The notes under the pieces: generated by a model
Told to the model about the DNA's origin: nothing
Database searches by the model: none
What the model saw: only the letters and a program-made list of their open reading frames with translations
Program-made: the position numbers and the translations under genes
Source of the DNA: an uncultured Rhodomicrobium sp.
Lineage (GTDB): Bacteria; Pseudomonadota; Alphaproteobacteria; Rhizobiales; HXMU1428-3
DNA: 64,000 nt
Assembly (NCBI GenBank): GCA_964351785.1
Contig: CAYGPF010000004.1
Coordinates: 36,088 to 100,087, forward strand
Reading direction: 5' to 3'
Shown here: piece by piece, positions 1 to 64,000 of the stretch
Numbering within the stretch: position 1 is the first letter of the stretch
Layout of the letters: each line of letters begins with the position of its first letter

Positions 1-1
1 T

Positions 2-1498
2 GATAATATTATCAGTGGCTATGACAGCAATGGCTTTGACGCCAAGGTGATCTGGGTGCCGAACGGTCTGCTGGCTGTTACATATGAAGTTGATAACTTC
101 CTGGCTGAATCAGCAGCGGCATTTTCCGTGGTGGCCGACGTTGAGCGCCACTCATTGAATATTGCCCTCAGACCAACATCCCGTTCAACTATTGATCTTT
201 ATGGTGCGCGGGAAGTGCGCAAGGAAATTGGCACTGGCTTTAAATATGATGAAGAAAAAGTCGCTGCCACCTATTCATATGATGTCACTGCAACCAGTCA
301 GTTTTATGTGACCGCCCTTTACGAACATACTGAAGAAAATCTGACTCTGAGTGATTATGAGCGGTTTAAGGTTGGTGTTGGTTATCGTATGAAATTCGTT
401 CGGAACCCTGGTGAGGTTGAAGAAAATGTCAATCTTCGCCGGGCCATTTTGCCAGGTGTTCAGATCATTGACACGCGTGTCGGTTATTCAAAACTGTACC
501 TGCCTGAGACCAATATGGTCACTGTGCTGAACCCTGCCTTCACGCAGTCTCTTTATCATGTGGAGAACCATGATGGTGAAGTTGATGGTTTGCGGTTTGA
601 TGTTCGCATTCCCGCATTTGCCGGCAATGTCACCACACCGGAGCTTGACAGGGTGCAACTCGGCAATCGTCTGCTGACATTCAATTTTGGCGGTTATTAC
701 GGTACCTACAGCGACAAGCAATATTCCGGTTGTGCCTCCACTGTTGCCATTCAATGTGCCTTCTTCAATGTTATTGACCCACAACCGCTGAATGAGAACA
801 ACACGGCGCCTAACGGTGTGTTTGCCATTCGTACCGCTAAAGAAGTTGATATCTGGGGCGTGTCTATGGAAACCCAGTTTAATGGCTGGATGGATAAAGG
901 CGGCATGAAAGACGAACCACAACAACGCTTGCACCGTCCATTCCGTCTGGGTCTTGCTCTGAAAGCTATCCAGCAGGATACACGACTTTTCGCTTATGAT
1001 ACGGATGTTCCGGACCCTGTAGATTATAATGAGGATCTTGATACATATTATTATGGTGTCTATCTAGGTCTTGATCACACATTCAATCTTGGCCGTGGTT
1101 TTAATCTTGGTATTAATGCTGAAGGTGGCCTCTATTATGCGGACACCCAATATAAAGGCCGGTACCTCGCTTATGTTGATGATGGCAATGGTATTGGAAA
1201 CTATGTACTTGATCAGGGGCAACTGTCACTTTCCGAGCATGACTTCTCTTTCATTGGTTCTGTCAGGGTTGAACTGAGCAAGCAGATAGGTCACGGCATA
1301 TTTGGGCTTTACGCTGAGGGTGAATACTACTCATTTGCACCTGAGATGCGGTACAATGATAATGACGTGTCGACGGCTGGTATTTTCAGTGTGTTTGATA
1401 TCACCGGACCAAACAATGGCACTTCGGTTGATGATGGGGATGCCTACTCCTACACAATTGGTGGTCGGTTTACACTGCCGCTGCACACACAAGAATAA
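2..1498 (+). CDS. Putative outer-membrane beta-barrel protein, C-terminal part (5' end lies outside the window)
   Basis: The reading frame of ORF 47..1498 stays open to the left window edge (codons from position 2: DNIISGYDSNGFDAKV...). The sequence has alternating aromatic/polar short strands (YSYDVTATSQFYVTALY, FNLGINAEGGLYYAD, YSYTIGGRFTL) typical of OM barrels. A hairpin plus T9 terminator follows. No specific family recognised. Confidence 0.45.
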   Translation, partial: DNIISGYDSNGFDAKVIWVPNGLLAVTYEVDNFLAESAAAFSVVADVERHSLNIALRPTSRSTIDLYGAREVRKEIGTGFKYDEEKVAATYSYDVTATSQFYVTALYEHTEENLTLSDYERFKVGVGYRMKFVRNPGEVEENVNLRRAILPGVQIIDTRVGYSKLYLPETNMVTVLNPAFTQSLYHVENHDGEVDGLRFDVRIPAFAGNVTTPELDRVQLGNRLLTFNFGGYYGTYSDKQYSGCASTVAIQCAFFNVIDPQPLNENNTAPNGVFAIRTAKEVDIWGVSMETQFNGWMDKGGMKDEPQQRLHRPFRLGLALKAIQQDTRLFAYDTDVPDPVDYNEDLDTYYYGVYLGLDHTFNLGRGFNLGINAEGGLYYADTQYKGRYLAYVDDGNGIGNYVLDQGQLSLSEHDFSFIGSVRVELSKQIGHGIFGLYAEGEYYSFAPEMRYNDNDVSTAGIFSVFDITGPNNGTSVDDGDAYSYTIGGRFTLPLHTQE

Positions 1499-1527
1499 TT
1501 CCCTTCCCAGTATGGGTTAGGTTGAGA

Positions 1528-1558
1528 AGGCGCGAGAGGTTCTTGCGCCTTTTTTTTT
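1528..1558 (+). terminator. Rho-independent terminator after the barrel gene
   Basis: AGGCGC-N11-GCGCCT stem followed by a run of T (1551-1558). Confidence 0.75.
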
Positions 1559-1782
1559 ATGCCCTTTTTATATCCTCAGTTGCCGCCTTAATCTCCCGCT
1601 GATCAAACCCTCACCATACCATCTGCTCTTACCGATTAAGGTTAAGCTTTAAGTGTAGAAATGGTTTGGAGAGGTCAAGTCGTTTTTTCATTGATATAGT
1701 CGCGCCGGTTGCATGAGAGGTTCAGTTACCTTTGATGTCTTCCTTTTCTTTCCTAAAAAGTATCTTGTTAAGGAGCTAATTC

Positions 1783-2160
1783 ATGAAAAAAATTATCACA
1801 GTTACAGCGGCTGTTGTTGCAGCCTCTATGGCACTATCAACATCAGCTTTTGCTGGTGGCTCACGTGGTCACTATCAAAGCCCTGCTAAGAAACTAACTT
1901 TCGCTCTCTCAGGCGCGAAAAGTCATGTGCATGTTCGCACTGGTGGCTGCGGTTGCTATGGCGGCATCAAGATGGATTCCGGTTCGTACCAGGACCACAA
2001 AGTTTTTGACAATAAATATGGCCTTGGCGGCTCATCTTCAGCTGGCAACTACCTGAATGCTGGCTGGAAGGGCGGCGCGCATATCCAATATTCTGGTAGT
2101 GCATTTGCCGTTGGCGGCGCAGCAATTATCAGCGGTGGCTCTAAAAAACGCACTCGCTAA
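1783..2160 (+). CDS. Small secreted Gly-rich CxC protein, paralog 1 (125 aa), unknown family
   Basis: SD AAGGAG lies 7 nt upstream of the ATG. Sec-type signal peptide MKKIITVTAAVVAASMALSTSAFAGG. Mature core is shared with the next two genes (LTFALSGAKSHV.VRTGGCGCYG...AGNYLNAGWKGGAHIQYSGSAFAVGGAAIISGG). It has its own terminator. Confidence 0.8.
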   Translation: MKKIITVTAAVVAASMALSTSAFAGGSRGHYQSPAKKLTFALSGAKSHVHVRTGGCGCYGGIKMDSGSYQDHKVFDNKYGLGGSSSAGNYLNAGWKGGAHIQYSGSAFAVGGAAIISGGSKKRTR

Positions 2161-2170
2161 TCAATAAAGG

Positions 2171-2204
2171 AAAAGGCGCTCTTTTTAGACTGCGCCTTTT
2201 CTTC
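2171..2204 (+). terminator. Rho-independent terminator after paralog 1
   Basis: AAAAGGCGC-loop-GCGCCTTTT followed by a T-rich tail. Confidence 0.7.
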
Positions 2205-2371
2205 TGTTGACATGCGATCCTTAACCTTAAACTTTAAAGTTAACAATGGTTTAACAACGCAGCTGCTATTGCCTGTTGCTATAGTTCCTATGGGGGAATT
2301 TTTTGAGCATACAGATACGCTCTAAATGGTTTCTCCCGCCTCTTATTTGTCTTTTGTTAGGGAGCTATTTC

Positions 2372-2764
2372 ATGAATAAACTACTTACATTTACAGCTGC
2401 TGTTGTCGCGGCCTCTATGGCGCTTTCAACCGCAGCATTTGCTGGTGGGTCTGGCGGTAAAAACCGCAACTCTGCCAAGTCACTTACATTCGCCCTTTCT
2501 GGTGCGAAAAGCCATGTGCGCGTGCGCACAGGTGGTTGTGGTTGCTATGGCCAGTTGCATGTTGATGGTGGTTCATACCAACGCCACAATGTTTACAGCA
2601 ACCATTATGGCACTGGTGGGTCTTCTACTGCCGGTAACTATCTACATGCTGGCTGGAAGGGCGGCGCGCATATCCAATATTCCGGTAGTGCGTTTGCCAT
2701 TGGCGGCGCTGCGATCATCAGTGGTGGCTCTAAAAAACGCCCTGGTGGAAATATGGAAAACTAG
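2372..2764 (+). CDS. Small secreted Gly-rich CxC protein, paralog 2 (130 aa)
   Basis: The ORF track starts at 2303, but the internal ATG at 2372 (MNKLLTFTAAVVAASMALSTAAFAGG) is preceded by SD AGGGAG and aligns with the start of paralogs 1 and 3. The 3' 92 nt differ from paralog 1 at about 7 positions by hand alignment. Confidence 0.8.
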   Translation: MNKLLTFTAAVVAASMALSTAAFAGGSGGKNRNSAKSLTFALSGAKSHVRVRTGGCGCYGQLHVDGGSYQRHNVYSNHYGTGGSSTAGNYLHAGWKGGAHIQYSGSAFAIGGAAIISGGSKKRPGGNMEN

Positions 2765-2808
2765 GCAGCTGCCAGTCCTAACTGTTGTATGCCTATTGCT
2801 AAAACATG

Positions 2809-2840
2809 CCACCCCTCAGATCCTTTGAGGGGTGGTTTTT
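2809..2840 (+). terminator. Rho-independent terminator after paralog 2
   Basis: CCACCCCTC-loop-GAGGGGTGG followed by TTTTT. Confidence 0.8.
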
Positions 2841-3010
2841 AATTCCATAATTACACACCCCATCATTTATATTTAAGCATTATCCTTAACATCATTTGTT
2901 TCTTACATGTCTTTTTTGGCCTTGTTATGGTGATTCCGGGGGAGAATACATGGGTTTATTTATGTTTTTATCTCCCTGTCCTTTTTAAGTATTTCGTTAG
3001 GGAGAATTAT

Positions 3011-3451
3011 ATGAAAAGACTACTTACTGTTACTGCTGTTGTCGCGGCTTCTTTGGCCCTCTCAACAGCATCTTTTGCCGGTGGTTCTGGCGGAAAAAAT
3101 CACAACTCAGCTAAATCTCTGACTTTTGCTCTCTCCGGTGCGCATAGCCGGGTGCGTGTGAATACTGGTGGCGGCATGCCTCCTGCGCCTCCTGTTCGCC
3201 GCAAGAAAAGAAAGACATCCTGCGGTGGTTGTGGCGGCTATATCAGCGTTGATGCCGGCTCTTACCAGAACCATCATGTTTACAGCAACCATCATGGCAC
3301 TGGCGGTTCTTCCAACGCCGGCAATTACCTGAATGCCAGATGGAGTGGCGGCGCTAAAATCGAATATTCAGGTAGCGCATTCGCCATTGGCGGTGCAGCC
3401 ATAATCAGTGGTGGTAAATCACGTGGTAACGGTGCTGCCAACCCTCAATAA
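3011..3451 (+). CDS. Small secreted Gly-rich protein, paralog 3 (146 aa), with a Pro/basic insertion
   Basis: The ATG at 3011 (MKRLLTVTAVVAASLALSTASFAGG) is preceded by SD AGGGAGA. Same core as paralogs 1 and 2, plus the insertion GMPPAPPVRRKKRKTS (3173-3220) just before the Cys pair (CGGCGG). Confidence 0.8.
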   Translation: MKRLLTVTAVVAASLALSTASFAGGSGGKNHNSAKSLTFALSGAHSRVRVNTGGGMPPAPPVRRKKRKTSCGGCGGYISVDAGSYQNHHVYSNHHGTGGSSNAGNYLNARWSGGAKIEYSGSAFAIGGAAIISGGKSRGNGAANPQ

Positions 3452-3500
3452 CAGTCTGGTCATTTTCAAGTCCTGACTTATAAAACGACTATTTTCCTTG

Positions 3501-3532
3501 CCACCCCCCGGTTCACCGAGGGGTGGTTTTTT
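3501..3532 (+). terminator. Rho-independent terminator after paralog 3
   Basis: CCACCCC-loop-GGGGTGG followed by TTTTTT. Confidence 0.8.
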
Positions 3533-3669
3533 ATGATCCCCTCATCCGGCTGCCAATTAAGATTAACGGTTTACCAACATATGTCTTCAGTGCCAAGCAG
3601 CCCGCCCGGTGGCACGGCAATTGGACCTTTTCAGTTTGATTACGCGTTAAACAGGAAAAGGAAACGATT

Positions 3670-4248
3670 ATGTTCCAATTTAAAACGTTAGCGGCCCTGT
3701 CAGTTGTTTCAGCTGTTCTACTTTCATCCATGGGCATGGCCCAGGCTGGTGGTTTCGGTAAGAAAAAATATCGTGGCAGTGCTTCCGTTGCAAAAGCTTA
3801 TTCCAACAGCTATGCAAATCTACACTCTCAATTCGGCACGTTGAAAGTTAACAACTATGCCAACATCAAGACCAAAAACTACAAAGGCAAATTCATTACT
3901 GCTGAAGCCAATGCAGGTAACAATATATTCCTCATTGTAAATGGCAAAAAATGTTCCGGCAAATGTGGTGCGGGTACAAATGTGAATTCATGGTCAGGTG
4001 CCAAATCAAAAATCTACGCCAAAGGCAAAAAGGTATTTGGAAAGGCGCAAGCTGTTAATTACGTCAAGCTATATTCCAAAGGCAATTTGATGTTTGATTA
4101 TGAGAGTGACTCTTATGCGATCAGCAATTTCACACCACTTGGTGTTTATGTTGATGCTGGCACTTTCCAAAAACTGAACCTTGCTGCGAAAGGTTTTGTC
4201 CGTCTTGAAAGCGGTAATCTTGCGCACACAAGCGTTACGATTAAATAA
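3670..4248 (+). CDS. Secreted Lys/Asn/Ala/Tyr-rich protein (192 aa), unknown family
   Basis: Signal peptide MFQFKTLAALSVVSAVLLSSMGMAQAGG. The mature part has low hydrophobicity and is repetitive in character (AKAYSNSYANL, NNYANIKTKNY, AEANAGNN), with a Cys pair CSGKC. It is on the same strand as the paralogs, directly after them, and a shortened copy of their upstream motif precedes it. Confidence 0.7.
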   Translation: MFQFKTLAALSVVSAVLLSSMGMAQAGGFGKKKYRGSASVAKAYSNSYANLHSQFGTLKVNNYANIKTKNYKGKFITAEANAGNNIFLIVNGKKCSGKCGAGTNVNSWSGAKSKIYAKGKKVFGKAQAVNYVKLYSKGNLMFDYESDSYAISNFTPLGVYVDAGTFQKLNLAAKGFVRLESGNLAHTSVTIK

Positions 4249-4283
4249 CAATCCAATAAAACACTCCCCCTCCTCACACTTTT

Positions 4284-4327
4284 CTATCCCCTTTGGTTGG
4301 CTTCATAGACCGGGGGGATAGATTTTT
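4284..4327 (+). terminator. Probable terminator after the 192-aa gene
   Basis: CTATCCCC...GGGGATAG stem with a long loop, followed by ATTTTT. Confidence 0.5.
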
Positions 4328-4431
4328 CTTTTAAAATCTCTCAAAAAAGACGGACTTGCCCCTTGCGCCGACCCAGCTTGGCGACTAGATTGCCGGGTCT
4401 GATTTCGATGTTTAGGGATAGAGTGAAATAT

Positions 4432-4686
4432 ATGGATTTTGAGGGTAGTTCGAAAGAGCATTTGAAGCGATTTGTTGAACGTATTGAAAGGCTTGAGGAA
4501 GAAAAGAAGGCTCTTGCTGATGACATCCGTGAGGTTTTTGCAGAGGCCAAAACAATGGGTTTTGACTTAAAGGCGCTGCGGACGATCATCCGTATTCGCA
4601 AACAGGAACCTCATATCAGGCAAGAGGAAGAAGCTGTATTGGAGACTTATCTCGCAGCTCTTGGCATGCTGCCTGAAAGCGAATGA
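4432..4686 (+). CDS. gapR: GapR / DUF2312 (UPF0335) nucleoid-associated protein
   Basis: [58 protein letters not shown]... closely matches the alphaproteobacterial GapR pattern (..[28 protein letters not shown]). The ATG at 4432 is chosen over the longer track ORF. Confidence 0.9.
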
Positions 4687-4693
4687 AAGTCTG

Positions 4694-6064
4694 ATGGCGC
4701 GGTCACCTCACCGCCGTGATGACAAGGCTTCCGGCCTTATCACAAGGCAGATCGTTACCACGTGGCTTACTCAGATCATCTCTCAAAAACGGTCACTTGA
4801 TGATGTGCTGCTTGAGGCGGAGGGGCTTGCCGCCTGGCGCGCACTTGAGGCAAGGGACAAAGGCTTTGCCCGCACCATGATCATGGCAGTGCTCAGGCAC
4901 AAGGGAGAGATTGACTGGCTGCTCGCCAAATATCTCCAGAAACCCCCGCCCAGACGCAGCCAGGTGCATGAGATCCTGAGCATTGCCGCTGCGCAAATTC
5001 TGTTCTTGGATGTTGCCGCTTATGCTGCGATTGACCTTGCTGTCAGGCAGGCTAAATCTTCTGACCGGTCCCGGCATCTTGCCAAACTGGTGAACGCCGT
5101 ATTGCGCCGGTTAAGTGAAACCGGGCCAGCGGTTTTGAAAGAGGAGGATGCCTCCCTTTCCCTCAATATTCCCACTTCCCTGATGGACCGCTGGGTCAAG
5201 GCTTATGGTCTTGATACGGCACGTCTGATTGGGGCTGCATCATTAGAGCCAGCCGCACTTGACCTTGCGGCCAGCGGTGATGCCATAACCCTTGCCAGCA
5301 TGGTAGGGGGCGTGCCGCTTGCGCCTGGCAATGGCGTCCGGCTTTTGCACAAGGGCGCGGTGCCGGATCTTGCCGGGTTTGCGGAAGGGGCCTGGTGGGT
5401 GCAGGATTTTGCCGCGCAACTGCCAACGCTGCTCTTTGGCGATCTGACTAACAAATCTGTGCTTGATCTTTGTGCAGCGCCTGGTGGCAAGACAGCGTCT
5501 CTTATCCGGGCCGGTGCAAAGGTTATGGCGCTTGATAGTTCGCCCAAACGTCTGGAGCGGGTTCGGGCAAACCTAGTGCGGCTGAATTACAAGGCTGAGG
5601 TTGTGGAGGCGGACCTTTTTAAATACCAACCTGATGATCTCTATGATGCGGTGTTGCTGGATGCGCCCTGTTCCTCAACAGGGACAGTTCGGCGGCATCC
5701 TGATATTCTGCATCTCAAAACTGTTGGGCAGATTAAAGAGCTGGCGGCCCTGCAGGCCCGCATGCTTGAGCAAGCCACCGGGTTTTTAAAGCCTGGCGGG
5801 CTGCTTATTTATTGTACCTGTTCGCTGGAGGCGGAGGAAGGCGAGCTGCAGATTGAGCAGTTTCTTGAGGGAAGGGATGATGTGAAGCGGGTGCCGATAG
5901 AGCCTTTGGAAATTGAGCTGCCACCGGGCTGGATAACAGACGCCGGGGATGTTCGCTTGTTGCCGCATTATTCACCCCGTTCTGAGCCGCCGCTTGAAGC
6001 GCCCCTTCAGGGGATGGACGGGTTTTTCATCTCGCGCCTTAGGCTGCAGCCTTCTGCTACATGA
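4694..6064 (+). CDS. rsmB: 16S rRNA (cytosine-C5)-methyltransferase, NOL1/NOP2/Sun family
   Basis: N-terminal NusB-like region, then a SAM-MTase with DLCAAPGGKT and DAPCSSTGTVRRHPD motifs. The start (4661 or 4694) is uncertain. Confidence 0.88.
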   Translation: MARSPHRRDDKASGLITRQIVTTWLTQIISQKRSLDDVLLEAEGLAAWRALEARDKGFARTMIMAVLRHKGEIDWLLAKYLQKPPPRRSQVHEILSIAAAQILFLDVAAYAAIDLAVRQAKSSDRSRHLAKLVNAVLRRLSETGPAVLKEEDASLSLNIPTSLMDRWVKAYGLDTARLIGAASLEPAALDLAASGDAITLASMVGGVPLAPGNGVRLLHKGAVPDLAGFAEGAWWVQDFAAQLPTLLFGDLTNKSVLDLCAAPGGKTASLIRAGAKVMALDSSPKRLERVRANLVRLNYKAEVVEADLFKYQPDDLYDAVLLDAPCSSTGTVRRHPDILHLKTVGQIKELAALQARMLEQATGFLKPGGLLIYCTCSLEAEEGELQIEQFLEGRDDVKRVPIEPLEIELPPGWITDAGDVRLLPHYSPRSEPPLEAPLQGMDGFFISRLRLQPSAT

Positions 6065-6382
6065 AGTCTTATTTACGGGGACTGACTTTTGTGTTTCATT
6101 CCCGGTGAGGGGTGAAATTGAGAGCAGATGCCAGAAAAGGCCCCCAAAAAGGTCTGTGAATAAACTGTATTGCGCCGTAAAAACCCCAAGATGGCCGGGA
6201 AAACTGTTCCATAATCAACAAGGCTCGCAGAAAAGGCGCGGGTTTGCTGGATTTATGTGGGAGACCAGAGACCTTTAAAGGCCTCACTGGTTCGCAAATC
6301 AAACAGGATTGGCAGAGTGCCCCATGCTCAGTATGATGCGCGTGAACTGGTGCTTCCTGAAAGAGAGAAATTAAACATCAAG

Positions 6383-8713
6383 ATGGGACCTTTTTTTCGT
6401 CGCTCACCTTCATCGCTTTCCTCTGTCGAAAAGGCCAAACGGGATGTTGCGCTTGGTCTCAAGCGGCTGCCTGTTGTCAGTTGGCTTTACCAGCCCAAGG
6501 ATGTTAATCACCTGTTGCTGGTGCCGCGAGACCTGCGCACGGCTGACCCCAGTTTTTCAATAGAGCTTGATATGGGCCAGTTTGGCCTGGCCGGGGCGAC
6601 CGTTCTGCTGGAGGGGGCTTCTCCGTTTCATGCTGATCCCCCTAACCTTTCCTGGCAACAGGAGTTGCACGGCTTTGGCTGGATCAGAAACCTGCGAGCG
6701 GCGCGGTCTGAGCGTTCCCAGCAACAGGCACTGGAGCTGCTTGAGAGCTGGATCAACAGTTTTCGCAGCCAGAAAGGCGTCGCCTGGGAGCCGGGCGTAA
6801 CCGCTCGTCGGCTCATCAGCTGGCTATCTCACTCAAATTTCCTCCTCAACGAAGCCGATGAAGAGCTTTACATGGATCTGATGATCTCAATTGATGATCA
6901 TATGCGTTTTCTCTCCATGGCCGGTGTGCATGCCAACCCGGGGTTGCCGCGGCTTTTGAGCCTGATTTCTCTGGTGTTTGCCGGGCTTTGTGTCGCCAAT
7001 CAGGAAAAGTTTCTCGATCAGCAGGTAAAGCTGCTTTGCAACGAGCTTGACCGCCAGATCTTTAGTGATGGCGGTCATATCTCGCGTGATAATTCGGTTC
7101 TGGCCAGCATTCTTTTAGACCTGTTGCCCTTAAAGCAATGTTTTGTCACTCGGAAATTTGAGGTTCCACCGCCATTGCAGGATTCGATCGGGCGGATGTT
7201 ACCGATGATCAATTATATGCGGCTTGGTGATGGGCTATTAAGCCGTTTTAACGGTGCGGGTACAACCCTGCCTGACACGCTCAGCACCGCTATGGCTTAT
7301 GATGATGTTTCTAACACACCGCTTGAGAAGGCCAGCTCCTCGCATTATTTCCGCCTGCAAAGGGGCAATGTGGTGGTGCTGATGGATGGCGGCGGGCCGC
7401 CGCCGCTTGAAATCAGCCAGAAAGCTCATGCCGGCTGCCTCTCCTTTGAGATGTCCTCCGGGACCTGCCCGCTTATCGTCAATTGCGGGGCGGCGCCGCC
7501 TGCTTTTCACACCATGGCGAACAATGCCCGGGCGACTGTTTGCCATTCGACCCTTACTGTTAACAATCGCTCTTCCGCCCAGTTCCTGCATGAAGAAAAG
7601 CTTCGCTCCGAGGAACACACAAGCCTTTTGGAAGGCCCGGCCCTGGTTGAAGCCCGCTATGAACGCAGCGGTGATCAACATAAAATCGTTGCCAGCCATG
7701 ATGGGTATCTCGCCCAGTTCGGGATCATCCATAACCGGCTTCTCAGCCTTTCCAATGATGGCTACACACTGATCGGGGAAGACTGGATCGAGTTGCCGAT
7801 GGGGCATGATGTTATCCAGAAAGGGCTTGGCTGGCCGTTTGCCGTGCATTTTCATATTCATCCCGATGTGGTGCCTGCCCGCTCTGCCGATGGCAAATCA
7901 GTTATCCTGACCCTGCCAGACAGCCAGGTCTGGACGTTCAGCGCCAATGATATGGTGATCCATCTGGAAGAAAGTATATTTTATGCTGATTTTGCCGGGC
8001 CCTGTCAGTCTGTTCAGATTGTCATTCGCGGTAATTGCCTTGGCCCGGTTTCCATTCCCTGGAAATTATCGAAGTCCATTCAGTCTTCAACACCGGATCC
8101 AAAGAATATACCGGACTGGATTTCGGGTAATGTCATTTCGCTTGAAAGTGCCCTTGAAGAGCAAAGCGAGCAACCGGAGAAGGACGACAAATCACCTGAT
8201 AAAGAGAAAACTCAAAAAGCTGGCGGCATGACAAAACCTAAGATTACGGACCTTGTTGAAGATACGGATGATGAAGTTGCTGCAGATGATGACAAACCGG
8301 TAAAGAAAACAAGTCCGGATGATCAGGTTTCTACTGATCAGAGAGTTGAGGCGAAGACTGATAAACCCTCACCTTCACAAATAAGAAAGCGCAAAAAAAG
8401 AGCGCGGCATAACGCGCCTTCACATTTTGCCAAACTGAAACCGGTTGCAGATAAATCTGATACTGATAATCAGCCGCCGCCGCTCCCGAAAACCGGAGGG
8501 GCCTTAAAAGGCGATCAACCGCCGCCGCCGCCATCTGGCAAAACTGGCCGGAATACAGCCATCATTAAAGGAGAAAAGGGCGGCCAACAGAAGGATGCCG
8601 AAAAAGGCGGCAGAGCGACTACCGATAAAACGGCAACGAACAATAAAGGCAAAGAAGCACCACTGTCGCCGCAACCACCGCCCATGCCTAAACCTAAACG
8701 GGATGATGAGTGA
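6383..8713 (+). CDS. Heparinase II/III-like family protein with a long disordered Lys/Pro/Asp-rich C-terminal tail
   Basis: It sits in the conserved alphaproteobacterial position between rsmB and purH. The core (LLVPRDLRTADPSF..., SDGGHISRDNS...) resembles the heparinase II/III-like family. About 210 C-terminal residues are low complexity. The start is uncertain (GTG 6257 or ATG 6383). Confidence 0.7.
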   Translation: MGPFFRRSPSSLSSVEKAKRDVALGLKRLPVVSWLYQPKDVNHLLLVPRDLRTADPSFSIELDMGQFGLAGATVLLEGASPFHADPPNLSWQQELHGFGWIRNLRAARSERSQQQALELLESWINSFRSQKGVAWEPGVTARRLISWLSHSNFLLNEADEELYMDLMISIDDHMRFLSMAGVHANPGLPRLLSLISLVFAGLCVANQEKFLDQQVKLLCNELDRQIFSDGGHISRDNSVLASILLDLLPLKQCFVTRKFEVPPPLQDSIGRMLPMINYMRLGDGLLSRFNGAGTTLPDTLSTAMAYDDVSNTPLEKASSSHYFRLQRGNVVVLMDGGGPPPLEISQKAHAGCLSFEMSSGTCPLIVNCGAAPPAFHTMANNARATVCHSTLTVNNRSSAQFLHEEKLRSEEHTSLLEGPALVEARYERSGDQHKIVASHDGYLAQFGIIHNRLLSLSNDGYTLIGEDWIELPMGHDVIQKGLGWPFAVHFHIHPDVVPARSADGKSVILTLPDSQVWTFSANDMVIHLEESIFYADFAGPCQSVQIVIRGNCLGPVSIPWKLSKSIQSSTPDPKNIPDWISGNVISLESALEEQSEQPEKDDKSPDKEKTQKAGGMTKPKITDLVEDTDDEVAADDDKPVKKTSPDDQVSTDQRVEAKTDKPSPSQIRKRKKRARHNAPSHFAKLKPVADKSDTDNQPPPLPKTGGALKGDQPPPPPSGKTGRNTAIIKGEKGGQQKDAEKGGRATTDKTATNNKGKEAPLSPQPPPMPKPKRDDE

Positions 8714-9047
8714 TACCTTTTTTTCTTTCTTTTCTCTGGCGCATTCCTAAAATTTTTCTGTCTTTTTCTGGTGCCTTTTCTATTGCTGTTGCTCTCCCCG
8801 TTGCGCTAAGTGTTTCTCTTTCCGTTTCTGGGGCTTTCAATGGGGGAAAGGTTTTAAAAGTTCTTTTCCGGGAGGTTTCTTCTGTGCTAGAGCTTAGCCC
8901 GCCTCTATGGCCTCTTAATAGCCATAGCGGACAATTCAGGTCTTGCCCCACTGTTTTCATAGCTTATTTCTTATCTGAATTCAGGGGGCGGCGGCCCTGT
9001 CTCATTTTTTTACTTTTTCACTTCGAGAATAAAGGGTTCTTTCCGCT

Positions 9048-10631
9048 ATGCTTGCCCCCATTGAACGTGCGCTTCTCTCTGTTTCTGATAAAACCGGCAT
9101 TGTGGATTTTGCCAGGGCGCTGGCTGCGCGGGGGGTGGAGCTTATTTCAACCGGGGGAACGGCAAAACTTTTAAGTGAGGCCGGACTTGAGGTTAAAGAT
9201 GTGGCAAGCCATACCGGTTTTCCTGAGATGATGGATGGCCGCATCAAAACCCTGCATCCCAGCGTGCATGGCGGGCTACTGGCCGTTCGCGGTAATGAAG
9301 CGCATCACGCCGCTCAACAAGCGCATGGCATTGCCAATATCGACCTTCTGGTTGTCAATCTTTATCCCTTTGAGGCGACCATTGCCGACGGGGCTGATTA
9401 TGAAACCGCCATTGAGAATATTGATATTGGCGGACCGGCCATGATCAGGGCCGCGGCGAAAAATCATGACAGCGTCACTGTAATCGTTGATCATGATGAT
9501 TATCAGCCGCTATTGGATGAGCTTGAGGAACAGGGCGGCAAAGTCTCACTAGAACGTCGCCGTAACATGGCCGCCAAGGCATACGCCAGAACGGCCAACT
9601 ATGATGCGGTGATTTCCAACTGGTTTGCCAGCGAGCTGGAAATTGACACCCCGAAATGGAAAAGCTTTTCCGGTGAGCTTACCCAGACTATGCGTTATGG
9701 CGAGAACCCGCATCAGGCAGCCGCCTTTTATAAAACAGGCGACAATAGGCCAGGCGTTGCCACAGCCCGCCAGCTGCAGGGCAAGGCGCTTAGCTATAAC
9801 AACCTCAATGATACCGATGCCGCGATTGAACTGGTTGCGGAGTTTGACCCGGCGATCAGCCCGGCTGTTGCCATTATCAAACATGCCAACCCTTGCGGTG
9901 TGGCCCTCGGGGCCAGCCTGAAGGACGCTTACGAAAAGGCGCTTCTATGTGACCCGGTCAGTGCCTTTGGGGGCATCATTGCTTTCAATCAACCGCTGGA
10001 TGAAGCGGCAGCAACCGAGATTACCAAAATTTTCACTGAGGTGGTCGTCGCCCCTGATGCAACAGACGCAGCATGTAAAATTCTCTCTTCCAAAAAGAAT
10101 GTGCGTTTATTGCTAACCGATGGCCTGCCTGAGCCTACAGCCAAAGGTCTGACAGCCAAAATGCTCTCTGGCGGATTTCTTGCCCAATCACGGGACCATG
10201 GCACCATTGAACAGCTTGACCTGAAGGTGGTGACCAAACGAGCGCCTACAGAAACAGAACTGGCTGACCTGAAAACCGCGTTCAAGATCTGTAAACATGT
10301 GAAATCCAACGCTATTATCTATGTCAAGGACGGGGCCAGCGTTGGCATTGGCGCCGGACAGATGAGCCGGGTGGACAGCGCCCGCATCGCCGCCTGGAAA
10401 GCTGAAGAAGCTGCCAGAGAAGCCGGCCTTACCGAACCCCTCACCAAAGGCAGTGTTGTTGCCTCTGATGCGTTTTTCCCCTTTGCGGATGGTTTGCTGG
10501 CAGCGGCCAAAGCCGGCGCCACAGCTGTCATTCAACCGGGGGGGTCAATGCGGGACGATGAGGTGATAGCGGCGGCGGATGAGGCGGGTCTAGCCATGGT
10601 CATGACCGGCATGCGGCACTTCAGGCACTAA
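9048..10631 (+). CDS. purH: Bifunctional AICAR transformylase / IMP cyclohydrolase
   Basis: [18 protein letters not shown]..., GGTAKLL, RIKTLHP.VHGG and a C-terminal GMRHFRH are all hallmark PurH segments. Confidence 0.97.
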
Positions 10632-10646
10632 TATCTCTCACGGCAA

Positions 10647-10675
10647 GAACAGGCTGCGCCTGTTCGCCTCTTTTT
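10647..10675 (+). terminator. purH terminator hairpin, also part of a dispersed repeat
   Basis: GAACAGGC-TGC-GCCTGTTC followed by GCCTCTTTTT. Confidence 0.8.
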
Positions 10676-10780
10676 GGTGCTTCAGATGCCCACTACGCAT
10701 CCGCATATTTGGTGCTTCAGATGCCCACCTAGCATCCGCATTCCTGTGCTTCAGATGCCCACCTAGCATCCGCAATTGCT
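10676..10780. repeat. Three tandem copies of a 35-bp repeat (GGTGCTTCAGATGCCCACCTAGCATCCGCAT...)
   Basis: Units start at 10676, 10711 and about 10745. Read directly from the sequence. Confidence 0.9.
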
Positions 10781-10923
10781 GCGCCATGTCGCAAGGCAAT
10801 AATTGCCTTACTCCTTCTTCTCAATTCTAAAACCCTGCGCTCATATCGACCTGATCATTTAGAAAACTGTGCCAGGTTATCTCTAACGGCAAGAACAGGC
10901 TGCGCCCCTGTTAGTTTCTTTTT

Positions 10924-10990
10924 GGTGCTTCAGATGCCCACCTAACATCCGCATATTTGGTGCTTCAGATGCCCACCTAGCAACCGGGCC
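10924..10990. repeat. Two more tandem copies of the same 35-bp repeat, preceded by a second copy of the purH-terminator-like hairpin (10893-10923)
   Basis: Units start at 10924 and 10959. The upstream flank ATCTCTAACGGCAAGAACAGGCTGCGCCCCTGTTAGTTTCTTTTT mirrors 10633-10675. Confidence 0.9.
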
Positions 10991-11072
10991 ATGAGCTGAT
11001 CTATATAATATGACGGTTTTGCGCTGCCGATACGTATAATTTATAATTATAAAAAACGATATTGGAGCTGAT

Positions 11073-11636
11073 ATGATGTCCCATTCACCCTCTTCCCTTT
11101 CCAAAATTACGATCCATTTTCACTGGCTGATTGCCCTTGGTATTATCGGTATGCTGGCTTTTGGCATTTATATTGAGGAGTTTGTTCCTGGCCGGCTTGC
11201 GGATGGCACAAGGAACCCATTTCGCGGTGAATTGATGTTTTTTCATAAATCTTTCGGGGCCATTATCCTGCTGCTGGCAGGAGCGCGGGTTGGATGGCGG
11301 TTCATTGAAGGATGGCCCGAACCTGCCAGTATCTACAAACGGATTGAGGTGATTGCTGCCAAAGCGACCCATTGGTTATTGTTGCTTGGCACGCTGATCA
11401 TGCCGCTTTCCGGCATCATCATGTCACAAGCTGCTGGCCGGGCGGTTTCTGTTTTCGGTCTCTTTAACCTGCCGACCATTGTCCCTGAAAGCAAAGCCAT
11501 TGGTGATGTTGGGCATGTTGTCCATGAGTTCGGGGCCTGGATCCTCATCGGCGTGATTGCATTTCACATTGCTGGTGCCCTCAAACACCATGTGATTGAT
11601 AAAGACGAGACCCTGAAACGTATGCTGGGCTCATAA
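11073..11636 (+). CDS. Cytochrome b561 family protein
   Basis: Four-TM protein with conserved His positions (IHFHWLIALG, FHKSFG, ATHWLLL, AFHIAGALKHH). Confidence 0.85.
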   Translation: MMSHSPSSLSKITIHFHWLIALGIIGMLAFGIYIEEFVPGRLADGTRNPFRGELMFFHKSFGAIILLLAGARVGWRFIEGWPEPASIYKRIEVIAAKATHWLLLLGTLIMPLSGIIMSQAAGRAVSVFGLFNLPTIVPESKAIGDVGHVVHEFGAWILIGVIAFHIAGALKHHVIDKDETLKRMLGS

Positions 11637-11677
11637 AAAGCAAGTCCCCCCGCCTGGCCATTTTATTGCCCCTCAAT

Positions 11678-12577
11678 TCATTTTGAAGACAGGCTAGCAC
11701 GGATGCCCTCTTTATAGGTTGGATATTCAAGCGTGATGCCTAACTCTTCCTTTATGCGTTTATTAGAGACACGCTTGTTGTCGCTGTAGAAACTTTTGGC
11801 CATGTCGCTCATCTCCGCCTCTTCAAAGGGGATGAGCGGCGGGATTTCCAGCCCCATCAATTCTGCAGCATAAGCCAGAACATCCTGCGGCGGAGCTGGC
11901 TTATCATCTGCTATGTTATAAATCGCGCCAGGGTTGGGTTGCTTGAGAGATGCGATGAGAACAGAGGCAATATCCTCCACATGGGCCCTGTTAAAGACCT
12001 GGCCCTTTTTTTCTATGCGGCGGGCCCGGCCCTGGGCTAATTTGTTTTGCGGGCCGCGGCCCGGGCCGTAAATGCCGGGAAGGCGAAACAAATGCACAGG
12101 CAAACCCATGCCTTCAAACCGTTCCAGCCATTGATTTTCTGCAATTTTGCGCCAGGCGGATCGTTTCGAGCCGGGCCTTGTTTCACTTTCCTCATCAACC
12201 CAGTTGCCATCATGGTTGCCATAAACCCCGACGGTTGATAAATAGCCTACCCATTTTAACTGGCTGTTTGCTGTGATATCATCCTTGAAATTCCTGAGAA
12301 TAATGTCCCCGTCTTTATCCGGGCTGATGGAGATGAGGATAATCTCTGCTTTGCGTATCAGCTCTGCTATTTTGGCTGACTTACCCTCACCTTCATAGAT
12401 GAACGGTTCTGCCCCGGCTTGCCTGATGCCGGCAAAGTTCTGGCCGGATCTGGTTGTTCCGACCATCTTCATAGCTTTAAAGACCGGGTCTGACTTTAAC
12501 TGCCGCATCATGGTTTTTGCCGTGTAACCTGCCCCCAGAAAGAGAGCAAGGGGGGGAGAATTTTCCATATGATTCAT
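11678..12577 (-). CDS. SDR / NAD-dependent epimerase-dehydratase family protein
   Basis: N-terminal Rossmann motif LFLGAGYTAKT. Starting at 12577 gives an ATGA overlap with the queG stop (12574-12576). The track ORF extends to 12604. Confidence 0.7.
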   Translation of the reverse strand: MNHMENSPPLALFLGAGYTAKTMMRQLKSDPVFKAMKMVGTTRSGQNFAGIRQAGAEPFIYEGEGKSAKIAELIRKAEIILISISPDKDGDIILRNFKDDITANSQLKWVGYLSTVGVYGNHDGNWVDEESETRPGSKRSAWRKIAENQWLERFEGMGLPVHLFRLPGIYGPGRGPQNKLAQGRARRIEKKGQVFNRAHVEDIASVLIASLKQPNPGAIYNIADDKPAPPQDVLAYAAELMGLEIPPLIPFEEAEMSDMAKSFYSDNKRVSNKRIKEELGITLEYPTYKEGIRASLSSK

Positions 12578-13713
12578 TCGCCTTCTACGTGGGGTCTGGC
12601 CCATTCCTCAACGATATCCGGATCGTCATCAGCAGGGCTTAATTTATTTTTCAGTTCCATCCACTCAGCGGCCTTTGCCAATTGATTGTAGGCCCAGATG
12701 GCGGGAGCGCGGACGATGGGTGACTCTCCCCGGTGTTCTATCAGTTTTTTAACAAGTGGTAACAGTGACGGTTCACCAGAATTGCCCGCAGCAATCAGAC
12801 AATTGCGCAGCATACGATCCCGGCCCGTCCGTTTGATAGGGGTGCCTTTAAAACGAGCGGCAAAAGCAACATCGTCCATTTGCAATAAGTCTGCAAGAGG
12901 CGGGTTGTTGGTTTCACTCCGGGCGGCAAAGCGCTGTTCGTTTGAGGTTTTGGCAAATTTGTTCCACGGGCAGATGGCAAGGCAATCATCACAGCCATAG
13001 ATGCGATTGCCAATGGCTTTCCTGAAGCGAACCGGTATGTGACCTTTATGTTCTATGGTCAGATAGCTGATACAGCGCCGGGCATCAAGTTTATAGGCTG
13101 CTTCAAATGCGTTCGTCGGGCATATATCGAGGCAACGGTGGCAGTTGCCGCAATGGTCTGCCTCTGGTTTGTCTGCTGTCAGGATCTGATCTGTATAGAT
13201 ACTGGCCAGAAACACCCAGGAACCATGGTTACGGCTGACAAGATTGGTGTGCTTGCCTTGCCAACCAAGGCCGGCTCGCTGACTGAGCGGCTTTTCCATT
13301 ACCGGGGCGGTGTCTACAAAGACCTTTACCTCACCGCCGGTTTCATTCACGAACCAGCGGGCGATGTTTTTCAGCTTCTGCTTGATGATGGTGTGGTAAT
13401 CCTTGCCCTTTGCATAAACCGATATAACCCCGTTTTTCCGGTTGGCGAGGTCATTCAGCGGGTTATGGTCTGGCCCGTAATTCATGGAAAGCATGATCAG
13501 TGAACGCGCTTCCGGCCAAAGGGCTTTGGGTGCGAGGCGGCGGTTCTGTTTTTCTTCCATCCAGAGCATGTCACCATGCCAGCCTGCCTTTAAAAATTCT
13601 TTTAAGCCATCACGGTTTATTTCCGGGAGCTCCGCTTTTGAGATACCAATCCCTTCAAAGCCTTCTGCCTCAGCTTTTTTTATAAGGTTTATTTTCAATG
13701 TGTCCTGGTTCAT
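12574..13713 (-). CDS. queG: Epoxyqueuosine reductase
   Basis: Two 4Fe-4S motifs (CGNCHRCLDICP, CDDCLAICPWNKF), C-terminal HEAT-like repeats and a typical QueG N-terminus. Confidence 0.92.
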   Translation of the reverse strand: MNQDTLKINLIKKAEAEGFEGIGISKAELPEINRDGLKEFLKAGWHGDMLWMEEKQNRRLAPKALWPEARSLIMLSMNYGPDHNPLNDLANRKNGVISVYAKGKDYHTIIKQKLKNIARWFVNETGGEVKVFVDTAPVMEKPLSQRAGLGWQGKHTNLVSRNHGSWVFLASIYTDQILTADKPEADHCGNCHRCLDICPTNAFEAAYKLDARRCISYLTIEHKGHIPVRFRKAIGNRIYGCDDCLAICPWNKFAKTSNEQRFAARSETNNPPLADLLQMDDVAFAARFKGTPIKRTGRDRMLRNCLIAAGNSGEPSLLPLVKKLIEHRGESPIVRAPAIWAYNQLAKAAEWMELKNKLSPADDDPDIVEEWARPHVEGE

Positions 13714-13779
13714 GAAGGCATCAGTTGTCCAAAGGCTGGATCTGTCCTGTGTGGTTGTCCGGTTCGCCTGATCAAACCG

Positions 13780-14463
13780 TTAGAAATCAAGATCCGTATA
13801 ATGGGCTGGTGGCACCAATGATGGCAAGGTGTCATGCAATAGCGGGCGGAATGAGGGGCGTGACTTTATACGGGCATACCAGTTTTTCACCAGAGGGATG
13901 TTGCTCCAATTCATGTCACCCAGATAATCAAGGCAGGAGAGATGGCTGGCGGCGGCGAGATCAGCAACACTCAGATAATCACCGCCCAGCCAGTAGCGCT
14001 CCTCGAGTAGCCTTGAGAGATAGCCCATGTGATTGCGCAGATTGGCCATCGCGGCGCGGATGGCGTCCGGGTCGGGGCTGGCGCGGTGGACAAAGGGATT
14101 TTCAATGCGCTCAAAGGCGATGTAACGCCAGACCTCGTCATAAAATTTCATATGGAACCAGTCGATCATCCGGCGGGTTTCTGCACGGGGGTATGGTTCC
14201 TCCGGCATCAGCTCTGGGGGGCGCATATCTTCGTCAAGCGGGGCGGCCTCGAGAAGGTAATCTGTTATCGGGTAAATGCCGGATATAGCGACATGATCCA
14301 CAAGCAGAACAGGCAGATTGCCGCCCGGGTTCACCGCCAGAAATTCCGGCCGCCAGGCCCAGGGTTTTTCTTCTGCCATAGCCGCGTCGATGCCATATTC
14401 CTTTAATAGAACCCGAGCTGTCCTTGATAAAGGACAGAGGGGGTAATGAATGAGCTGCACCAT
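13780..14463 (-). CDS. Glutathione S-transferase family protein
   Basis: Thioredoxin-like N-domain (YPLCPLSR..., NPGGNLPVL) plus a helical C-domain. Confidence 0.75.
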   Translation of the reverse strand: MVQLIHYPLCPLSRTARVLLKEYGIDAAMAEEKPWAWRPEFLAVNPGGNLPVLLVDHVAISGIYPITDYLLEAAPLDEDMRPPELMPEEPYPRAETRRMIDWFHMKFYDEVWRYIAFERIENPFVHRASPDPDAIRAAMANLRNHMGYLSRLLEERYWLGGDYLSVADLAAASHLSCLDYLGDMNWSNIPLVKNWYARIKSRPSFRPLLHDTLPSLVPPAHYTDLDF

Positions 14464-14577
14464 ACGCCGGCGTTCCTTTATGTTTACCCTTGTCTTTCTT
14501 TTTTAGATGGAATACTCAATTTTCTTGACAAAAAACAGACCTTAAATGTCCTTGCCATGCATTATTGATGCCGACAA

Positions 14578-15396
14578 GTGAACAGGGGAGATGGAAATTT
14601 GCCGATCGAGCAGCTTATTGTCTTATCAATTATCCAGGGGCTTACCGAGTTTTGGCCGGTCAGTTCCTCGGGGCATCTTAATCTTGTTCATCTCTTGTCC
14701 AAGTGGCCAGATCAGGGGGCGCTCTTGGATGTGGCAGTACATCTGGGCAGTCTGATGGCCGTACTGATCTATTTCTGGCGTGATGTGGCGATGCTGATCA
14801 GAGCATTTTTTGACCTCATCCGTGCACAATTCGGGCCTGAAACACGGCTGTTAATCTATCTGATTGTTGCCAGCATACCTTTAATGATCGTCGGTTTTAT
14901 TCTGCATAAAACCGGGATTTATGACAAAATGCGCACTGTAGAGGTGATTGCATGGGCGAATATTGTTTTTGCGCTCATTCTCTGGTGGAGCGATGAGTTC
15001 CCCCCCGTCAAGCGAACCATGGAAGAAACTGGCTGGCGTGATGTGCTTTATGTCGGCGTGGCGCAGATTTTTGCGCTTATTCCCGGGGCTTCTCGTTCTG
15101 GTGTGACCATGTCTGCGGCGCGGTATATGGGGTTCAAACGCACAGAGGCGGCCCGCTTTGCCATGTTGCTTTCCATACCGGCAATATTTGGTGCCGGTCT
15201 GCTGGCCAGTGTTGATCTTTATTCCGGCAACGCGACGATGCAGAGTGATGCGATTTTCGTTTGCGTTCTGTCATTTTTAACCGCGCTGTTTTCTATCTGG
15301 TTCATGATGGCATTGCTGAAACGAATGAGTATGCTGCCATTTGTGATTTACCGGTTGCTGCTTGGCGGGTTTTTGCTTTCGCTGATTTATTTTTAG
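14578..15396 (+). CDS. uppP: Undecaprenyl-diphosphate phosphatase
   Basis: IIQGLTEFWPVSSSGHL and PGASRSGVTMSAAR motifs. The start codon is uncertain. Confidence 0.93.
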   Translation: MNRGDGNLPIEQLIVLSIIQGLTEFWPVSSSGHLNLVHLLSKWPDQGALLDVAVHLGSLMAVLIYFWRDVAMLIRAFFDLIRAQFGPETRLLIYLIVASIPLMIVGFILHKTGIYDKMRTVEVIAWANIVFALILWWSDEFPPVKRTMEETGWRDVLYVGVAQIFALIPGASRSGVTMSAARYMGFKRTEAARFAMLLSIPAIFGAGLLASVDLYSGNATMQSDAIFVCVLSFLTALFSIWFMMALLKRMSMLPFVIYRLLLGGFLLSLIYF

Positions 15397-15419
15397 ACAG
15401 ATGCCCTTATGAAAAATTC

Positions 15420-15476
15420 AGACATGATCCTCCCCCTCCCAGCTGGCAGGCTGGCAGAGGGGGGCTGATCATGTCT
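15420..15476. terminator. Long inverted repeat between convergent uppP and msrB (bidirectional terminator candidate)
   Basis: AGACATGATCCTCCCCCTC ... GAGGGGGGCTGATCATGTCT. Confidence 0.7.
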
Positions 15477-15509
15477 TGCGTGATTTTTGATCCGTTGAGA
15501 TTGCAGCTA

Positions 15510-16019
15510 TCAGCTGTTTTCTGCCTTGGGCTTAAAGGTCAGGGCGACACCATTGTTGCAGTATCTTAACCCCGTGGGTTTGGGCCCGTCATTAAACACA
15601 TGGCCCTGATGGCCGCCGCAGCGTGCGCAGTGGTATTCTGTCCGCTTATACCCGATCCAATAGTCTGCCTTGGTGTCAACCGCTTTTGGCAGAACATCGT
15701 AGAAACTTGGCCAGCCGGTGCCGCTGTCATATTTGGTTTTGGCGTCAAAAAGCGGCAGATCACAGCCAGCGCAATGGTAAATGCCTGACCGTTTTTCCTT
15801 GTTTAACGGGCTGGTGAAGGCGCGCTCTGTGCCTTCTTTTCGCAGCACATTGAACTGGGCCGCTGTGAGGCGCTCTTTCCATTGTTTTTCAGTTAGTTTG
15901 AAGGGGGCTGTCTTGGTGTTGGCCATGGCAGATTTCCTGTAGGTGGTAAGCCCGATCAGCCCAGCCAGGGCAGAGCCTGTGCCAAGGGCCAGTATGAGGC
16001 GTCTTGAGAGCAGTTTCAT
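15510..16019 (-). CDS. msrB: Peptide-methionine (R)-S-oxide reductase with an N-terminal twin-arginine-like signal
   Basis: The SelR domain has two CxxC pairs (CAGCDLPLF, CARCGGHQGHVF) and RYCNN. Starting at MKLLSRRLILALGTGSALAGL gives a Tat-like leader. The track ORF extends to 16109. Confidence 0.9.
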   Translation of the reverse strand: MKLLSRRLILALGTGSALAGLIGLTTYRKSAMANTKTAPFKLTEKQWKERLTAAQFNVLRKEGTERAFTSPLNKEKRSGIYHCAGCDLPLFDAKTKYDSGTGWPSFYDVLPKAVDTKADYWIGYKRTEYHCARCGGHQGHVFNDGPKPTGLRYCNNGVALTFKPKAENS

Positions 16020-16238
16020 GATTTCTGGACCTTTCTTTCTGTGAGTATCTTTTCTGTCATTTACCTGAATATAGGGGGCAGAATGCCTGATTTCAGGGAA
16101 ATTGCACATCAGAACTGTTCACAAATCAGTGAGGGGAGAGTTAGTGGACAATGTGGGGGGTATTTACCCCCCTGAAGCTCAGCGGCGTGAATTTTCGGGC
16201 TTCATTGCAGCAAGGGGCAGTGCTGGCGCTCAGTTTCC

Positions 16239-16943
16239 CTATGAAGCGGCAGCTGTTGTCTGGTCAGAAATGGAGTAACCGGCACCTCTGACAGTGCGGA
16301 TCGGGTCTTTTTCCTTGCCGCGATTGATGGCTTTGCGCAATCGGCCGATATGGACATCAACAGTGCGCTCATCAACATAGACATTCTGGCCCCAGACACT
16401 GTCCAGCAGTTGACTGCGGGAATAAACCCGGCCGGGACTTTGCATTAAAAACTCCAGCAAGCGAAACTCGGTTGGGCCGAGGCGGACCTCTCTTGGCCCG
16501 CGTTTCACGCGAAAGCTTGTTCTGTCCAGGACCACATCCCCTACATTCAGGGTTTCGGCAATGCTCTCCGGGTGGGCGCGGCGCAGCACAGCTTTGACCC
16601 GCGCGATCAACTCCGGCACTGAGAAGGGTTTTGTCACATAATCATCAGCGCCGGTTGAAAGGCCGCGGATCCGGTCACTTTCCTCATCCCTTGCGGTTAA
16701 CAGGATGATAGGGACCTTGCTGGTTTTGCTGTTACCTCTGATGCGGCGGCAAAGCTCAAGACCCGAGACACCGGGCAGCATCCAGTCCAGGATGATTATA
16801 TCAGGTTGGGTTTCTTCGATATCCAGTTCAACACTGTCACCATGATGACAGAGCTGTACTGTAAAGCCTTCTGATTCCAGGTTGTACTGAAGCAAGAGGG
16901 CAAGGGGCTCTTCATCTTCTACAACAAGAATTTTTGCGCTCAT
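16239..16943 (-). CDS. phoB: Phosphate regulon response regulator
   Basis: Receiver domain (ILVVEDEE, DWMLPG) plus an OmpR-type winged helix. It sits at the end of the pst-phoU cluster. Confidence 0.93.
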   Translation of the reverse strand: MSAKILVVEDEEPLALLLQYNLESEGFTVQLCHHGDSVELDIEETQPDIIILDWMLPGVSGLELCRRIRGNSKTSKVPIILLTARDEESDRIRGLSTGADDYVTKPFSVPELIARVKAVLRRAHPESIAETLNVGDVVLDRTSFRVKRGPREVRLGPTEFRLLEFLMQSPGRVYSRSQLLDSVWGQNVYVDERTVDVHIGRLRKAINRGKEKDPIRTVRGAGYSISDQTTAAAS

Positions 16944-17007
16944 TGTCTAACTCTGGGTCCTTTTTTTTAAAAAATCGGAATCGCTTCAGGCATGCGGCGG
17001 TCCGGAT

Positions 17008-17724
17008 TTAAGCATCCTGTTCGATGAACACTTGTGAAGTGTTATCACTTTTTGGCCGCTCGGCATTTATGGCTTCGCCTAATACCAGATAATGAACAGT
17101 TTCAGCAATGTTGGTTGTATGATCACCGATACGCTCCATATTTTTTGCGCAGAAGAGGAGATGTGTGCAGAGGCTGATATTGCGCGGGTCTTCCATCATG
17201 TAGGTCAGAAGTTCACGGAATAGCGAGTTATAGATCGCGTCAATTTCTTCATCTCCGCGCCAGACTGCAAGCGCCTTTTCCGTGTTTCGTTCGGAATAGG
17301 CGTCCAGTACATTTTTCAACTGAGATAATGCAAGCTCCTGCATGCTTTTCATGCCATGGACAAGTTGCGTTGGCTGTTTTTCGCTATGGACACTGAGAGT
17401 GCGTTTCGCAATGTTTTTGGCAAGGTCACCAATACGCTCAAGATCAGAGGTGATTTTTACAGCTGCCATGATCTGGCGCAGATCAAGCGCCATTGGTTGA
17501 CGGCGGGCGATCATGGTAATGGCCTGCTCTTCTATTTCATGTTCCAGCTCATCAATTTTTACGTCGTCCTTTATAGCGGCGCTTGCCAGTTCTGCATCAC
17601 GGTGACGCAAGGCGTCAGCTGCATCTGTGACCAGCTTTTCTGTCAGCCCGCCCATTTGTGCTATTTTTTTATCCAAACTTGCTAGCTCGTCTTCATATGA
17701 CGTTACAATATGCTCTGTGCTCAT
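17008..17724 (-). CDS. phoU: Phosphate signalling complex protein
   Basis: Duplicated PhoU repeats (DLERIGDLAKNIAK, NMERIGDHTTNIAE). Confidence 0.95.
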   Translation of the reverse strand: MSTEHIVTSYEDELASLDKKIAQMGGLTEKLVTDAADALRHRDAELASAAIKDDVKIDELEHEIEEQAITMIARRQPMALDLRQIMAAVKITSDLERIGDLAKNIAKRTLSVHSEKQPTQLVHGMKSMQELALSQLKNVLDAYSERNTEKALAVWRGDEEIDAIYNSLFRELLTYMMEDPRNISLCTHLLFCAKNMERIGDHTTNIAETVHYLVLGEAINAERPKSDNTSQVFIEQDA

Positions 17725-17790
17725 TTTCCTAAATCCTCATGGTGCTCAGGGAGCTGACCCGCTTTTGAAATTTTTACGCGTCTTTTGCTG

Positions 17791-18639
17791 TTAGCCAAAC
17801 CGACCTGTGATGTAGTCCTGGGTTTTTTTATTCTGCGGATTGGTAAATATCTGGTCTGTATCACCCTCTTCGATCAGTTTGCCCAAATGGAAAAATGCGG
17901 TTCTTTGGGAGACACGAGCTGCCTGCTGCATTGAGTGGGTGACAATGACAATCGTATAATTTGCCCGCAATTCATCAATCAGTTCTTCGATGGTGGCGGT
18001 TGCGATCGGGTCTAGCGCGGAGCAGGGTTCATCCATCAAGATCACATCCGGCTTGGTTGCGATGGCTCTTGCTATACAGAGCCGTTGCTGCTGACCACCG
18101 GATAGGCCTGTGCCAGGTTCCTCCAAACGGTCTTTCACCTCCTCCCATAGGCCGGCTTTTTGCAAGCTGCTTTCCACAAGGGAATCCAGCTCTTTCCTGG
18201 ATTGGGTGATGCCGTGAATGGACGGGCCATAGGCAACATTATCATAAATGCTTTTCGGGAAGGGGTTCGGCTTCTGGAAAACCATACCTACCCTGGCGCG
18301 GAGTTCAACAACATCAAGCTTTTCATCATATATGTCCTGGTCATCAAGGGTAATGTCCCCCTCGATGCGGCAAATATCTATCACGTCATTCATGCGATTG
18401 AGACAGCGCAGATATGTTGATTTTCCGCAGCCGGAAGGGCCAATGAGAGAGGTGACGCTGTTGGCCGCAATGTCAAGATTGACATTGAAAATCGCCTGCT
18501 TCTCACCGTAATAAACGTTGACCATTTTACCTGACATTTTCACAGGGCCAACAATTTCCGACCTTTTAATTGTGTCTGAGGGTTGTTCTTGCATGGTCGC
18601 TTTTGCTTTATCTTCAATTTCTATTGGCTGTACATCCAT
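17791..18639 (-). CDS. pstB: Phosphate ABC transporter ATP-binding protein
   Basis: Walker [24 protein letters not shown], and the PstB-specific C-terminus [10 protein letters not shown]. Confidence 0.96.
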
Positions 18640-18691
18640 GATGTTACCTTATCATCTTTTTTCAAAGATGCTCCTTTTTGAGCCCGTTTAC

Positions 18692-20551
18692 TTACCAACG
18701 CCGTTCGAAGCTCTTGCGTAAGAACACTGCGATTGCATTCATGCTCACAAGGAACATCAATAAAACCAGAATGGCTGCTGCTGTTTTTTGCTGGAATAAT
18801 TTTTCCGGAAAATCCGCCCACATATAGATCTGAACTGGCAGTACTGTGGCGGGGTCCGTGAAACCATCTATAAAGCCCGTGTTGCCGGGGATATCAACAA
18901 TGAACGCTACCATGCCGATCATCAACAGGGGCGCTGATTCGCCAAGGGCCTGCGCCATGCCTATGATAGAACCGGTTAGAATGCCGGGCATGGCCAATGG
19001 CAGTGTATGATGGAAAACTGTTTGCATGTGTGAGGCGCCAAGACCCAGTGCCGCTTCCCTAATGGATGGCGGCACAGCTTTTAGCGCGGCACGACTGGCG
19101 ATGATGATGGTTGGCAGGGTCATGAGCGCCAGCACCATACCGCCAACAACGGGCGCTGAGCGCGGCATCCCAAATATATTCAGGAACATGGCCAGCCCCA
19201 AGAGACCGAAAACGATAGACGGCACCGCTGCCAGATTGTTGATATTCACCTCGATCAGGTCTGTTATTCGGTTTTTCGGGGCAAATTCTTCAAGATAAAT
19301 GGCGGCACCGACACCTATTGGAAAAGACAGGAGCAATGTGACCAACATGGTGTAGAAAGTGCCAACTACAGCGCCCCAAATGCCGGCCACTTCGGCTTCA
19401 CGGCTGGCACCTGTTGTAAAGAACTGAGTGTTAAAAGTGGAAATGACCCGACCGTCTTCTTCCAGCTTGTCCAGCCAGATGATTTCCTTGTCCGATAGTT
19501 TTCTCGAGTTTTCCGGAGGCGATAACTTAACAATGCTCCAATTGCCTTTTTGCCGCTCGGTTTCACTCTTCAAAGGCAGGATCGCTTCACCTGTGATTTC
19601 CGCTGTTGATACCGAATTGATCTTGATCATACCGCCATTGATTTTGATAAAATAAGATGAAAGGTTCCGGGTTAACTGTTCTGGCCGGTCCGGGGCGGCG
19701 ACACGTTGTTTCAGTGCCTTTGCCTCTGTGGTCAGTGTTTCAATTCTGTTTTCTGCCGAGGCGGTATCGAGCTTCAATTGCGCGAGCTGCGCTTCCCATT
19801 GTTTTTTTCGATCCCCCCCTGATTCTGCAATGGCATTCTCAAGGCGGATTTTTTCCTGTAACAACCGATCCGTGATGCGTTTCTGGCCCGCAATGTCCCG
19901 GTTTGTTTCTTTTAGTTTTTCAGAGAGACCGGCTTTGACTTCTGTCAGAATATTCCCGAAATCATTCGAAGTTGACAGAACGCGCACTTCACCGCTTGTC
20001 CCAACCGGGCTACCGATGCCATTCGTTGTGATGATTTTTTTATGCGAGAGGTCACCCTTAAAATAGAGATCAGCATAATCCGAGAGCAGAACCTCTGTTT
20101 TAAAGGGTTTGCCAACAAGATCCGGGTTTTCCATAACGGCCGTTTGAATGGGTGTACCGGCGTTAGAGCTGACCAGGCCGTAGAGCGCCTTTTTTTCGCG
20201 GCGCCCGCTTACCTGGGGGAAGGTTTCACGCAACCAACTTTTTACCAAGCCCCCGTAGTTGGCCTGGCTGACAGAGTCAGTGGTTCGCTTGCCTTCAGGG
20301 TCAATTTCCTCAGGGTTCAGCGGTACCTCAATTGTCAGGTAATGCTGATTGAGAACCGGTAACGCATCGATGGTAATGCTCACAAGCAAAAAAGCCAGGA
20401 AAAGGGCTGATACCATAACTGCACACAAGCCTGTGGTGCGAAAACGCGTTTCCTTGTTATACCGCTTTTTCAGGCGTCTTTTGGCAGCTTCACTGGTGTG
20501 AATGTTCACTTTGCCGGCAAGCTCTTTATCGTCAAGAATGGTTTTACTCAT
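18692..20551 (-). CDS. pstA: Phosphate ABC transporter permease PstA, unusually long form (619 aa)
   Basis: The C-terminal permease core (EEFAP..., LPTIIIASR, EAALGLGAS) is preceded by about 330 residues between TM1 and TM2, including a coiled-coil-like stretch. Confidence 0.9.
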   Translation of the reverse strand: MSKTILDDKELAGKVNIHTSEAAKRRLKKRYNKETRFRTTGLCAVMVSALFLAFLLVSITIDALPVLNQHYLTIEVPLNPEEIDPEGKRTTDSVSQANYGGLVKSWLRETFPQVSGRREKKALYGLVSSNAGTPIQTAVMENPDLVGKPFKTEVLLSDYADLYFKGDLSHKKIITTNGIGSPVGTSGEVRVLSTSNDFGNILTEVKAGLSEKLKETNRDIAGQKRITDRLLQEKIRLENAIAESGGDRKKQWEAQLAQLKLDTASAENRIETLTTEAKALKQRVAAPDRPEQLTRNLSSYFIKINGGMIKINSVSTAEITGEAILPLKSETERQKGNWSIVKLSPPENSRKLSDKEIIWLDKLEEDGRVISTFNTQFFTTGASREAEVAGIWGAVVGTFYTMLVTLLLSFPIGVGAAIYLEEFAPKNRITDLIEVNINNLAAVPSIVFGLLGLAMFLNIFGMPRSAPVVGGMVLALMTLPTIIIASRAALKAVPPSIREAALGLGASHMQTVFHHTLPLAMPGILTGSIIGMAQALGESAPLLMIGMVAFIVDIPGNTGFIDGFTDPATVLPVQIYMWADFPEKLFQQKTAAAILVLLMFLVSMNAIAVFLRKSFERRW

Positions 20552-21959
20552 ATTGTTCTCTATATTTGTTCACAACCTTCAAGGCGATCATGTTGAGGGT
20601 CAGGGTAATAATGAAGAGCAGCAGACCAAGGGCAAAGGCTGCCAGTGTTTTGGCTGAGTCAAATTCCTGGTCACCGACCAGCAACGTGACGATCTGTACG
20701 GTTACAGTTGTTACCGCCTCGAGCGGGTTAATGGTGAGGTTGGCGGCAAGACCGGCGGCCATGACCACAATCATGGTTTCCCCAATGGCGCGGCTGATTG
20801 CCAATAGCATGGCGGACACAATGCCCGGCAGAGCTGCTGGCAGCACCACCTGACGGATTGTTTCCGACTTGGTGGCACCAAGTCCATAAGAGCCATCGCG
20901 CATAGCTTGCGGGACTGAATTGATCACGTCATCCGAGAGTGAGGACACCAGCGGGATAATCATGATGCCCATAACGAGACCTGCAGCCAGGGCACTTTCC
21001 GATGAAACGCTAAGGCCAACACTTTCCCCCCAGCCCCTGATTAGCGGGGCCACGGTGAGGGCTGCGAAAAAGCCATAAACAACAGTTGGGATACCGGCAA
21101 GAACTTCGAGAAGCGGTTTCGCTACTGCGCGGAATTTCGGACTTGCATAATCTGACAGATAGATGGCTGACATCAGGCCGATGGGGCCGGCAACCAGCAT
21201 GGCAATAAGCGTTATAAGTAACGTACCTCCAAGCAGCGGGATAGCGCCGAATGAGCCTTCCGAGGAAACCTGACCAGGCCGGATTGACGTCTGCGGGCTC
21301 CAGTGCATGCCAAAAAGGAATTCCTCGACTGGCACCTTCTGGAAAAAGCGCAAACTTTCGAACAATAGTGACAGGACAATGCCAATGGTGGTTAAGATGG
21401 CGATAACCGAGCAGATGATCAGAATGATTCTGACAATCAGTTCTACCCGGTTACGGGCGCGCAAACGTGGATTGATGCTTCTGTAGGCCATTAAACCGAA
21501 AATCAGGCCCAAACCTAAACTGCCGGCCCAGCGCAGATATTCACCGGTTGCCATCAGATCTTTGAGATAGGTACTGGCCTGCGTGATAAGCGTTGATGTT
21601 TCAGAGGTGATGTTGCCGCTTGTCAGTGCAAATACATTATTGATGAAATTGGTTTTCTGGAAATCTGACAATGTTGTCAGGTGGTCTTTATATGCATCTG
21701 TGATAAGGGCATTGAAAACATAGGGTGAGATCAGGCTATAGAGGAGTAGGAAAAGCACTGCCGGGCAGAGTATGAGCAGGACCACATAAGAAGCATTGTA
21801 AAATGGCAGTGAGTGGACATCCCGGCCATAAACTGCGTAGTATTTTGCTGCCTTTTTTTGGGCCAGGAAATACATCCCGATTGCCAGCAGGATGGTGAGG
21901 CCCAGAGGGGAAAACAGCGCTGATAACAAGCCTTGTCCCAAATTCAACATAAACTGCAT
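20544..21959 (-). CDS. pstC: Phosphate ABC transporter permease PstC (long alphaproteobacterial form)
   Basis: Permease core with GAIPLLGGTL and EAA-like DGSYGLGATKSETI. It overlaps the pstA start by 8 nt. Confidence 0.92.
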   Translation of the reverse strand: MQFMLNLGQGLLSALFSPLGLTILLAIGMYFLAQKKAAKYYAVYGRDVHSLPFYNASYVVLLILCPAVLFLLLYSLISPYVFNALITDAYKDHLTTLSDFQKTNFINNVFALTSGNITSETSTLITQASTYLKDLMATGEYLRWAGSLGLGLIFGLMAYRSINPRLRARNRVELIVRIILIICSVIAILTTIGIVLSLLFESLRFFQKVPVEEFLFGMHWSPQTSIRPGQVSSEGSFGAIPLLGGTLLITLIAMLVAGPIGLMSAIYLSDYASPKFRAVAKPLLEVLAGIPTVVYGFFAALTVAPLIRGWGESVGLSVSSESALAAGLVMGIMIIPLVSSLSDDVINSVPQAMRDGSYGLGATKSETIRQVVLPAALPGIVSAMLLAISRAIGETMIVVMAAGLAANLTINPLEAVTTVTVQIVTLLVGDQEFDSAKTLAAFALGLLLFIITLTLNMIALKVVNKYREQYE

Positions 21960-22208
21960 TTGAGGTCTCTCCCTCGATGAAGACCGTGTATCCTGCTGGC
22001 CTCACGGGCCTTGCACGGCTTTGGTCCTGAACTAAAAGGACATGAGATATTTCATGTCTTTACTCTTACAACACTTGCCATAGAAACTGACAAACAGCAG
22101 CCTGGCTTGCAATCCTGGGTCTGGTAGTTGCCCTCTGCTTGAATGATCTGTCCTCTTAAAAAACTAATCGGAACAACTCATTGAAACAGACTTATGAATT
22201 CAATAAAT

Positions 22209-22239
22209 AAGGGTGACCCGGCCAAGCCGGGCCACCCTT
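22209..22239 (-). terminator. Strong hairpin just downstream of pstS (intra-operon attenuator or terminator)
   Basis: AAGGGTGACCCGGCC-AA-GCCGGGCCACCCTT. On the minus strand it is followed by TTATTTATTG. Confidence 0.7.
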
Positions 22240-22250
22240 ATGTTGATGTG

Positions 22251-23375
22251 TTACATTGTCAATGGGGTCAATGCTTTTACATCTTTTGCAAATTTTACAC
22301 GGTCTTCTTTTGGAAGCGGGATCAGACCCTTTTCAACCAAATAGCCGTCATCACCCCAGGTTTTGTCTGCTGTGAATTCAGAAGCGTATTCAGCAATTCC
22401 TGGAACTGTGCCGACATGCTCTTTCTTGATATAGAAGAAGAGTGAGCGTGAAACGCCGTATTTACCGCCGGCAATGTTTTCAAATGTAGGTACGACACCA
22501 TCAACAGTTGAGCCTTTGACTTTGTCAGCGTTCTGATCAAGGAATGAGAAACCGAAAACGCCAAGTGCGTTTGCGTTTTTCTCAAGTTTCTGGATGATTA
22601 GATTGTCGTTTTCACCAGCTTCAATAAAGGCACCGTCTTCACGAATGGCATGAGCAATTTTCTGGAAAACTTTTTTGCCTTTTTTGATTTCCTTGCCGTC
22701 TTTCATGTAGTAGGCCTTATCAATGTTTTTGACACCGGCTTTGTAAGCATCTTCACCAGCTTTGGCACCGCGCAGAGCTTTCAGCCAATCAAATTTCTTG
22801 GCGCCGCCTTCCATGGCAAGCTCGACAAATGCATCGCGTGTGCCTGATGTTGGGGGAGGGCCAAGCACTTCAATTTTGATGCTTGGAAGAGATGGATCAA
22901 TATCTGACCATTTCTGGTAAGGATTTTCGATAAGTTTGCCTGGGTTCTTTGGATCAGGAACATGCTTTGCCAGCGCCATAAAAATGGCTTTTTTGGTCAG
23001 AGCAAATTTTGGACCTGATTTTGAGTTGGCCAGTACAATGCCATCAAAACCGATTTTTACCTCAACAGGCGTGATGCCGTTTTTGATGCACTTTTCAAAT
23101 TCATTTTTCTTGATGCGGCGTGAAGCGTTTGTCACGTCTGGATGCTCAAGACCAACGCCAGCACAGAACAATTTCATGCCGCCGCCTGAACCGGTTGACT
23201 CAACAACAGGTGTTTTGAATTTTGGATTTTTACCGAATTGTTCTGCAACCGCTGTTGCAAAAGGAAATACTGTTGATGATCCAACAATGCGGATTTGGTC
23301 ACGTGCAGTTGCTGCACCTGTAGACAGCGTTAGTGCAACCGCTGTTGCCGCTGTAAGTGTTAATAGCTTTTTCAC
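22251..23375 (-). CDS. pstS: Phosphate ABC transporter substrate-binding protein
   Basis: Signal peptide MKKLLTLTAATAVALTLSTGAATA, then RIVGSSTVFPF and SGTRDAF motifs of PstS-family binding proteins. It is at the head of the pst operon with Pho boxes upstream. Confidence 0.9.
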   Translation of the reverse strand: MKKLLTLTAATAVALTLSTGAATARDQIRIVGSSTVFPFATAVAEQFGKNPKFKTPVVESTGSGGGMKLFCAGVGLEHPDVTNASRRIKKNEFEKCIKNGITPVEVKIGFDGIVLANSKSGPKFALTKKAIFMALAKHVPDPKNPGKLIENPYQKWSDIDPSLPSIKIEVLGPPPTSGTRDAFVELAMEGGAKKFDWLKALRGAKAGEDAYKAGVKNIDKAYYMKDGKEIKKGKKVFQKIAHAIREDGAFIEAGENDNLIIQKLEKNANALGVFGFSFLDQNADKVKGSTVDGVVPTFENIAGGKYGVSRSLFFYIKKEHVGTVPGIAEYASEFTADKTWGDDGYLVEKGLIPLPKEDRVKFAKDVKALTPLTM

Positions 23376-23540
23376 GAGGGTAACTCCCTATGCGTTCTAA
23401 TATCAAAAAGTGAGCTGAATAAAATCCGACTAAACGCTGTCAAATTCATTTCATCTCAGGACAAACATCCTGACCTTCGGTGAGGCATTTAACTGTTGCA
23501 TCCCTCTGGTCAAGTTGTTGCCAACCTATAGGCGGTTAAC

Positions 23541-23579
23541 CAGAGTTTTATGACATTTCTGCAAAGACTTTATGACAGA
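23541..23579 (-). promoter_or_regulatory. Pho boxes upstream of pstS
   Basis: The minus strand reads CTGTCAT-AAAG-TCTTTGC-AGAA-ATGTCAT-AAAA-CTCTGGT. These are 7-bp repeats in 11-bp phase. Units 1 and 3 match the CTGTCAT PhoB half-site at 7/7 and 6/7. Confidence 0.75.
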
Positions 23580-23972
23580 TTAAGTTATTGTTTTTATTGT
23601 TTTTTTATTTCTCCGATTCTTGAAAACCATCTTAATCTTATGATTTTTGTTATTTAATCGGGATTTTGGAGATAAGTCTTTTGCCCGCTTGTTGTTTGGG
23701 CCTTCTGATGCTCATATGCATTCGGGAGAGGTCGTTGTATTCTTTTTCTCACATCAAGAACAGGCGTTGCCTGTTCGCCTCCGAGGGGCGGCGCTTTTTA
23801 AATCATCAGCTTTTCCTGAAAATTGGTTACCCCTATTTCAGGGCTGGTTTGCGCCGGGCTGCGCTTTTGCAGCGCCATGCCGCAGGATAATATGACTTGT
23901 ACCCTCTTCCCAACGGTCAGATAAGCGTGCTTTCTCTCTGGTCATGGTTCAGTTTTTTGTGCGGGTGTTAGA

Positions 23973-25301
23973 TTAAATATCAGCCCGCGGCAGAATGACT
24001 GTGAAGGTTGAGCCTTCGCCAAGCCGCGATCTGATCTTCAATTCACCCCGGTGATTGGTGATGATGTGTTTGGTAATAGCCAGGCCAAGGCCGGTTCCGC
24101 CCCTGGCCTTGCTTTGCTGTATATCGACCCGGTAAAACCGTTCTGTAAGTCTTGGAATATGGACGGGATCTATGCCAATGCCTTCATCTTTCACTTCAAT
24201 CGCGATTTGTGACTGATTGAGATCATGCTCCGCACCGATGCGGGCGTTAATTTCGATGGTCGCTGAGGGCTGATTTTCCTTCTTGCCATATTTTATGGCG
24301 TTATTGATCAGGTTTTGAAAAACCTGAGCCAGCTCGTCCCGGTTGCCAATGGTGCCTATCTTGCCTTCTGGTGGTGTTAATCTGATCTCTATGTTCTGGG
24401 TTTCAGATAGCGGCCTTAGAATATCGATGGTGTTGTTGAGCAGGGGGATGATATCAACCTTTTGGTTCGGGCGGCGGTGGGCTTTCATTTCTATGCGGCT
24501 GAGGGACAAAAGGTCATCAATCAGGTCTGTCATTCGGCGGCCCTGGCCTGCCATCACAGCGAGGAACCTTTCCCTTGCAGCCGGATCATCCCTCGCGGCA
24601 CCTTGCAAGGTGTCAATGAAGCCCAGCAATGAGGCAAGCGGTGTTCTTAGTTCATGACTGGCATTGGCTACAAAATCTGTGCGCATACGGTTTAGCCGCT
24701 CCTGCTCTGTGAGGTCATGGAAATGCACAATTATCGCTGGTCGGTTCAGGGTGTTTGCGGCGATTGATTTTGACTGACTTTCAATCCAACTAAAACGCAC
24801 AGTGTATTGGCGCTCTATCGGTACGCGCTCAAGCAGGTGGATTTCCTTTTCTTTTCTTGTTTTGGCAACGGTTGCCAGGGCGTCCAGAAACTCAGGTGAG
24901 CGGATGATGGCCGATATATCCTGCCCTTTCCGACCGATGTTGAAAAAGCTGCGCGCGGGTTTGTTGCTGAATAATAGCTGATTGTCCCGGTTGAGTATGA
25001 TAACGGGGTCTGGCAATGATTCTATCAAGTCTTTATAAATGCTTTGCAGCTCTTTTTTGCTGACGCCTCGGCGGGACTTTTTTTGTGATTTGGTTTTCCA
25101 TTGTTTCGATTCAAGCGGCACATCCAGCAGCATAAAACCGGCTATAACCAATAGCAGACTGAACAGACTGAATTTCAGGCTCAGATCCCCTGTTATCACA
25201 AAAATGGCCAGAACAACGAGCACAGCGAGGATATAATGCCATGTCATGTTCAAGCGCCAGATGGCGCGCTGAATAAGATTTCTGAGGTAAGCTGTTGTCA
25301 T
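23973..25301 (-). CDS. phoR: Phosphate regulon sensor histidine kinase
   Basis: N-terminal TMs, a PAS-like region, H-box FVANASHELRTPL and an HATPase with GGTGLGLAI. It is adjacent to the pst operon. Confidence 0.92.
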   Translation of the reverse strand: MTTAYLRNLIQRAIWRLNMTWHYILAVLVVLAIFVITGDLSLKFSLFSLLLVIAGFMLLDVPLESKQWKTKSQKKSRRGVSKKELQSIYKDLIESLPDPVIILNRDNQLLFSNKPARSFFNIGRKGQDISAIIRSPEFLDALATVAKTRKEKEIHLLERVPIERQYTVRFSWIESQSKSIAANTLNRPAIIVHFHDLTEQERLNRMRTDFVANASHELRTPLASLLGFIDTLQGAARDDPAARERFLAVMAGQGRRMTDLIDDLLSLSRIEMKAHRRPNQKVDIIPLLNNTIDILRPLSETQNIEIRLTPPEGKIGTIGNRDELAQVFQNLINNAIKYGKKENQPSATIEINARIGAEHDLNQSQIAIEVKDEGIGIDPVHIPRLTERFYRVDIQQSKARGGTGLGLAITKHIITNHRGELKIRSRLGEGSTFTVILPRADI

Positions 25302-25516
25302 CGCCCGTCTTGGCTCATGCGCTCGATTGAGGCTTTTTGTTCAAAGGCTTTTGCCCAACATAGCGCCTGGTGTTGTAACTGGATACCATTTAAATCTGTT
25401 TTGGTTTATCGTTCAAAAATGTCAAGGGCTTAACAATAGATTTTTTAATCAGCAATGCAGCCGGAGGGGGTGGGTTTCCAGCCAAACCCGGGACTAACCG
25501 ACAGGGGGAAGACATT

Positions 25517-26386
25517 ATGAGTGATCTGGAGAGGAAAGAGGCGATAGAGAATTTTAATCTCGATGATGAAAAGCTGAGCCTATATATAAAGGAGCATGCC
25601 CTTACCAGTGGTGGGTATCCTTACTCAAAAAAGATGAAGCGACGGCTTTATGAAGAACAGCTTGTTCCGTTGCAAATAGAGCTTTTGAAATTGCAGAGCA
25701 CGTTGCAAAAAACCGGTGAGCGGCTGATCATTGTTTTTGAGGGGCGGGATACGGCCGGTAAGGGTGGCACGATCAGCCGGTTTCGCCAGCACCTTAACCC
25801 GCGCCATGCGCATATTGTAGCGCTTTCAAAACCAACTGAGCAGGAGCGGGGGCAATGGTATTTTCAGCGCTATACGGCGCATCTGCCAACGGCGGGGGAT
25901 ATCGCGCTGTTTGATCGCTCGTGGTATAACCGGGCAGGCGTTGAACCGGTGATGGGGTTTTGCAGCAAGGATCAACACCTGAAATTCCTTGATGAAACGC
26001 CGTATTTTGAAGAACGGCTGGTGAATGATGGGATCCATCTCGTCAAAATCTGGCTGACAATCGGCCAGGAAATGCAGCTTTACCGCCTGCATCGACGCCA
26101 GCATGACCCGTTAAAACACTGGAAAATTTCACCCATCGATCTTAAGGCCATTGAGAAATGGGAAGCCTATACCGATGTGAAAGAGAAAATGTTTCGCGCG
26201 ACCCATAGCAACAAGGCCCCCTGGACCGTTATTCTGTCCAATGACAAAAAACGGGCGCGTCTTTCAGCTTTGAAACTTGTTCTCAATCAACTGGAATATG
26301 AAGGCAAGGATGAAGCGGTAGCGGCCCCGCCTGACCCGAATATTTGTGGTGAAGGGGATGAATTTTTCTATAACCGGGAAACCTGA
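25517..26386 (+). CDS. ppk2: Polyphosphate kinase 2
   Basis: PPK2 Walker-like motif FEGRDTAGKGGTI, then FDRSWYNRAGVE. Confidence 0.93.
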   Translation: MSDLERKEAIENFNLDDEKLSLYIKEHALTSGGYPYSKKMKRRLYEEQLVPLQIELLKLQSTLQKTGERLIIVFEGRDTAGKGGTISRFRQHLNPRHAHIVALSKPTEQERGQWYFQRYTAHLPTAGDIALFDRSWYNRAGVEPVMGFCSKDQHLKFLDETPYFEERLVNDGIHLVKIWLTIGQEMQLYRLHRRQHDPLKHWKISPIDLKAIEKWEAYTDVKEKMFRATHSNKAPWTVILSNDKKRARLSALKLVLNQLEYEGKDEAVAAPPDPNICGEGDEFFYNRET

Positions 26387-26489
26387 TGTGCCGTTTGATT
26401 TGAACCGGGTCCTCTGAACAAAATCAGCCAGCCTGCCCGTTGAAGGGGGCAGGCTGGCTTTATATTTTCTGGTTTTGAGCAGGGGCCAT

Positions 26490-27101
26490 TTAATTACAGG
26501 TCTGATAGGTACCCTCAATCTGCTTGCCCACCGAGCAGAGTATCCCGCCCCATTTAAAGCCGGTGCGGTCGCCCCGATACTGGATCCTAAACCAGGGATA
26601 TCCATTCATCATTTTACCTGTCCGCTCCAGGATCATGATGTATTCGCCTTCGCTGAGGCTGGCTTTTTTACGGTAATTCATGCCAGGGCCTGAGCGCACG
26701 ATACCACCCCAGGATTTGGCCTGCACCGGGAAGTGATCCGCCTGATGCTCCCCGCCGTGATGATTATTACCGCTGACTTTGGTGCAGTGATCATCAATCT
26801 GCCCCTGGGTGCCGACCATGGCTGTGTTACCCTTGACATGCAGCACCCAGTTTCCGTCAGTATATCTCGCACCTGAACCTGAGCGGACATTGTCCAGGAC
26901 GATCTCTGGTGAGCTGTCATGAGAAATGATGGCGATTGAGGTTTTACTGGTGTTGATAAACTTTACAATCAGCGGGATGCCCTCATTGCAGGTATATTCA
27001 ACCCTGGTGGATTCAGCTTTTGCCTCTGCCGCAAACAATAAGCTGGCAATGGCGATTATGAATGTGATGACGGGTGTGAAGCTATTGGCTTTGCTGGACA
27101 T
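26490..27101 (-). CDS. Secreted MliC-like domain protein with a C-terminal SH3-like domain
   Basis: Signal peptide, then YTCNEGIPLIVKF...SGSGARYTDGNWVLHVKGNTA (MliC pattern), a His/Gly linker, then WGGIVRSGPGMNYRKKASLSEGEYIMILE...WFRIQY (bacterial SH3-like). Confidence 0.65.
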   Translation of the reverse strand: MSSKANSFTPVITFIIAIASLLFAAEAKAESTRVEYTCNEGIPLIVKFINTSKTSIAIISHDSSPEIVLDNVRSGSGARYTDGNWVLHVKGNTAMVGTQGQIDDHCTKVSGNNHHGGEHQADHFPVQAKSWGGIVRSGPGMNYRKKASLSEGEYIMILERTGKMMNGYPWFRIQYRGDRTGFKWGGILCSVGKQIEGTYQTCN

Positions 27102-27462
27102 TTTTGCCTCCGTTTATGCCGGGTTTTCACTGTTTTTGATTGCATTGATAGTAAAGCGGGAATTGAAGTCTGCCCAGAAAAATTGACCGGTTTAACCATT
27201 AAACATTTGTAACTTTTATTATATTTCAAAAACCTTGATCATATGTCGCAGTTTTTAGTTGATAAAAAGAATTGAAATTGGCCCCCTGAATGTTATAAAT
27301 TTTAACGGAAGCATGGGTCCACAACCAAAGTATGTTTTCATTGAAACGTACCGATAACAAATAACAATGGTTGATCACTCCCGCTTCTGTCATTGACTGT
27401 CCACGGAAATGAAAACTGCTGAACGGCACGGGCTGGCCATAGTTTAAGAGCGATTGTTGATC

Positions 27463-29205
27463 ATGTATAAGCCTAAGGCACCGGTTGCTTTATTGTTAAA
27501 TGTAGACACCGACCGTCCTTTGCAAACGCAATTGTTTGATCAGTTGCGTGCCATGATTCTTGACGGGCAATTAAAGTCCGGTTCTGCCCTGCCGGCCACT
27601 CGCAATCTGAGTGAAGATTTGGGCATTTCCCGCAAAACCGTCGTCAATGCTTATGACCGTTTGCTGCTTGAAGGTTATATAGAGAGCAAACCCTCCATAG
27701 GCACCTTTGTCAGTGAGGCCATTCCGGATGAGGGAATTTTAGCAGGCGGGACAAAAGCTGAGGCAGGGGATAGAAAATACGGCGCGCCAGCCCATGAGCC
27801 TGCCGTGCTTGCCACTGCAAGGCGGCATCAGGCCTTTGGCGTCAAAGTGCCTCCGGCAGCAGTTTCAAATACCCCTGATGCCTGCATTGATTTTCGGCCC
27901 GCCAGTTTTGATCCGGCGCTGTTTCCGGAGCGGGCCTGGCGACGAGCCTATAGCCGCCAGTGCGGGCTGACAGAGCTGCATGCTCAATCAAAAGACCGGC
28001 AGGGTTTTTACCCGTTGCGCCGGGCCATTGCCGAACATCTTGGACCTTCGCGCGGTATTGTCACCAGCGCTGATCATGTGGTCCTGACCGCCGGTCTTGA
28101 TCAGGCGCGCACCCTGCTCAGTGATTTATTGTTAGGCCCGTCGCCCTATACAAACAGCATAGCGATTGTTGAGGCGCCGGGTTCATTGTCGCTTTCAAGG
28201 CATGTGAAATCAGCTGGCGGCACTGTTCTGCCGATACCTGTTGATCAGCATGGGCTTCGAACCAGTGAACTGCCGGCTGCCGGGGAGATGCGATCACACA
28301 ATGGTCGGGGGCTGGTTTATGTCAGCCCGCGGCAAAGTGTTCCGCTTGGTACCGGGCTTATCCTGCAACGGCAAATTGAATTACTGGACTGGGCGCAGCA
28401 GGCGCAATTGATGGTTATTGAAGATGCGGGTGAAAGTGACTTTGTTTTTCATAATGCGCCCCAAACAGCCCTGAAAGGGCTTGATCAACATGACACCGTC
28501 ATTTACTTCGGTGGGTTTGAGCATGTGGTCGGGCCGCTGATACCGCTTGCCTATCTCATTTTGCCACACGATCTGGTGGAGACAGCAACTATGCTGCTTG
28601 AACAGTACGGGACCCCTGAGCACAATTTAACTGAATGTGCGATGGCTGAATTTATGGAAAGCGGGGCCTATGACAGCCAACTGCGCAAGCTGAAAAAACA
28701 GGCTTCAGAAAAGCGGGCTTTGCTGAAAGAGGGGCTCTCCCCCCTGTTTGGTTCGCTGGATTTAATTGGCGAAGACGGGGGGCTGCAACTTGCTCTAAGA
28801 TTGCCTAATGGCTTTGGCAGCGCAGAAATTTTGGCTGACCGGGCCCTGAGAGAGGTCGGTGTCAAGCTATATAGCGCCTGTTTAAAGGCAGCTGAAGTGC
28901 CAGAGAGACGCAACCCGACTGGAAATAACACAAAATCTGCCCCACAAGGTGAGGTTTTGATATTTGGCTATGGCGGTCTGCTGCCGCATGAGATAAAAGA
29001 AGGCGCTTGCCGCTTGCGCCCGCTGATTGAACGTCATCAAAAACGCAAGGCTCAGAAAAAAACGGCCAGGATCACACCTGGCAAACACAAAAAAAGCAAC
29101 AGTTTGCTTCACAAACAAAAGAACGCTCATTCTCAACACAAGACAACGCGCCTTAATGCGAGTGATCTTGGTGATGGAAAAGCTGTAAATGGAGGAATCC
29201 GATGA
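27463..29205 (+). CDS. MocR/GabR-like GntR-family regulator with a degenerate aminotransferase-like domain and a basic C-terminal tail
   Basis: N-terminal wHTH (LPATRNLSEDLGISRKTVVNAYDRLLLEGYI) plus a fold-type-I AAT-like domain. The stop overlaps the ccmF ATG (ATGA at 29202-29205). Confidence 0.8.
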   Translation: MYKPKAPVALLLNVDTDRPLQTQLFDQLRAMILDGQLKSGSALPATRNLSEDLGISRKTVVNAYDRLLLEGYIESKPSIGTFVSEAIPDEGILAGGTKAEAGDRKYGAPAHEPAVLATARRHQAFGVKVPPAAVSNTPDACIDFRPASFDPALFPERAWRRAYSRQCGLTELHAQSKDRQGFYPLRRAIAEHLGPSRGIVTSADHVVLTAGLDQARTLLSDLLLGPSPYTNSIAIVEAPGSLSLSRHVKSAGGTVLPIPVDQHGLRTSELPAAGEMRSHNGRGLVYVSPRQSVPLGTGLILQRQIELLDWAQQAQLMVIEDAGESDFVFHNAPQTALKGLDQHDTVIYFGGFEHVVGPLIPLAYLILPHDLVETATMLLEQYGTPEHNLTECAMAEFMESGAYDSQLRKLKKQASEKRALLKEGLSPLFGSLDLIGEDGGLQLALRLPNGFGSAEILADRALREVGVKLYSACLKAAEVPERRNPTGNNTKSAPQGEVLIFGYGGLLPHEIKEGACRLRPLIERHQKRKAQKKTARITPGKHKKSNSLLHKQKNAHSQHKTTRLNASDLGDGKAVNGGIR

Positions 29206-31196
29206 CCGGTAGCTTGATTGAATTAGGCCTTGGTGCGACCAGTTTAAGCCTCGTGCTGGCGCTGGCCTGCATTGGCGCTGTCGCTTATGGGCTTTACCGC
29301 GGCGCGCCCTCCTTCCTGCATGTGGCACGCCACGGCATGATATTGAATTTTGCCCTCGTTACCCTTGGCTGCTTTACCATAATCTGGTCATTTGTGATCA
29401 AGGATTACTCGGTCCTTTACGTGGCGCAGAATTCCAATAGCCAGTTGCCTCTTCTCTACAGACTAACCGCGCTTTGGGGGGCGCATGAAGGCTCCCTTAT
29501 GCTCTGGCTCTGGTTTCTGACTGCTTTTTCAGCCCTTGCTGTTTACCTGCATTTCAACAGCCACCCCCTTTCCATGCCGTATGTGATCATCACACTGGCG
29601 GCATTGCAGGTCGGGTTTTTGATATTTATCCTGTTTCTCTCCAACCCCTTTGTGGAGGTTCACCCGGCCCTTGCAGACGGTCGGGATCTCAACCCGCTGT
29701 TGCAGGACCCTGGCCTCGCCTTTCATCCGCCAACGCTCTATATGGGTTATGTCGGGTTTTCGATCCCGTTTGCCTTTGCCATAGCGGCGCTGGTCAGGGG
29801 GCAATCCGGACGCGAATGGGTGGTCACCACCCGGCGCTGGACGCTGTTTTCCTGGACGGCCCTGACAAGCGGCATTCTGCTTGGGGGGTACTGGGCCTAT
29901 TATGAACTTGGCTGGGGTGGTTATTGGGCATGGGATCCGGTTGAAAACGCCTCGCTGATGCCGTGGCTGACCGGCACCGCATTTCTGCATTCGATTATGG
30001 CGCAGGATCAGCGCAATCTGTTTCAAACCTGGAATGTGTTCCTGATCATCACCACCTTTGCGCTTTCTCTCCTTGGGACCTTTCTTGTGCGTTCTGGAGT
30101 ATTGACATCTGTGCATGCCTTTGCCTCTGACCCCGGCCGGGGTGCTTATATTCTCGGCTTTCTGGTGGTTGTCGCTGTTTTAAGCTACGGGCTGCTGGTA
30201 CTGCGCGGCCACCGGCTTATCGGGCCATCCAGCATTTCACATATGGTGAGCCGGGAATCTGCGCTGCTTTATAACAACATGCTGTTTGTCGGCGCTGCGG
30301 TGATTGTGCTTACAGGCACGCTTTACCCGCTGGCGATTGAGGTTCTGACAGGGGAGCGGGTTTCTGTGGCTGCGCCATATTTCAACAAGGTGATGGCGCC
30401 TTTGCTGCTCGGTATTGTGTTGCTGATGGGGCTTGGGCCGCTTGTGCCATGGCGAAAAGCCAACCTTTCCAATCTTAGAGTGCAATTTGCAGTGCCGCTC
30501 CTTGCAGCGGTGATTGTGGGGCTGATGGCGGTTTTCCTTGGAACTGTTGACTGGATTGCCGTCATTGCGTTTGGCCTGGTTGGTTTTGTCTTTTTTGCAA
30601 CCATCATGGATGTGATGCGCGCCGTTCGGGCCCATGCCGGCACAACCGGGCGTTCCTTTCTCTCCAGCCTCGGGGCCCTTAGCCAGAACAACCAGCGGCG
30701 TTATGGCGGGTTTATCGTTCATATGGGCACTCTGGTGCTGGTGATCGGGGTGATTGGCTCCGGGTTTTTCCGGGAGGAAGCCACCGTCACCCTTGCGCCA
30801 AATGAACAAATGGTCGTTGGGCCCTATACATTGACCATGCGCAATATCGGGCCTAACAAAGGGCCAAACTACACTGAGAGGATGGCCTTTTTCGATTGGC
30901 GGCACGAAAACGGTGAAACCGGCAACCTTGCCCCGTCCAAGCGCAATTACCCTGTGACCAAAACAGTGACCACGGAAGCTGCCATTCACTCCACTTTTCT
31001 TGGTGATCTTTATGTGGTGCTTGGCAATGAAACCGGGACGGGGAAAGTTGTCACCCGCGTTTACTGGAACCCGCTGGTTAACTGGATCTGGATAGGGTGG
31101 ATGATTGTGCTGCTCGGGGTGCTGTTTGCCATGACCAAACGGGCACCGCGGTTTAAACATGCGCAAGCTGCACCGCAGGAGGCAATGGCGAAATGA
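29202..31196 (+). CDS. ccmF: Cytochrome c-type biogenesis heme lyase subunit
   Basis: WWD motif WGGYWAWDPVENASLMPWL in a multi-TM protein of the expected size. Confidence 0.96.
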   Translation: MTGSLIELGLGATSLSLVLALACIGAVAYGLYRGAPSFLHVARHGMILNFALVTLGCFTIIWSFVIKDYSVLYVAQNSNSQLPLLYRLTALWGAHEGSLMLWLWFLTAFSALAVYLHFNSHPLSMPYVIITLAALQVGFLIFILFLSNPFVEVHPALADGRDLNPLLQDPGLAFHPPTLYMGYVGFSIPFAFAIAALVRGQSGREWVVTTRRWTLFSWTALTSGILLGGYWAYYELGWGGYWAWDPVENASLMPWLTGTAFLHSIMAQDQRNLFQTWNVFLIITTFALSLLGTFLVRSGVLTSVHAFASDPGRGAYILGFLVVVAVLSYGLLVLRGHRLIGPSSISHMVSRESALLYNNMLFVGAAVIVLTGTLYPLAIEVLTGERVSVAAPYFNKVMAPLLLGIVLLMGLGPLVPWRKANLSNLRVQFAVPLLAAVIVGLMAVFLGTVDWIAVIAFGLVGFVFFATIMDVMRAVRAHAGTTGRSFLSSLGALSQNNQRRYGGFIVHMGTLVLVIGVIGSGFFREEATVTLAPNEQMVVGPYTLTMRNIGPNKGPNYTERMAFFDWRHENGETGNLAPSKRNYPVTKTVTTEAAIHSTFLGDLYVVLGNETGTGKVVTRVYWNPLVNWIWIGWMIVLLGVLFAMTKRAPRFKHAQAAPQEAMAK

Positions 31197-31783
31197 GTGA
31201 GACGGAGCCTTACAACACACCTTTGAGAAAACCGGTTGCATGGTGGCAATTTGGCCTGATCGGCGTGATGTTTTTAATGTTTGTTATGTTTGCGGCCGGG
31301 CTTGGTCGGGACGGAAAATTTCTGCCCTCACCGCTGATCGGCAAAGCTGCCTATAATTTTGACATACCCAAACTCGGGTCGGATGAGCGCATAAAGCTCA
31401 GCGATTACCGGGGCAAGATTGTTGTTATGAATTTTTGGGCGTCATGGTGTGTGTCTTGCCGGGAAGAGCATCACGTGCTCTTGAAGGTTTCGAAAAAAAT
31501 GGCTGGTTTGCAGAATGTGCAATTTTTGGGAATCAACCATAAAGATACAGCTGACAACGCTGAAGGCTTTCTCAAAAAAATGGGTCGTTTCCCTTACCCA
31601 TCCGGTGTTGATGGTCAGGGAAGGCTGGCGCTGGAGTTTGGGGTTTATGGGATGCCTGAGACGTATTTTATCAATGGAGATGGGATCATTGTTGGTAAAC
31701 ATATTGGCCCGCTAACTGAGGAAAGTCTGATTGCTAAAATCAGCAAAGCTGCTGAATATAAAAGCGCGGAGGGCCAGCCGTGA
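31193..31783 (+). CDS. ccmG: Thiol:disulfide interchange protein DsbE/CcmG
   Basis: NFWASWCVSCREEH thioredoxin motif, GVYGMPETYFI, and an N-terminal membrane anchor. Confidence 0.94.
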   Translation: MSETEPYNTPLRKPVAWWQFGLIGVMFLMFVMFAAGLGRDGKFLPSPLIGKAAYNFDIPKLGSDERIKLSDYRGKIVVMNFWASWCVSCREEHHVLLKVSKKMAGLQNVQFLGINHKDTADNAEGFLKKMGRFPYPSGVDGQGRLALEFGVYGMPETYFINGDGIIVGKHIGPLTEESLIAKISKAAEYKSAEGQP

Positions 31784-32328
31784 AACAGATATTTACAGGA
31801 CAGGCATTGCTTTTGATGATCACTTTGGCTGTGCTTTCCCTTCACGCTTCAGTTTTTCCTACAGCGGTTTTTTCCGAGACTGGTGATAGGGCAGAGACCG
31901 CGGAGACTGTGACAAAAACAGAGACCGCGCTGGAGAAACAGGTCCGGGTTGTGGCCAGCAAATTACGCTGCCCGGTTTGCCAGGGTGAGAGCATATATGA
32001 CAGCCATTCAGATGTTGCCGTTGAGATGAAAAAACTGATTGCAGAAAAGCTCAGCGCCGGGGAGAGCGAGGAGGCGATCCTTGGTTATTTCCAGGCGCGG
32101 TATGGTAATTTCATCCTGATGGAGCCACCTGCCGAAGGCCTGCACTGGGTGATCTGGGTGTTCCCTGTATTTCTTGGATTGGTGGGTTTTATACTTGTTT
32201 ATCAGTTTATTACCGGCAGTTCGCGGCGGAAGACAATGCCGCCGCCAGGCGATAAAGATCACAAGCCGGAGAACACAAATAAAAGCGGTGGCGGCACAGC
32301 CCCGGATGTCAGGGAGCTGCAATTATGA
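31780..32328 (+). CDS. ccmH: Cytochrome c-type biogenesis protein CcmH
   Basis: LRCPVCQGESIYDS motif and a C-terminal TM segment. Confidence 0.92.
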   Translation: MKQIFTGQALLLMITLAVLSLHASVFPTAVFSETGDRAETAETVTKTETALEKQVRVVASKLRCPVCQGESIYDSHSDVAVEMKKLIAEKLSAGESEEAILGYFQARYGNFILMEPPAEGLHWVIWVFPVFLGLVGFILVYQFITGSSRRKTMPPPGDKDHKPENTNKSGGGTAPDVRELQL

Positions 32329-33275
32329 GTAGTCTGATTGGCATCCTCGCACTTGGTGCCCTTTCGCTGATAGTTATGCTTTGGCCACTCTGGCAGCGCC
32401 GGGCTGACCGCCGGCTTGGCGTTGGCGTTGAGAGTGACAATGTTGCTGAGCTTTGGGAGCGCGAGAAAGACCGGCTGGTGCAGGAGCAGAATGACCTGGA
32501 TCTGGCTTTGGCGGAGGGTAAAATTTCTGCTGAGGTGCACCGTGGGGAGCGCGCCGAAGTGATGCGAGAGGCAAAACGGGCCCTTGACCGGTTGCGCCGG
32601 GCACGGGCCGCTGAGGAAAAACTGGCCAGTTCCAGCGAGCATAAACCGCGCATTTACCCCTATATCGGGGCAGGCTTTGCCAGCCTAGTGCTTGTTGGCA
32701 CATTATTGCTTGTGTTTCAGCTCAAGGGGCTTGATATCGACCGGGTTGCCAAACAGGCCAACGCACCAAAAGTTCAGATGTCAGATATCAAGAAGATGGT
32801 TTCCTCGCTCGAAGACCGGGTCAAGTCTGGCAATGGCAGCACCAAAGACAAGCTTATGCTGGCCCGCTCCTATTTTGTGCTGGGGCAGCGGGAAAAATCG
32901 CTGGCGCTTTATGAAGGCATCCATAATGAGGACGATAAAAATCTCCCGGCCATTCTGGCCCTTGGAGAGATTTATTTTAATTCCAAAAGCCCTTTGGAGC
33001 AGGCCAAGGCGGTGGAGTTTTTTGACAAGGCGCTGCTGGTTGCACCTGATCAGGCCGAGGCCCTCTGGTTCAAGAGCCTGGCGCTGGTTCGGGCGAAAAA
33101 ATTTAGTGAGGCGCGGGTGGTTCTGGCGCATTTAATGACCGTTGCGAAAGAGAACCCCAAAGCGCAGGATGCGATCAAGCAGCTGCTGCAGGAGCTGGAT
33201 AAAAATATTCCTGCCTCCAAGATTTCAAAGGATAAAAAGGAAAATCCCCAGGAAACAGCAGGGGATGAGAAATGA
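32325..33275 (+). CDS. ccmI: Cytochrome c-type biogenesis protein CcmI/CycH (TPR)
   Basis: N-terminal TM pair with PLWQRR, a C-terminal TPR-like region, and position after ccmH. Confidence 0.85.
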   Translation: MSSLIGILALGALSLIVMLWPLWQRRADRRLGVGVESDNVAELWEREKDRLVQEQNDLDLALAEGKISAEVHRGERAEVMREAKRALDRLRRARAAEEKLASSSEHKPRIYPYIGAGFASLVLVGTLLLVFQLKGLDIDRVAKQANAPKVQMSDIKKMVSSLEDRVKSGNGSTKDKLMLARSYFVLGQREKSLALYEGIHNEDDKNLPAILALGEIYFNSKSPLEQAKAVEFFDKALLVAPDQAEALWFKSLALVRAKKFSEARVVLAHLMTVAKENPKAQDAIKQLLQELDKNIPASKISKDKKENPQETAGDEK

Positions 33276-33318
33276 ACTGGCAGAAAAATGAATTTGCCAG
33301 CCGGAAAGGGTAATTTTG

Positions 33319-34572
33319 ATGTTTTCTTATGACAAATGCCTTGAAGAGAAGCTCAATGACTTGAAGGAAGAAGGGCGTTACCGCGTGTTCCTCGATCTGG
33401 AGCGGATCGTTGGCCAGTTTCCCAAAGCCTCCAACTTTGGCGACTATACAAGTGTCGATGGCAAATGTCCGCGCAACAGCTTTGAGCCGATTGGCGACAT
33501 TACTGTCTGGTGCTCCAATGATTATCTTGGAATGGGGCAAAACAGGGATGTGCTGGATGCGATGGTTGACGCGATAGAGCGGCTTGGCGCTGGCGCTGGC
33601 GGCACACGCAACATTTCCGGGAACCACCATTTGATTGTGCAACTGGAAAAAGAGCTAGCGGAGCTGCATCAGAAAGAAGCCTCACTGGTGTTTACCTCTG
33701 GCTATGTGGCGAATGAAGCGACCTTGAGCACACTTTCCCGGTTGCTACCCGGCTGTGTGGTGATTTCCGATGAGCTGAACCATGCTTCCATGATCCAGGG
33801 TATCCTGCACGGGCAAGCGGAGAAGAAGGTGTTCCGGCATAATGATCTGGCTCATCTTGAAGAAATTCTGAAAGAGACTGACCCCTCACGCCCGAAGCTG
33901 CTGGCTTTTGAAAGCGTTTATTCCATGGACGGTGATATTTGCCCGATACATGAAATTTGCGACCTTGCTGAGCGGTACAATGCCTTTACCTACCTGGATG
34001 AAGTGCATGCGGTTGGCATGTACGGGCCACGCGGCGGCGGGATAGCAGACCGGGAAGGCTTGATGGACCGGATTGACATTATCCAGGGCACGCTGGCGAA
34101 AGCTTATGGCGTGATCGGGGGGTATATCTCCGGGAAAAATTCCACGATTGATGCCATCCGCAGTTTTGCCAGCGGGTTTATTTTCACAACCACGTTGCCG
34201 CCGGCTGTTGCCGCCGGGGCGCTGACCAGTGTGCGCCATCTCAAGCAAAGCGATGAGGAACGGGAGCTGCAACAGGAGCGAGCCGCCCAGTTAAAAGAGA
34301 TGCTGAAAAGGGCTGAAATTCCCTATATCCATTCAGACACCCATATTGTGCCGGTGCTGGTTGGTGATCCGGTTCTCTGCAAGGAAGTTTCTGACAGGTT
34401 GCTTGGCCAATATGGCATGTATATACAGCCAATTAATTTTCCGACTGTGCCGCGCGGCACAGAGCGGCTGCGTATAACGCCTGGCCCTCTCCATAGCACA
34501 GAGATGCTTGAAGAGCTGGTGGGTGCCCTTTCCAAAATCTGGTCCGAGATCAATCTGCCGCGAGCGGCGTGA
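33319..34572 (+). CDS. hemA: 5-aminolevulinate synthase
   Basis: [33 protein letters not shown] and the PLP-lysine context GTLAKAYGV are typical of ALAS. Confidence 0.96.
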
Positions 34573-34633
34573 CAAAATTAGAATTCAATGCCCTCATTGC
34601 GAGGGTAATGGCGAATTTGGGAGATATTGATTT

Positions 34634-35074
34634 ATGACGCGTAAAGGAAAACGGATTGTTACCATCCTTTCCCTTTTGGGGCTTCTGCTGGCCAGCGCTG
34701 GACTGGTGGTTTTTGCGTTCCGGGATAATCTCGTTTTTTTCCTCACACCTTCTGATGTAATTGCCGGCAAGGCAAAGGGATTTGATAAATTGCGCATTGG
34801 TGGCATGGTGGAAAAGGGCAGCTTCAAACGGCTGGAGGACGGTCTGACAGTTTCTTTTCTGGTCACTGATTTTGATCACTCGATCCCGGTTCATTACACT
34901 GGCCTGCTGCCAAACCTTTTTAAGGAAGGTCAGGGTGTTATTGCGGAGGGGAACTTTGACGGCAAGCGTTTTGTTGCCAAGACAGTCCTTGCCAAACACG
35001 ATGAAAAATATGTGCCCCGTGAAATTCGTGACACAATGAAACGCAAGGCGATTGAGGAAAAAGCTGCTGAATAA
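34634..35074 (+). CDS. ccmE: Cytochrome c-type biogenesis heme chaperone
   Basis: N-terminal anchor, OB-fold, and the heme-binding His context VLAKHDEKYVP. Confidence 0.95.
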   Translation: MTRKGKRIVTILSLLGLLLASAGLVVFAFRDNLVFFLTPSDVIAGKAKGFDKLRIGGMVEKGSFKRLEDGLTVSFLVTDFDHSIPVHYTGLLPNLFKEGQGVIAEGNFDGKRFVAKTVLAKHDEKYVPREIRDTMKRKAIEEKAAE

Positions 35075-35132
35075 TGGCATATAGTGCAGTTTCCTGGTTT
35101 TTTTGCAGTTATTTTTTGCAACAGCTCTGGTT

Positions 35133-35146
35133 TTGATATAGATCAA
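35133..35146. promoter_or_regulatory. Perfect FNR/FixK-type box upstream of the fnr-type gene
   Basis: TTGAT-ATAG-ATCAA, centred about 50 nt before the ATG at 35189. Confidence 0.75.
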
Positions 35147-35188
35147 TTTATAGTGCTCAATTGATATCTGCAGGAGAGTTAACCCCTC

Positions 35189-35962
35189 ATGTCCAGCCCG
35201 AATGATGTTTCTCCGATTGATGTCATGCAAGAGGATAGCGCTGTTGATGATCCGCCTCAGTGCCGGTTCTGCGAAGCGCGGGCTTGCGGAATGTGCTCCG
35301 ATCTTTCACGCATGGAGATTGATCAGCTCAGTAAAATTACCAGAACCCGCGATTTCAAGGCTGGTGATCTTATCTATTCTGATGAGGGGCCGATTGAAAA
35401 TTACGCAACCCTGAAAAAGGGGATTGTCAAACTTTCCAAAATTTTACCAGATGGCCGGCAACAGACCATCGGCCTTGGTTTTCCACCTGATTTTATCGGC
35501 CGCACCTACAAGGACACCAACACCTATTTTGTCAACGCGCTGACGGATGTTACCGTCTGCACATTTCCGCGCGATCCCTTTAACAAGTTTTTGAAATCAA
35601 CACAGTCGCTTGAACACAGGTTGTTTTTGCTGACCCTGAAAGATCTCGATATTGCCAGGGATCTGATGTTGATGCTCGGGCAGATGACTGCAATTGAAAA
35701 GCTGGCAACCCTTTTGCTGCATTTTTCGGAAAAAGAGCATCGGGCCGCAATCCTCCAGGGGAAATCCTCCAGTGAAAACAGTTTTGAATTGCCATTAACG
35801 CGCTCAGAAATTGCTGATTTTCTTGGACTGACAATCGAAACGGTGAGCCGTCAATTCTCCATTTTGAAAAAACGCGGATTGATTGCCATTGACCGGAAAC
35901 GATTTATTGAAATTCTTGACCGGGACGCCCTCAAGGAAGTCAGCGTTCAGGGGCATCGTTGA
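35189..35962 (+). CDS. Crp/Fnr family transcriptional regulator (FnrL/FnrN type with an N-terminal Cys cluster)
   Basis: N-terminal CRFCEARACGMC cluster, a cNMP-binding-like fold, and C-terminal HTH EIADFLGLTIETVSRQFS. Confidence 0.9.
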   Translation: MSSPNDVSPIDVMQEDSAVDDPPQCRFCEARACGMCSDLSRMEIDQLSKITRTRDFKAGDLIYSDEGPIENYATLKKGIVKLSKILPDGRQQTIGLGFPPDFIGRTYKDTNTYFVNALTDVTVCTFPRDPFNKFLKSTQSLEHRLFLLTLKDLDIARDLMLMLGQMTAIEKLATLLLHFSEKEHRAAILQGKSSSENSFELPLTRSEIADFLGLTIETVSRQFSILKKRGLIAIDRKRFIEILDRDALKEVSVQGHR

Positions 35963-36058
35963 GACGCTCCCAAATTGCAGTGACGACACAGAAACCTGCC
36001 TGCTTTTATACCTTCTTTCGTCTACATTTCCACCAATTTTGAAATCTTGCCAATCGCA

Positions 36059-36072
36059 TTTGATCTAGGTCA
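36059..36072. promoter_or_regulatory. FNR/FixK-type box upstream of ccoN
   Basis: TTGAT-CTAG-GTCAA (one mismatch to TTGAT-N4-ATCAA), about 200 nt upstream of the ccoN ATG. Confidence 0.65.
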
Positions 36073-36266
36073 ATACAAAACCTTTGCCCCGGTATTATTG
36101 ATTTAGTAGTATCAAAGTGGGGGGAAGTTGTCCTCATTCGTGCATTTTGGTGCAGGCCTCTGTGTTGGGGGGGGCACAGTCTTCATAACAACTGACCCTT
36201 AGCTGTTGTTGCCAGGGGGTGAAGACCTTTTCTCCTGGCAGGTGAAAAACAATAAGGGGATTATTG

Positions 36267-37886
36267 ATGGATCCGATAAGCACTCTGATCGCAGTTGCTG
36301 TTTCATTTATCGCTGCGCTTTTGGCTCTCTTTGCCGCCTCTCAGGCCCATGATACGGTTTTCTACATACATATGCTCATTTTCGCGCTGGCCTTTGGTGT
36401 CGTGGGCATTGTGCTGTTGAGGCGCTGCAGTTTTGCCCGGACGGCAGGGGAAGGGCCAACCAGCTATAATGACAGTATTGTTCGATTTGGCATCATCGCC
36501 ACTGTGTTCTGGGGTGTTGTCGGATTTGCGGTTGGTGTGCTCATTGCTTTTCAACTGGCTTTCCCGGCGCTGAATTTTGATCTCCCCTGGACAAATTTCG
36601 GTCGTTTGCGGCCCCTGCATACATCTGCTGTGATTTTTGCATTTGGCGGCAATGCGCTTATCGCCACCAGCTTTTATATTGTTCAGCGCACCTGCCGGGC
36701 GCGCCTTGCGCTTGAACCAATGGCCTGGTTTGTGTTCTGGGGCTATCAGCTGTTTATCGTGCTGGCGGCTACCGGCTATGTGCTTGGCTCAACGCAAGCC
36801 AAGGAATATGCCGAACCGGAATGGCATGTTGACCTGTGGCTGACCATTGTCTGGGTCGGATACCTGCTTGTATTCATGGCGACGCTCTGGCGGCGCAAGG
36901 AGCCACATATCTATGTGGCGAACTGGTTTTTTCTTGCTTTCATCATTACGGTTGCCATGCTGCATGTGGTAAACGGGCTTGCTATACCGGTTTCTTTCTT
37001 TGGCTCCACCAGCTATGCGGCTTTTTCCGGTGTTCAAAGTGCGCTCCTGCAATGGTGGTACGGGCATAATGCGGTTGGCTTTTTCCTCACCGCCGGCTTT
37101 TTGGGTATGATGTATTATTTTATACCCAAGCAGGCTGACCGCCCGGTATATTCCTACCGGCTTTCGATCATTCACTTCTGGGCGCTCATTTTCCTTTATA
37201 TCTGGGCGGGACCTCACCACTTGCATTACACCGCTTTGCCTGACTGGGCGCAAACGCTTGGCATGGTGTTTTCCATTATGCTCTGGATGCCAAGCTGGGG
37301 CGGTATGATCAATGGTCTCATGACGCTTTCAGGTGCGTGGGACAAATTACGCACAGACCCGATATTACGGATGTTTGTTGCCTCAGTGGCATTTTACGGC
37401 ATGTCAACATTTGAAGGGCCCTTGATGTCAATCAAGGCCGTAAACGGTCTCAGTCACTATACTGACTGGACCATCGGGCATGTGCATTCCGGTGCCCTTG
37501 GCTGGAATGCGCTGATCAGCTTTGGTGCCATATATTTCCTCGTTCCCAAATTGTGGGGCCGCGAGAAAATGTACAGCACCAGACTGATTAACTGGCACTT
37601 CTGGGTCGCGATGCTCGGCATTTGTGTTTACGCAGCGTCAATGTGGGTTTCCGGCATTACGCAGGGGCTGATGTGGCGCGAATATAACGCTGATGGTTTC
37701 CTTGTTTATTCCTTTGCTGAAACCGTGCTGGTCTTGCACCCCTTCTATGTGATGCGGGCTTGCGGCGGCGCGATGTTCTTATTTGGCTCTTTTCTGATGG
37801 CCTATAACGTCTGGCGCACCGTCAGGGACGATCGCGCCGTGGATCAACCCATTTCACAAGTCATTACTGTTGGAGCCTACAAATGA
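36267..37886 (+). CDS. ccoN: cbb3-type cytochrome c oxidase subunit I
   Basis: 12+ TM heme-copper oxidase with [10 protein letters not shown] and HHLHYT. Confidence 0.97.
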
Positions 37887-38605
37887 TCAGTCATAAACCC
37901 ATTGAGAAAAACAGCTCCCTCCTGCTTGTTCTTAGCCTGATTGTCGTTTCAATCGGGGGGATTGTTGAAATCGCGCCGCTTTTCTACCTTGAGACAACGA
38001 TCGAAAAAGTCAAAGGCATGCGCCCTTACACGCCGCTCGAATTAATGGGGCAGGCCATTTACAAACGGGAGGGGTGCAATCTTTGCCACTCCCAGATGAT
38101 CCGCCCGTTCCGCGATGAGGTGGAGCGCTATGGTCATTATTCTCTGGCGGCTGAGAGCATGTATGATTATCCCTTTTTATGGGGCTCGAAACGGACGGGG
38201 CCTGACCTGGCGAGAGTTGGCGGGCGCTATTCTGATGAGTGGCACCGGGAGCACCTGAAATCACCGCGGCTTCTGGTTCCAGAATCCATCATGCCCGGGT
38301 ATCCCTTTTTGATGGACCCTTTGAAGGTCAAGGATATTGCCGGCCACCTCAAGACAAACAAAATGCTTGGTGTGCCTTACACGGATGAGCAGATTGCCAA
38401 TGCGGAAACCGACCTTCTGGCTCAAGCTGACCCTGATTCGGATGGGGCGGAAGATGTTGTGGCTCGCTACCCGAAGGCGCAGGTGCGCGCCTTTGACGGG
38501 GACCCGCAAACACTCACTGAAATGGATGCGCTGATAGCCTATCTGCAGATGTTGGGAACACTTGTGGATTTTTCAACGTATAACGCCAAAGCCAATCTAA
38601 GGTAA
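37883..38605 (+). CDS. ccoO: cbb3-type cytochrome c oxidase subunit II (monoheme)
   Basis: [11 protein letters not shown] heme motif and [14 protein letters not shown]. Confidence 0.97.
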
Positions 38606-38616
38606 GGGGATCTTTC

Positions 38617-38799
38617 ATGGAAATCTACAACAGCATGAGGCAGTTTGCTGATAGCTGGGGCCTATTATACATGACGTTGATTTTTATCGGCGTGTTGCTC
38701 TATACCTTCCGGCCCAGTGCGAAAAGCTATTATGAGGAACAATCCAGAATTCCGCTCAATGAAGAGATAAATGATCATGACCAAACCACAAGACATTGA
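38617..38799 (+). CDS. ccoQ: cbb3-type oxidase small subunit CcoQ
   Basis: 60-aa single-TM protein between ccoO and ccoP. Confidence 0.85.
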   Translation: MEIYNSMRQFADSWGLLYMTLIFIGVLLYTFRPSAKSYYEEQSRIPLNEEINDHDQTTRH

Positions 38800-39643
38800 T
38801 GAAGTTTCGGGTACTGAAACCACGGGCCATGAGTGGGATGGCATTCATGAGTTGAATACGCCCTTGCCGCGCTGGTGGCTCTATACTTTCTACATCACAA
38901 TCATATGGTCCGTTGGGTATATGGTGTTGTACCCGGCTGTCCCGCTTTTGACAGATTTCACCCGCGGTACACTTGGCTATTCCAGCCGTGGTGAACTGGC
39001 CAAATCCATTGAAACTGCCAAAGCAGCGCAAAGTGAATTGCGCCGCAAACTGGAAGCTGCCTCACTTGATGAAATTCGAAGTGATCAGCAACTGTTCAAC
39101 TTTGCCAAAGCCGGCGGTAAGGCGGCGTTTAAAGTTAATTGTATTCAGTGTCATGGCTCTGGCGCTGAGGGTTCAAAGGGCAACCCCAATCTCAATGATG
39201 ATGACTGGCTCTGGGGCGGCAAGCTATTGACCATTCATGAAACCATTCAACATGGGGTCCGGTTTGAAGAGGATGAAGATACGCGCAGCTCAGACATGCC
39301 GGCATTTGGCAAGGATGAACTTTTAACACCTGCCCAGATTGATGCCCTTACTGATTATGTCATTTCGCTTTCTGCGTCTGGTGAGGGTGCCACTGAGGAT
39401 GGTGCGAAACTTTTTCAGACCAATTGCGCCTCCTGTCATGGTGAAAAAGGTGAAGGCAACCGGGAATTTGGTGCGCCGTCACTCGCCGACAAGATCTGGC
39501 TTTATGGCGGCGACAAAGCAACAATCAGGCAATCTATTCATGCCTCTCGAAAAGGTGTAATGCCTGCCTGGGCCCACCGGCTGGATGCTTTGACCATCAA
39601 GCAACTTGCCATTTATGTGCATGCGCTTGGGGGCGGTGAATAA
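38771..39643 (+). CDS. ccoP: cbb3-type cytochrome c oxidase subunit III (diheme)
   Basis: HEWDGIHELNTPLPRWW plus two CxxCH motifs (CIQCH, CASCH). The start is at 38771 or 38777. Confidence 0.96.
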   Translation: MIMTKPQDIDEVSGTETTGHEWDGIHELNTPLPRWWLYTFYITIIWSVGYMVLYPAVPLLTDFTRGTLGYSSRGELAKSIETAKAAQSELRRKLEAASLDEIRSDQQLFNFAKAGGKAAFKVNCIQCHGSGAEGSKGNPNLNDDDWLWGGKLLTIHETIQHGVRFEEDEDTRSSDMPAFGKDELLTPAQIDALTDYVISLSASGEGATEDGAKLFQTNCASCHGEKGEGNREFGAPSLADKIWLYGGDKATIRQSIHASRKGVMPAWAHRLDALTIKQLAIYVHALGGGE

Positions 39644-39693
39644 GGCCTTATTGGCTTTGTTGCGCTTTCAGGCGCGTCCTCAATCTTAAATTT

Positions 39694-41211
39694 ATGCTCG
39701 GACATTTGATGAACCAACAGGACAGGATTGAGACCTATGATGTAAAGGCTGTCAACAAAGACGGCAGCCGCAGCCTTTATCAATCGCTGGTGAAAATTTA
39801 CCCCAAACGGGTGGATGGGTTTTACCGTCAGTTTAAATGGCTGATCATGACCGTAACCCTCACCATTTATTACATCACTCCCTGGCTTCGCTGGGACCGC
39901 GGCCCTTTTGCCCCGGATCAGGCTGTACTGGTTGATCTGGCTAACAGGCGCTTTTACTTCTTCTTTATCGAGATATGGCCACAAGAATTTTTTTATGTGG
40001 CAGGGCTGCTCATCATGGCAGGGATAGGGCTTTTTCTGCTAACTTCTGTCTGGGGGCGGGTGTGGTGCGGTTATGCGTGCCCACAGACGGTATGGGTGGA
40101 TTTGTTCCTCGTTATAGAGCGTTTTTTTGAAGGCGACCGCAACCAGCGGATCAAGCTTGATAAGGGCAAGTGGAATTTCACGAAATTCAGGATAAAAATT
40201 TCAAAACATCTGACCTGGTTATTGGTGGCCGTGGCAACAGGCGGGGCGTGGGTTTTCTATTTTGCTGATGCGCCGACCCTTGCCCGTGAGTTTCTTCAGT
40301 TTAAAGCCCCTTTTGTGGCCTATTCAACTGTGTTCATTCTCGCAACGACCACCTACCTTCTTGGTGGGATCATGCGTGATCAGGTCTGCACTTATATGTG
40401 CCCCTGGCCGCGCATTCAGGCCAGCATGCTGGATGAAAAATCTCTGGTTGTGACCTATAATGATTTTCGCGGAGAACCCAGAAGCTCTCACCGGAAAAAG
40501 GATCTTGCAGCCCTTGGTGATGAGAGTCCGGGGGATTGTATAGATTGCTCGAAATGCGTTGTTGTCTGCCCGATGGGGATCGACATTCGCGATGGGCAGC
40601 AACTTGAATGTATCACTTGTGCCCTTTGTATTGACGCCTGCGACGGGGTGATGGAGAAGATTGGCAAACCTAAAGGTTTGATATCCTACGCAACGCTTGA
40701 GGAATATGACAAAGCCAAACGGGGTGAACCTCTTGACAAACATGTGCCCATTCTGTTTCGCCCTCGTACGCTTGTTTATTCTGCTATCTGGTGCCTGGCG
40801 GGCCTCAGCATGCTCTATGTGCTGGCAACGCGCAGTCGGCTGGACGTCAATGTACTGCATGACAGGAACCCGCTGGCGGTTCAGTTAAGTGATGGCTCGG
40901 TGCGTAATGGCTACACCGTCAAAATTTTGAATATGGAACCTACCCCACATAAGGCGAAACTTTCATTTCAAGGGCTTGATAATGGCACAATGCGCATTGA
41001 AGGTATTGAAGGGAAAAGTTTTAAAATGGGGGAGGTTTTTGAATTTGACCTACCGCCTGATAAACTGCGCGAATTGAAAATTTATATTAAAGTCGGGCAG
41101 GAATTTCTGCCCAAGGGTTCGGTCGACTTTCAGTTCAAGGCATATATTCCCGATACAGATGACCGGCATGTGACCAGCACCAAATTTCATCTGAAACAGA
41201 GCGCACCCTAG
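39694..41211 (+). CDS. ccoG: cbb3 oxidase accessory protein CcoG/FixG (4Fe-4S)
   Basis: GRVWCGYACPQT and ferredoxin motifs CIDCSKCVVVCP and CITCALCIDAC. Confidence 0.95.
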   Translation: MLGHLMNQQDRIETYDVKAVNKDGSRSLYQSLVKIYPKRVDGFYRQFKWLIMTVTLTIYYITPWLRWDRGPFAPDQAVLVDLANRRFYFFFIEIWPQEFFYVAGLLIMAGIGLFLLTSVWGRVWCGYACPQTVWVDLFLVIERFFEGDRNQRIKLDKGKWNFTKFRIKISKHLTWLLVAVATGGAWVFYFADAPTLAREFLQFKAPFVAYSTVFILATTTYLLGGIMRDQVCTYMCPWPRIQASMLDEKSLVVTYNDFRGEPRSSHRKKDLAALGDESPGDCIDCSKCVVVCPMGIDIRDGQQLECITCALCIDACDGVMEKIGKPKGLISYATLEEYDKAKRGEPLDKHVPILFRPRTLVYSAIWCLAGLSMLYVLATRSRLDVNVLHDRNPLAVQLSDGSVRNGYTVKILNMEPTPHKAKLSFQGLDNGTMRIEGIEGKSFKMGEVFEFDLPPDKLRELKIYIKVGQEFLPKGSVDFQFKAYIPDTDDRHVTSTKFHLKQSAP

Positions 41212-41247
41212 ACAAGGGGCAGTAACAGAGGAAAGGCATAGTAGAAG

Positions 41248-41751
41248 ATGGGAAAAGAGATGCATGCGCAGGGCGCGCTATTTACAGGTCGCCATATGTT
41301 GATTGTTATGGTGATGTTCTTCGGCGTGATTTTTATTGCCAATGGTTTCATGGTCTATTTTGCCTCCCAAAGCTGGACTGGTCTTGTTGTTAAAAATGGC
41401 TATGTCGCCAGTCAGGCTTTTAACAGGAAAGTTGACCGGCAGAACAAGCTGTTGGCTGATGGATGGCGCGGCGCGCTTGAGATTAAAAACGGGCATTATA
41501 ATTTTGTACTTTCAAAAGGGGCCGAGCACATCAGAGATTGTGCGGTTATGGGTGTTTTTAGACGGCCTGTTCATAACAAGAATGATCAAACGCTGCGCTT
41601 CAAGGCTGATACTGCAGGGGTTTACCGCACTCAGCTTGATCTTGCGCCTGGTGTCTGGACGCTGACATTAAAAGCGCTCTGCCCGGGGGAATCTCAGCCC
41701 TTTCAACAAAATTACCGCTTTCATATACAGGCTGCCAACCAGACCCGCTGA
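41248..41751 (+). CDS. ccoH: FixH/CcoH family protein
   Basis: Single N-terminal TM and position between ccoG and ccoI. Confidence 0.85.
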   Translation: MGKEMHAQGALFTGRHMLIVMVMFFGVIFIANGFMVYFASQSWTGLVVKNGYVASQAFNRKVDRQNKLLADGWRGALEIKNGHYNFVLSKGAEHIRDCAVMGVFRRPVHNKNDQTLRFKADTAGVYRTQLDLAPGVWTLTLKALCPGESQPFQQNYRFHIQAANQTR

Positions 41752-41808
41752 TTTGAGCCTGTGTTAAATACATGGCAGAACTGCCATTCAACCAGAGCCG
41801 TAAATACA

Positions 41809-44151
41809 ATGAACCAGGCACCTTCTAAACAGAGTTTTAAAACTCAGGACCCCGGCGAGCCATTGACAGCGCCTCGGTTTAAGGATGCGCTGGCAACTTT
41901 TGTACACACTGACACCCGCAGTGATCAGGCCCCTCCCCTTAATACACTGAGCTTTTTTGTACCCCAGATGAACTGCGCCGGTTGCATGACGAAAATCGAG
42001 CGGTATTTTTCTGAGTTGGCCGGGCTTTCGGCTGTGCGGGTTAATCTCAGCCGCAAGGAAGTTAATTTTACCTGGCCTGCTCAGATGGGTGGCACCTCAC
42101 CGCTTACAGGTGAGGGGCTACAAATTGCGCTTGAGAAACTGGGCTATGAAGCACGCCCGCTGCTGCCGGGACCGGCCAGAGACCCACATGACGAGCAATT
42201 TCGTCATCTTCTATGGTGCATGGCTGTCGCCGGGTTTGCGGCGGCGAATGTGATGCTGCTTTCTGTCTCTGTATGGTCGGGGGCGGCGGGGGCCACACGG
42301 GATCTTTTCCACTGGCTTTCCGCGCTGATCGCACTACCGGCCCTGGCCTATGCCGGGCAGCCTTTTTACTCCTCTGCTTTTCGGGCCTTGAAGAGTGGGC
42401 ATGTCAATATGGATGTGCCGATTTCACTTGCGGTGATTCTTGCAGCGGGGCTTAGCCTTTTTGAGACAATCAATCATGGGGAACATGCCTTTTTTGATGC
42501 CGCGATCAGCCTGTTGTTCTTTCTGCTGATCGGCCGCACGCTTGATCATATGATGCGGGCAAGAGCTTTCCATGGGGTGCGGCAAATGTTGTCTCTCAAA
42601 ACGGAGACGGCTTTTATTGTCGGCACTGACGGCATCAGCAAACCTATTGCCGTGCGCGATATTGTGCCTGGAATGCTAGTACTGGTGCGCCCGGGTGAGA
42701 CGATCCCGGTTGATGGTGTGATACGATCCGGGCAGAGCGATGTAGACTGGTCACTTGTCACCGGCGAGGCTCAACCCAGAACCGGCAGCCCCTCAGATGT
42801 GGTCTATTGTGGCCTTTTAAACCTATCCGGTTCTTTGACGATTGAGACCAACGCGGTGGGGGAAGACACATTATTAAGTGAGATCATATGCCTGATGGAA
42901 GAAGCCCAATCCGCCAGGCCACGGTACCGTCAACTGGCTGAACGGGCGGCGTCTCTCTATGTACCGCTTGTGCACAGCGCTGCGGCACTCACCCTGGCGG
43001 GTTGGCTGGTTTTTGGCAGCAGCTGGCAGGTCGCGTTATATCATGCCATTGCGGTTTTGATCATCACCTGCCCTTGTGCCCTGGCGCTAGCCGTGCCGGT
43101 TGTGCAGGTGGCGGCGAGTGCCATTGCGCAACGGGCAGGTGTGCTGATGAAAGATGGTGCGGCGCTCGAAGCTCTGAGCACAATTGACACAGTTGTTTTT
43201 GACAAAACAGGGACATTGACCCTCGCTGAAGCCCAATATACCCAAAGTCGCATCGAAATTGATCCCGGCCATGAAACTATTTTTACCAGCGATGAATTTT
43301 TGGCAGCGATCAGCCATTTGGCTGGGCATAGTCTGCACCCTCTTTCAGTGCAACTTACCAAGGCATTGCCAGTGGATGCTGTATCCTCTGGTCAGCTGGA
43401 GGGCGTGAAAGAGCAGCCTGGCTCCGGCATTCAAGCTGCCTGGCGGGGAGGGACTTTAAAGCTTGGCAAACGCGCCTGGTGCGGCGCCCCCAACACGGGT
43501 GCGTTCTTTGCCGATGAGGCGAGCTTTGTGACCTGGGCTTCCTTTGAGGACAGGGTAGGTCAGTGCTCATTTGCGGCCTTTCAGTTTGATGACCGGCTGC
43601 GCAGCGGGTCGCTGGAGGCTGTCCGTTATTTTCAGGAGCTTGGCATGGAGGTTCACCTCTTTTCAGGTGACAGGTCCGAAGCTGTACGCCGAACCGCTGA
43701 AGCACTCCAAATTCAACATTACAAAGCTGAGATGCAGCCCAAGGACAAAGCCCTGGCCATCAGTGAGCTTGAAGCACGTGGGCGGGCCGTCTTTATGGTG
43801 GGGGATGGGATGAATGATGGTCCCTCGCTCAAGGCGGCAACGGTTTCCCTTTCCCCGGCCGGGGCCAGTGATCTTGCCAAGGTAAGCGCCGGGTTTGTGC
43901 TTTTGACGGAGGGGCTGGAGCCACTGATCTGGCTGCATAAACTCTCAATCTTATCCTGCCGTTTGATCTGGCAGAACTTTTCTCTTGCGCTGCTTTATAA
44001 TATGATTGCTGTGCCGTTGGCCGTTTTAGGCGGTGTCACGCCGATCATTGCTGCATTCGCGATGTCTGCATCCTCGCTGCTGGTTATGGGTAATGGGTTG
44101 CGGCTCTATTATCTCACTCAGAGTTTTGGGGGCAGGCGGCCGGGCGGATGA
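41809..44151 (+). CDS. ccoI: Copper-translocating P-type ATPase CcoI/FixI
   Basis: N-terminal MNCAGCMTKIE metal-binding domain, CPC motif (ITCPCAL), DKTGTLT and GDGMNDGP. The start is GTG 41761 or ATG 41809. Confidence 0.95.
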   Translation: MNQAPSKQSFKTQDPGEPLTAPRFKDALATFVHTDTRSDQAPPLNTLSFFVPQMNCAGCMTKIERYFSELAGLSAVRVNLSRKEVNFTWPAQMGGTSPLTGEGLQIALEKLGYEARPLLPGPARDPHDEQFRHLLWCMAVAGFAAANVMLLSVSVWSGAAGATRDLFHWLSALIALPALAYAGQPFYSSAFRALKSGHVNMDVPISLAVILAAGLSLFETINHGEHAFFDAAISLLFFLLIGRTLDHMMRARAFHGVRQMLSLKTETAFIVGTDGISKPIAVRDIVPGMLVLVRPGETIPVDGVIRSGQSDVDWSLVTGEAQPRTGSPSDVVYCGLLNLSGSLTIETNAVGEDTLLSEIICLMEEAQSARPRYRQLAERAASLYVPLVHSAAALTLAGWLVFGSSWQVALYHAIAVLIITCPCALALAVPVVQVAASAIAQRAGVLMKDGAALEALSTIDTVVFDKTGTLTLAEAQYTQSRIEIDPGHETIFTSDEFLAAISHLAGHSLHPLSVQLTKALPVDAVSSGQLEGVKEQPGSGIQAAWRGGTLKLGKRAWCGAPNTGAFFADEASFVTWASFEDRVGQCSFAAFQFDDRLRSGSLEAVRYFQELGMEVHLFSGDRSEAVRRTAEALQIQHYKAEMQPKDKALAISELEARGRAVFMVGDGMNDGPSLKAATVSLSPAGASDLAKVSAGFVLLTEGLEPLIWLHKLSILSCRLIWQNFSLALLYNMIAVPLAVLGGVTPIIAAFAMSASSLLVMGNGLRLYYLTQSFGGRRPGG

Positions 44152-44208
44152 GGGGGTTCATCTGATTGCACCCTGTCTGATTGGCCTTTTAGAGAAAGTC
44201 ACTGTTTG

Positions 44209-44364
44209 ATGAGCAATCTACTTATTCTGATACCTGCTGCGCTGCTGCTTGGCTTTCTCGGGCTTATGGGTTTTTTATGGGCGCTGAAAAACAACCAGTT
44301 TGAGGACCTTGAAGGTCCGGCCAATCGGATCCTGAATGATGATGATGACAAACCCCTGCCCTGA
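44209..44364 (+). CDS. ccoS: cbb3 oxidase maturation protein CcoS/FixS (51 aa, below the ORF-track size cutoff)
   Basis: Hand translation gives MSNLLILIPAALLLGFLGLMGFLWALKNNQFEDLEGPANRILNDDDDKPLP. This matches the CcoS pattern (single TM, W.....GQ[FY][DE]DL.G...RIL.DDD) and the expected position after ccoI. Confidence 0.85.
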   Translation: MSNLLILIPAALLLGFLGLMGFLWALKNNQFEDLEGPANRILNDDDDKPLP

Positions 44365-44403
44365 AGCTGATATTTCCTCCGGTCCCGCCTTCACCGGTTG
44401 GCG

Positions 44404-46878
44404 TCAGGATGCCACTTTAATGGTAAATGTATCGCCAGCTTCGCTGCGCCATTTATCAAGCATCTCATGGAGCTGTTCACTTTCAAAAGGTTTGGCGATG
44501 TGATCGTTCATACCAACTGACATGCATTTTTCCTTGTCTTCTGGAAACGCATTGGCGGTCATTGCGATGATCGGCACCGTTTTGGAGACCCCTTTGGCAT
44601 AGCGATTTAAATAGCGGCGGATTGCCTTGGTCGCGGTGAAGCCATCCATTTCTGGCATGTGAATGTCCATAAGGATGTAATCCAGCGGCAGGCCGTCTCT
44701 GTTGCGCTGACGCACCATTTCCTGCGCGGCTTCGCCATTTGTCACATGCAGAACAGTGGCCGACATTTTCTCCAGCACTGTGCGGGCGAGGAGCGCGTTG
44801 ATCTCGTTATCTTCAGCAAGCAGGATGACCGGCCCTGTTTTCGTGCCCTCAGATTTTTGAGCTCCCTCAGTGTTGGAGAGTGAGAGATTTGGAAGTTTAT
44901 CCCGCTTACCGCCATTATAATCTTCGTTGAGGCGGGCGAACAGAGAAACAGCGCGTACCGGCCTTGTCAGATAGGCATCAATGCCAGCCTGATAGAAGGC
45001 TGGAAATTCACCGCGCTCTGAGACATCCATCATCACAATCTCGATCGGCTTGCGGCCTGAGTTATTTTCTTTCAGCTGGGTCACAAGTTCCTGATGCAGT
45101 TTTGGCATACGGTTGTGCGCGGTGCTGGTGTCAACAATCAGGGTGTCGATGGGCTGGCCTTTTTTTCCAGCGCTTTTCAAGAACCGTATCGCTGATTTTG
45201 GCTCTGTATATTGCGCGTTCATGCCAACCATACCAAGTGTGCGAACCATGGCCTGCATTTCAATGGGCAGATCACCGACAATCAGGATGTTGTGCGGCCA
45301 TTCCGGCAAAGGGTAGTCATTGTAAAGATGACCACAACCGGATTTAGCTTCCAATTCCAACTCAATGACAAATGTGGAGCCCTGACCTTTTTTCGAGTTT
45401 ATGCTGATCTCGCCGTTCATTTTGTCGACAATGCGTTTGGTGATGGCAAGGCCGAGCCCGGTTCCCTCAAAGCGGCGGGCGTGAGAATTGTCAACCTGTT
45501 CAAATTCACTGAAAATCGTTGTTTGGGCTTTTTCACTGAGGCCGATACCTGTGTCCCTGACCTTGATCGTGAGGGGGCGTTTTTCATTGGCGAACTGTTT
45601 TTCAAAAAATCCCAATTGGCTGGATTTTTTACCCGTGCCCATGATTTCAACCGTGATGCCACCATGATCCGTGAACTTGATCGCATTGCCGATAAGGTTG
45701 GTGAGAATCTGCCGCATGCGCACTTCATCGCCATTAAATACCTGCGGCAGGGTTGCATCTATCACCCAGGCGATTTCCAGACCCTTGTCGTGTGCGCGGG
45801 GGGCAAGCAGCTCTATGACCGATTGTGCGGTTTCGCGCAAATCAAATGGCTGATTGATCAACTCAAGTTTACCCGCTTCAATTTTTGAAAAATCGAGAAT
45901 TTGATCAATCAGGGAAAGCAGGCTTTTTGCTGAAGAATTTATCGAGCGGCAATATGTTTTCTGCTCCGGTGTCAGTTGCGTGTCCATCATTAGGCCGGTC
46001 ATGCCGAGGATGCCGTTCATCGGGGTGCGGATTTCGTGGCTGATGGTTGCCAGAAACTGGCCTTTGGCCTTGTTTGCACTTTCGGCCTGATCACGGGCCC
46101 TTTGCAATTCGTCTTCAGCCTGCTTCTGATCTGTGATGTCGTGACCGATTGACTGAATTTCAATGATGTCCAGGGTTTGATCTCTTGTGGCAAATTCCTC
46201 CCAGCGGTACCAGCGCGGGCCGCTCAGGGTATTGAGGCGTTGTTGATAAGTGCGGCGGCCCTGGCCTGCCTTGAAGGCAAGCGCGGTGGGGGTGTCGCCT
46301 TCCAGGATATCCGGGTTAAAGGGACGGCCAATTTCGGTGTTTTCGCTTTCCCCAAAAACCCGGGTGAAGGGTTTGTTGGCATAGGTTAAGACGCCATCTG
46401 TATTGCGGCGGATGATGATGTCATTCTGAGCGTCAAGTAAATCGCGGTAGCGGGTTTCACTGTCACTCAGCTCCCACTGGACATCACTGAATTGTTCGAG
46501 CTTCTGACTTAACTCATGGACAAGGTGAATGTTTTCCGCTGTTTTTTCCTTCATCCTGATAGATTCCCTGAACATCCAGCTGCTGGCCAACCCCAGGATG
46601 GAGGCAAATGCGATCATCAGCGCGGCTTCAACAGTGACATCGACGGCAAAACTGACAGCGGCAAAAATGATGCTGACTACTGCGGCTGAGAGCGCCACCA
46701 GAGCGGCGGTGTAGGTCCAGTTTTCCAGCGGGTATTCTTTGTTTATATTCTGCTGATTGCGGCGCAATTGGGCACGGGCGCGCTCCAGTAACTGGCCAGG
46801 CTTGGCCAAGGGCAGATTATCGGGTGAGGTGTGTTCTGGCTCGTATTGCACGATGGCCCTCTTTCTGTGCGGCAGCAT
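44404..46878 (-). CDS. Hybrid sensor histidine kinase with PAS, HisKA/HATPase, a degenerate receiver-like domain and a C-terminal receiver
   Basis: Two N-terminal TMs, PAS (RRNTDGVLTYANKPF), H-box ISHEIRTPMNG, GTGLGLAI, then two CheY-like segments. Confidence 0.88.
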   Translation of the reverse strand: MLPHRKRAIVQYEPEHTSPDNLPLAKPGQLLERARAQLRRNQQNINKEYPLENWTYTAALVALSAAVVSIIFAAVSFAVDVTVEAALMIAFASILGLASSWMFRESIRMKEKTAENIHLVHELSQKLEQFSDVQWELSDSETRYRDLLDAQNDIIIRRNTDGVLTYANKPFTRVFGESENTEIGRPFNPDILEGDTPTALAFKAGQGRRTYQQRLNTLSGPRWYRWEEFATRDQTLDIIEIQSIGHDITDQKQAEDELQRARDQAESANKAKGQFLATISHEIRTPMNGILGMTGLMMDTQLTPEQKTYCRSINSSAKSLLSLIDQILDFSKIEAGKLELINQPFDLRETAQSVIELLAPRAHDKGLEIAWVIDATLPQVFNGDEVRMRQILTNLIGNAIKFTDHGGITVEIMGTGKKSSQLGFFEKQFANEKRPLTIKVRDTGIGLSEKAQTTIFSEFEQVDNSHARRFEGTGLGLAITKRIVDKMNGEISINSKKGQGSTFVIELELEAKSGCGHLYNDYPLPEWPHNILIVGDLPIEMQAMVRTLGMVGMNAQYTEPKSAIRFLKSAGKKGQPIDTLIVDTSTAHNRMPKLHQELVTQLKENNSGRKPIEIVMMDVSERGEFPAFYQAGIDAYLTRPVRAVSLFARLNEDYNGGKRDKLPNLSLSNTEGAQKSEGTKTGPVILLAEDNEINALLARTVLEKMSATVLHVTNGEAAQEMVRQRNRDGLPLDYILMDIHMPEMDGFTATKAIRRYLNRYAKGVSKTVPIIAMTANAFPEDKEKCMSVGMNDHIAKPFESEQLHEMLDKWRSEAGDTFTIKVAS

Positions 46879-46996
46879 TCCTATGAGAGGGCTATTTAAT
46901 CAGGTGAGTTTTTAAAAAAACTTACTTTTTAGATGCAGTCTTTAATTAACAGATGAAATAAATGGTTGATCCAGAGATAAAATTGGCAGAAAGCAC

Positions 46997-48571
46997 TTAA
47001 TTTGGCTGTTTTGCCGGATTTTGTACATTTTTGGAGGGGTTTACCGTCTCCACCTGGCGGCTGCGATAAGACAGTGCTTCAGCCAGATGAACACGCTCAA
47101 CAGAAAGGCAGCCTTCAAGATCCGCCAGAGTGCGGGCAACGCGCATGGCCTTGTGAAAGCCTCTTGCCGATAAGTTTAACTTGAGGGCTGCTTCCTTGAG
47201 GAGATGTTTGCCTTCCTCTGTAGGGGCGGCAATTTCTGTGAGGATGCTGGCGGAACAGGTCGCGTTTAACTGGCTTGCATCCCCTCTGAGCTTATGAAAC
47301 CGATCACTTTGGATTTGGCGGGCACGTCTTACCCGCTCTGCAATGGTTTCACTGCGCTCGCCGCTGCGCTCATCCAGTAAATCCAGCGCCGTGACAGCGG
47401 GCACTTCGATGTGGATGTCGATGCGATCGAGCAAGGGGCCGGATATGCGGGCCTGATAGCGCTCAGCGCAATGGCCGCCTTTGGCGCAGGCATAGCCCGG
47501 CTCAAACGCCTTACCGCAGCGGCACGGGTTCATTGCGGCTATCAGCTGGATTTTTGAAGGGTAGGTCAGGCGGTGATTTGCCCTTGCTATGCTGGTCTCG
47601 CCGTTTTCGAGAGGTTGGCGCAAACTGTCCAGAACGGGGGCGGAAAATTCAGGCAGTTCATCGAGAAACAGCACCCCATTATGGGCGAGGGCGACCTCAC
47701 CGGGGCGTGGTTTTGAGCCGCCGCCAACCAGCGCGGCCATGGTTGCAGAATGGTGGGGGGCCCGAAACGGCCGCTTGTTTGAAAGTTTCCCGCCGATCAG
47801 TTCGCCAGCCAAGCTCTGGATCATGGAAATTTCCAGCATTTCAGTTGCTGATAGCGGCGGCAAAATCCCTGGCAAACGGGCCGCCAACATCGACTTGCCG
47901 GCACCGGGCGGGCCGACCATGATCAGGTTATGACCACCTGCCGCTGCCACTTCGAGGGCACGTTTGGCACCTTCCTGACCTTTTATGTCTGATATGTCCA
48001 GTTGGGTTGTCTCTGTCTGGTCGCCGGCTTCAATCGCTGGTTTCGGGCGGCTCAGCATCTGGGTCCCTTTGAAATGATTGACCAGTTCGAGGAGATGGGC
48101 GGGGGCAAGCAAGCTCATATCTTCGCTGGCCCAGGCCGCTTCCGGCCCGCAGGCGGCCGGACAGATGAGGCCCAGACCCTGGCGATTGGCGCCGATGGCC
48201 GCTGGCAATGCCCCGACAACCGGGCTGATGCCGGCATCAAGAGCCAATTCACCAAGGGCCATAAATGGGCTTAACTGATCACTGGCAATGGCACCGGTTG
48301 CTGCCATAAGACCCAGCGCGATGGGCAAATCAAAATGGCTGCCCATTTTGGGCAGATCAGCCGGGGCCAGATTGATGGTGATGCGTTTGGGTGGCAGACC
48401 CAGACCCAGCGCGCTCAAGGCAGCACGGACACGCTCCCGGCTTTCAGCAACCGCTTTGTCTGGCAGGCCGACAATGTTAAAGGCCGGGAGGCCTGAGGCC
48501 AGTTGGACTTCAACTGTAACTTCCCTGGCTTCTATGCCTATGAAGGCAACGGTTTTGATTTTTGCAAACAT
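46997..48571 (-). CDS. YifB/ComM family Mg-chelatase-like AAA ATPase
   Basis: N-terminal Lon-protease-like domain, Walker A GPPGAGKS, GVLFLDELPEF, and a C-terminal ChlI-like helix bundle. Confidence 0.93.
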   Translation of the reverse strand: MFAKIKTVAFIGIEAREVTVEVQLASGLPAFNIVGLPDKAVAESRERVRAALSALGLGLPPKRITINLAPADLPKMGSHFDLPIALGLMAATGAIASDQLSPFMALGELALDAGISPVVGALPAAIGANRQGLGLICPAACGPEAAWASEDMSLLAPAHLLELVNHFKGTQMLSRPKPAIEAGDQTETTQLDISDIKGQEGAKRALEVAAAGGHNLIMVGPPGAGKSMLAARLPGILPPLSATEMLEISMIQSLAGELIGGKLSNKRPFRAPHHSATMAALVGGGSKPRPGEVALAHNGVLFLDELPEFSAPVLDSLRQPLENGETSIARANHRLTYPSKIQLIAAMNPCRCGKAFEPGYACAKGGHCAERYQARISGPLLDRIDIHIEVPAVTALDLLDERSGERSETIAERVRRARQIQSDRFHKLRGDASQLNATCSASILTEIAAPTEEGKHLLKEAALKLNLSARGFHKAMRVARTLADLEGCLSVERVHLAEALSYRSRQVETVNPSKNVQNPAKQPN

Positions 48572-48601
48572 GTCAGCCTCTTTGATGCGCTTTTGAAGGG
48601 A

Positions 48602-49099
48602 CTAGTAATTCCATGATCTATAAATCTCTTTCGCTTGCCCGAGATCCTGTTGCAGCCAGACCATCCGGTCAAGGAACCAGCTTTTGCCAAGGATGGTGAT
48701 CAGGGTGCCTGCGAGCGTCAGCCAGATATGCAGGGCATAAAGACCGGCGAGCGCCATTAAAAAGCCAGCTGCACTGATCAGGTTCAGTAGAAAAATGGCG
48801 CGGTGATGATGGGCGGGGATCTGGTCTGGTGGATGAGATAACCATATCCGCTCACCGATGACGGCTTTTGAGGCCCAATTGTCCGTGCTTTTGGGCCTGG
48901 CAAACAGGCGCGGGTTTATCCAGGTCCAGAACACAACAAGAGCAACCGGGAGAATGGCATAAACCCCAATCCAGACCCGTGACCAGAGGGCCAGCACCAG
49001 AAGCGGCAGGCAGATATAGCGCGTCCAGACGCTGAGCGGATTGGTATGCCGGGCCCAGACCTCATCTGTCATTTGAAATAGTTTGGCAATGAAGTTCAT
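48602..49099 (-). CDS. Integral membrane protein of unknown function
   Basis: About four predicted TM helices. No motif recognised with confidence. Confidence 0.6.
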   Translation of the reverse strand: MNFIAKLFQMTDEVWARHTNPLSVWTRYICLPLLVLALWSRVWIGVYAILPVALVVFWTWINPRLFARPKSTDNWASKAVIGERIWLSHPPDQIPAHHHRAIFLLNLISAAGFLMALAGLYALHIWLTLAGTLITILGKSWFLDRMVWLQQDLGQAKEIYRSWNY

Positions 49100-49239
49100 G
49101 ATACCGACAGGGGTTGCCCCCCTTCCCTTCTGCTGCCTTTAAAAAAAAGAATGCCAGCATGCATTCACGGGCAGAAGTTAGCAGAATTGCAGAAAAGCAT
49201 CAAGAACAAAATAAGAACATTTTTATTCAAAGGCTGTGG

Positions 49240-49881
49240 TCAACCGCCATAACGATAGTGGCCATTGATTTTAAAGCTCATCAAATCATCATCAAGCTTG
49301 GGGCCAAGACCGATATTGTGGACGATCATGTAATTCCCTGAGGTGCCAACCTTGTCAGTAACGATCGCAATGTGATCTTTTGAAAAGATGGCGTCTGGTA
49401 TGTAATAGGTGACTATGTCGCCGGGTTTATAGTCCTTGGGGTTTTTACTGATGGGGAGACCAGCGCCTTTTCTGGCAAAGAACTTTCTTAAAACCCTGAC
49501 CCGGCGGTGGGCAATGTTGCGATCGCCGCCCATTGCCTGATGAACATTTTTTTGCAGATCAACACCGACGCGGCGGTAAGCGCGGATGACCACATCAGTG
49601 CAGACACCGTAATGGGCAGGGACATCCCCCCCGGGGTAGGGAATTTTGAAATATTTAGGATTGTAGATCACCACGTTCTGGGTACGCTCGAGGGCGGCTT
49701 TGACCAGCCTTTGATAAAAGCTATCGGTTTGTTGATCCGGTTTTTCGGGGTTGCCTTCTGCCAGCGCTCCCTTTGACAGGGGTGACAGTGACAGAGCCAG
49801 GAGCACTGTGAGGGCGATGGCCCTAACGGGTGCACCCACTCTGTGAGCCGGGTTGGTCAGATTTAAGAATTGCCTGATCAT
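49240..49881 (-). CDS. DUF1287 domain protein (secreted or lipid-anchored)
   Basis: YPGGDVPAHYGVCTDVVIRAYRRVGVDLQ and GDIVTY...HIAIV match the DUF1287 pattern. The start at MIRQFLN is chosen to give a signal sequence. The track ORF runs to 50016. Confidence 0.7.
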   Translation of the reverse strand: MIRQFLNLTNPAHRVGAPVRAIALTVLLALSLSPLSKGALAEGNPEKPDQQTDSFYQRLVKAALERTQNVVIYNPKYFKIPYPGGDVPAHYGVCTDVVIRAYRRVGVDLQKNVHQAMGGDRNIAHRRVRVLRKFFARKGAGLPISKNPKDYKPGDIVTYYIPDAIFSKDHIAIVTDKVGTSGNYMIVHNIGLGPKLDDDLMSFKINGHYRYGG

Positions 49882-50021
49882 TGTCTGGTTCGGATGTTGG
49901 CCATCTTCGATGCGCATGCCGGATCCCTTCGCTTTCGACTTCGTTATTTTACAGGGGTTGCCTGTATTTGAAAGGCAAATGCGGCCCTCTTTAGGCAAAG
50001 ATACACATCTTCCCAAGCTTA

Positions 50022-51467
50022 TCAGGCAGAGAGCGTCGTCTGTTCTGGTTGCTGGTCCTTGTGTGAGGCAGGGGGTGGGAGGTTGTCAGAGAGGGATTGA
50101 TAAAACAGTTCTGCGTCGATCGGTTTGTCCAGATGCTGGATGATGCCGACCTCTTTATATATCTCTTCCCGGTTGTGGTTATCACTGGCCGAGATGGCTA
50201 TGATCGGTGTTCTTGTTTCAGGGCTCCAGAAGTTCTGCAATTGTCTGGCGCATTCAATGCCATCAATTCCGGGCATCATAATGTCCATTAATATGAGGTC
50301 ATACTGGTTGGTGCGCACTTTGTCTATCGCTTCCTGCCCGGATGAGACAACCTGATAGCTGAGGCCAAATTCTTCAAGGTACACAGATATCAACATCTGG
50401 TTGACCTGATTATCATCGACGACAAGGACATGACCCTTCAGCTTCGGCTGGGTGGGCCCCGTCTCTTTTGCTGCTTCGTTCTTGGCCGGCGGCTGATTGC
50501 CGGTTGAGGGCGTCATTTCCGCCGTTTGTTGCATGACAACTGGTTCGCCAGAAGGTTCATCAGTGGGGGGGGTGGTCTCTGGCTGCTGAAGCACTGCGCC
50601 AGTCTTTGCCTCAAAAACAAGGGTGAAAACACTCCCCTTGCCTTCCTCGCTTTTAAAGGTCAGCTCACCGTTCAGACCATGGGCAATCTGGCGGCAGATC
50701 CAAAGGCCCAGACCACTGCTTTCATCACTTGTGTTTTGCTGATTTTCTGATTGTTGTTTATTTCCTCTGACATTGCTGGCCATGTAAAAGGGGCTGAATA
50801 TCTCACTCTGATCAGCGGCTGGAATGCCTATCCCCGTGTCAGTGATGGCAATTGTCAGCCGATAATTATCATCTGCAAGTGGTTCTCCTGAAACAGACAT
50901 GTCTATGCTGCCAGCGTTTGTGTATTTCAGGGCATTGTTGACAAGGTTGAGTATAATCTGACTGAGGCGGTGGTGATCAACCTCAAGATTGGTTGGCACG
51001 CTGCGAGACATAGTTGCGCGAAATTCCAGACCTTTTGCTTCTGCTTGCGGGGCAAATGAGAGCGCGAGGGACGACAGGAAATCACCAATATTGACGGGCT
51101 CAGGTTTGAAGGTCAGTTGACCTGCTTTCAAATCGGCAAAATAGGCCATATCTTTTGTGGTGGAGGTCAGCATTTCCGCTGCAAATAACAGCGTGTTGAC
51201 GTAATGCTTTTGTATATCGCTCAGGGAGGTGTTACTTAACAATTCACCCATGGCAATGAGGGCACCGATCGGGGTTTTGATTTCATGGCTGATAATGGCG
51301 AGCAGGGCCTCAAATGACTGTTCCTGTTTCTCATAGGTTCCAATCAGAGAGCGCAGTTTCTCATTCTCCCGCATCAGACGGGTAAGCTCATCATTTTTCT
51401 GATTATTTTCAGCATCCAACGTCATGGGCTGGCCTCTGTTGCCCGGCTTTTGTCTAAGGCCCATCAT
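50022..51467 (-). CDS. Cytoplasmic hybrid histidine kinase with a C-terminal receiver
   Basis: Coiled-coil N-terminus, H-box ISHEIKTPIG, HATPase (SSGLGLWICRQI), a Pro/Thr-rich linker and a receiver (VLVVDDNQVN, ILMDIMMPGIDG). Confidence 0.88.
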   Translation of the reverse strand: MMGLRQKPGNRGQPMTLDAENNQKNDELTRLMRENEKLRSLIGTYEKQEQSFEALLAIISHEIKTPIGALIAMGELLSNTSLSDIQKHYVNTLLFAAEMLTSTTKDMAYFADLKAGQLTFKPEPVNIGDFLSSLALSFAPQAEAKGLEFRATMSRSVPTNLEVDHHRLSQIILNLVNNALKYTNAGSIDMSVSGEPLADDNYRLTIAITDTGIGIPAADQSEIFSPFYMASNVRGNKQQSENQQNTSDESSGLGLWICRQIAHGLNGELTFKSEEGKGSVFTLVFEAKTGAVLQQPETTPPTDEPSGEPVVMQQTAEMTPSTGNQPPAKNEAAKETGPTQPKLKGHVLVVDDNQVNQMLISVYLEEFGLSYQVVSSGQEAIDKVRTNQYDLILMDIMMPGIDGIECARQLQNFWSPETRTPIIAISASDNHNREEIYKEVGIIQHLDKPIDAELFYQSLSDNLPPPASHKDQQPEQTTLSA

Positions 51468-51563
51468 GGCTGAGATTCTATTACTAATCGGCTAACGACA
51501 TAAATTTTTCAGGTGGTCGGGTGCAAATACGGGTGTGGCCCCCCTTGAAAAGTTAATGAATTC

Positions 51564-52475
51564 TTACTCACCTGGGGTTTGGGCAACCAATTTTGAGAAA
51601 GCTGCTGGTCCCTTTCGGAAGGCCTTTTGAATGTCATCGGCCTTCAGGCCTCTGGCCCGCATATCAAACAGGCTTGGATGTGACCTGGATTTTGAAAGTT
51701 TTTCATTCTCTATCATGATTAAATCATGGTGATGATAAAGCGGCTCTCTCAAACCGAGTATCACCTGTAGGAGACGGTGAATGTCTGTTGCGGCCTCCAG
51801 ATCCCGGCCCCGGCAGATATGGGTCATGCCTTCGGCATCATCATCGATAACCACGGATAAATGATAACTGGTCGGAATGTCCTTACGGGCAAGGATAACA
51901 TCACCCCACCTTTCCGGGTTGATCTGATGGGTTGATATGCTGCCATTCTTTGCAAATGCACGGTAGCTCAGGACGTTACCGCTTTTCTTCACATAGGCCA
52001 GGGCTTTGTCCATATGCAGGCGCAGACAAAAGGGGTGCCCTGCCACCTTGCGCTGCGTTTCCATGACTTTCGAAGTCTGTTTATCAAGACCGGGATAGAG
52101 CAATGCGCCATCGGGATCACGTGGCGGTTCTTTGCCCTGCTGTTGCCAGTAGCGCTTTATCTCGCCTCTTGTGGCAAAACAGGGATAGATCAAGCCGATT
52201 TGAGACAGCCGCTCTATGGCTTTTTTATAAAGGTTGATGTGGTCTGACTGGCGGCGCACAGGTGCCGGCCATTTGAGCCCAAGCCAGTGCAAATCCCTGA
52301 TGATAGCGTTGATATGCGCTTCACTTGAGCGGGCGGGGTCTATATCTTCAATACGCAGATGAAAACTGCCACCCAGCGCCTCTGCCAGATCCTGGTTCAT
52401 TAACGCTGAATAAGCATGCCCCAGATGCAGATGCCCGTTTGGGCTGGGGGCAAATCTGAATTTTGGAGGTTTCAT
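51564..52475 (-). CDS. gluQ: tRNA glutamyl-Q(34) synthetase
   Basis: RFAPSPNGHLHLGHA (HIGH) and KLSKS motifs in a truncated GluRS-like protein of about 300 aa. Confidence 0.92.
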   Translation of the reverse strand: MKPPKFRFAPSPNGHLHLGHAYSALMNQDLAEALGGSFHLRIEDIDPARSSEAHINAIIRDLHWLGLKWPAPVRRQSDHINLYKKAIERLSQIGLIYPCFATRGEIKRYWQQQGKEPPRDPDGALLYPGLDKQTSKVMETQRKVAGHPFCLRLHMDKALAYVKKSGNVLSYRAFAKNGSISTHQINPERWGDVILARKDIPTSYHLSVVIDDDAEGMTHICRGRDLEAATDIHRLLQVILGLREPLYHHHDLIMIENEKLSKSRSHPSLFDMRARGLKADDIQKAFRKGPAAFSKLVAQTPGE

Positions 52476-52780
52476 GGCACTTCACCAAATATCAGGGATT
52501 GATTGACCTTTATTCATTCAAATGATACAAGGCGGCAATTGATTAAGAGCGTCGCTTTCAGGTGCATTTGGTTTTTGGCCGCTTTTGTGGGGCTTTTAAC
52601 CGTTTCAGCCAAAAGTGACAGCTTAACTTCTGCTTGTCATTTTAGCTTTGGAAACTGAACAAGACCGGACCAAAGGGGCCGTCTTTTTTTCTTTTCATTC
52701 CATCGCTTTAACAGATATAGCTGATTTTTCGTACATTTAAACTGATATAATCAGAACTGATATAATAAGGATTTGTCCGC

Positions 52781-53047
52781 ATGGCCAATACCAAATCGGC
52801 TAAAAAAGCCATTCGTAAAATTGACCGCAAGACGGTCGTGAATAAAAACCGGCGCAGCCGTATGCGTACTTTTATTCGCCGTGTTGAGGAAGCCATCGCT
52901 TCCGGTGATCAAGAAAGTGCAAAAACCGCGTTGATTGCAGCGCAACCTGAGATCGTACGCAGCGCTCAAAAAGGTATCCTGCATAAGAATACAGCCTCAC
53001 GTAAAATTTCTCGTCTGACAAAACGTGTGAAGGCTTTAAGCGCCTAA
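52781..53047 (+). CDS. rpsT: 30S ribosomal protein S20
   Basis: [13 protein letters not shown]... is typical of S20, and the length (88 aa) fits. Confidence 0.97.
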
Positions 53048-53092
53048 TTTATCTGATCAGGGGCTTGCACCTCAGACTTGTGATAATTTTGA

Positions 53093-53123
53093 AACAGCTG
53101 ACTTGCCTCAGCTGTTTTTTTTA
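53093..53123 (+). terminator. rpsT Rho-independent terminator
   Basis: AAACAGCTGA-CTTGCC-TCAGCTGTTT followed by TTTTT. Confidence 0.85.
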
Positions 53124-53454
53124 TGGGCCCGCCCTTGTTAAAATGTCCCTTGAATCAGCCTATTATCCCAGCCACTCTGGTGCTCTGCCGGGACGGGCCT
53201 GGTGGCTGAAATACACTAGCTGAAAAAAAATGTGCTGTTTCGGAAAAGCCGCTTGACAGGCCTTTTTTTGATCTCATTTTTTTGGCTTTTTAAAAAATCC
53301 ATTAATCCCAATATCTTGGATATGACTGATTGATGACGCTGCTGCTGATGGTTAATATTTCAGCAGTTTCGGCCTGCGCATATAATGGCTTCTGGTCAAC
53401 TTTTGACCCTTGCAAGGTGAGATGGGCCTGTGTATAGTCGGCCAAGTTGAGATG

Positions 53455-53470
53455 TTAACAATATCTTAAC
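53455..53470. promoter_or_regulatory. CtrA-type box TTAA-N7-TTAAC
   Basis: TTAACAATATCTTAAC read directly. It is the full consensus with correct 7-nt spacing, in the rpsT-dnaA spacer. Confidence 0.5.
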
Positions 53471-53910
53471 TCAAGCATTCATTCAGCAGTTTCGCGTCAA
53501 AATCAAATAGTTAGCACACGCTCGTCAGGAACATAACACACCCCTTTCGAGTGAGATCTATGCTTTACCTATTTTTTATTGGTATTTATTCGGCTGTTAC
53601 TTGTTTTTTATTAATTAGGCAAATAACACCCTGGAAAATAACTGATTATACAGGCCGATTAACTGCAGTTTATTGCTTTCTATATTTAAGAGGGTACTAT
53701 TTTATATCGTGTTTTATGGTGGCATTCGTCTCCTTTTCATCGCATTTGTGATTGGAACGGTGTCGCGTGTGAACCATCTGGTTTTGCCGCTGTTTCAGGG
53801 CTTTATGGTTAAATTATTTTTTCAACCTGACAAACTCTGGTTATGACATCGTTGGTCGATGTGAACATGATTAAGGCGCGAATCAACATCACCTTACCCC
53901 TCTGTAGAAT

Positions 53911-54128
53911 GCCGCCGGGGCCTATGCAAAAGCCACGGAGGCCGTGTCAGAAGCCGGGGCAGCAGATCTGTTTAACCGGTTAGATACATAAAAAAGCCAC
54001 CGGGGCCTATGTGACAAGGAGCACCGAGGGCTATGTTTAAAGAAAGCCACCGGAGCCTGTTGTGCAAACAAAGCCGCCGGGGCCTGTGTGTTAAGGAGCC
54101 GGAGAGTATGAAGCCGGTGGAGTGCTAG
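53911..54128. repeat. Degenerate tandem array A (about 8-9 units of 21-27 bp, core GCCRCCGGRGCCTRTG)
   Basis: Unit starts read at 53911, 53932, 53953, 53996, 54021, 54046, 54073, 54098 and 54113. Confidence 0.8.
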
Positions 54129-54181
54129 TTTTGTGGAGTGTCTGTTTTCAATGCCTCTCTGGCAACCTGAACAAGCCGGGG

Positions 54182-54349
54182 TCATGTAACGCAGCAAGCT
54201 GGTAGGCATGAAACACGGAAAGCTGAGAGACATGGAACGCGGCAAGCTGAGGTCATTTGAACGCAGCAAGTAGAGACATGCTAACATGGCAAATGGCGAG
54301 ACATGGAACACAGCAAGCTGAGAGACATGGCACGAGGCAAAAGCCAGAG
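54182..54349. repeat. Tandem array B (7 units of 22-25 bp, consensus ACATGGAACRCRGCAAGCTGAGAG)
   Basis: Unit starts read at 54182, 54206, 54230, 54254, 54276, 54301 and 54325. Confidence 0.85.
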
Positions 54350-54817
54350 TGATCTGGCGTCTGATCACAAAAACAATTTCGGCGGGTTGTTAGGGTACCC
54401 CGGCGGAAATATGCGGACAGTCTTTGGTTCTTTTGAATAAGAAATGGGACCGAAATCCGGGGGGCCCGGAATGTTCAATTGCCGGATCTGTTAAATACCG
54501 AACCAGGAGGCAAAACAATAAATTTCGTTGAATGCAACTTTTTCACATTCTCAAAGTGAGGAACATACAGCGGAAAAAATTAACTTTAGTACGGTCAGCG
54601 GCCTCACAGGGGTGTGCCCCAATGACTTGAAAACCAATCATCCAAAAGACGGTTTTCAAGGAATATTGGGACAGGCAGAAAACAACAAATTTGCTCACTT
54701 AATTGAGCCTTGTATTTTCAGAACCTTGTGAATGATCGGAGAAAGTAACTGAGGGTATAACGCCTGATCCAGGCGTTAATAATGATAATGGCTCATTGAA
54801 GGGCTTAATTAGTCGGG

Positions 54818-56272
54818 GTGACTATTGTGGAAAAAGACAAGGGAAAAGCGTGGGATCGCGTTGCAACGCGGCTGAGAGCCGAACTTGGAGAAGAAATTTT
54901 TACCAGCTGGTTTGGCCGGGTTGAATTTGAGAGCCTTGATCAGGGCGTATTAAAGCTATCCGTTCCAACAAGGTTTTTGCGAAAATGGCTGGTCTCTCAC
55001 TATTATGACCGGGTGATTACCGCTGCCACTTCTGAATTTGAAAAACTTGAAGAGGCAATTAAATCCATCGTGTTTTCGGTTCGCCAACCAGTGGCCGTGA
55101 AAGATACAGGGGAAGTCGGTGTTAGCGCCAAAACCTCCCAGCAACTTAACAACCAATTGGGCGCTCAAGCCTCAGCAGGTGTTTTTAGTGACGGCTCGCA
55201 TGAGAGTTTCACTGAATATGAGGGCTTTCAGGGCTCCCCGCTTGATAAGCGCTTTACATTTGAGAGCTTTGTAACAGGGGCTTCCAACCGGCTCGCCTTT
55301 GCCGCTGCGAAACAAGTTGCAGAACAGCTTGGCCAGAGCATGCGCTTTAACCCTTTATACATCCATTCAACTGTCGGCTTGGGCAAAACCCATCTGCTAC
55401 ACGCCATTGCCTGGGATGTAACCAAACGAATGCCGCAAGCCCGCGTGCTTTACCTGACAGCCGAGCGCTTCATGTACAGCTTTATTGACGCGCTGCGCAC
55501 CCGCGATGCCCTGGCCTTTAAAGATAAACTCAGAGGCATCGACATTCTGCTGATTGATGATATGGAATTTCTGCAAGGCAGAGCCACACAGCAGGAATTC
55601 GGCCACACGCTCAATTCACTCATAGACAGCAACAAGCAGGTGATTGTTGCCTCTGACCGGGCGCCGACCCAGCTTGAAAGCCTTGATGCGCGGATGCGCT
55701 CTCGGCTTGGCGGCGGCCTCGTGGTTGAAGTTGAGCAGCTTGATTTTGACCTCAGACTGCAGATTATCCGCCGCCGGGTGGAGGATAAAATTCAGGAAGA
55801 TCAGAACTTTGTTGTTCATGATGAAGTTGTCAGTTTTCTGGCCGAGCGACTTACAGAAAGCGGGCGCGAGCTGGACGGCGCCGTAAACCGGATTTATGCC
55901 AACTCGCAATTTACCAGTGAGCCAATCACTGTCACAGCGGTTGAACATATCATCCGGGATCTCATGTGCTCCAAAGAACCGCGCCGTATCAAAATTGATG
56001 ACATTTTACGGGTGATCTCGCGCCATTATGGCGTCACTCGCAGCGATATTCTTTCTGAACGGCGGAACCGCTCCATTGTGCTGCCGCGTCAGGTTGGCAT
56101 GTATCTGGCCAAACGGCTGACAGCCCGGTCCTTGCCAGAAATCGGCCGCCGGTTTGGCGGGCGGGATCACACCACGGTGCTGCACGCCATTCGCAAGATT
56201 GAAAAGGAAATTTCCGATAATCAGACCCTGCGGGAAGATCTCGGCATTCTGGAGCGTCTTTTGAAAGACTGA
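54818..56272 (+). CDS. dnaA: Chromosomal replication initiator protein
   Basis: Walker A GLGKTHLLHAI, box VII, and the C-terminal DNA-binding signature GGRDHTTVLHAIRKI. The start is GTG 54818 or GTG 54827. Confidence 0.97.
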   Translation: MTIVEKDKGKAWDRVATRLRAELGEEIFTSWFGRVEFESLDQGVLKLSVPTRFLRKWLVSHYYDRVITAATSEFEKLEEAIKSIVFSVRQPVAVKDTGEVGVSAKTSQQLNNQLGAQASAGVFSDGSHESFTEYEGFQGSPLDKRFTFESFVTGASNRLAFAAAKQVAEQLGQSMRFNPLYIHSTVGLGKTHLLHAIAWDVTKRMPQARVLYLTAERFMYSFIDALRTRDALAFKDKLRGIDILLIDDMEFLQGRATQQEFGHTLNSLIDSNKQVIVASDRAPTQLESLDARMRSRLGGGLVVEVEQLDFDLRLQIIRRRVEDKIQEDQNFVVHDEVVSFLAERLTESGRELDGAVNRIYANSQFTSEPITVTAVEHIIRDLMCSKEPRRIKIDDILRVISRHYGVTRSDILSERRNRSIVLPRQVGMYLAKRLTARSLPEIGRRFGGRDHTTVLHAIRKIEKEISDNQTLREDLGILERLLKD

Positions 56273-56611
56273 GCCCTTTAAAAACAGGGCCATTGCCAAA
56301 ACCGATGGGGTGGTTGAGGGTTGTTTTTGGGTTACAATTGCTGCTGATCACAGGCCAGGTTTATTCAAACACCTTGCAAGAGACAAGGCCGATCAGGTTA
56401 GGAACCCCCTCAATATACCCCGGTTATTCACGCATCTGGCTGATTTTTTCAGCCAGATGCGGCAATATTCTTGGATAGACCCGCCTCTGGCTTGAAAAAC
56501 GGTTGCAAAATGAGGCCATACCGGGTTCAATTGCGGTCCGAATTCAGTTAGTTATTTCTTATTTTCATTTCACACCTTATGAATTTCACCTGATTGCAAG
56601 CGGATCTTGAG

Positions 56612-57727
56612 ATGCAACTTGTTATTGAAAAAAGCGCTCTTTTAAAAGCTCTTAGCCATGTAACTTCAATTGTCGAACGCCGGAACACCATTCCGATTTT
56701 ATCGAATGTGTTGCTGGTTGCTGCCAATGATCATTTGTGCCTGACCGCAACAGATCTTGAGCGCGAAGTTATCGAAAAAGTACCTGCCAAAATTTCTGAG
56801 AATGGCGGCATTACCATTCAGGCCCATGTGCTGCACGATATTGTCAGGAAACTGGCTGATGGGGCTGATATAGAAATTTCCAAAGGTGATGAAAACCGGG
56901 TTCTGGTCGTTGCCGGGCAGGGGCGTTTTGATCTGCAGTCACTGCCGGCCGAAGATTTCCCCGAGCTCAGCACGGATGATCTCAGCCATAAATTTGAATT
57001 AAGCGCCAGCAATCTCAAACAACTTATTGAGAAGACCCGCTTTGCCATCTCCACTGAGGAGACCCGCTATTATCTCAACGGGATCTATCTGCATCAGGCA
57101 GAGACTGATGGCACAGCCATGCTGCGCACTGTCGCCACAGACGGGCACAGGCTGGCCCAGGTGGAGGTGCCGTTACCTGATGGGGCGGATGGTTTTCCCG
57201 GCGCCATTATTCCGCGAAAAACTGTCGGTGAAATTCACCGAATGGTCAGCGAGACGGAAGGTAATGTCACTGTTGAGATGTCTGACGCTAAAATTAGGTT
57301 CTCTACAGGTGATCTGGTGATGACATCGAAATTAATCGATGGCACCTTCCCTGATTATGCGCGCGTGATCCCGACTGCCAATGACAAAGCCCTGCAGATC
57401 GCACGGGAGAGTTTTGCCAAGGCGGTTGACCGGGTTTCAACCCTTTCCTCTGACAGGGGACGGGCTGTCAAACTCAACCTGAGCAGTAAAAGCCTTGTTT
57501 TAACCGTCAACAATCCAGATAGCGGCAGCGCCACTGAACAACTTGATGTTGATTATGATGAAGAGCCGCTCGAGATCGGATTTAATGCGCGGTACCTTCT
57601 GGACATCACTGGTCAGATTGAAAGTGACACAGCAACCTTTCTGCTGGCTGATCCCGGCTCACCGACCATGGTACATGACAGTGGTGATATCTCTGCCCTT
57701 TATGTCCTGATGCCAATGCGGGTTTAA
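56612..57727 (+). CDS. dnaN: DNA polymerase III beta sliding clamp
   Basis: MQLVIEKSALLKALSHV..., three clamp domains, and the C-terminal YVLMPMRV. Confidence 0.96.
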   Translation: MQLVIEKSALLKALSHVTSIVERRNTIPILSNVLLVAANDHLCLTATDLEREVIEKVPAKISENGGITIQAHVLHDIVRKLADGADIEISKGDENRVLVVAGQGRFDLQSLPAEDFPELSTDDLSHKFELSASNLKQLIEKTRFAISTEETRYYLNGIYLHQAETDGTAMLRTVATDGHRLAQVEVPLPDGADGFPGAIIPRKTVGEIHRMVSETEGNVTVEMSDAKIRFSTGDLVMTSKLIDGTFPDYARVIPTANDKALQIARESFAKAVDRVSTLSSDRGRAVKLNLSSKSLVLTVNNPDSGSATEQLDVDYDEEPLEIGFNARYLLDITGQIESDTATFLLADPGSPTMVHDSGDISALYVLMPMRV

Positions 57728-57766
57728 TTTTTGAGCGGCAAGACAAAACCAGTAGATACGGGCCTG

Positions 57767-58915
57767 ATGACAGAAGCCCAGGGTCGTTCATGGATTGAAG
57801 AGCTGAGCCTTTATCAATTCCGTAATTACCAAAACCTCAAACTATCACTTGAACCCGGGCCTGTTGTGCTTGTTGGCAATAATGGTGCTGGCAAAACAAA
57901 TCTGCTGGAGGCGGTTTCCCTGCTTGCGCCGGGGCAGGGGCTCAGGCGGGCGGCCCTGCGTGAATTTGCCCTGTTTGACAGTGATGGAGACTGGGCCATT
58001 TCCGCGCAGGTACATGGGGCACTTGGCGAGGTCAGGATTGGCACCGGTGTTACCGGGGCGGCCCAGCTTGACGTGCCGCGGCGGAAAATCAAAATTGACG
58101 GGGAAGCCAACAGTAGCTCGACATTGCTTGGGCAATCGTTGCAAATGCTGTGGCTTACGCCGCAGATGGACGGGCTGTTTACAGGCGGGGCGTCTGACCG
58201 GCGGCGCTTTCTGGACCGGTTGATGCTGGTATTCAATCCTGATGCACGCAAGCAATGGAACCTGTTTGAACGGGCCATGCGCCAGCGCAACAAACTTCTG
58301 GAAATGCCGGATGCCTCGCACCAGATGCTTGATGGGCTGGAGACGCAAATGGCCGAATATGGGGTGGTGATTGCGGCCAGTCGGCTGGAGGCCATTGAGC
58401 GGCTGCGTGCCGTCATTCGTGACAGCTGGCGAGAGAACAGCCCGTTTCCCTTTGCCACCCTTGCGCTAGAGGGCCGGCTCGAAAACGCTCTTGAACTTGA
58501 TGCGGCGGTTGATGTTGAGGATGATTACCGGGAAATTCTTTACAACAACCGCGGGTTGGATCGTACCGCCCGCCGGACGCTTGAGGGCCCGCATCGCACT
58601 GACCTGATTGTTGGTCACGGGCCGAAACATATGCCGGCCCGGCTCTGTTCCACGGGTGAACAGAAGGCACTGCTGACCGGACTGGTGCTGGCCCACTCCC
58701 GATTGATATTTGAGCGCTCTGGTGGGTATGCGCCACTGCTGCTGCTTGATGAAATTGCGGCCCATTTTGATGTGGCCCGCCGCCATGCGCTTTATGAAGA
58801 GATTATCGATTTAAACTGTCAGGCGTGGATGACGGGCACAGGTCCTGAAATGTTTGAATTTTTTGGTGAAAGGGCTCAGATATTCACCATAGACGGGGCC
58901 AAAATCAGCGGGTAG
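57767..58915 (+). CDS. recF: DNA replication and repair protein RecF
   Basis: LSLYQFRNY, Walker A GNNGAGKTNLLEA, signature CSTGEQKALL and LLLDEIAAHFD. The start is uncertain (TTG 57731 or ATG 57767). Confidence 0.94.
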   Translation: MTEAQGRSWIEELSLYQFRNYQNLKLSLEPGPVVLVGNNGAGKTNLLEAVSLLAPGQGLRRAALREFALFDSDGDWAISAQVHGALGEVRIGTGVTGAAQLDVPRRKIKIDGEANSSSTLLGQSLQMLWLTPQMDGLFTGGASDRRRFLDRLMLVFNPDARKQWNLFERAMRQRNKLLEMPDASHQMLDGLETQMAEYGVVIAASRLEAIERLRAVIRDSWRENSPFPFATLALEGRLENALELDAAVDVEDDYREILYNNRGLDRTARRTLEGPHRTDLIVGHGPKHMPARLCSTGEQKALLTGLVLAHSRLIFERSGGYAPLLLLDEIAAHFDVARRHALYEEIIDLNCQAWMTGTGPEMFEFFGERAQIFTIDGAKISG

Positions 58916-59044
58916 CCGATGGTTGGGACAGGGCCGCAAAATAGAGCCAGAATTAATATTTAACCCCTTGATATTGCTGTGTTTTATATTCTTTTTTTTG
59001 TGTTTTTCACAAGCAATCTGTTCTATATTGAATTGAGTGCCTGA

Positions 59045-61546
<2,502 letters not shown>

Positions 61547-61723
61547 CGCTGGCATTTTGTTCCAAGGGCGGCCAATATGGTTTGCCTCGTGGCCGGCGTT
61601 GGTATCTCAGGGCGCGGTGATATTAAGAGTTGGGATGTGGCTGGGCTTGGCTATTCCGGATCAATCTCATGGGGGGCTTTTTATCAAACGGGCGAAAGCG
61701 GCTGTGTCGCCCAGTCTGCGCCC

Positions 61724-62446
61724 TTATTGCCAAATCAGTACATGAAATTCTATCGGCCCATGCGCGCCAAGGGTGAGGGACTGCTCGATATCGGCGGTTC
61801 GGGATGGCCCGGATATCATGTTAATCGTGCGCGGGATCTGGTTGGCACTGCCACTGCTGGTGCTCAGGCATTTGTCAAATGCCTGCTCGTAGGTTTCGGT
61901 TATATCATTTCTGTTCAATAGCGCGATGTGGCAGCTTGCGAGGAAATTCAAAGGTGTCGGGTTTTCATTGCCGGATGTGAAAAACAGTGTGCCGGTTTCC
62001 GAGGCGGCGGCTGTTGCTCTTGTCAGGCTGATCATGTGGCTGTCGGTGCTGCTATCTTTGCCTTGCCAGGCGGTAAATGTCAGCTGGCTGGCGGATGCAC
62101 CGGCGCTCTTTCGCAGGGTTTCAATGATGAGGTCAGCACCGCATATAATTTCGAGGTTTTTGCCGCTGTCTTCGCTTTTATCGCTTTGGTCTGCTGCGAT
62201 GGAAGTGATCGCTTTGATCAGGTCTCCCTCACCCACCGGCCCTATTATATTGGCGCTTTGTGTTTTGAGATTGGCGCAAAGCCTGTCAAAGGCTACGTCA
62301 TTGACGGGGGCTGGTGCTTTAAAGCTCACACGTTTTTCCCGCGCTTTCATCAGCCAGTCAGCGGGAGTGAGCGCTGCATGATTTGGGGTGCCGCGCTGTT
62401 TCCTGTTTCCAAGTTTTGAGAAAAAATTATCTTTGGATGCGTTCAT
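61724..62446 (-). CDS. lutC: LutC/YkgG family (LUD domain) lactate utilization protein C
   Basis: C-terminal GPSRTADIEQSLTLGAHGP..FHVLI matches the LutC signature. It overlaps the lutB stop by 4 nt. Confidence 0.75.
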   Translation of the reverse strand: MNASKDNFFSKLGNRKQRGTPNHAALTPADWLMKAREKRVSFKAPAPVNDVAFDRLCANLKTQSANIIGPVGEGDLIKAITSIAADQSDKSEDSGKNLEIICGADLIIETLRKSAGASASQLTFTAWQGKDSSTDSHMISLTRATAAASETGTLFFTSGNENPTPLNFLASCHIALLNRNDITETYEQAFDKCLSTSSGSANQIPRTINMISGPSRTADIEQSLTLGAHGPIEFHVLIWQ

Positions 62447-63903
62447 GACCGGCCTGCCTTTTGTCGGGTCCCGTGCTGTTTCCCATAGAGGCTCTGAAAA
62501 CTCTCCCTTGCTATCGACGGGGCTTTTCTATGACGGCACCAGGCCTTTAATCCCGGCAGCAGCGCGGCAAGAGACGGGCTCCGGGTGATCAATGACAGGA
62601 TGGGTAGCCCCAGTTTTGTTGCCAGAAGATAAAGCCGGGGGCGTTTGGCCAGAAAACTCCAGCCCCTGATGGCGGCATACTCAAACCATCCCTGATCCTT
62701 CGCGGCTTCTTCGCGCCAGAACCGCATCAATTTTGTAAGCGGTATCTGCATCGGGCAGACCTCGTTGCAGCGGCCGCAAAAACTTGAGGCAAAGGGCAAG
62801 GCGGCCGCCTTTTCCCCCATGAATTGCGGCGAGAGCACAGCGCCCATAGGGCCTGGATAAACCGAGCCATAAGCATGACCACCAAGGTTCTGATATACAG
62901 GGCAATGGTTGAGACAGGCGCCGCAGCGGATGCAACGCAGCATCTCCTGAAATTTGGAGCCCAGCATCTGGCTGCGACCGTTATCAAGTATCACAACATG
63001 GAAATTCTCCGGCCCGTCGCGATCATCATGCCGGCGGGGGCCGGTGAAAAACGTGGTGTAGGTGGAAATGGACTGACCGGTTGCGGAGCGGGCCAGCAAC
63101 CTTAAAATGACACTGGCATCTTCAATGGTTGGGACAATTTTTTCAAAACTGGTGATGACGATATGGGTTTTTGGAAGAGACGATACCAGATCACCGTTGC
63201 CTTCATTGGTGACAATAACGGCGCTGCCGGTTTCTGCGATCAGGAGATTGGCACCAGTGATACCAACCTCGGCATTTAAAAAAGCTTCCCTTAAAACACC
63301 GCGGGCTTCCTTGACAAAATCTTCCGGGGTATCAAGGGCCCGGTCTTTTTCCAGATTTTTATGAGCGGTCAGAAAATCACCCCTGATATCTTTTCTGGTG
63401 AGGTGAACTGCGGGCGCGATGATGTGGCTTGGTTTTTCCTCCCGCAACTGGATGAGATATTCCCCAAGGTCCGTTTCAACGCAGGTAAAGCCTTCTTCCT
63501 CCAGATGCTCCCTTAAATCAATTTCCTCGCTGACCATTGATTTACCCTTGGAGATGGTTCTGGCCCCGGCTTTGTGACAGATTTCGGTGACGCAGGCGAG
63601 AGCTTCATCCGGCGTGCCCGCGTAATGCAGCTGACCGCCTGTTTCACCAAGCGCTTTTTCAAACTGGTTTAAATAGGTTTCCAGATGCGTGAGGCTATGA
63701 TTTTTTATCTCAACGGCCCTGTCAGAAAGTTCTGCGAAGTCAGGGCATTGCTCTACCGCTTTGCTACGCTTGCCGACAAAGCCTTCAGCGATGACGGAGA
63801 GGGCCTGCTGCAGGTTTTCATCATGCAGGGCAACATCTGCGCGTTGCTTTAACTTTTGATGGTTTTCTTTCATAAAAGGGCGGCCCCACCTGACCTGGGG
63901 CAT
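62443..63903 (-). CDS. lutB: LutB/YkgF family iron-sulfur lactate utilization protein B
   Basis: Ferredoxin motifs CIRCGACLNHCPVY and CGRCNEVCP, plus a LUD domain. An AGGAAA SD lies before the ATG at 63903. Confidence 0.85.
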   Translation of the reverse strand: MPQVRWGRPFMKENHQKLKQRADVALHDENLQQALSVIAEGFVGKRSKAVEQCPDFAELSDRAVEIKNHSLTHLETYLNQFEKALGETGGQLHYAGTPDEALACVTEICHKAGARTISKGKSMVSEEIDLREHLEEEGFTCVETDLGEYLIQLREEKPSHIIAPAVHLTRKDIRGDFLTAHKNLEKDRALDTPEDFVKEARGVLREAFLNAEVGITGANLLIAETGSAVIVTNEGNGDLVSSLPKTHIVITSFEKIVPTIEDASVILRLLARSATGQSISTYTTFFTGPRRHDDRDGPENFHVVILDNGRSQMLGSKFQEMLRCIRCGACLNHCPVYQNLGGHAYGSVYPGPMGAVLSPQFMGEKAAALPFASSFCGRCNEVCPMQIPLTKLMRFWREEAAKDQGWFEYAAIRGWSFLAKRPRLYLLATKLGLPILSLITRSPSLAALLPGLKAWCRHRKAPSIARESFQSLYGKQHGTRQKAGRS

Positions 63904-64000
63904 TGCTTTCCTGGTTGTCGGTTGATCCGGGGGTTGAATTTTCCATTCCTGTTTTCAGTAGTTTGCGTCAGCTTTTCTTGACAAGCAATTGAAAATGCAA

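Follow-up and report, generated by a model that had tools for sequence, protein, structure and literature searches.

Energy-free passage of proteins across the Gram-negative outer membrane, or their fixation at it, has been solved for few systems, namely curli, Fap, type V, type 11 and LptDE-like plugs. Curli, assembled by type VIII secretion, consist of CsgA/CsgB subunits with the CsgG channel and CsgE/F. In the YjbEFGH and GfcABCD systems, exopolysaccharide loci encode a small, Thr/Gly-rich exported protein of low complexity together with an outer-membrane barrel of ~700 aa. LptE in LptD and MtrA in MtrB are precedents for a permanent partner inside a barrel.

The role of the CsgG channel in curli is summarised in PMC6707917. 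In the Caulobacter HfaA/HfaB/HfaD system, two exported proteins, one of them small, need an outer-membrane partner for surface localisation (PMC6707917). The Pseudomonas Fap system comprises the amyloid proteins FapC/FapB and the trimeric, gated 12-strand barrel FapF (PMC5557850), and type 11 secretion uses a Slam/DUF560 barrel with adjacent cargo (PMC8406197; bioRxiv 10.1101/2024.09.26.615229).

Gene content of the cluster

As shown in Table 1, four small genes, p1 to p4, are located 3′ of an outer-membrane ORF that is cut off by the left edge of the window, a 64,000-nt stretch of DNA from an uncultured Rhodomicrobium sp. The four ORFs of the initial annotation were recovered at the same positions by an ORF check, and p4 encodes, as proposed, a separate signal-peptide protein with a Cys pair of the CxxxC type. 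The near-identical Sec-type leaders described for p1–p3 were found again in a rule-based check, with a K/R n-region, ~15 hydrophobic residues and A-F-A followed by GG. Another envelope protein of this genome, which is PstS-like, has the same style of leader.

The products of p1–p3 (A-type proteins) are paralogs with 66–77% protein identity and share the mature core read from them previously. The CxC pair ascribed to all three is present in p1 and p2 (CGC) and not in p3, which has CGGC (CxxC). The insertion in p3 is 17 residues long and occurs in the p3 ortholog as well. dN/dS was 0.13–0.37 for every paralog and ortholog pair, indicating that p1–p3 are genuine genes under purifying selection. 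The 3′ segments of p1 (2059–2150) and p2 (2648–2739) show exactly 7 differences over 92 positions, in agreement with the earlier hand alignment. The gene conversion suggested from it is modestly supported: codons for identical amino acids differ at 21% in this segment vs 48% elsewhere in the gene (Fisher p = 0.013, for a segment chosen post hoc). No internal repeats were detected in p1–p3 (segment-versus-segment hhalign probability ≤7%). The C-terminal hydrophobic run of the A-type proteins is only ~13 residues long, and it is missing from distant A proteins and from the hyper-basic K proteins described below.

Table 1. Positions of genes, protein domains and expression signals in the window.
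Feature	Position	Strand	Basis
End of BBP2_2 barrel domain in P0007	2–397	+	Pfam scan
P0007, 3′ part, residues 305–802 of 802 aa	2–1498	+	ORF and full-length P0007
Novel C-terminal beta-module of P0007, invariant Cys pair C548/C556	~479–1483	+	AF2 model, P0033 alignment
Intrinsic terminator of the barrel gene	1524–1554	+	−20 kcal/mol, z = −4.0
TTAA-NN-TTAA-N3-TTWA element upstream of p1	1636–1652	+	Motif scan
Putative −10 (TATAGT) upstream of p1	1695–1700	+	Sequence
p1, A-type small Gly-rich basic exported protein, 125 aa, CGC	1783–2160	+	ORF, alignment, dN/dS, leader check
p1 terminator	2168–2203	+	−24.8 kcal/mol, z = −7.3
TTAA-NN-TTAA element(s) upstream of p2	2221–2243	+	Motif scan
p2, A-type paralog, 130 aa, CGC	2372–2764	+	ORF, alignment, dN/dS, leader check
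p2 terminator	2808–2836	+	z = −6.0
Degenerate TTAA element upstream of p3, 1 mismatch	2873–2889		Motif scan
p3, A-type paralog, 146 aa, CGGC, Pro/Lys-rich insertion	3011–3451	+	ORF and alignments
p3 terminator	3500–3527	+	z = −4.3
TTAA-NN-TTAA element upstream of p4	3557–3573	+	Motif scan
TGGCAC-N5-TTGGA, −24/−12-type (sigma-54-like), 60 nt before p4 start	3610–3625	+	Motif comparison
p4, B-type conserved exported protein, predicted beta-meander, 192 aa, CSGKC	3670–4248	+	ORF, alignments, structure model
p4 terminator	4283–4322	+	−21 kcal/mol, z = −2.0

Expression signals

Each of p1–p4 has an SD sequence (AAGGAG or GGGAG) 6–8 nt ahead of its ATG and its own hairpin and T-run terminator, as the initial annotation had read them for p1–p3, and the barrel gene also ends in such a terminator (z = −2.0 to −7.3 for the five). 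The element TTAA-NN-TTAA-N3-TTWA was matched 8 times in the 64-kb window, always upstream of p1–p4, with 0.37 matches expected by chance. It is exclusive to the upstream regions of the small genes in the sister species too, and a TTAA element also precedes the K genes. No such element was found at the barrel gene in the lineage of the window, so that co-regulation between the barrel and the small genes is not strict. A CtrA box was rejected on inspection, the TTAA spacing being N2/N3 instead of N7. The −24/−12-type motif upstream of the B gene keeps its position in four species; its −12 part reads GG vs the GC of TGGCAC-N5-TTGCW, the pattern of sigma-54-dependent promoters, which has GG at −24. 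A 5′UTR hairpin and an anti-SD stem were discarded for weak energy and little covariation, and Rfam gave no credible match in 1400–4500.

The outer-membrane barrel and its B-type partner

The Pfam family BBP2_2 (PF10082) was matched by residues 79–436 of the full-length barrel protein P0007 (profile positions 15–378 of 378, 41.4 bits vs a cutoff of 23.7, E = 1.1e-10), while the fragment in the window matches only the tail of the profile (E = 0.028). Beyond BBP2_2, the Pfam scan of P0007 gave just one weak match, to OMP_b-brl. In the AF2 model (pLDDT 79), 18 strands are followed by a low-confidence linker and then by 10–12 long strands; an N-terminal helical segment is predicted at low confidence. 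The protein is a fusion of a BBP2_2 barrel with a novel beta-module of ~340 residues that lies outside Pfam. A stand-alone homolog of this module, P0033, aligns to residues 464–798 of P0007 and adjoins small exported proteins that likewise have two closely spaced Cys residues, a motif that shifts between partner and barrel from clade to clade. The barrel is strongly acidic (net −42). The 50 fold matches listed for it from the PDB are channel barrels, the best being MtrB, AlgE and OccK. We found nothing on the function of BBP2_2 in the searchable literature.

Mature B protein has ~165 residues and is modelled as an all-beta meander of about nine long strands with strong beta-amphipathicity (pTM 0.72). 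The model has no structural neighbour in the PDB (best Foldseek E = 0.015, TM ≤ 0.26 among the 50 best matches) and may be incomplete as a lone chain. Barrel and B identities move in lockstep (76/77, 40/40.5, 37/40 and 49/56%), and A diverges faster. By these alignments, p4 is the conserved partner, co-evolving with the barrel. This co-evolution, the two-module barrel and the private cis-element were all absent from the initial annotation.

A and B gave weak signals against each other (BLASTP E = 0.008, weak HMM cross-matches), the HMM matches being due to the leader plus the GG motif. Distant paralogy of the two was rejected (hhalign probability 4.5%).

Distribution and synteny

The association of barrel and small genes extends beyond this genome, a strongly positive answer to the test that the initial annotation had set: at least one small exported partner adjoins the barrel in 20/20 distinct loci with usable flanks, all of them in Hyphomicrobiales, and a p4-type gene is present in 13 of these. 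Each genus has its own flanking genes, and the order within the module is barrel-A-B in one clade but A′-B-barrel in another. That some twenty loci of one order, unrelated in other respects, carry this combination indicates a real, undescribed cell-envelope module. Judged by the relatives of its barrel, the source organism falls in Hyphomicrobiales, close to Methyloligellaceae. Several of the carriers are marine or host-associated MAGs.

The partners vary considerably. Clade II is entirely without B, which is therefore not universally required. In one clade both A and B are replaced by a hyper-basic K protein (pI 12, 40–49% K/R/H), and clade III has Ser/Thr/Gly-rich A′ proteins. Partner pI is 10–12 in clades I and II (10–10.6 for A), and the clade III partners are acidic or neutral, so that charge complementarity breaks down there, the barrel being acidic and its partners not basic. 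What is common is a Sec/SPase I leader with an A-x-A site, found by a rule-based scan in nearly all of 47 partner sequences, and GG at the predicted mature N-termini of A, K and B. Among 5.8 billion proteins, p1–p3 form 6 clusters and p4 forms 11. A genome scan with the A alignment returned no locus, which is consistent with the family being missing from species representatives; the metagenome scan for B used a narrower B alignment as query.

Comparison with described systems

The initial judgement that p1–p4 belong to no described family was borne out by searches of Pfam, NCBIfam, PHROGs, PADLOC and the PDB, all without a match. For all components together, the first four databases gave only BBP2_2 and signal-peptide noise (Asr, ExtJ, TrbC, phrog_542), and a PDB sequence search with the A and B profiles gave nothing. 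No PEP-CTERM or GlyGly-CTERM sorting signal was matched in NCBIfam for p1–p4. The genes of curli, usher, T1SS and sortase systems, reported missing from the window, accompany the module in no locus. The barrel differs from Pfam BBP2_2 proteins in general by the additional module and the dedicated small partners.

Like curli, the module has small Gly-rich beta-proteins that leave the cytoplasm via Sec and have a mature N-terminus rich in Gly; there are one major and one second type of subunit, and the genes lie beside that of a dedicated outer-membrane channel. However, the channel here is a single-chain beta-barrel whereas CsgG is a lipoprotein oligomer; A and B share no homology, unlike CsgA/CsgB; and the module has a conserved close Cys pair. 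The curlin repeat PF07012 had no Pfam match at E ≤ 1, and CsgG, CsgE and CsgF were not among the precomputed Pfam annotations of the neighbours in any locus.

Like Fap, the module has a bespoke beta-barrel encoded with its small Sec-exported proteins and, at low confidence, an N-terminal periplasmic helical segment in the barrel. No protease gene is adjacent, though, and FapA, FapD and FapE have no counterpart. The genes are monocistronic whereas Fap is one operon, A lacks imperfect repeats, and the barrel shows no sequence relation to FapF, which is not among the 50 PDB fold matches listed for its model.

The likeness to Hfa consists of an alphaproteobacterial outer-membrane partner plus small exported proteins. 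HfaB is CsgG-like and HfaA curlin-like, but HfaA, HfaB and HfaD had no NCBIfam or Pfam match in the module and no holdfast polysaccharide genes lie nearby. As in type 11 secretion, one conserved outer-membrane protein is the sole dedicated component and the adjacent Sec-dependent partner genes vary by lineage. In contrast to that system, no DUF560 protein was found in the Pfam scan of P0007; the partners have no Pfam match to the C-terminal 8-strand TbpBBD/lipoprotein-C barrel domain and share the N-terminal GG instead; and TbpB, hemophilin and fHbp were not among the 50 best Foldseek matches of the p4 model.

LptD-LptE and MtrC-MtrA-MtrB likewise combine a large barrel with one or more small partner proteins encoded nearby, but the partners here carry no haem motifs or lipoprotein signal and are variable and amplified. 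The A′ proteins of clade III are Ser/Thr/Gly-rich in a manner similar to YjbE/GfcA, but the module has no lipoprotein partners or polysaccharide genes. Kinship with YjbE/GfcA was rejected for want of HMM support: the Pfam families of YjbE, YjbF/GfcB, GfcC and YjbH had no match at E ≤ 1 for A, A′, K, B or the barrel.

Proposed function

We consider it quite possible, although somewhat short of probable, that the genes form a dedicated outer-membrane export, display or assembly module of three component types, analogous to curli, Fap, Hfa and type 11 systems and not homologous to them. The first component would be the acidic protein of ~800 aa in which the 18-strand BBP2_2 barrel is fused to the C-terminal beta-module; the second, B, a fixed accessory or adaptor; and the third, A, an abundant cargo or surface-displayed subunit, which is fast-evolving, triplicated here, and swapped for Ser/Thr-rich or hyper-basic proteins in sister clades. 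Functional linkage is argued by the 20/20 co-location with differing flanks and changed gene order and by the lockstep divergence of barrel and B. Abundance of A is suggested by its monocistronic units with strong SD sequences and strong terminators and by the tandem triplication with patchy conversion. The assignment of translocon and cargo draws on analogy and relative evolutionary rates.

Each small gene would be transcribed separately from a co-regulated promoter, for which the common cis-element and the terminators are observed. The products would cross the inner membrane via Sec, signal peptidase I would expose the common Gly-Gly N-terminus, and the close Cys pair would be oxidised in the periplasm. 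The small proteins would then engage the barrel, most likely at its C-module.

A bolder version of this proposal, which we regard as somewhat unlikely, is a new outer-membrane export or display pathway of some Hyphomicrobiales. Its fused double beta-barrel would recognise the mature Gly-Gly N-terminus and move or anchor disulfide-stapled cargo of interchangeable classes (Gly-rich, Ser/Thr-rich or polycationic), with B as co-evolving adaptor. If true, it would be a new type of secretion system with no component homologous to types I–XI.

The module is compact and apparently self-sufficient, with a single outer-membrane protein and between one and four small exported partners, all from unrecognised families. 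It would supply three or four new families of proteins, add a function to the unstudied family BBP2_2 and offer a tractable barrel-plus-cargo pair for studying recognition of an N-terminal Gly-Gly. The hyper-basic form of the cargo could influence surface charge or adhesion to minerals or hosts, or could be of interest as a biomaterial. The general impact is limited by the narrow taxonomic range.

Alternative explanations

The alternative that fares best, although unlikely, is a stable hetero-oligomeric channel in which B, and possibly A, would be permanent lumenal or plug subunits of a gated conduit for another substrate. It would account for the lockstep divergence of barrel and B, for the pairing of an acidic barrel with basic partners, and for the open-looking B meander without a PDB neighbour, as expected of a chain completed by its partner. 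MtrB, which forms the sheath of a complex of three proteins spanning the outer membrane, ranks first among the fold matches by E-value (7e-11), yet its TM-scores are only 0.22–0.27. Triplication, quick divergence and the swapping of A, A′ and K are unexpected for fixed 1:1 subunits; every small gene has its own promoter and terminator and no element in common with the barrel gene; and no candidate for a transported substrate, or enzyme, is conserved nearby.

An extracellular functional amyloid or fibre, with A as major subunit, B as nucleator or anchor and export through the barrel, which is how the initial annotation read the cluster, is improbable; it falls within the export, display or assembly module proposed above, so its likelihood is not to be added to that of the latter. 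The layout does resemble curli, Fap and Hfa (PMC6707917, PMC5557850), and the Gly-rich A has period-2 amphipathic segments (z about 1.6). But a curlin-type repeat build is ruled out by the lack of internal repeats in A; curlin, Fap and Hfa homology is missing; A and B are not homologous, unlike CsgA/CsgB or FapB/FapC; and K proteins, with 45% basic residues, are unlikely to form amyloid. A also matched P0046, a filamentous-haemagglutinin-type beta-helix repeat protein, but this match is repeat-boosted with high bias and was treated as compositional.

Slightly more improbable still are free effectors, either cationic antimicrobial or bacteriocin-like peptides or Asr/Skp-like periplasmic polycations, with the barrel as exit pore or co-inherited neighbour. 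The basic pI of A and K would suit them, and proteins of conflict or stress typically come as tandem paralogs that diverge fast, but the clade III partners are not cationic and the dN/dS values give no positive selection. The sub-threshold NCBIfam matches to the acid-shock protein Asr are confined to the signal peptide and first residues (≤17.6 bits vs a 50-bit cutoff). A class II microcin or Gly-rich bacteriocin was rejected, the leaders being Sec-type with an A-x-A site and not double-glycine, and genes for immunity, an ABC exporter or a C39 peptidase are a conserved part of none of the loci.

Chance adjacency of unrelated hypothetical genes to a porin gene is very improbable, being contradicted by the 20/20 co-location despite changed flanks and gene order, by the shared cis-elements and by the co-divergence of barrel and B.

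Conservation of the barrel and small exported genes

The outer-membrane barrel family comprises about 27 clusters, all of 760–850 aa, and among species-representative genomes it was found in Hyphomicrobiales MAGs only (Methyloligella, Methyloligellaceae, Rhodomicrobium, Hyphomicrobiaceae). The barrel genes fell into three clades, and 20 distinct loci with usable flanks were compared. In clade I (window, sister species L001–L007, L009 = L023, L010), the barrel gene is followed by one to three copies of A, the small Gly-rich exported type to which p1–p3 belong, and then by B, the type of the fourth gene, p4. In clade III (L019–L022, L024–L027), the order is A′ (a Gly/Ser/Thr-rich exported counterpart of A), B, barrel. 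In clade II (L008 = L017, L011–L016), which holds the barrels nearest to that of the window, the only partner is one hyper-basic exported protein, K, and no B was present within 5–8 kb. Metagenome contig L028 carries, in this order, the barrel gene, a K-like gene in reverse orientation, an A-like gene and B. Between genera the flanking genes are unrelated. The barrel and small genes are thus co-located well outside this genome, the point on which the initial annotation had staked its proposal. Since the adjacency survives changes of context, gene order and barrel architecture, a functional linkage is established, and the genes very probably form one functional module. The record L025 (CAVYJM010000006.1), titled 'uncultured Thermoplasmata archaeon', holds a frameshifted locus near-identical to that of L024 (Alphaproteobacteria), and is likely a mis-binned or chimeric MAG.

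The conserved module combines an outer-membrane beta-protein in two parts with between one and four small proteins exported through Sec. The barrel and B are its conserved core; A, A′ or K is the variable, amplifiable component. Barrel and B identities move together (76/77, 40/40.5, 37/40 and 49/56%), and A diverges faster than both, with best-pair identities of 71, 32, 31 and 38% in the same comparisons. Nearly all mature A, K and B proteins start with GG (or EGG) immediately past the A-x-A site. Clades I and III carry two closely spaced cysteines (CxC to CxxxxC) on A or A′. In K, the clade II partner, only one conserved Cys is present, and the clade II barrel has two extra CxC pairs (418/420 and 700/702) in predicted inter-strand turns. 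The pI is 10–12 for A, K and B in clades I and II, where the barrels are strongly acidic (net −36 to −52), and 4.4–7 for A′ and B in clade III. The K proteins (160–195 aa, pI 12) contain 40–49% K/R/H, with KKVIIKK-type runs and an Arg-rich C-terminus, an unusual composition for an exported protein.

Positions of the features in the window and in the compared loci
Feature	Sequence	Position
Barrel P0007, 3′ part	window	stop at 1498
Invariant C548 and C556 of barrel	window	~731–757
p1	window	1783–2160 (+)
p2	window	2372–2764 (+)
p3	window	3011–3451 (+)
p4	window	3670–4248 (+)
5′ leaders of p1, p2, p3	window	1701–1782, 2292–2371, 2933–3010
TGGC-N7-TTGGA	window	3610–3625
TGGC-N7-TTGGA	L001	11826–11841
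TGGC-N7-TTGGA	L009	11396–11411
TGGC-N7-TTGGA	L010	11470–11485
TGGC-N7-TTGGA	L018	97–112
TGGC-N7-TTGGA	L022	4918–4933
K	L008	10665–11171
K	L011	10940–11419
K	L012	7744–8328
K	L013	5322–5897
K	L014	7604–8152
K	L015	7695–8267
K	L016	7751–8239
P0033	L031	4625–5731
Neighbours of P0033	L031	5997–6365 (−), 7812–8408, 8455–8883
GapR-like gene	window	4363–4686 (+)
RsmB-like gene	window	4661–6064 (+)
Heparinase II/III-like gene	window	6257–8713 (+)
PstS-like gene	window	22251–23375 (−)

Small exported genes p1–p4

All four open reading frames proposed from the sequence are present, and the upstream neighbour runs in from the left window edge. The core said to be shared by p1–p3 was recovered at 66–77% identity. 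The CxC form given for their Cys pair holds for p1 and p2 (CGC), and p3 instead has CGGC. An extra Pro/Lys-rich segment of 17 residues in p3 also occurs in the sister-organism ortholog, indicating that the triplication is older than the sister split. For every pair drawn from p1–p3 and their three orthologs, dN/dS was 0.13–0.37, so p1–p3 are constrained genes that are expressed, not chance ORFs. A rule-based scan found the Sec-type leaders (K/R n-region, ~15 hydrophobic residues, A-F-A then GG), each ATG of p1–p4 is preceded by a strong SD, and hairpin and T-run terminators follow each of the four genes and also the barrel gene (z −2.0 to −7.3). A weak match of the A HMM to a gene for an unrelated PstS-like periplasmic phosphate-binding protein is explained by its leader, MKKLLTLTAATAVALTLS..., which resembles those of p1–p3.

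The 7 differences in 92 nt counted between the 3′ segments of p1 and p2 proved exact. Codons for the same residue differ at 21% in this segment versus 48% in the 5′ part (Fisher p = 0.013, the segment being picked post hoc), giving modest support to a putative patchy gene conversion. The 5′ leaders of p1–p3 contain a possible GGGGGA/TCTCCC stem and a possible anti-SD stem (CCTTTT paired with AAGGAG), with a consensus energy of only −2.3 kcal/mol and scant covariation.

Regulatory elements

The module has a private regulatory element. The 17-bp sequence TTAA-NN-TTAA-N3-TTWA occurs eight times in the 64-kb window, every copy upstream of p1–p4 (0.37 expected), and the sister species shows the identical pattern. 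The K genes of clade II have the element ~140–150 nt ahead of them; in the window lineage it is absent at the barrel gene. At p1, ~60 nt separate the centre of the element from a −10-like TATAGT downstream, and this position would suit an activator. A CtrA box was ruled out by spacing. p4 is preceded by TGGCAC-N5-TTGGA, 58–61 nt before the start codon, a position shared by the B genes of four species; two clade III loci have TGGC-N7-TTGGA 83 nt ahead of the barrel gene. Its spacing is like that of sigma-54 −24/−12 elements, with a non-canonical −12 (GG, not GC). From the per-gene terminators and shared upstream elements, p1–p4 appear to be separate yet co-regulated transcription units.

Two-part structure of the barrel

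P0007, the neighbour in its full length of 802 aa, contains an entire BBP2_2 domain (residues 79–436; 41.4 bits against a cutoff of 23.7), the sole known-family membership among the components; the ~365 residues beyond it gave no family match. No function is known for the Pfam family BBP2_2, and a literature search on it found nothing. The AlphaFold2 model (23 homologs, mean pLDDT 79) predicts ~18 strands of ~13 residues, a low-confidence linker at 440–443 and then 10–12 strands of 18–29 residues. Among the matches listed by Foldseek were generic channel barrels only. MtrB was the top match by E-value (7e-11), yet with a TM of 0.22–0.27; the 18-strand barrels AlgE and OccK reached a target-normalised TM of ~0.5 over 410–450 columns. 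C548 and C556 are invariant across all barrels in the family alignment.

P0033 (368 aa, own signal peptide) aligns only to residues 464–798 of P0007 (35% identity, E = 9e-61), so the C-terminal part is an autonomous exported beta-module (C-module) and the 800-aa barrel protein a fusion of two modules. Next to the P0033 gene lie a gene for a MarR-type regulator and three for small exported proteins rich in Gly, Ser and Thr; two of these proteins have close Cys pairs, one of them CNRC and the second both CNC and CIGC.

Family status of A and B

As first supposed, p1–p4 lie outside known families: Pfam, NCBIfam, PHROGs and PADLOC returned signal-peptide noise only, and profile searches against all PDB sequences gave nothing. 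Both families are extraordinarily small. The p1–p3 profile matched six clusters among 5.8 billion proteins, three of them self, and a diverse p4 profile 11 clusters. HMMER run exhaustively against 1.84 billion representatives gave four matches: one self, two true relatives (P0045 and P0047) and a beta-helix repeat protein, judged compositional and not a relative of A. Homology between A and p4 was not demonstrable by hhalign (probability 4.5%). For p4 the model (pLDDT 78, pTM 0.72) shows some nine strands of 14–17 residues joined by tight turns into a meander; p4 is strongly beta-amphipathic (z = 4.3), and none of the PDB matches listed was a structural neighbour (best E = 0.015, TM ≤ 0.26).

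Proposed working of the module

Once exported by Sec and freed of their signal peptides, the small proteins would fold or be disulfide-stapled in the periplasm and then bind the barrel, most likely at its C-module. B would be a fixed adaptor or structural partner and A an abundant cargo or surface-displayed subunit. We hold this reading tentatively, as plausible but a little short of probable. That A is cargo or surface subunit rather than fixed subunit is favoured by the single-gene units, each with a strong SD and terminator, the triplication, the fast divergence and the wholesale swap for other compositional classes. The same features speak against a stable channel complex of LptDE or MtrAB type, which is unlikely, the MtrB match and the parallel divergence of barrel and B notwithstanding. 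Within the cargo or surface-subunit reading, the amyloid or fibre assembly first proposed is a rather improbable sub-case. No internal repeats were found in A. That the small proteins are free cationic effectors or stress proteins is slightly less probable still; a basic pI is shared by clades I and II, and the clade III proteins are acidic to neutral. Coincidence of adjacency has next to no chance after its recurrence across the loci.

Relation to known systems

Curli, Fap and Hfa (PMC6707917, PMC5557850) and type 11 secretion (PMC8406197; bioRxiv 10.1101/2024.09.26.615229) each pair a dedicated outer-membrane protein with neighbouring Sec-dependent small or variable substrates, and the module is alike in logic. 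It differs in lacking curlin repeats and CsgG/E/F, FapF/C/D, Hfa features, and the DUF560 and 8-strand cargo domain of type 11 secretion; features of YjbE/GfcA, PEP-CTERM and bacteriocin export are likewise missing. The module is real and unannotated, its support as a functional unit exceeds what could be known from the initial annotation, and it is best filed with the systems of a dedicated barrel and small exported partners, as one not homologous to those known. That it forms a genuinely new pathway for export and display is somewhat doubtful. The taxonomic range is narrow.

Flanking genes

The GapR-like and RsmB-like genes downstream of p4, and a divergent PQQ-dehydrogenase and cytochrome c cluster left of the window (L030), separated from the barrel gene by ~1 kb of intergenic sequence, are common only to the window and the sister species. 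Only in these two does a heparinase II/III-like gene adjoin the locus. Its product (818 aa; the L001 ortholog carries Hepar_II_III_C) has a C-terminal tail of ~200 residues very rich in Pro, Lys, Asp and Glu.

Follow-up and report, generated by a model that had tools for sequence, protein, structure and literature searches.

The spacer between rpsT, which encodes ribosomal protein S20, and dnaA holds two adjoining tandem-repeat arrays in the genome of an uncultured marine Hyphomicrobiales bacterium, for which the nearest public DnaA proteins are 81 to 90% identical and come exclusively from metagenome-assembled genomes. We analyzed a 64-kb stretch of this genome (referred to here as the window), in which the gene order is rpsT, the spacer, and dnaA, followed by dnaN and recF (Table 1). 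At 1,770 nt, the spacer is by far the longest noncoding stretch of the window. The arrays, here called A and B, start 907 bp and end 469 bp upstream of the GTG start codon of dnaA, as an earlier note on this DNA had estimated (470 to 900 bp), and they sit between two conserved functional modules, in the freely evolving part of the spacer. The second-longest noncoding stretch of the window (10632 to 11072) bears tandem repeats too, so such arrays look more like a tendency of this genome than something peculiar to dnaA.

Table 1. Features of the rpsT-dnaA region, in window coordinates
Feature	Position	Strand	Basis and remarks
rpsT (ribosomal protein S20), left gene of the spacer	52781-53047	+	ORF; PF01649; synteny with dnaA in 126 related loci
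rpsT intrinsic terminator	53091-53118	+	11-bp stem, then T run; terminator scan; aligned in 8 relatives
Promoter-like element P2	53410-53438	+	The invariant string TGTGTATAGT holds TTGCAA and, after 17 nt, TATAGT
AT-rich stretch containing short direct repeats rich in T	53550-53850		Not conserved in relatives
Array A	53911-54096	+	Four units with exact core (53911, 53996, 54046, 54073), two degenerate units (53931, 54020)
Junction segment between the arrays	54097-54173	+	AGCCGG-type fragments (54097, 54112), 16-nt tandem duplication, unique sequence
Array B	54174-54341	+	About 7 units of 17 to 30 bp; consensus AGCTGAGAGACATGGAACRCRGCA
Inverted copy of the array A core, CCGCCGGGG	54398-54406	-	Beyond array B; inverted-repeat pair
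Abundant structured RNA, about 175 nt	54514-54688	+ (inferred)	Metatranscriptome contig; fold
dnaA-adjacent block	54725-54817	+	AGTAAC..GAGGGTAT, two small hairpins, then TCGGGGTGACTATTGTG
dnaA	54818-56272	+	GTG start at 54818; DnaA_N, Bac_DnaA, and Bac_DnaA_C domains

Array A consists of units of 21 to 27 bp with A-rich tails. Its 13-nt core, GCCRCCGGRGCCT, has four exact copies, all within the array and none elsewhere in the 64 kb, against an expected count of 0.00 from 100 shuffles. A repeat search placed five copies in register at 61 to 85% identity; TRF made no call for this array, even at a score of 30. Two stretches interrupt the repeats, one of 43 nt without repeat character (53952 to 53994) and one of 62 nt (54112 to 54173), and the remaining candidate units (at 53952, 54097, and 54112) are mere AGCCGG-type fragments. 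Thus, the earlier description of 8 to 9 contiguous units holds in part: the repeats are real, with four good and two degenerate units, but the array is loose and broken by unique sequence, so that the number was generous and the contiguity did not stand. The junction segment contains its own small repeat, a 16-nt tandem duplication of GTGGAGTGYYWGTTTT at 54117 to 54148. Among the four good units, the core varies at two transition sites only, whereas the tails differ in both sequence and length. Selection on a site or on a small hairpin would give such a pattern, in which the core is better kept than the tails; slippage within the A-rich tails could be an alternative source of the same contrast. 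The inverted core copy reported to the right of array B is indeed present on the minus strand, and a second, partial inverted copy lies immediately to its left, around 54384 to 54390. The 9-mer of the inverted core occurs four times in the window (0.67 expected).

For array B, TRF reported a repeat from 54183 to 54340 with a period of 24, 6.6 copies, 69% matches, 7% indels, and a score of 123, which fully confirms the head-to-tail array of about seven 24-bp units that had been described. Exactly as stated earlier, 4 of 24 positions distinguish the unit at 54230 from that at 54301, and the consensus is found three times when up to 3 mismatches are allowed, compared to zero times in shuffles. 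Start-to-start spacing of units ranges from 15 to 64 bp overall and from 15 to 30 bp where the units are contiguous. The first unit of array B, at 54174, has an A-like head, AGCCGGGG. This chimeric look, and the fact that all units start with AGCC or AGCT, raised the idea that A and B are one diverged family; we rejected it, given that pairwise scores between A and B units show no significant similarity. An ORF of 148 aa exists on the minus strand (53922 to 54368). It has no Pfam match above any cutoff and is not called as a gene in the public assembly, which bears out its earlier dismissal as spurious, and a coding repeat protein was likewise rejected because the ORF belongs to no family and indels between units break the reading frame. 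The plus strand of the arrays is strongly G and purine rich (GC skew, +0.19), and this composition would leave few stop codons on the complementary strand.

Direct repeats of about 24 bp near an initiator gene, with an AT-rich stretch alongside, invite a reading as iterons or a chromosomal origin, that is, as initiator-binding repeats serving replication initiation or DnaA titration, and the earlier note had proposed an iteron-like binding platform. However, neither the 1,770-nt spacer nor any unit contains a DnaA box within one mismatch of TTATCCACA, and the density of boxes with two mismatches is at the background level (3.4 per kb in the spacer versus 2.7 per kb in the window). Cumulative GC skew rises steadily and monotonically over the 64 kb, with no switch of sign. 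There is no Rep-type initiator gene, DnaA being the only initiator nearby. With no DnaA box and no skew switch, the arrays are neither oriC nor an iteron set. Furthermore, identity between units is low (69%), contiguous units are irregularly spaced, copy number varies, and nothing in the arrays is conserved in relatives whose DnaA is 81 to 90% identical. We regard the iteron or origin reading as largely refuted and its residual probability as minimal; the arrays are not DnaA-binding sites, iterons, or a replication origin. A motif scan of the units for CtrA, CcrM (GANTC), ParB (parS), alphaproteobacterial LexA, and IHF motifs was negative for each, and parS and LexA sites are absent from the whole spacer. 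Specific protein binding to the arrays is thus unsupported by any motif for which we searched.

The conserved parts of the spacer lie to either side of the arrays. On the left, the stems of the rpsT terminator differ in sequence among eight aligned relatives while complementarity, judged by eye, is kept. P2, a putative promoter, is followed by a stem-loop (53449 to 53478) that is conserved in position and that contains the sole perfect TTAA-N7-TTAA site of the spacer (53455 to 53469), 440 nt upstream of the arrays; the site itself is not conserved in the relatives L002 or L035. Conservation of P2 extends far beyond the window's clade. Of 173 loci, 92 carry the string TGTRTATAG, nearly always upstream of dnaA, and in outgroups it is found about 270 nt upstream of a rhodanese-domain gene, so that P2 is probably the old promoter of a rhodanese-dnaA transcript. 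On the right, an identical 175-nt contig (Table 1) was assembled from two DNase-treated metatranscriptomes, in which nothing else of 23.6 kb was detected. Its fold z-scores are -4.0 for the plus and -2.6 for the minus strand, a candidate extended -10 element (TGtTAAATA, 54490 to 54498) precedes it, and a terminator-like hairpin (54693 to 54708) follows it. The RNA could be an sRNA or, alternatively, the 5' part of the dnaA leader after termination or processing. The dnaA-adjacent block, the last ~95 nt before the gene, is conserved in 13 of 13 aligned sequences from 12 lineages; RNAalifold support for its hairpins is weak, and the alignment is poor.

A terminator scan of the plus strand found no terminator-like site between 53119 and 54692, and the arrays may therefore be transcribed from the upstream promoter, within a long dnaA leader. 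This raises the question of an RNA-level element: a leader or noncoding RNA of >1.3 kb, started from the conserved upstream promoter, in which the G-rich GGA and GGAG motifs of the arrays would act as a sponge for a protein or sRNA or would protect the leader from Rho. Given what is established about Rho rut sites, a strand rich in G and purines is the expected look of a long untranslated leader that must escape Rho, and seven GGAG motifs lie in array A and the junction segment (53937 to 54140). It is also consistent with such an element that P2 and the 5' stem-loop have been conserved beyond the clade despite loss of the downstream rhodanese gene. Yet, the two metatranscriptomes that contain the 175-nt RNA show no RNA contig over the arrays, at very low depth; the plus strand of the arrays folds no better than shuffles (z = -1.07), Rfam has no match, and the units are not conserved between species. 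On balance, we think an RNA-level function improbable.

The minus strand suggests another possibility, in which the A units form a weak terminator stack that insulates rpsT by stopping antisense or divergent transcription. Read on this strand, every A unit shows a small GC hairpin with a T run after it. The terminator scan found 10 terminator-like sites in all where 2.4 ± 1.7 were expected, and four of these are on the minus strand, in the arrays or at their right edge (54008 to 53994, 53946 to 53934, 54358 to 54343, and 54368 to 54349); the minus-strand fold is modestly better than that of shuffles (z = -2.41). The stems, however, have only 5 to 6 pairs, G-U pairs included, and array B units lack the form of a hairpin with a T run. 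No minus-strand promoter or RNA is known downstream, and the excess of sites simply follows from the repetition of one motif. An insulator is, in our estimate, very unlikely.

We also considered whether the block could be the remnant of a mobile element (a MITE or an insertion sequence) or of a decayed repeat-containing gene. The inverted 9-mer lies in 20-nt arms, 75% complementary, that bracket the block from 53901 to 54417, and the 148-aa ORF spans this block. Nevertheless, the block has no further copies in the window, and in 10 of 11 DNA runs, there were no partly matching contigs on the arrays that would point to other loci; in run X18, the exception, three contigs fit in part, and one of these touches the arrays. 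Searches of plasmid, phage, and viral-contig collections returned no relevant match to the arrays, and the possibility of a match to a known mobile-element remnant found no support there. A degenerate two-core pattern did hit viral contigs, with single matches in 18 of 19 contigs, which we take for chance or coding-repeat (collagen-like Pro-Gly) matches. As for a decayed gene, the ORF has no Pfam family and a frame broken by indels, and tblastn found no remnant in the window's clade of the rhodanese gene that most relatives carry, which led us to reject this gene as the source of the arrays. A remnant of either kind is, in our estimate, highly improbable. Rfam gave nothing for the window at the gathering score or, on the plus strand, at an E value of ≤10, and likewise nothing for 21 related loci, and a literature search returned no paper on such arrays upstream of dnaA. 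Taken with the plasmid, phage, and viral searches, these results agree with the earlier statement that no described element matches the repeats.

The order of rpsT and dnaA is kept in 126 related loci, 89 of which have a rhodanese-domain gene between the two; the median interval is 1,153 nt, and the rhodanese gene occupies this position in 109 outgroup loci. The clade of the window comprises 12 loci from about 10 lineages, in which the spacer is 1,251 to 3,033 nt of noncoding DNA with no conserved ORF. Tandem arrays occur in the spacer in 10 of these 12 loci versus 5 of 114 outgroup loci. The outgroup arrays are confined to loci with the rhodanese gene (5 of 89), compared to 0 of 25 for the other loci without it. 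The arrays of the clade have periods of 15 to 80 bp, and their unit sequences are unrelated from lineage to lineage. Profile HMMs of the A and B units, searched against about 1.3 Mb from 160+ related loci and the spacers of sister lineages, matched only the window's own units at an E value of ≤13. The units have no second locus in the window and are absent from about 170 related loci, including all sister lineages with DnaA 88 to 90% identical (found by protein search and contig look-ups). A scan of JGI metagenomes added only one further member of the clade. Sensitive blastn against relatives aligned only 53077 to 53473 and small pieces near dnaA.

Other observations point to rapid turnover of the spacer. 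In one sister lineage, contigs that share an identical DnaA protein have spacers of 2,100, 2,842, and 2,994 nt. The arrays of loci L004 and L005 are visible amplifications of a 16-nt segment that is single copy in L007 and L008. An apparent sharing of an "AAGCC..GG" core between array A and the arrays of L003 and L008 was dropped when the profile search gave it no support. Independent arrays recur in almost all sister lineages, and this could be a sign of selection for repetitiveness as such, beyond mere tolerance of repeats.

Within the species, the arrays differ between very close strains. The species is present in biofilm, seawater, biofloc, plastic, marsh, and aquaculture metagenomes, and arrays were found in every population seen; the populations compared are at least 99% identical in the flanks. 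One contig in public data matches the window exactly. A second strain shares 99.8% identity and lacks indels from 54056 onward, but its assembly breaks inside array A. In the run from that strain (X3), we detected a 3- to 4-fold excess of word depth and branching unitigs and contigs at 54005 to 54095, which, together with the X7 contig described next, we read as an expansion by at least three A units. Copy-number variants of array A in other populations are located at 54024 to 54095: a contig from run X7 jumps back from 54095 to 54024 and adds 7 letters, corresponding to at least three more A units, and in runs X11 and X12, the last A unit is a different, chimeric one, consistent with an array shorter by one unit. 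Eight variants are clustered between 54160 and 54335 in array B, and these contigs carry none in their flanks. One of the changes, 54257 T>G together with the loss of 1 nt at 54259, gives the unit at 54245 the sequence of the version at 54179 and looks like gene conversion between units. The source samples (X1 and X2) show a single allele, so the variation is between populations and is not rapid switching within one. These variants were read from short Logan unitigs at 2 to 10× depth rather than from array-spanning reads.

The persistence of the arrays across populations bears on a DNA-level platform, in which the cores would be putative sites for a lineage-specific transcription factor or nucleoid protein and, from about -140 to -600, would control the promoter of the 175-nt RNA or the dnaA leader. 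Arrays in all populations of the species, a core that stays exact in four units while the tails drift, the inverted core copy at 54398, and the end of the arrays about 150 nt upstream of the 5' end of the abundant RNA speak for such a platform. Set against this are the lack of any DnaA, CtrA, parS, LexA, or GANTC motif in the units and an irregular spacing that does not keep helical phase. Relatives with DnaA 81 to 90% identical do not have the units, the copy number of the units is free to vary, and no candidate regulator gene lies beside the arrays. We judge a DNA-level platform unlikely, and a regulatory role for the arrays is not supported.

We conclude that arrays A and B are probably a copy-number-variable minisatellite (a variable-number tandem repeat [VNTR] locus) restricted to this species. 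What we found is head-to-tail repetition beyond chance, copy-number differences between strains, no kept reading frame, and rapid turnover. The minisatellite alternative that the earlier note had offered beside its iteron-like platform is therefore the one that fared well: the units are species specific, copy number and sequence vary at ≥99% identity, and sister lineages have unrelated arrays in the same spacer. Local tandem duplication would have produced the arrays, which would go on changing through slippage during replication, through unequal recombination, and through gene conversion from one unit to another. The host DNA is a long, weakly constrained spacer that would have lost its coding constraint; it lies where most relatives have the rhodanese gene and is bounded by what appears to be an ancient promoter about 400 nt downstream of rpsT and by the dnaA leader. 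Under this model, the arrays would be resized and homogenized between strains and replaced over the time that separates species. They are probably carried passively and would affect, at most, the length and composition of the leader or upstream region. We infer neutrality, but we do not call it certain, because the A core and its inverted copy are kept, the arrays are present in every population seen, arrays recur across the clade, and the plus strand is G rich.

There is some room, in our view not much, for the idea that, in this clade, the DNA from the conserved promoter to dnaA has turned into a long transcribed leader in which lineage-specific arrays have repeatedly been selected as a tunable element. 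If this were true, the arrays could be binding repeats for a protein or RNA, a spacer that counters Rho, or a rheostat based on length; the array A core and its inverted copy would be functional sites; and changes in copy number would adjust the supply of DnaA, and hence replication initiation, between populations. As found, the arrays matter little. They are one more intergenic VNTR locus, at most a strain-typing marker for an uncultured marine biofilm bacterium, in a spacer that breaks short-read assemblies, as happened in one public run. More interesting than the repeats is their context, in which a clade has replaced the rhodanese gene with 1.25 to 3 kb of fast-evolving, repeat-prone noncoding DNA, with an ancient, putative promoter kept intact and an abundant, structured, unannotated RNA just before dnaA. 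To our knowledge, dnaA control has been little studied in Hyphomicrobiales, and if the arrays or the 175-nt RNA affect dnaA expression, they would provide an entry to the tuning of replication initiation in this group.

Several known systems share parts of this organization. The iterons of RK2, P1, pPS10, and Vibrio chromosome 2 are likewise direct repeats of ~17 to 24 bp with an initiator gene and an AT-rich stretch near them. True iterons, however, are near identical, regularly phased, and bound by a co-encoded Rep protein at an origin with DnaA boxes, whereas the units described here are 60 to 85% alike, irregularly spaced, and strain variable, with no DnaA box or skew switch, and the neighboring initiator is DnaA itself. 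Clusters of DnaA boxes, such as those of oriC, datA, DARS, and autoregulated dnaA promoters, are comparable in the case of a position upstream of dnaA but not in content, given that this spacer lacks any 9-mer within one mismatch of the box. Sponge RNAs of the CsrB/RsmZ type resemble the arrays in that one strand is rich in purines and carries several GGA or GGAG motifs at fairly even intervals; they differ in that the arrays have no Rfam match, significant plus-strand structure, RNA contig at the low depth available, or conservation between species. Short direct repeats in a row also recall CRISPR arrays. Here, the repeats are degenerate, and units are contiguous or split by irregular stretches rather than by unique spacers of constant length, in line with the earlier judgment that this is not a CRISPR array.

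The closest parallels are intergenic VNTR loci of bacteria, such as the MIRU-VNTR loci of Mycobacterium tuberculosis and the MLVA loci of Xanthomonas and Brucella. Arrays A and B share with these loci, whose head-to-tail units fall in a range of 15 to 80 bp, a place in noncoding DNA, degenerate units, and copy numbers that differ between very close strains; exchange between units would homogenize them, with no function required. Unlike the dispersed MIRU family, the units appear, from the 64-kb window, to form a single-locus, species-specific family. Two further differences from known VNTR loci are the host, an uncultured marine member of the Hyphomicrobiales, and the behavior of the spacer, since the same spacer has yielded unrelated arrays in almost every sister lineage.

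The 1,770-nt spacer between rpsT and dnaA contains a 175-nt segment that is equal to an identical contig of that length in two marsh metatranscriptomes; across the rest of the surrounding 23.6 kb, rpsT and dnaA included, no RNA was detected in the same two data sets. The transcript has a predicted fold of three hairpins (z = -4.0), has no match in Rfam, and ends 130 nt 5' of dnaA, and it is a candidate either for a new sRNA or for a terminated or processed leader of dnaA. A box within it, GGTCAGYGGCCTCAC (approximately 54598-54612), is also present in three related loci (L189, L001, and L191). CCTGTGGCCTCAC is present in L002, L035, L005, L008, and L085, and near-variants of it occur in L004 and L007. 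Two of these loci, L008 and L085, share a conserved mid-spacer block without an Rfam match, which may be another noncoding RNA.

Between the RNA and dnaA lies a block that is conserved in 13 of 13 aligned sequences representing 12 lineages (alignments A3 and A4 of the dnaA-adjoining region). Its layout runs from AGTAAC..GAGGGTAT through two small hairpins, whose stem sequences vary by lineage, to TCGGGGTGACTATTGTG. The block may serve as a leader or as a proximal promoter. The true start of dnaA is ambiguous because two GTG codons, separated by 9 nt, share the reading frame.

Features in the window and in related rpsT-dnaA loci (L-numbers); plain coordinates refer to the window.
Feature	Location	Description
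Second intergenic repeat system	10635-10990	
Promoter-like element	53408-53441	CTTGMWNNG, ~13 nt, then TGTGTATAGTC; extreme conservation (window; L002-L008, L034-L161)
CtrA-type site	53455-53469	TTAACAATATCTTAA, perfect; ~17 nt past the conserved -10 of the promoter-like element
175-nt RNA	54514-54688	+ strand (inferred)
dnaA-adjoining block	54725-54817	
Conserved mid-spacer block	L008:3440-3540; L085:2020-2120	..CATAGAGGGTAAT..GCGGAAGGGGGAAC..TATCTGAAT..GGCTTTGCCA..
Rhodanese-domain gene	L013:4464-4883 (example)	L010-L017 and 100 other loci

Spacer length varies even among sister loci that encode the same DnaA protein (P0001), measuring 2,100 nt in L184, 2,842 nt in L185 and L187, and 2,994 nt in L186. 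A segment of ~870 nt in L185 and L187 corresponds to ~130 nt at the same place in L184; this difference is a large indel polymorphism and not a tandem repeat. Elsewhere, in the stretch 5' of dnaA, a 16-nt segment that immediately follows a terminator-like hairpin is amplified 6.8× in L005 (4776-4885) and 4.8× in L004 (4788-4865), versus one copy of the homologous segment in each of L007 and L008. The amplifications may reflect either parallel events at the same spot or a common origin. The second intergenic repeat system of the window comprises a terminator-like hairpin, AACAGGCTGCGCCTGTT, followed by TTTGGTGCTTCAGATGCCCACCTAGCATCCGCA, a 34-nt unit able to form a hairpin, in three copies, and the module is repeated ~245 nt further on with two unit copies.

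The promoter-like string downstream of rpsT is carried by 92 of 173 loci, in nearly all of which it lies 5' of dnaA, and it is followed by a 5' stem-loop of conserved position. Its invariant TGTGTATAG differs from a DnaA box at two positions. The CtrA-type site beyond it, one of two perfect sites in the whole 64 kb, has no conserved counterpart in either L002 or L035. Neither the window's clade nor a second outgroup set, which includes loci labeled Rhodomicrobium, has the rhodanese-domain gene or any remnant of it. Most Methyloligellaceae and Methyloceanibacter-like relatives encode this protein of ~140 amino acids between rpsT and dnaA, and in outgroups the promoter-like element sits ahead of the rhodanese gene.
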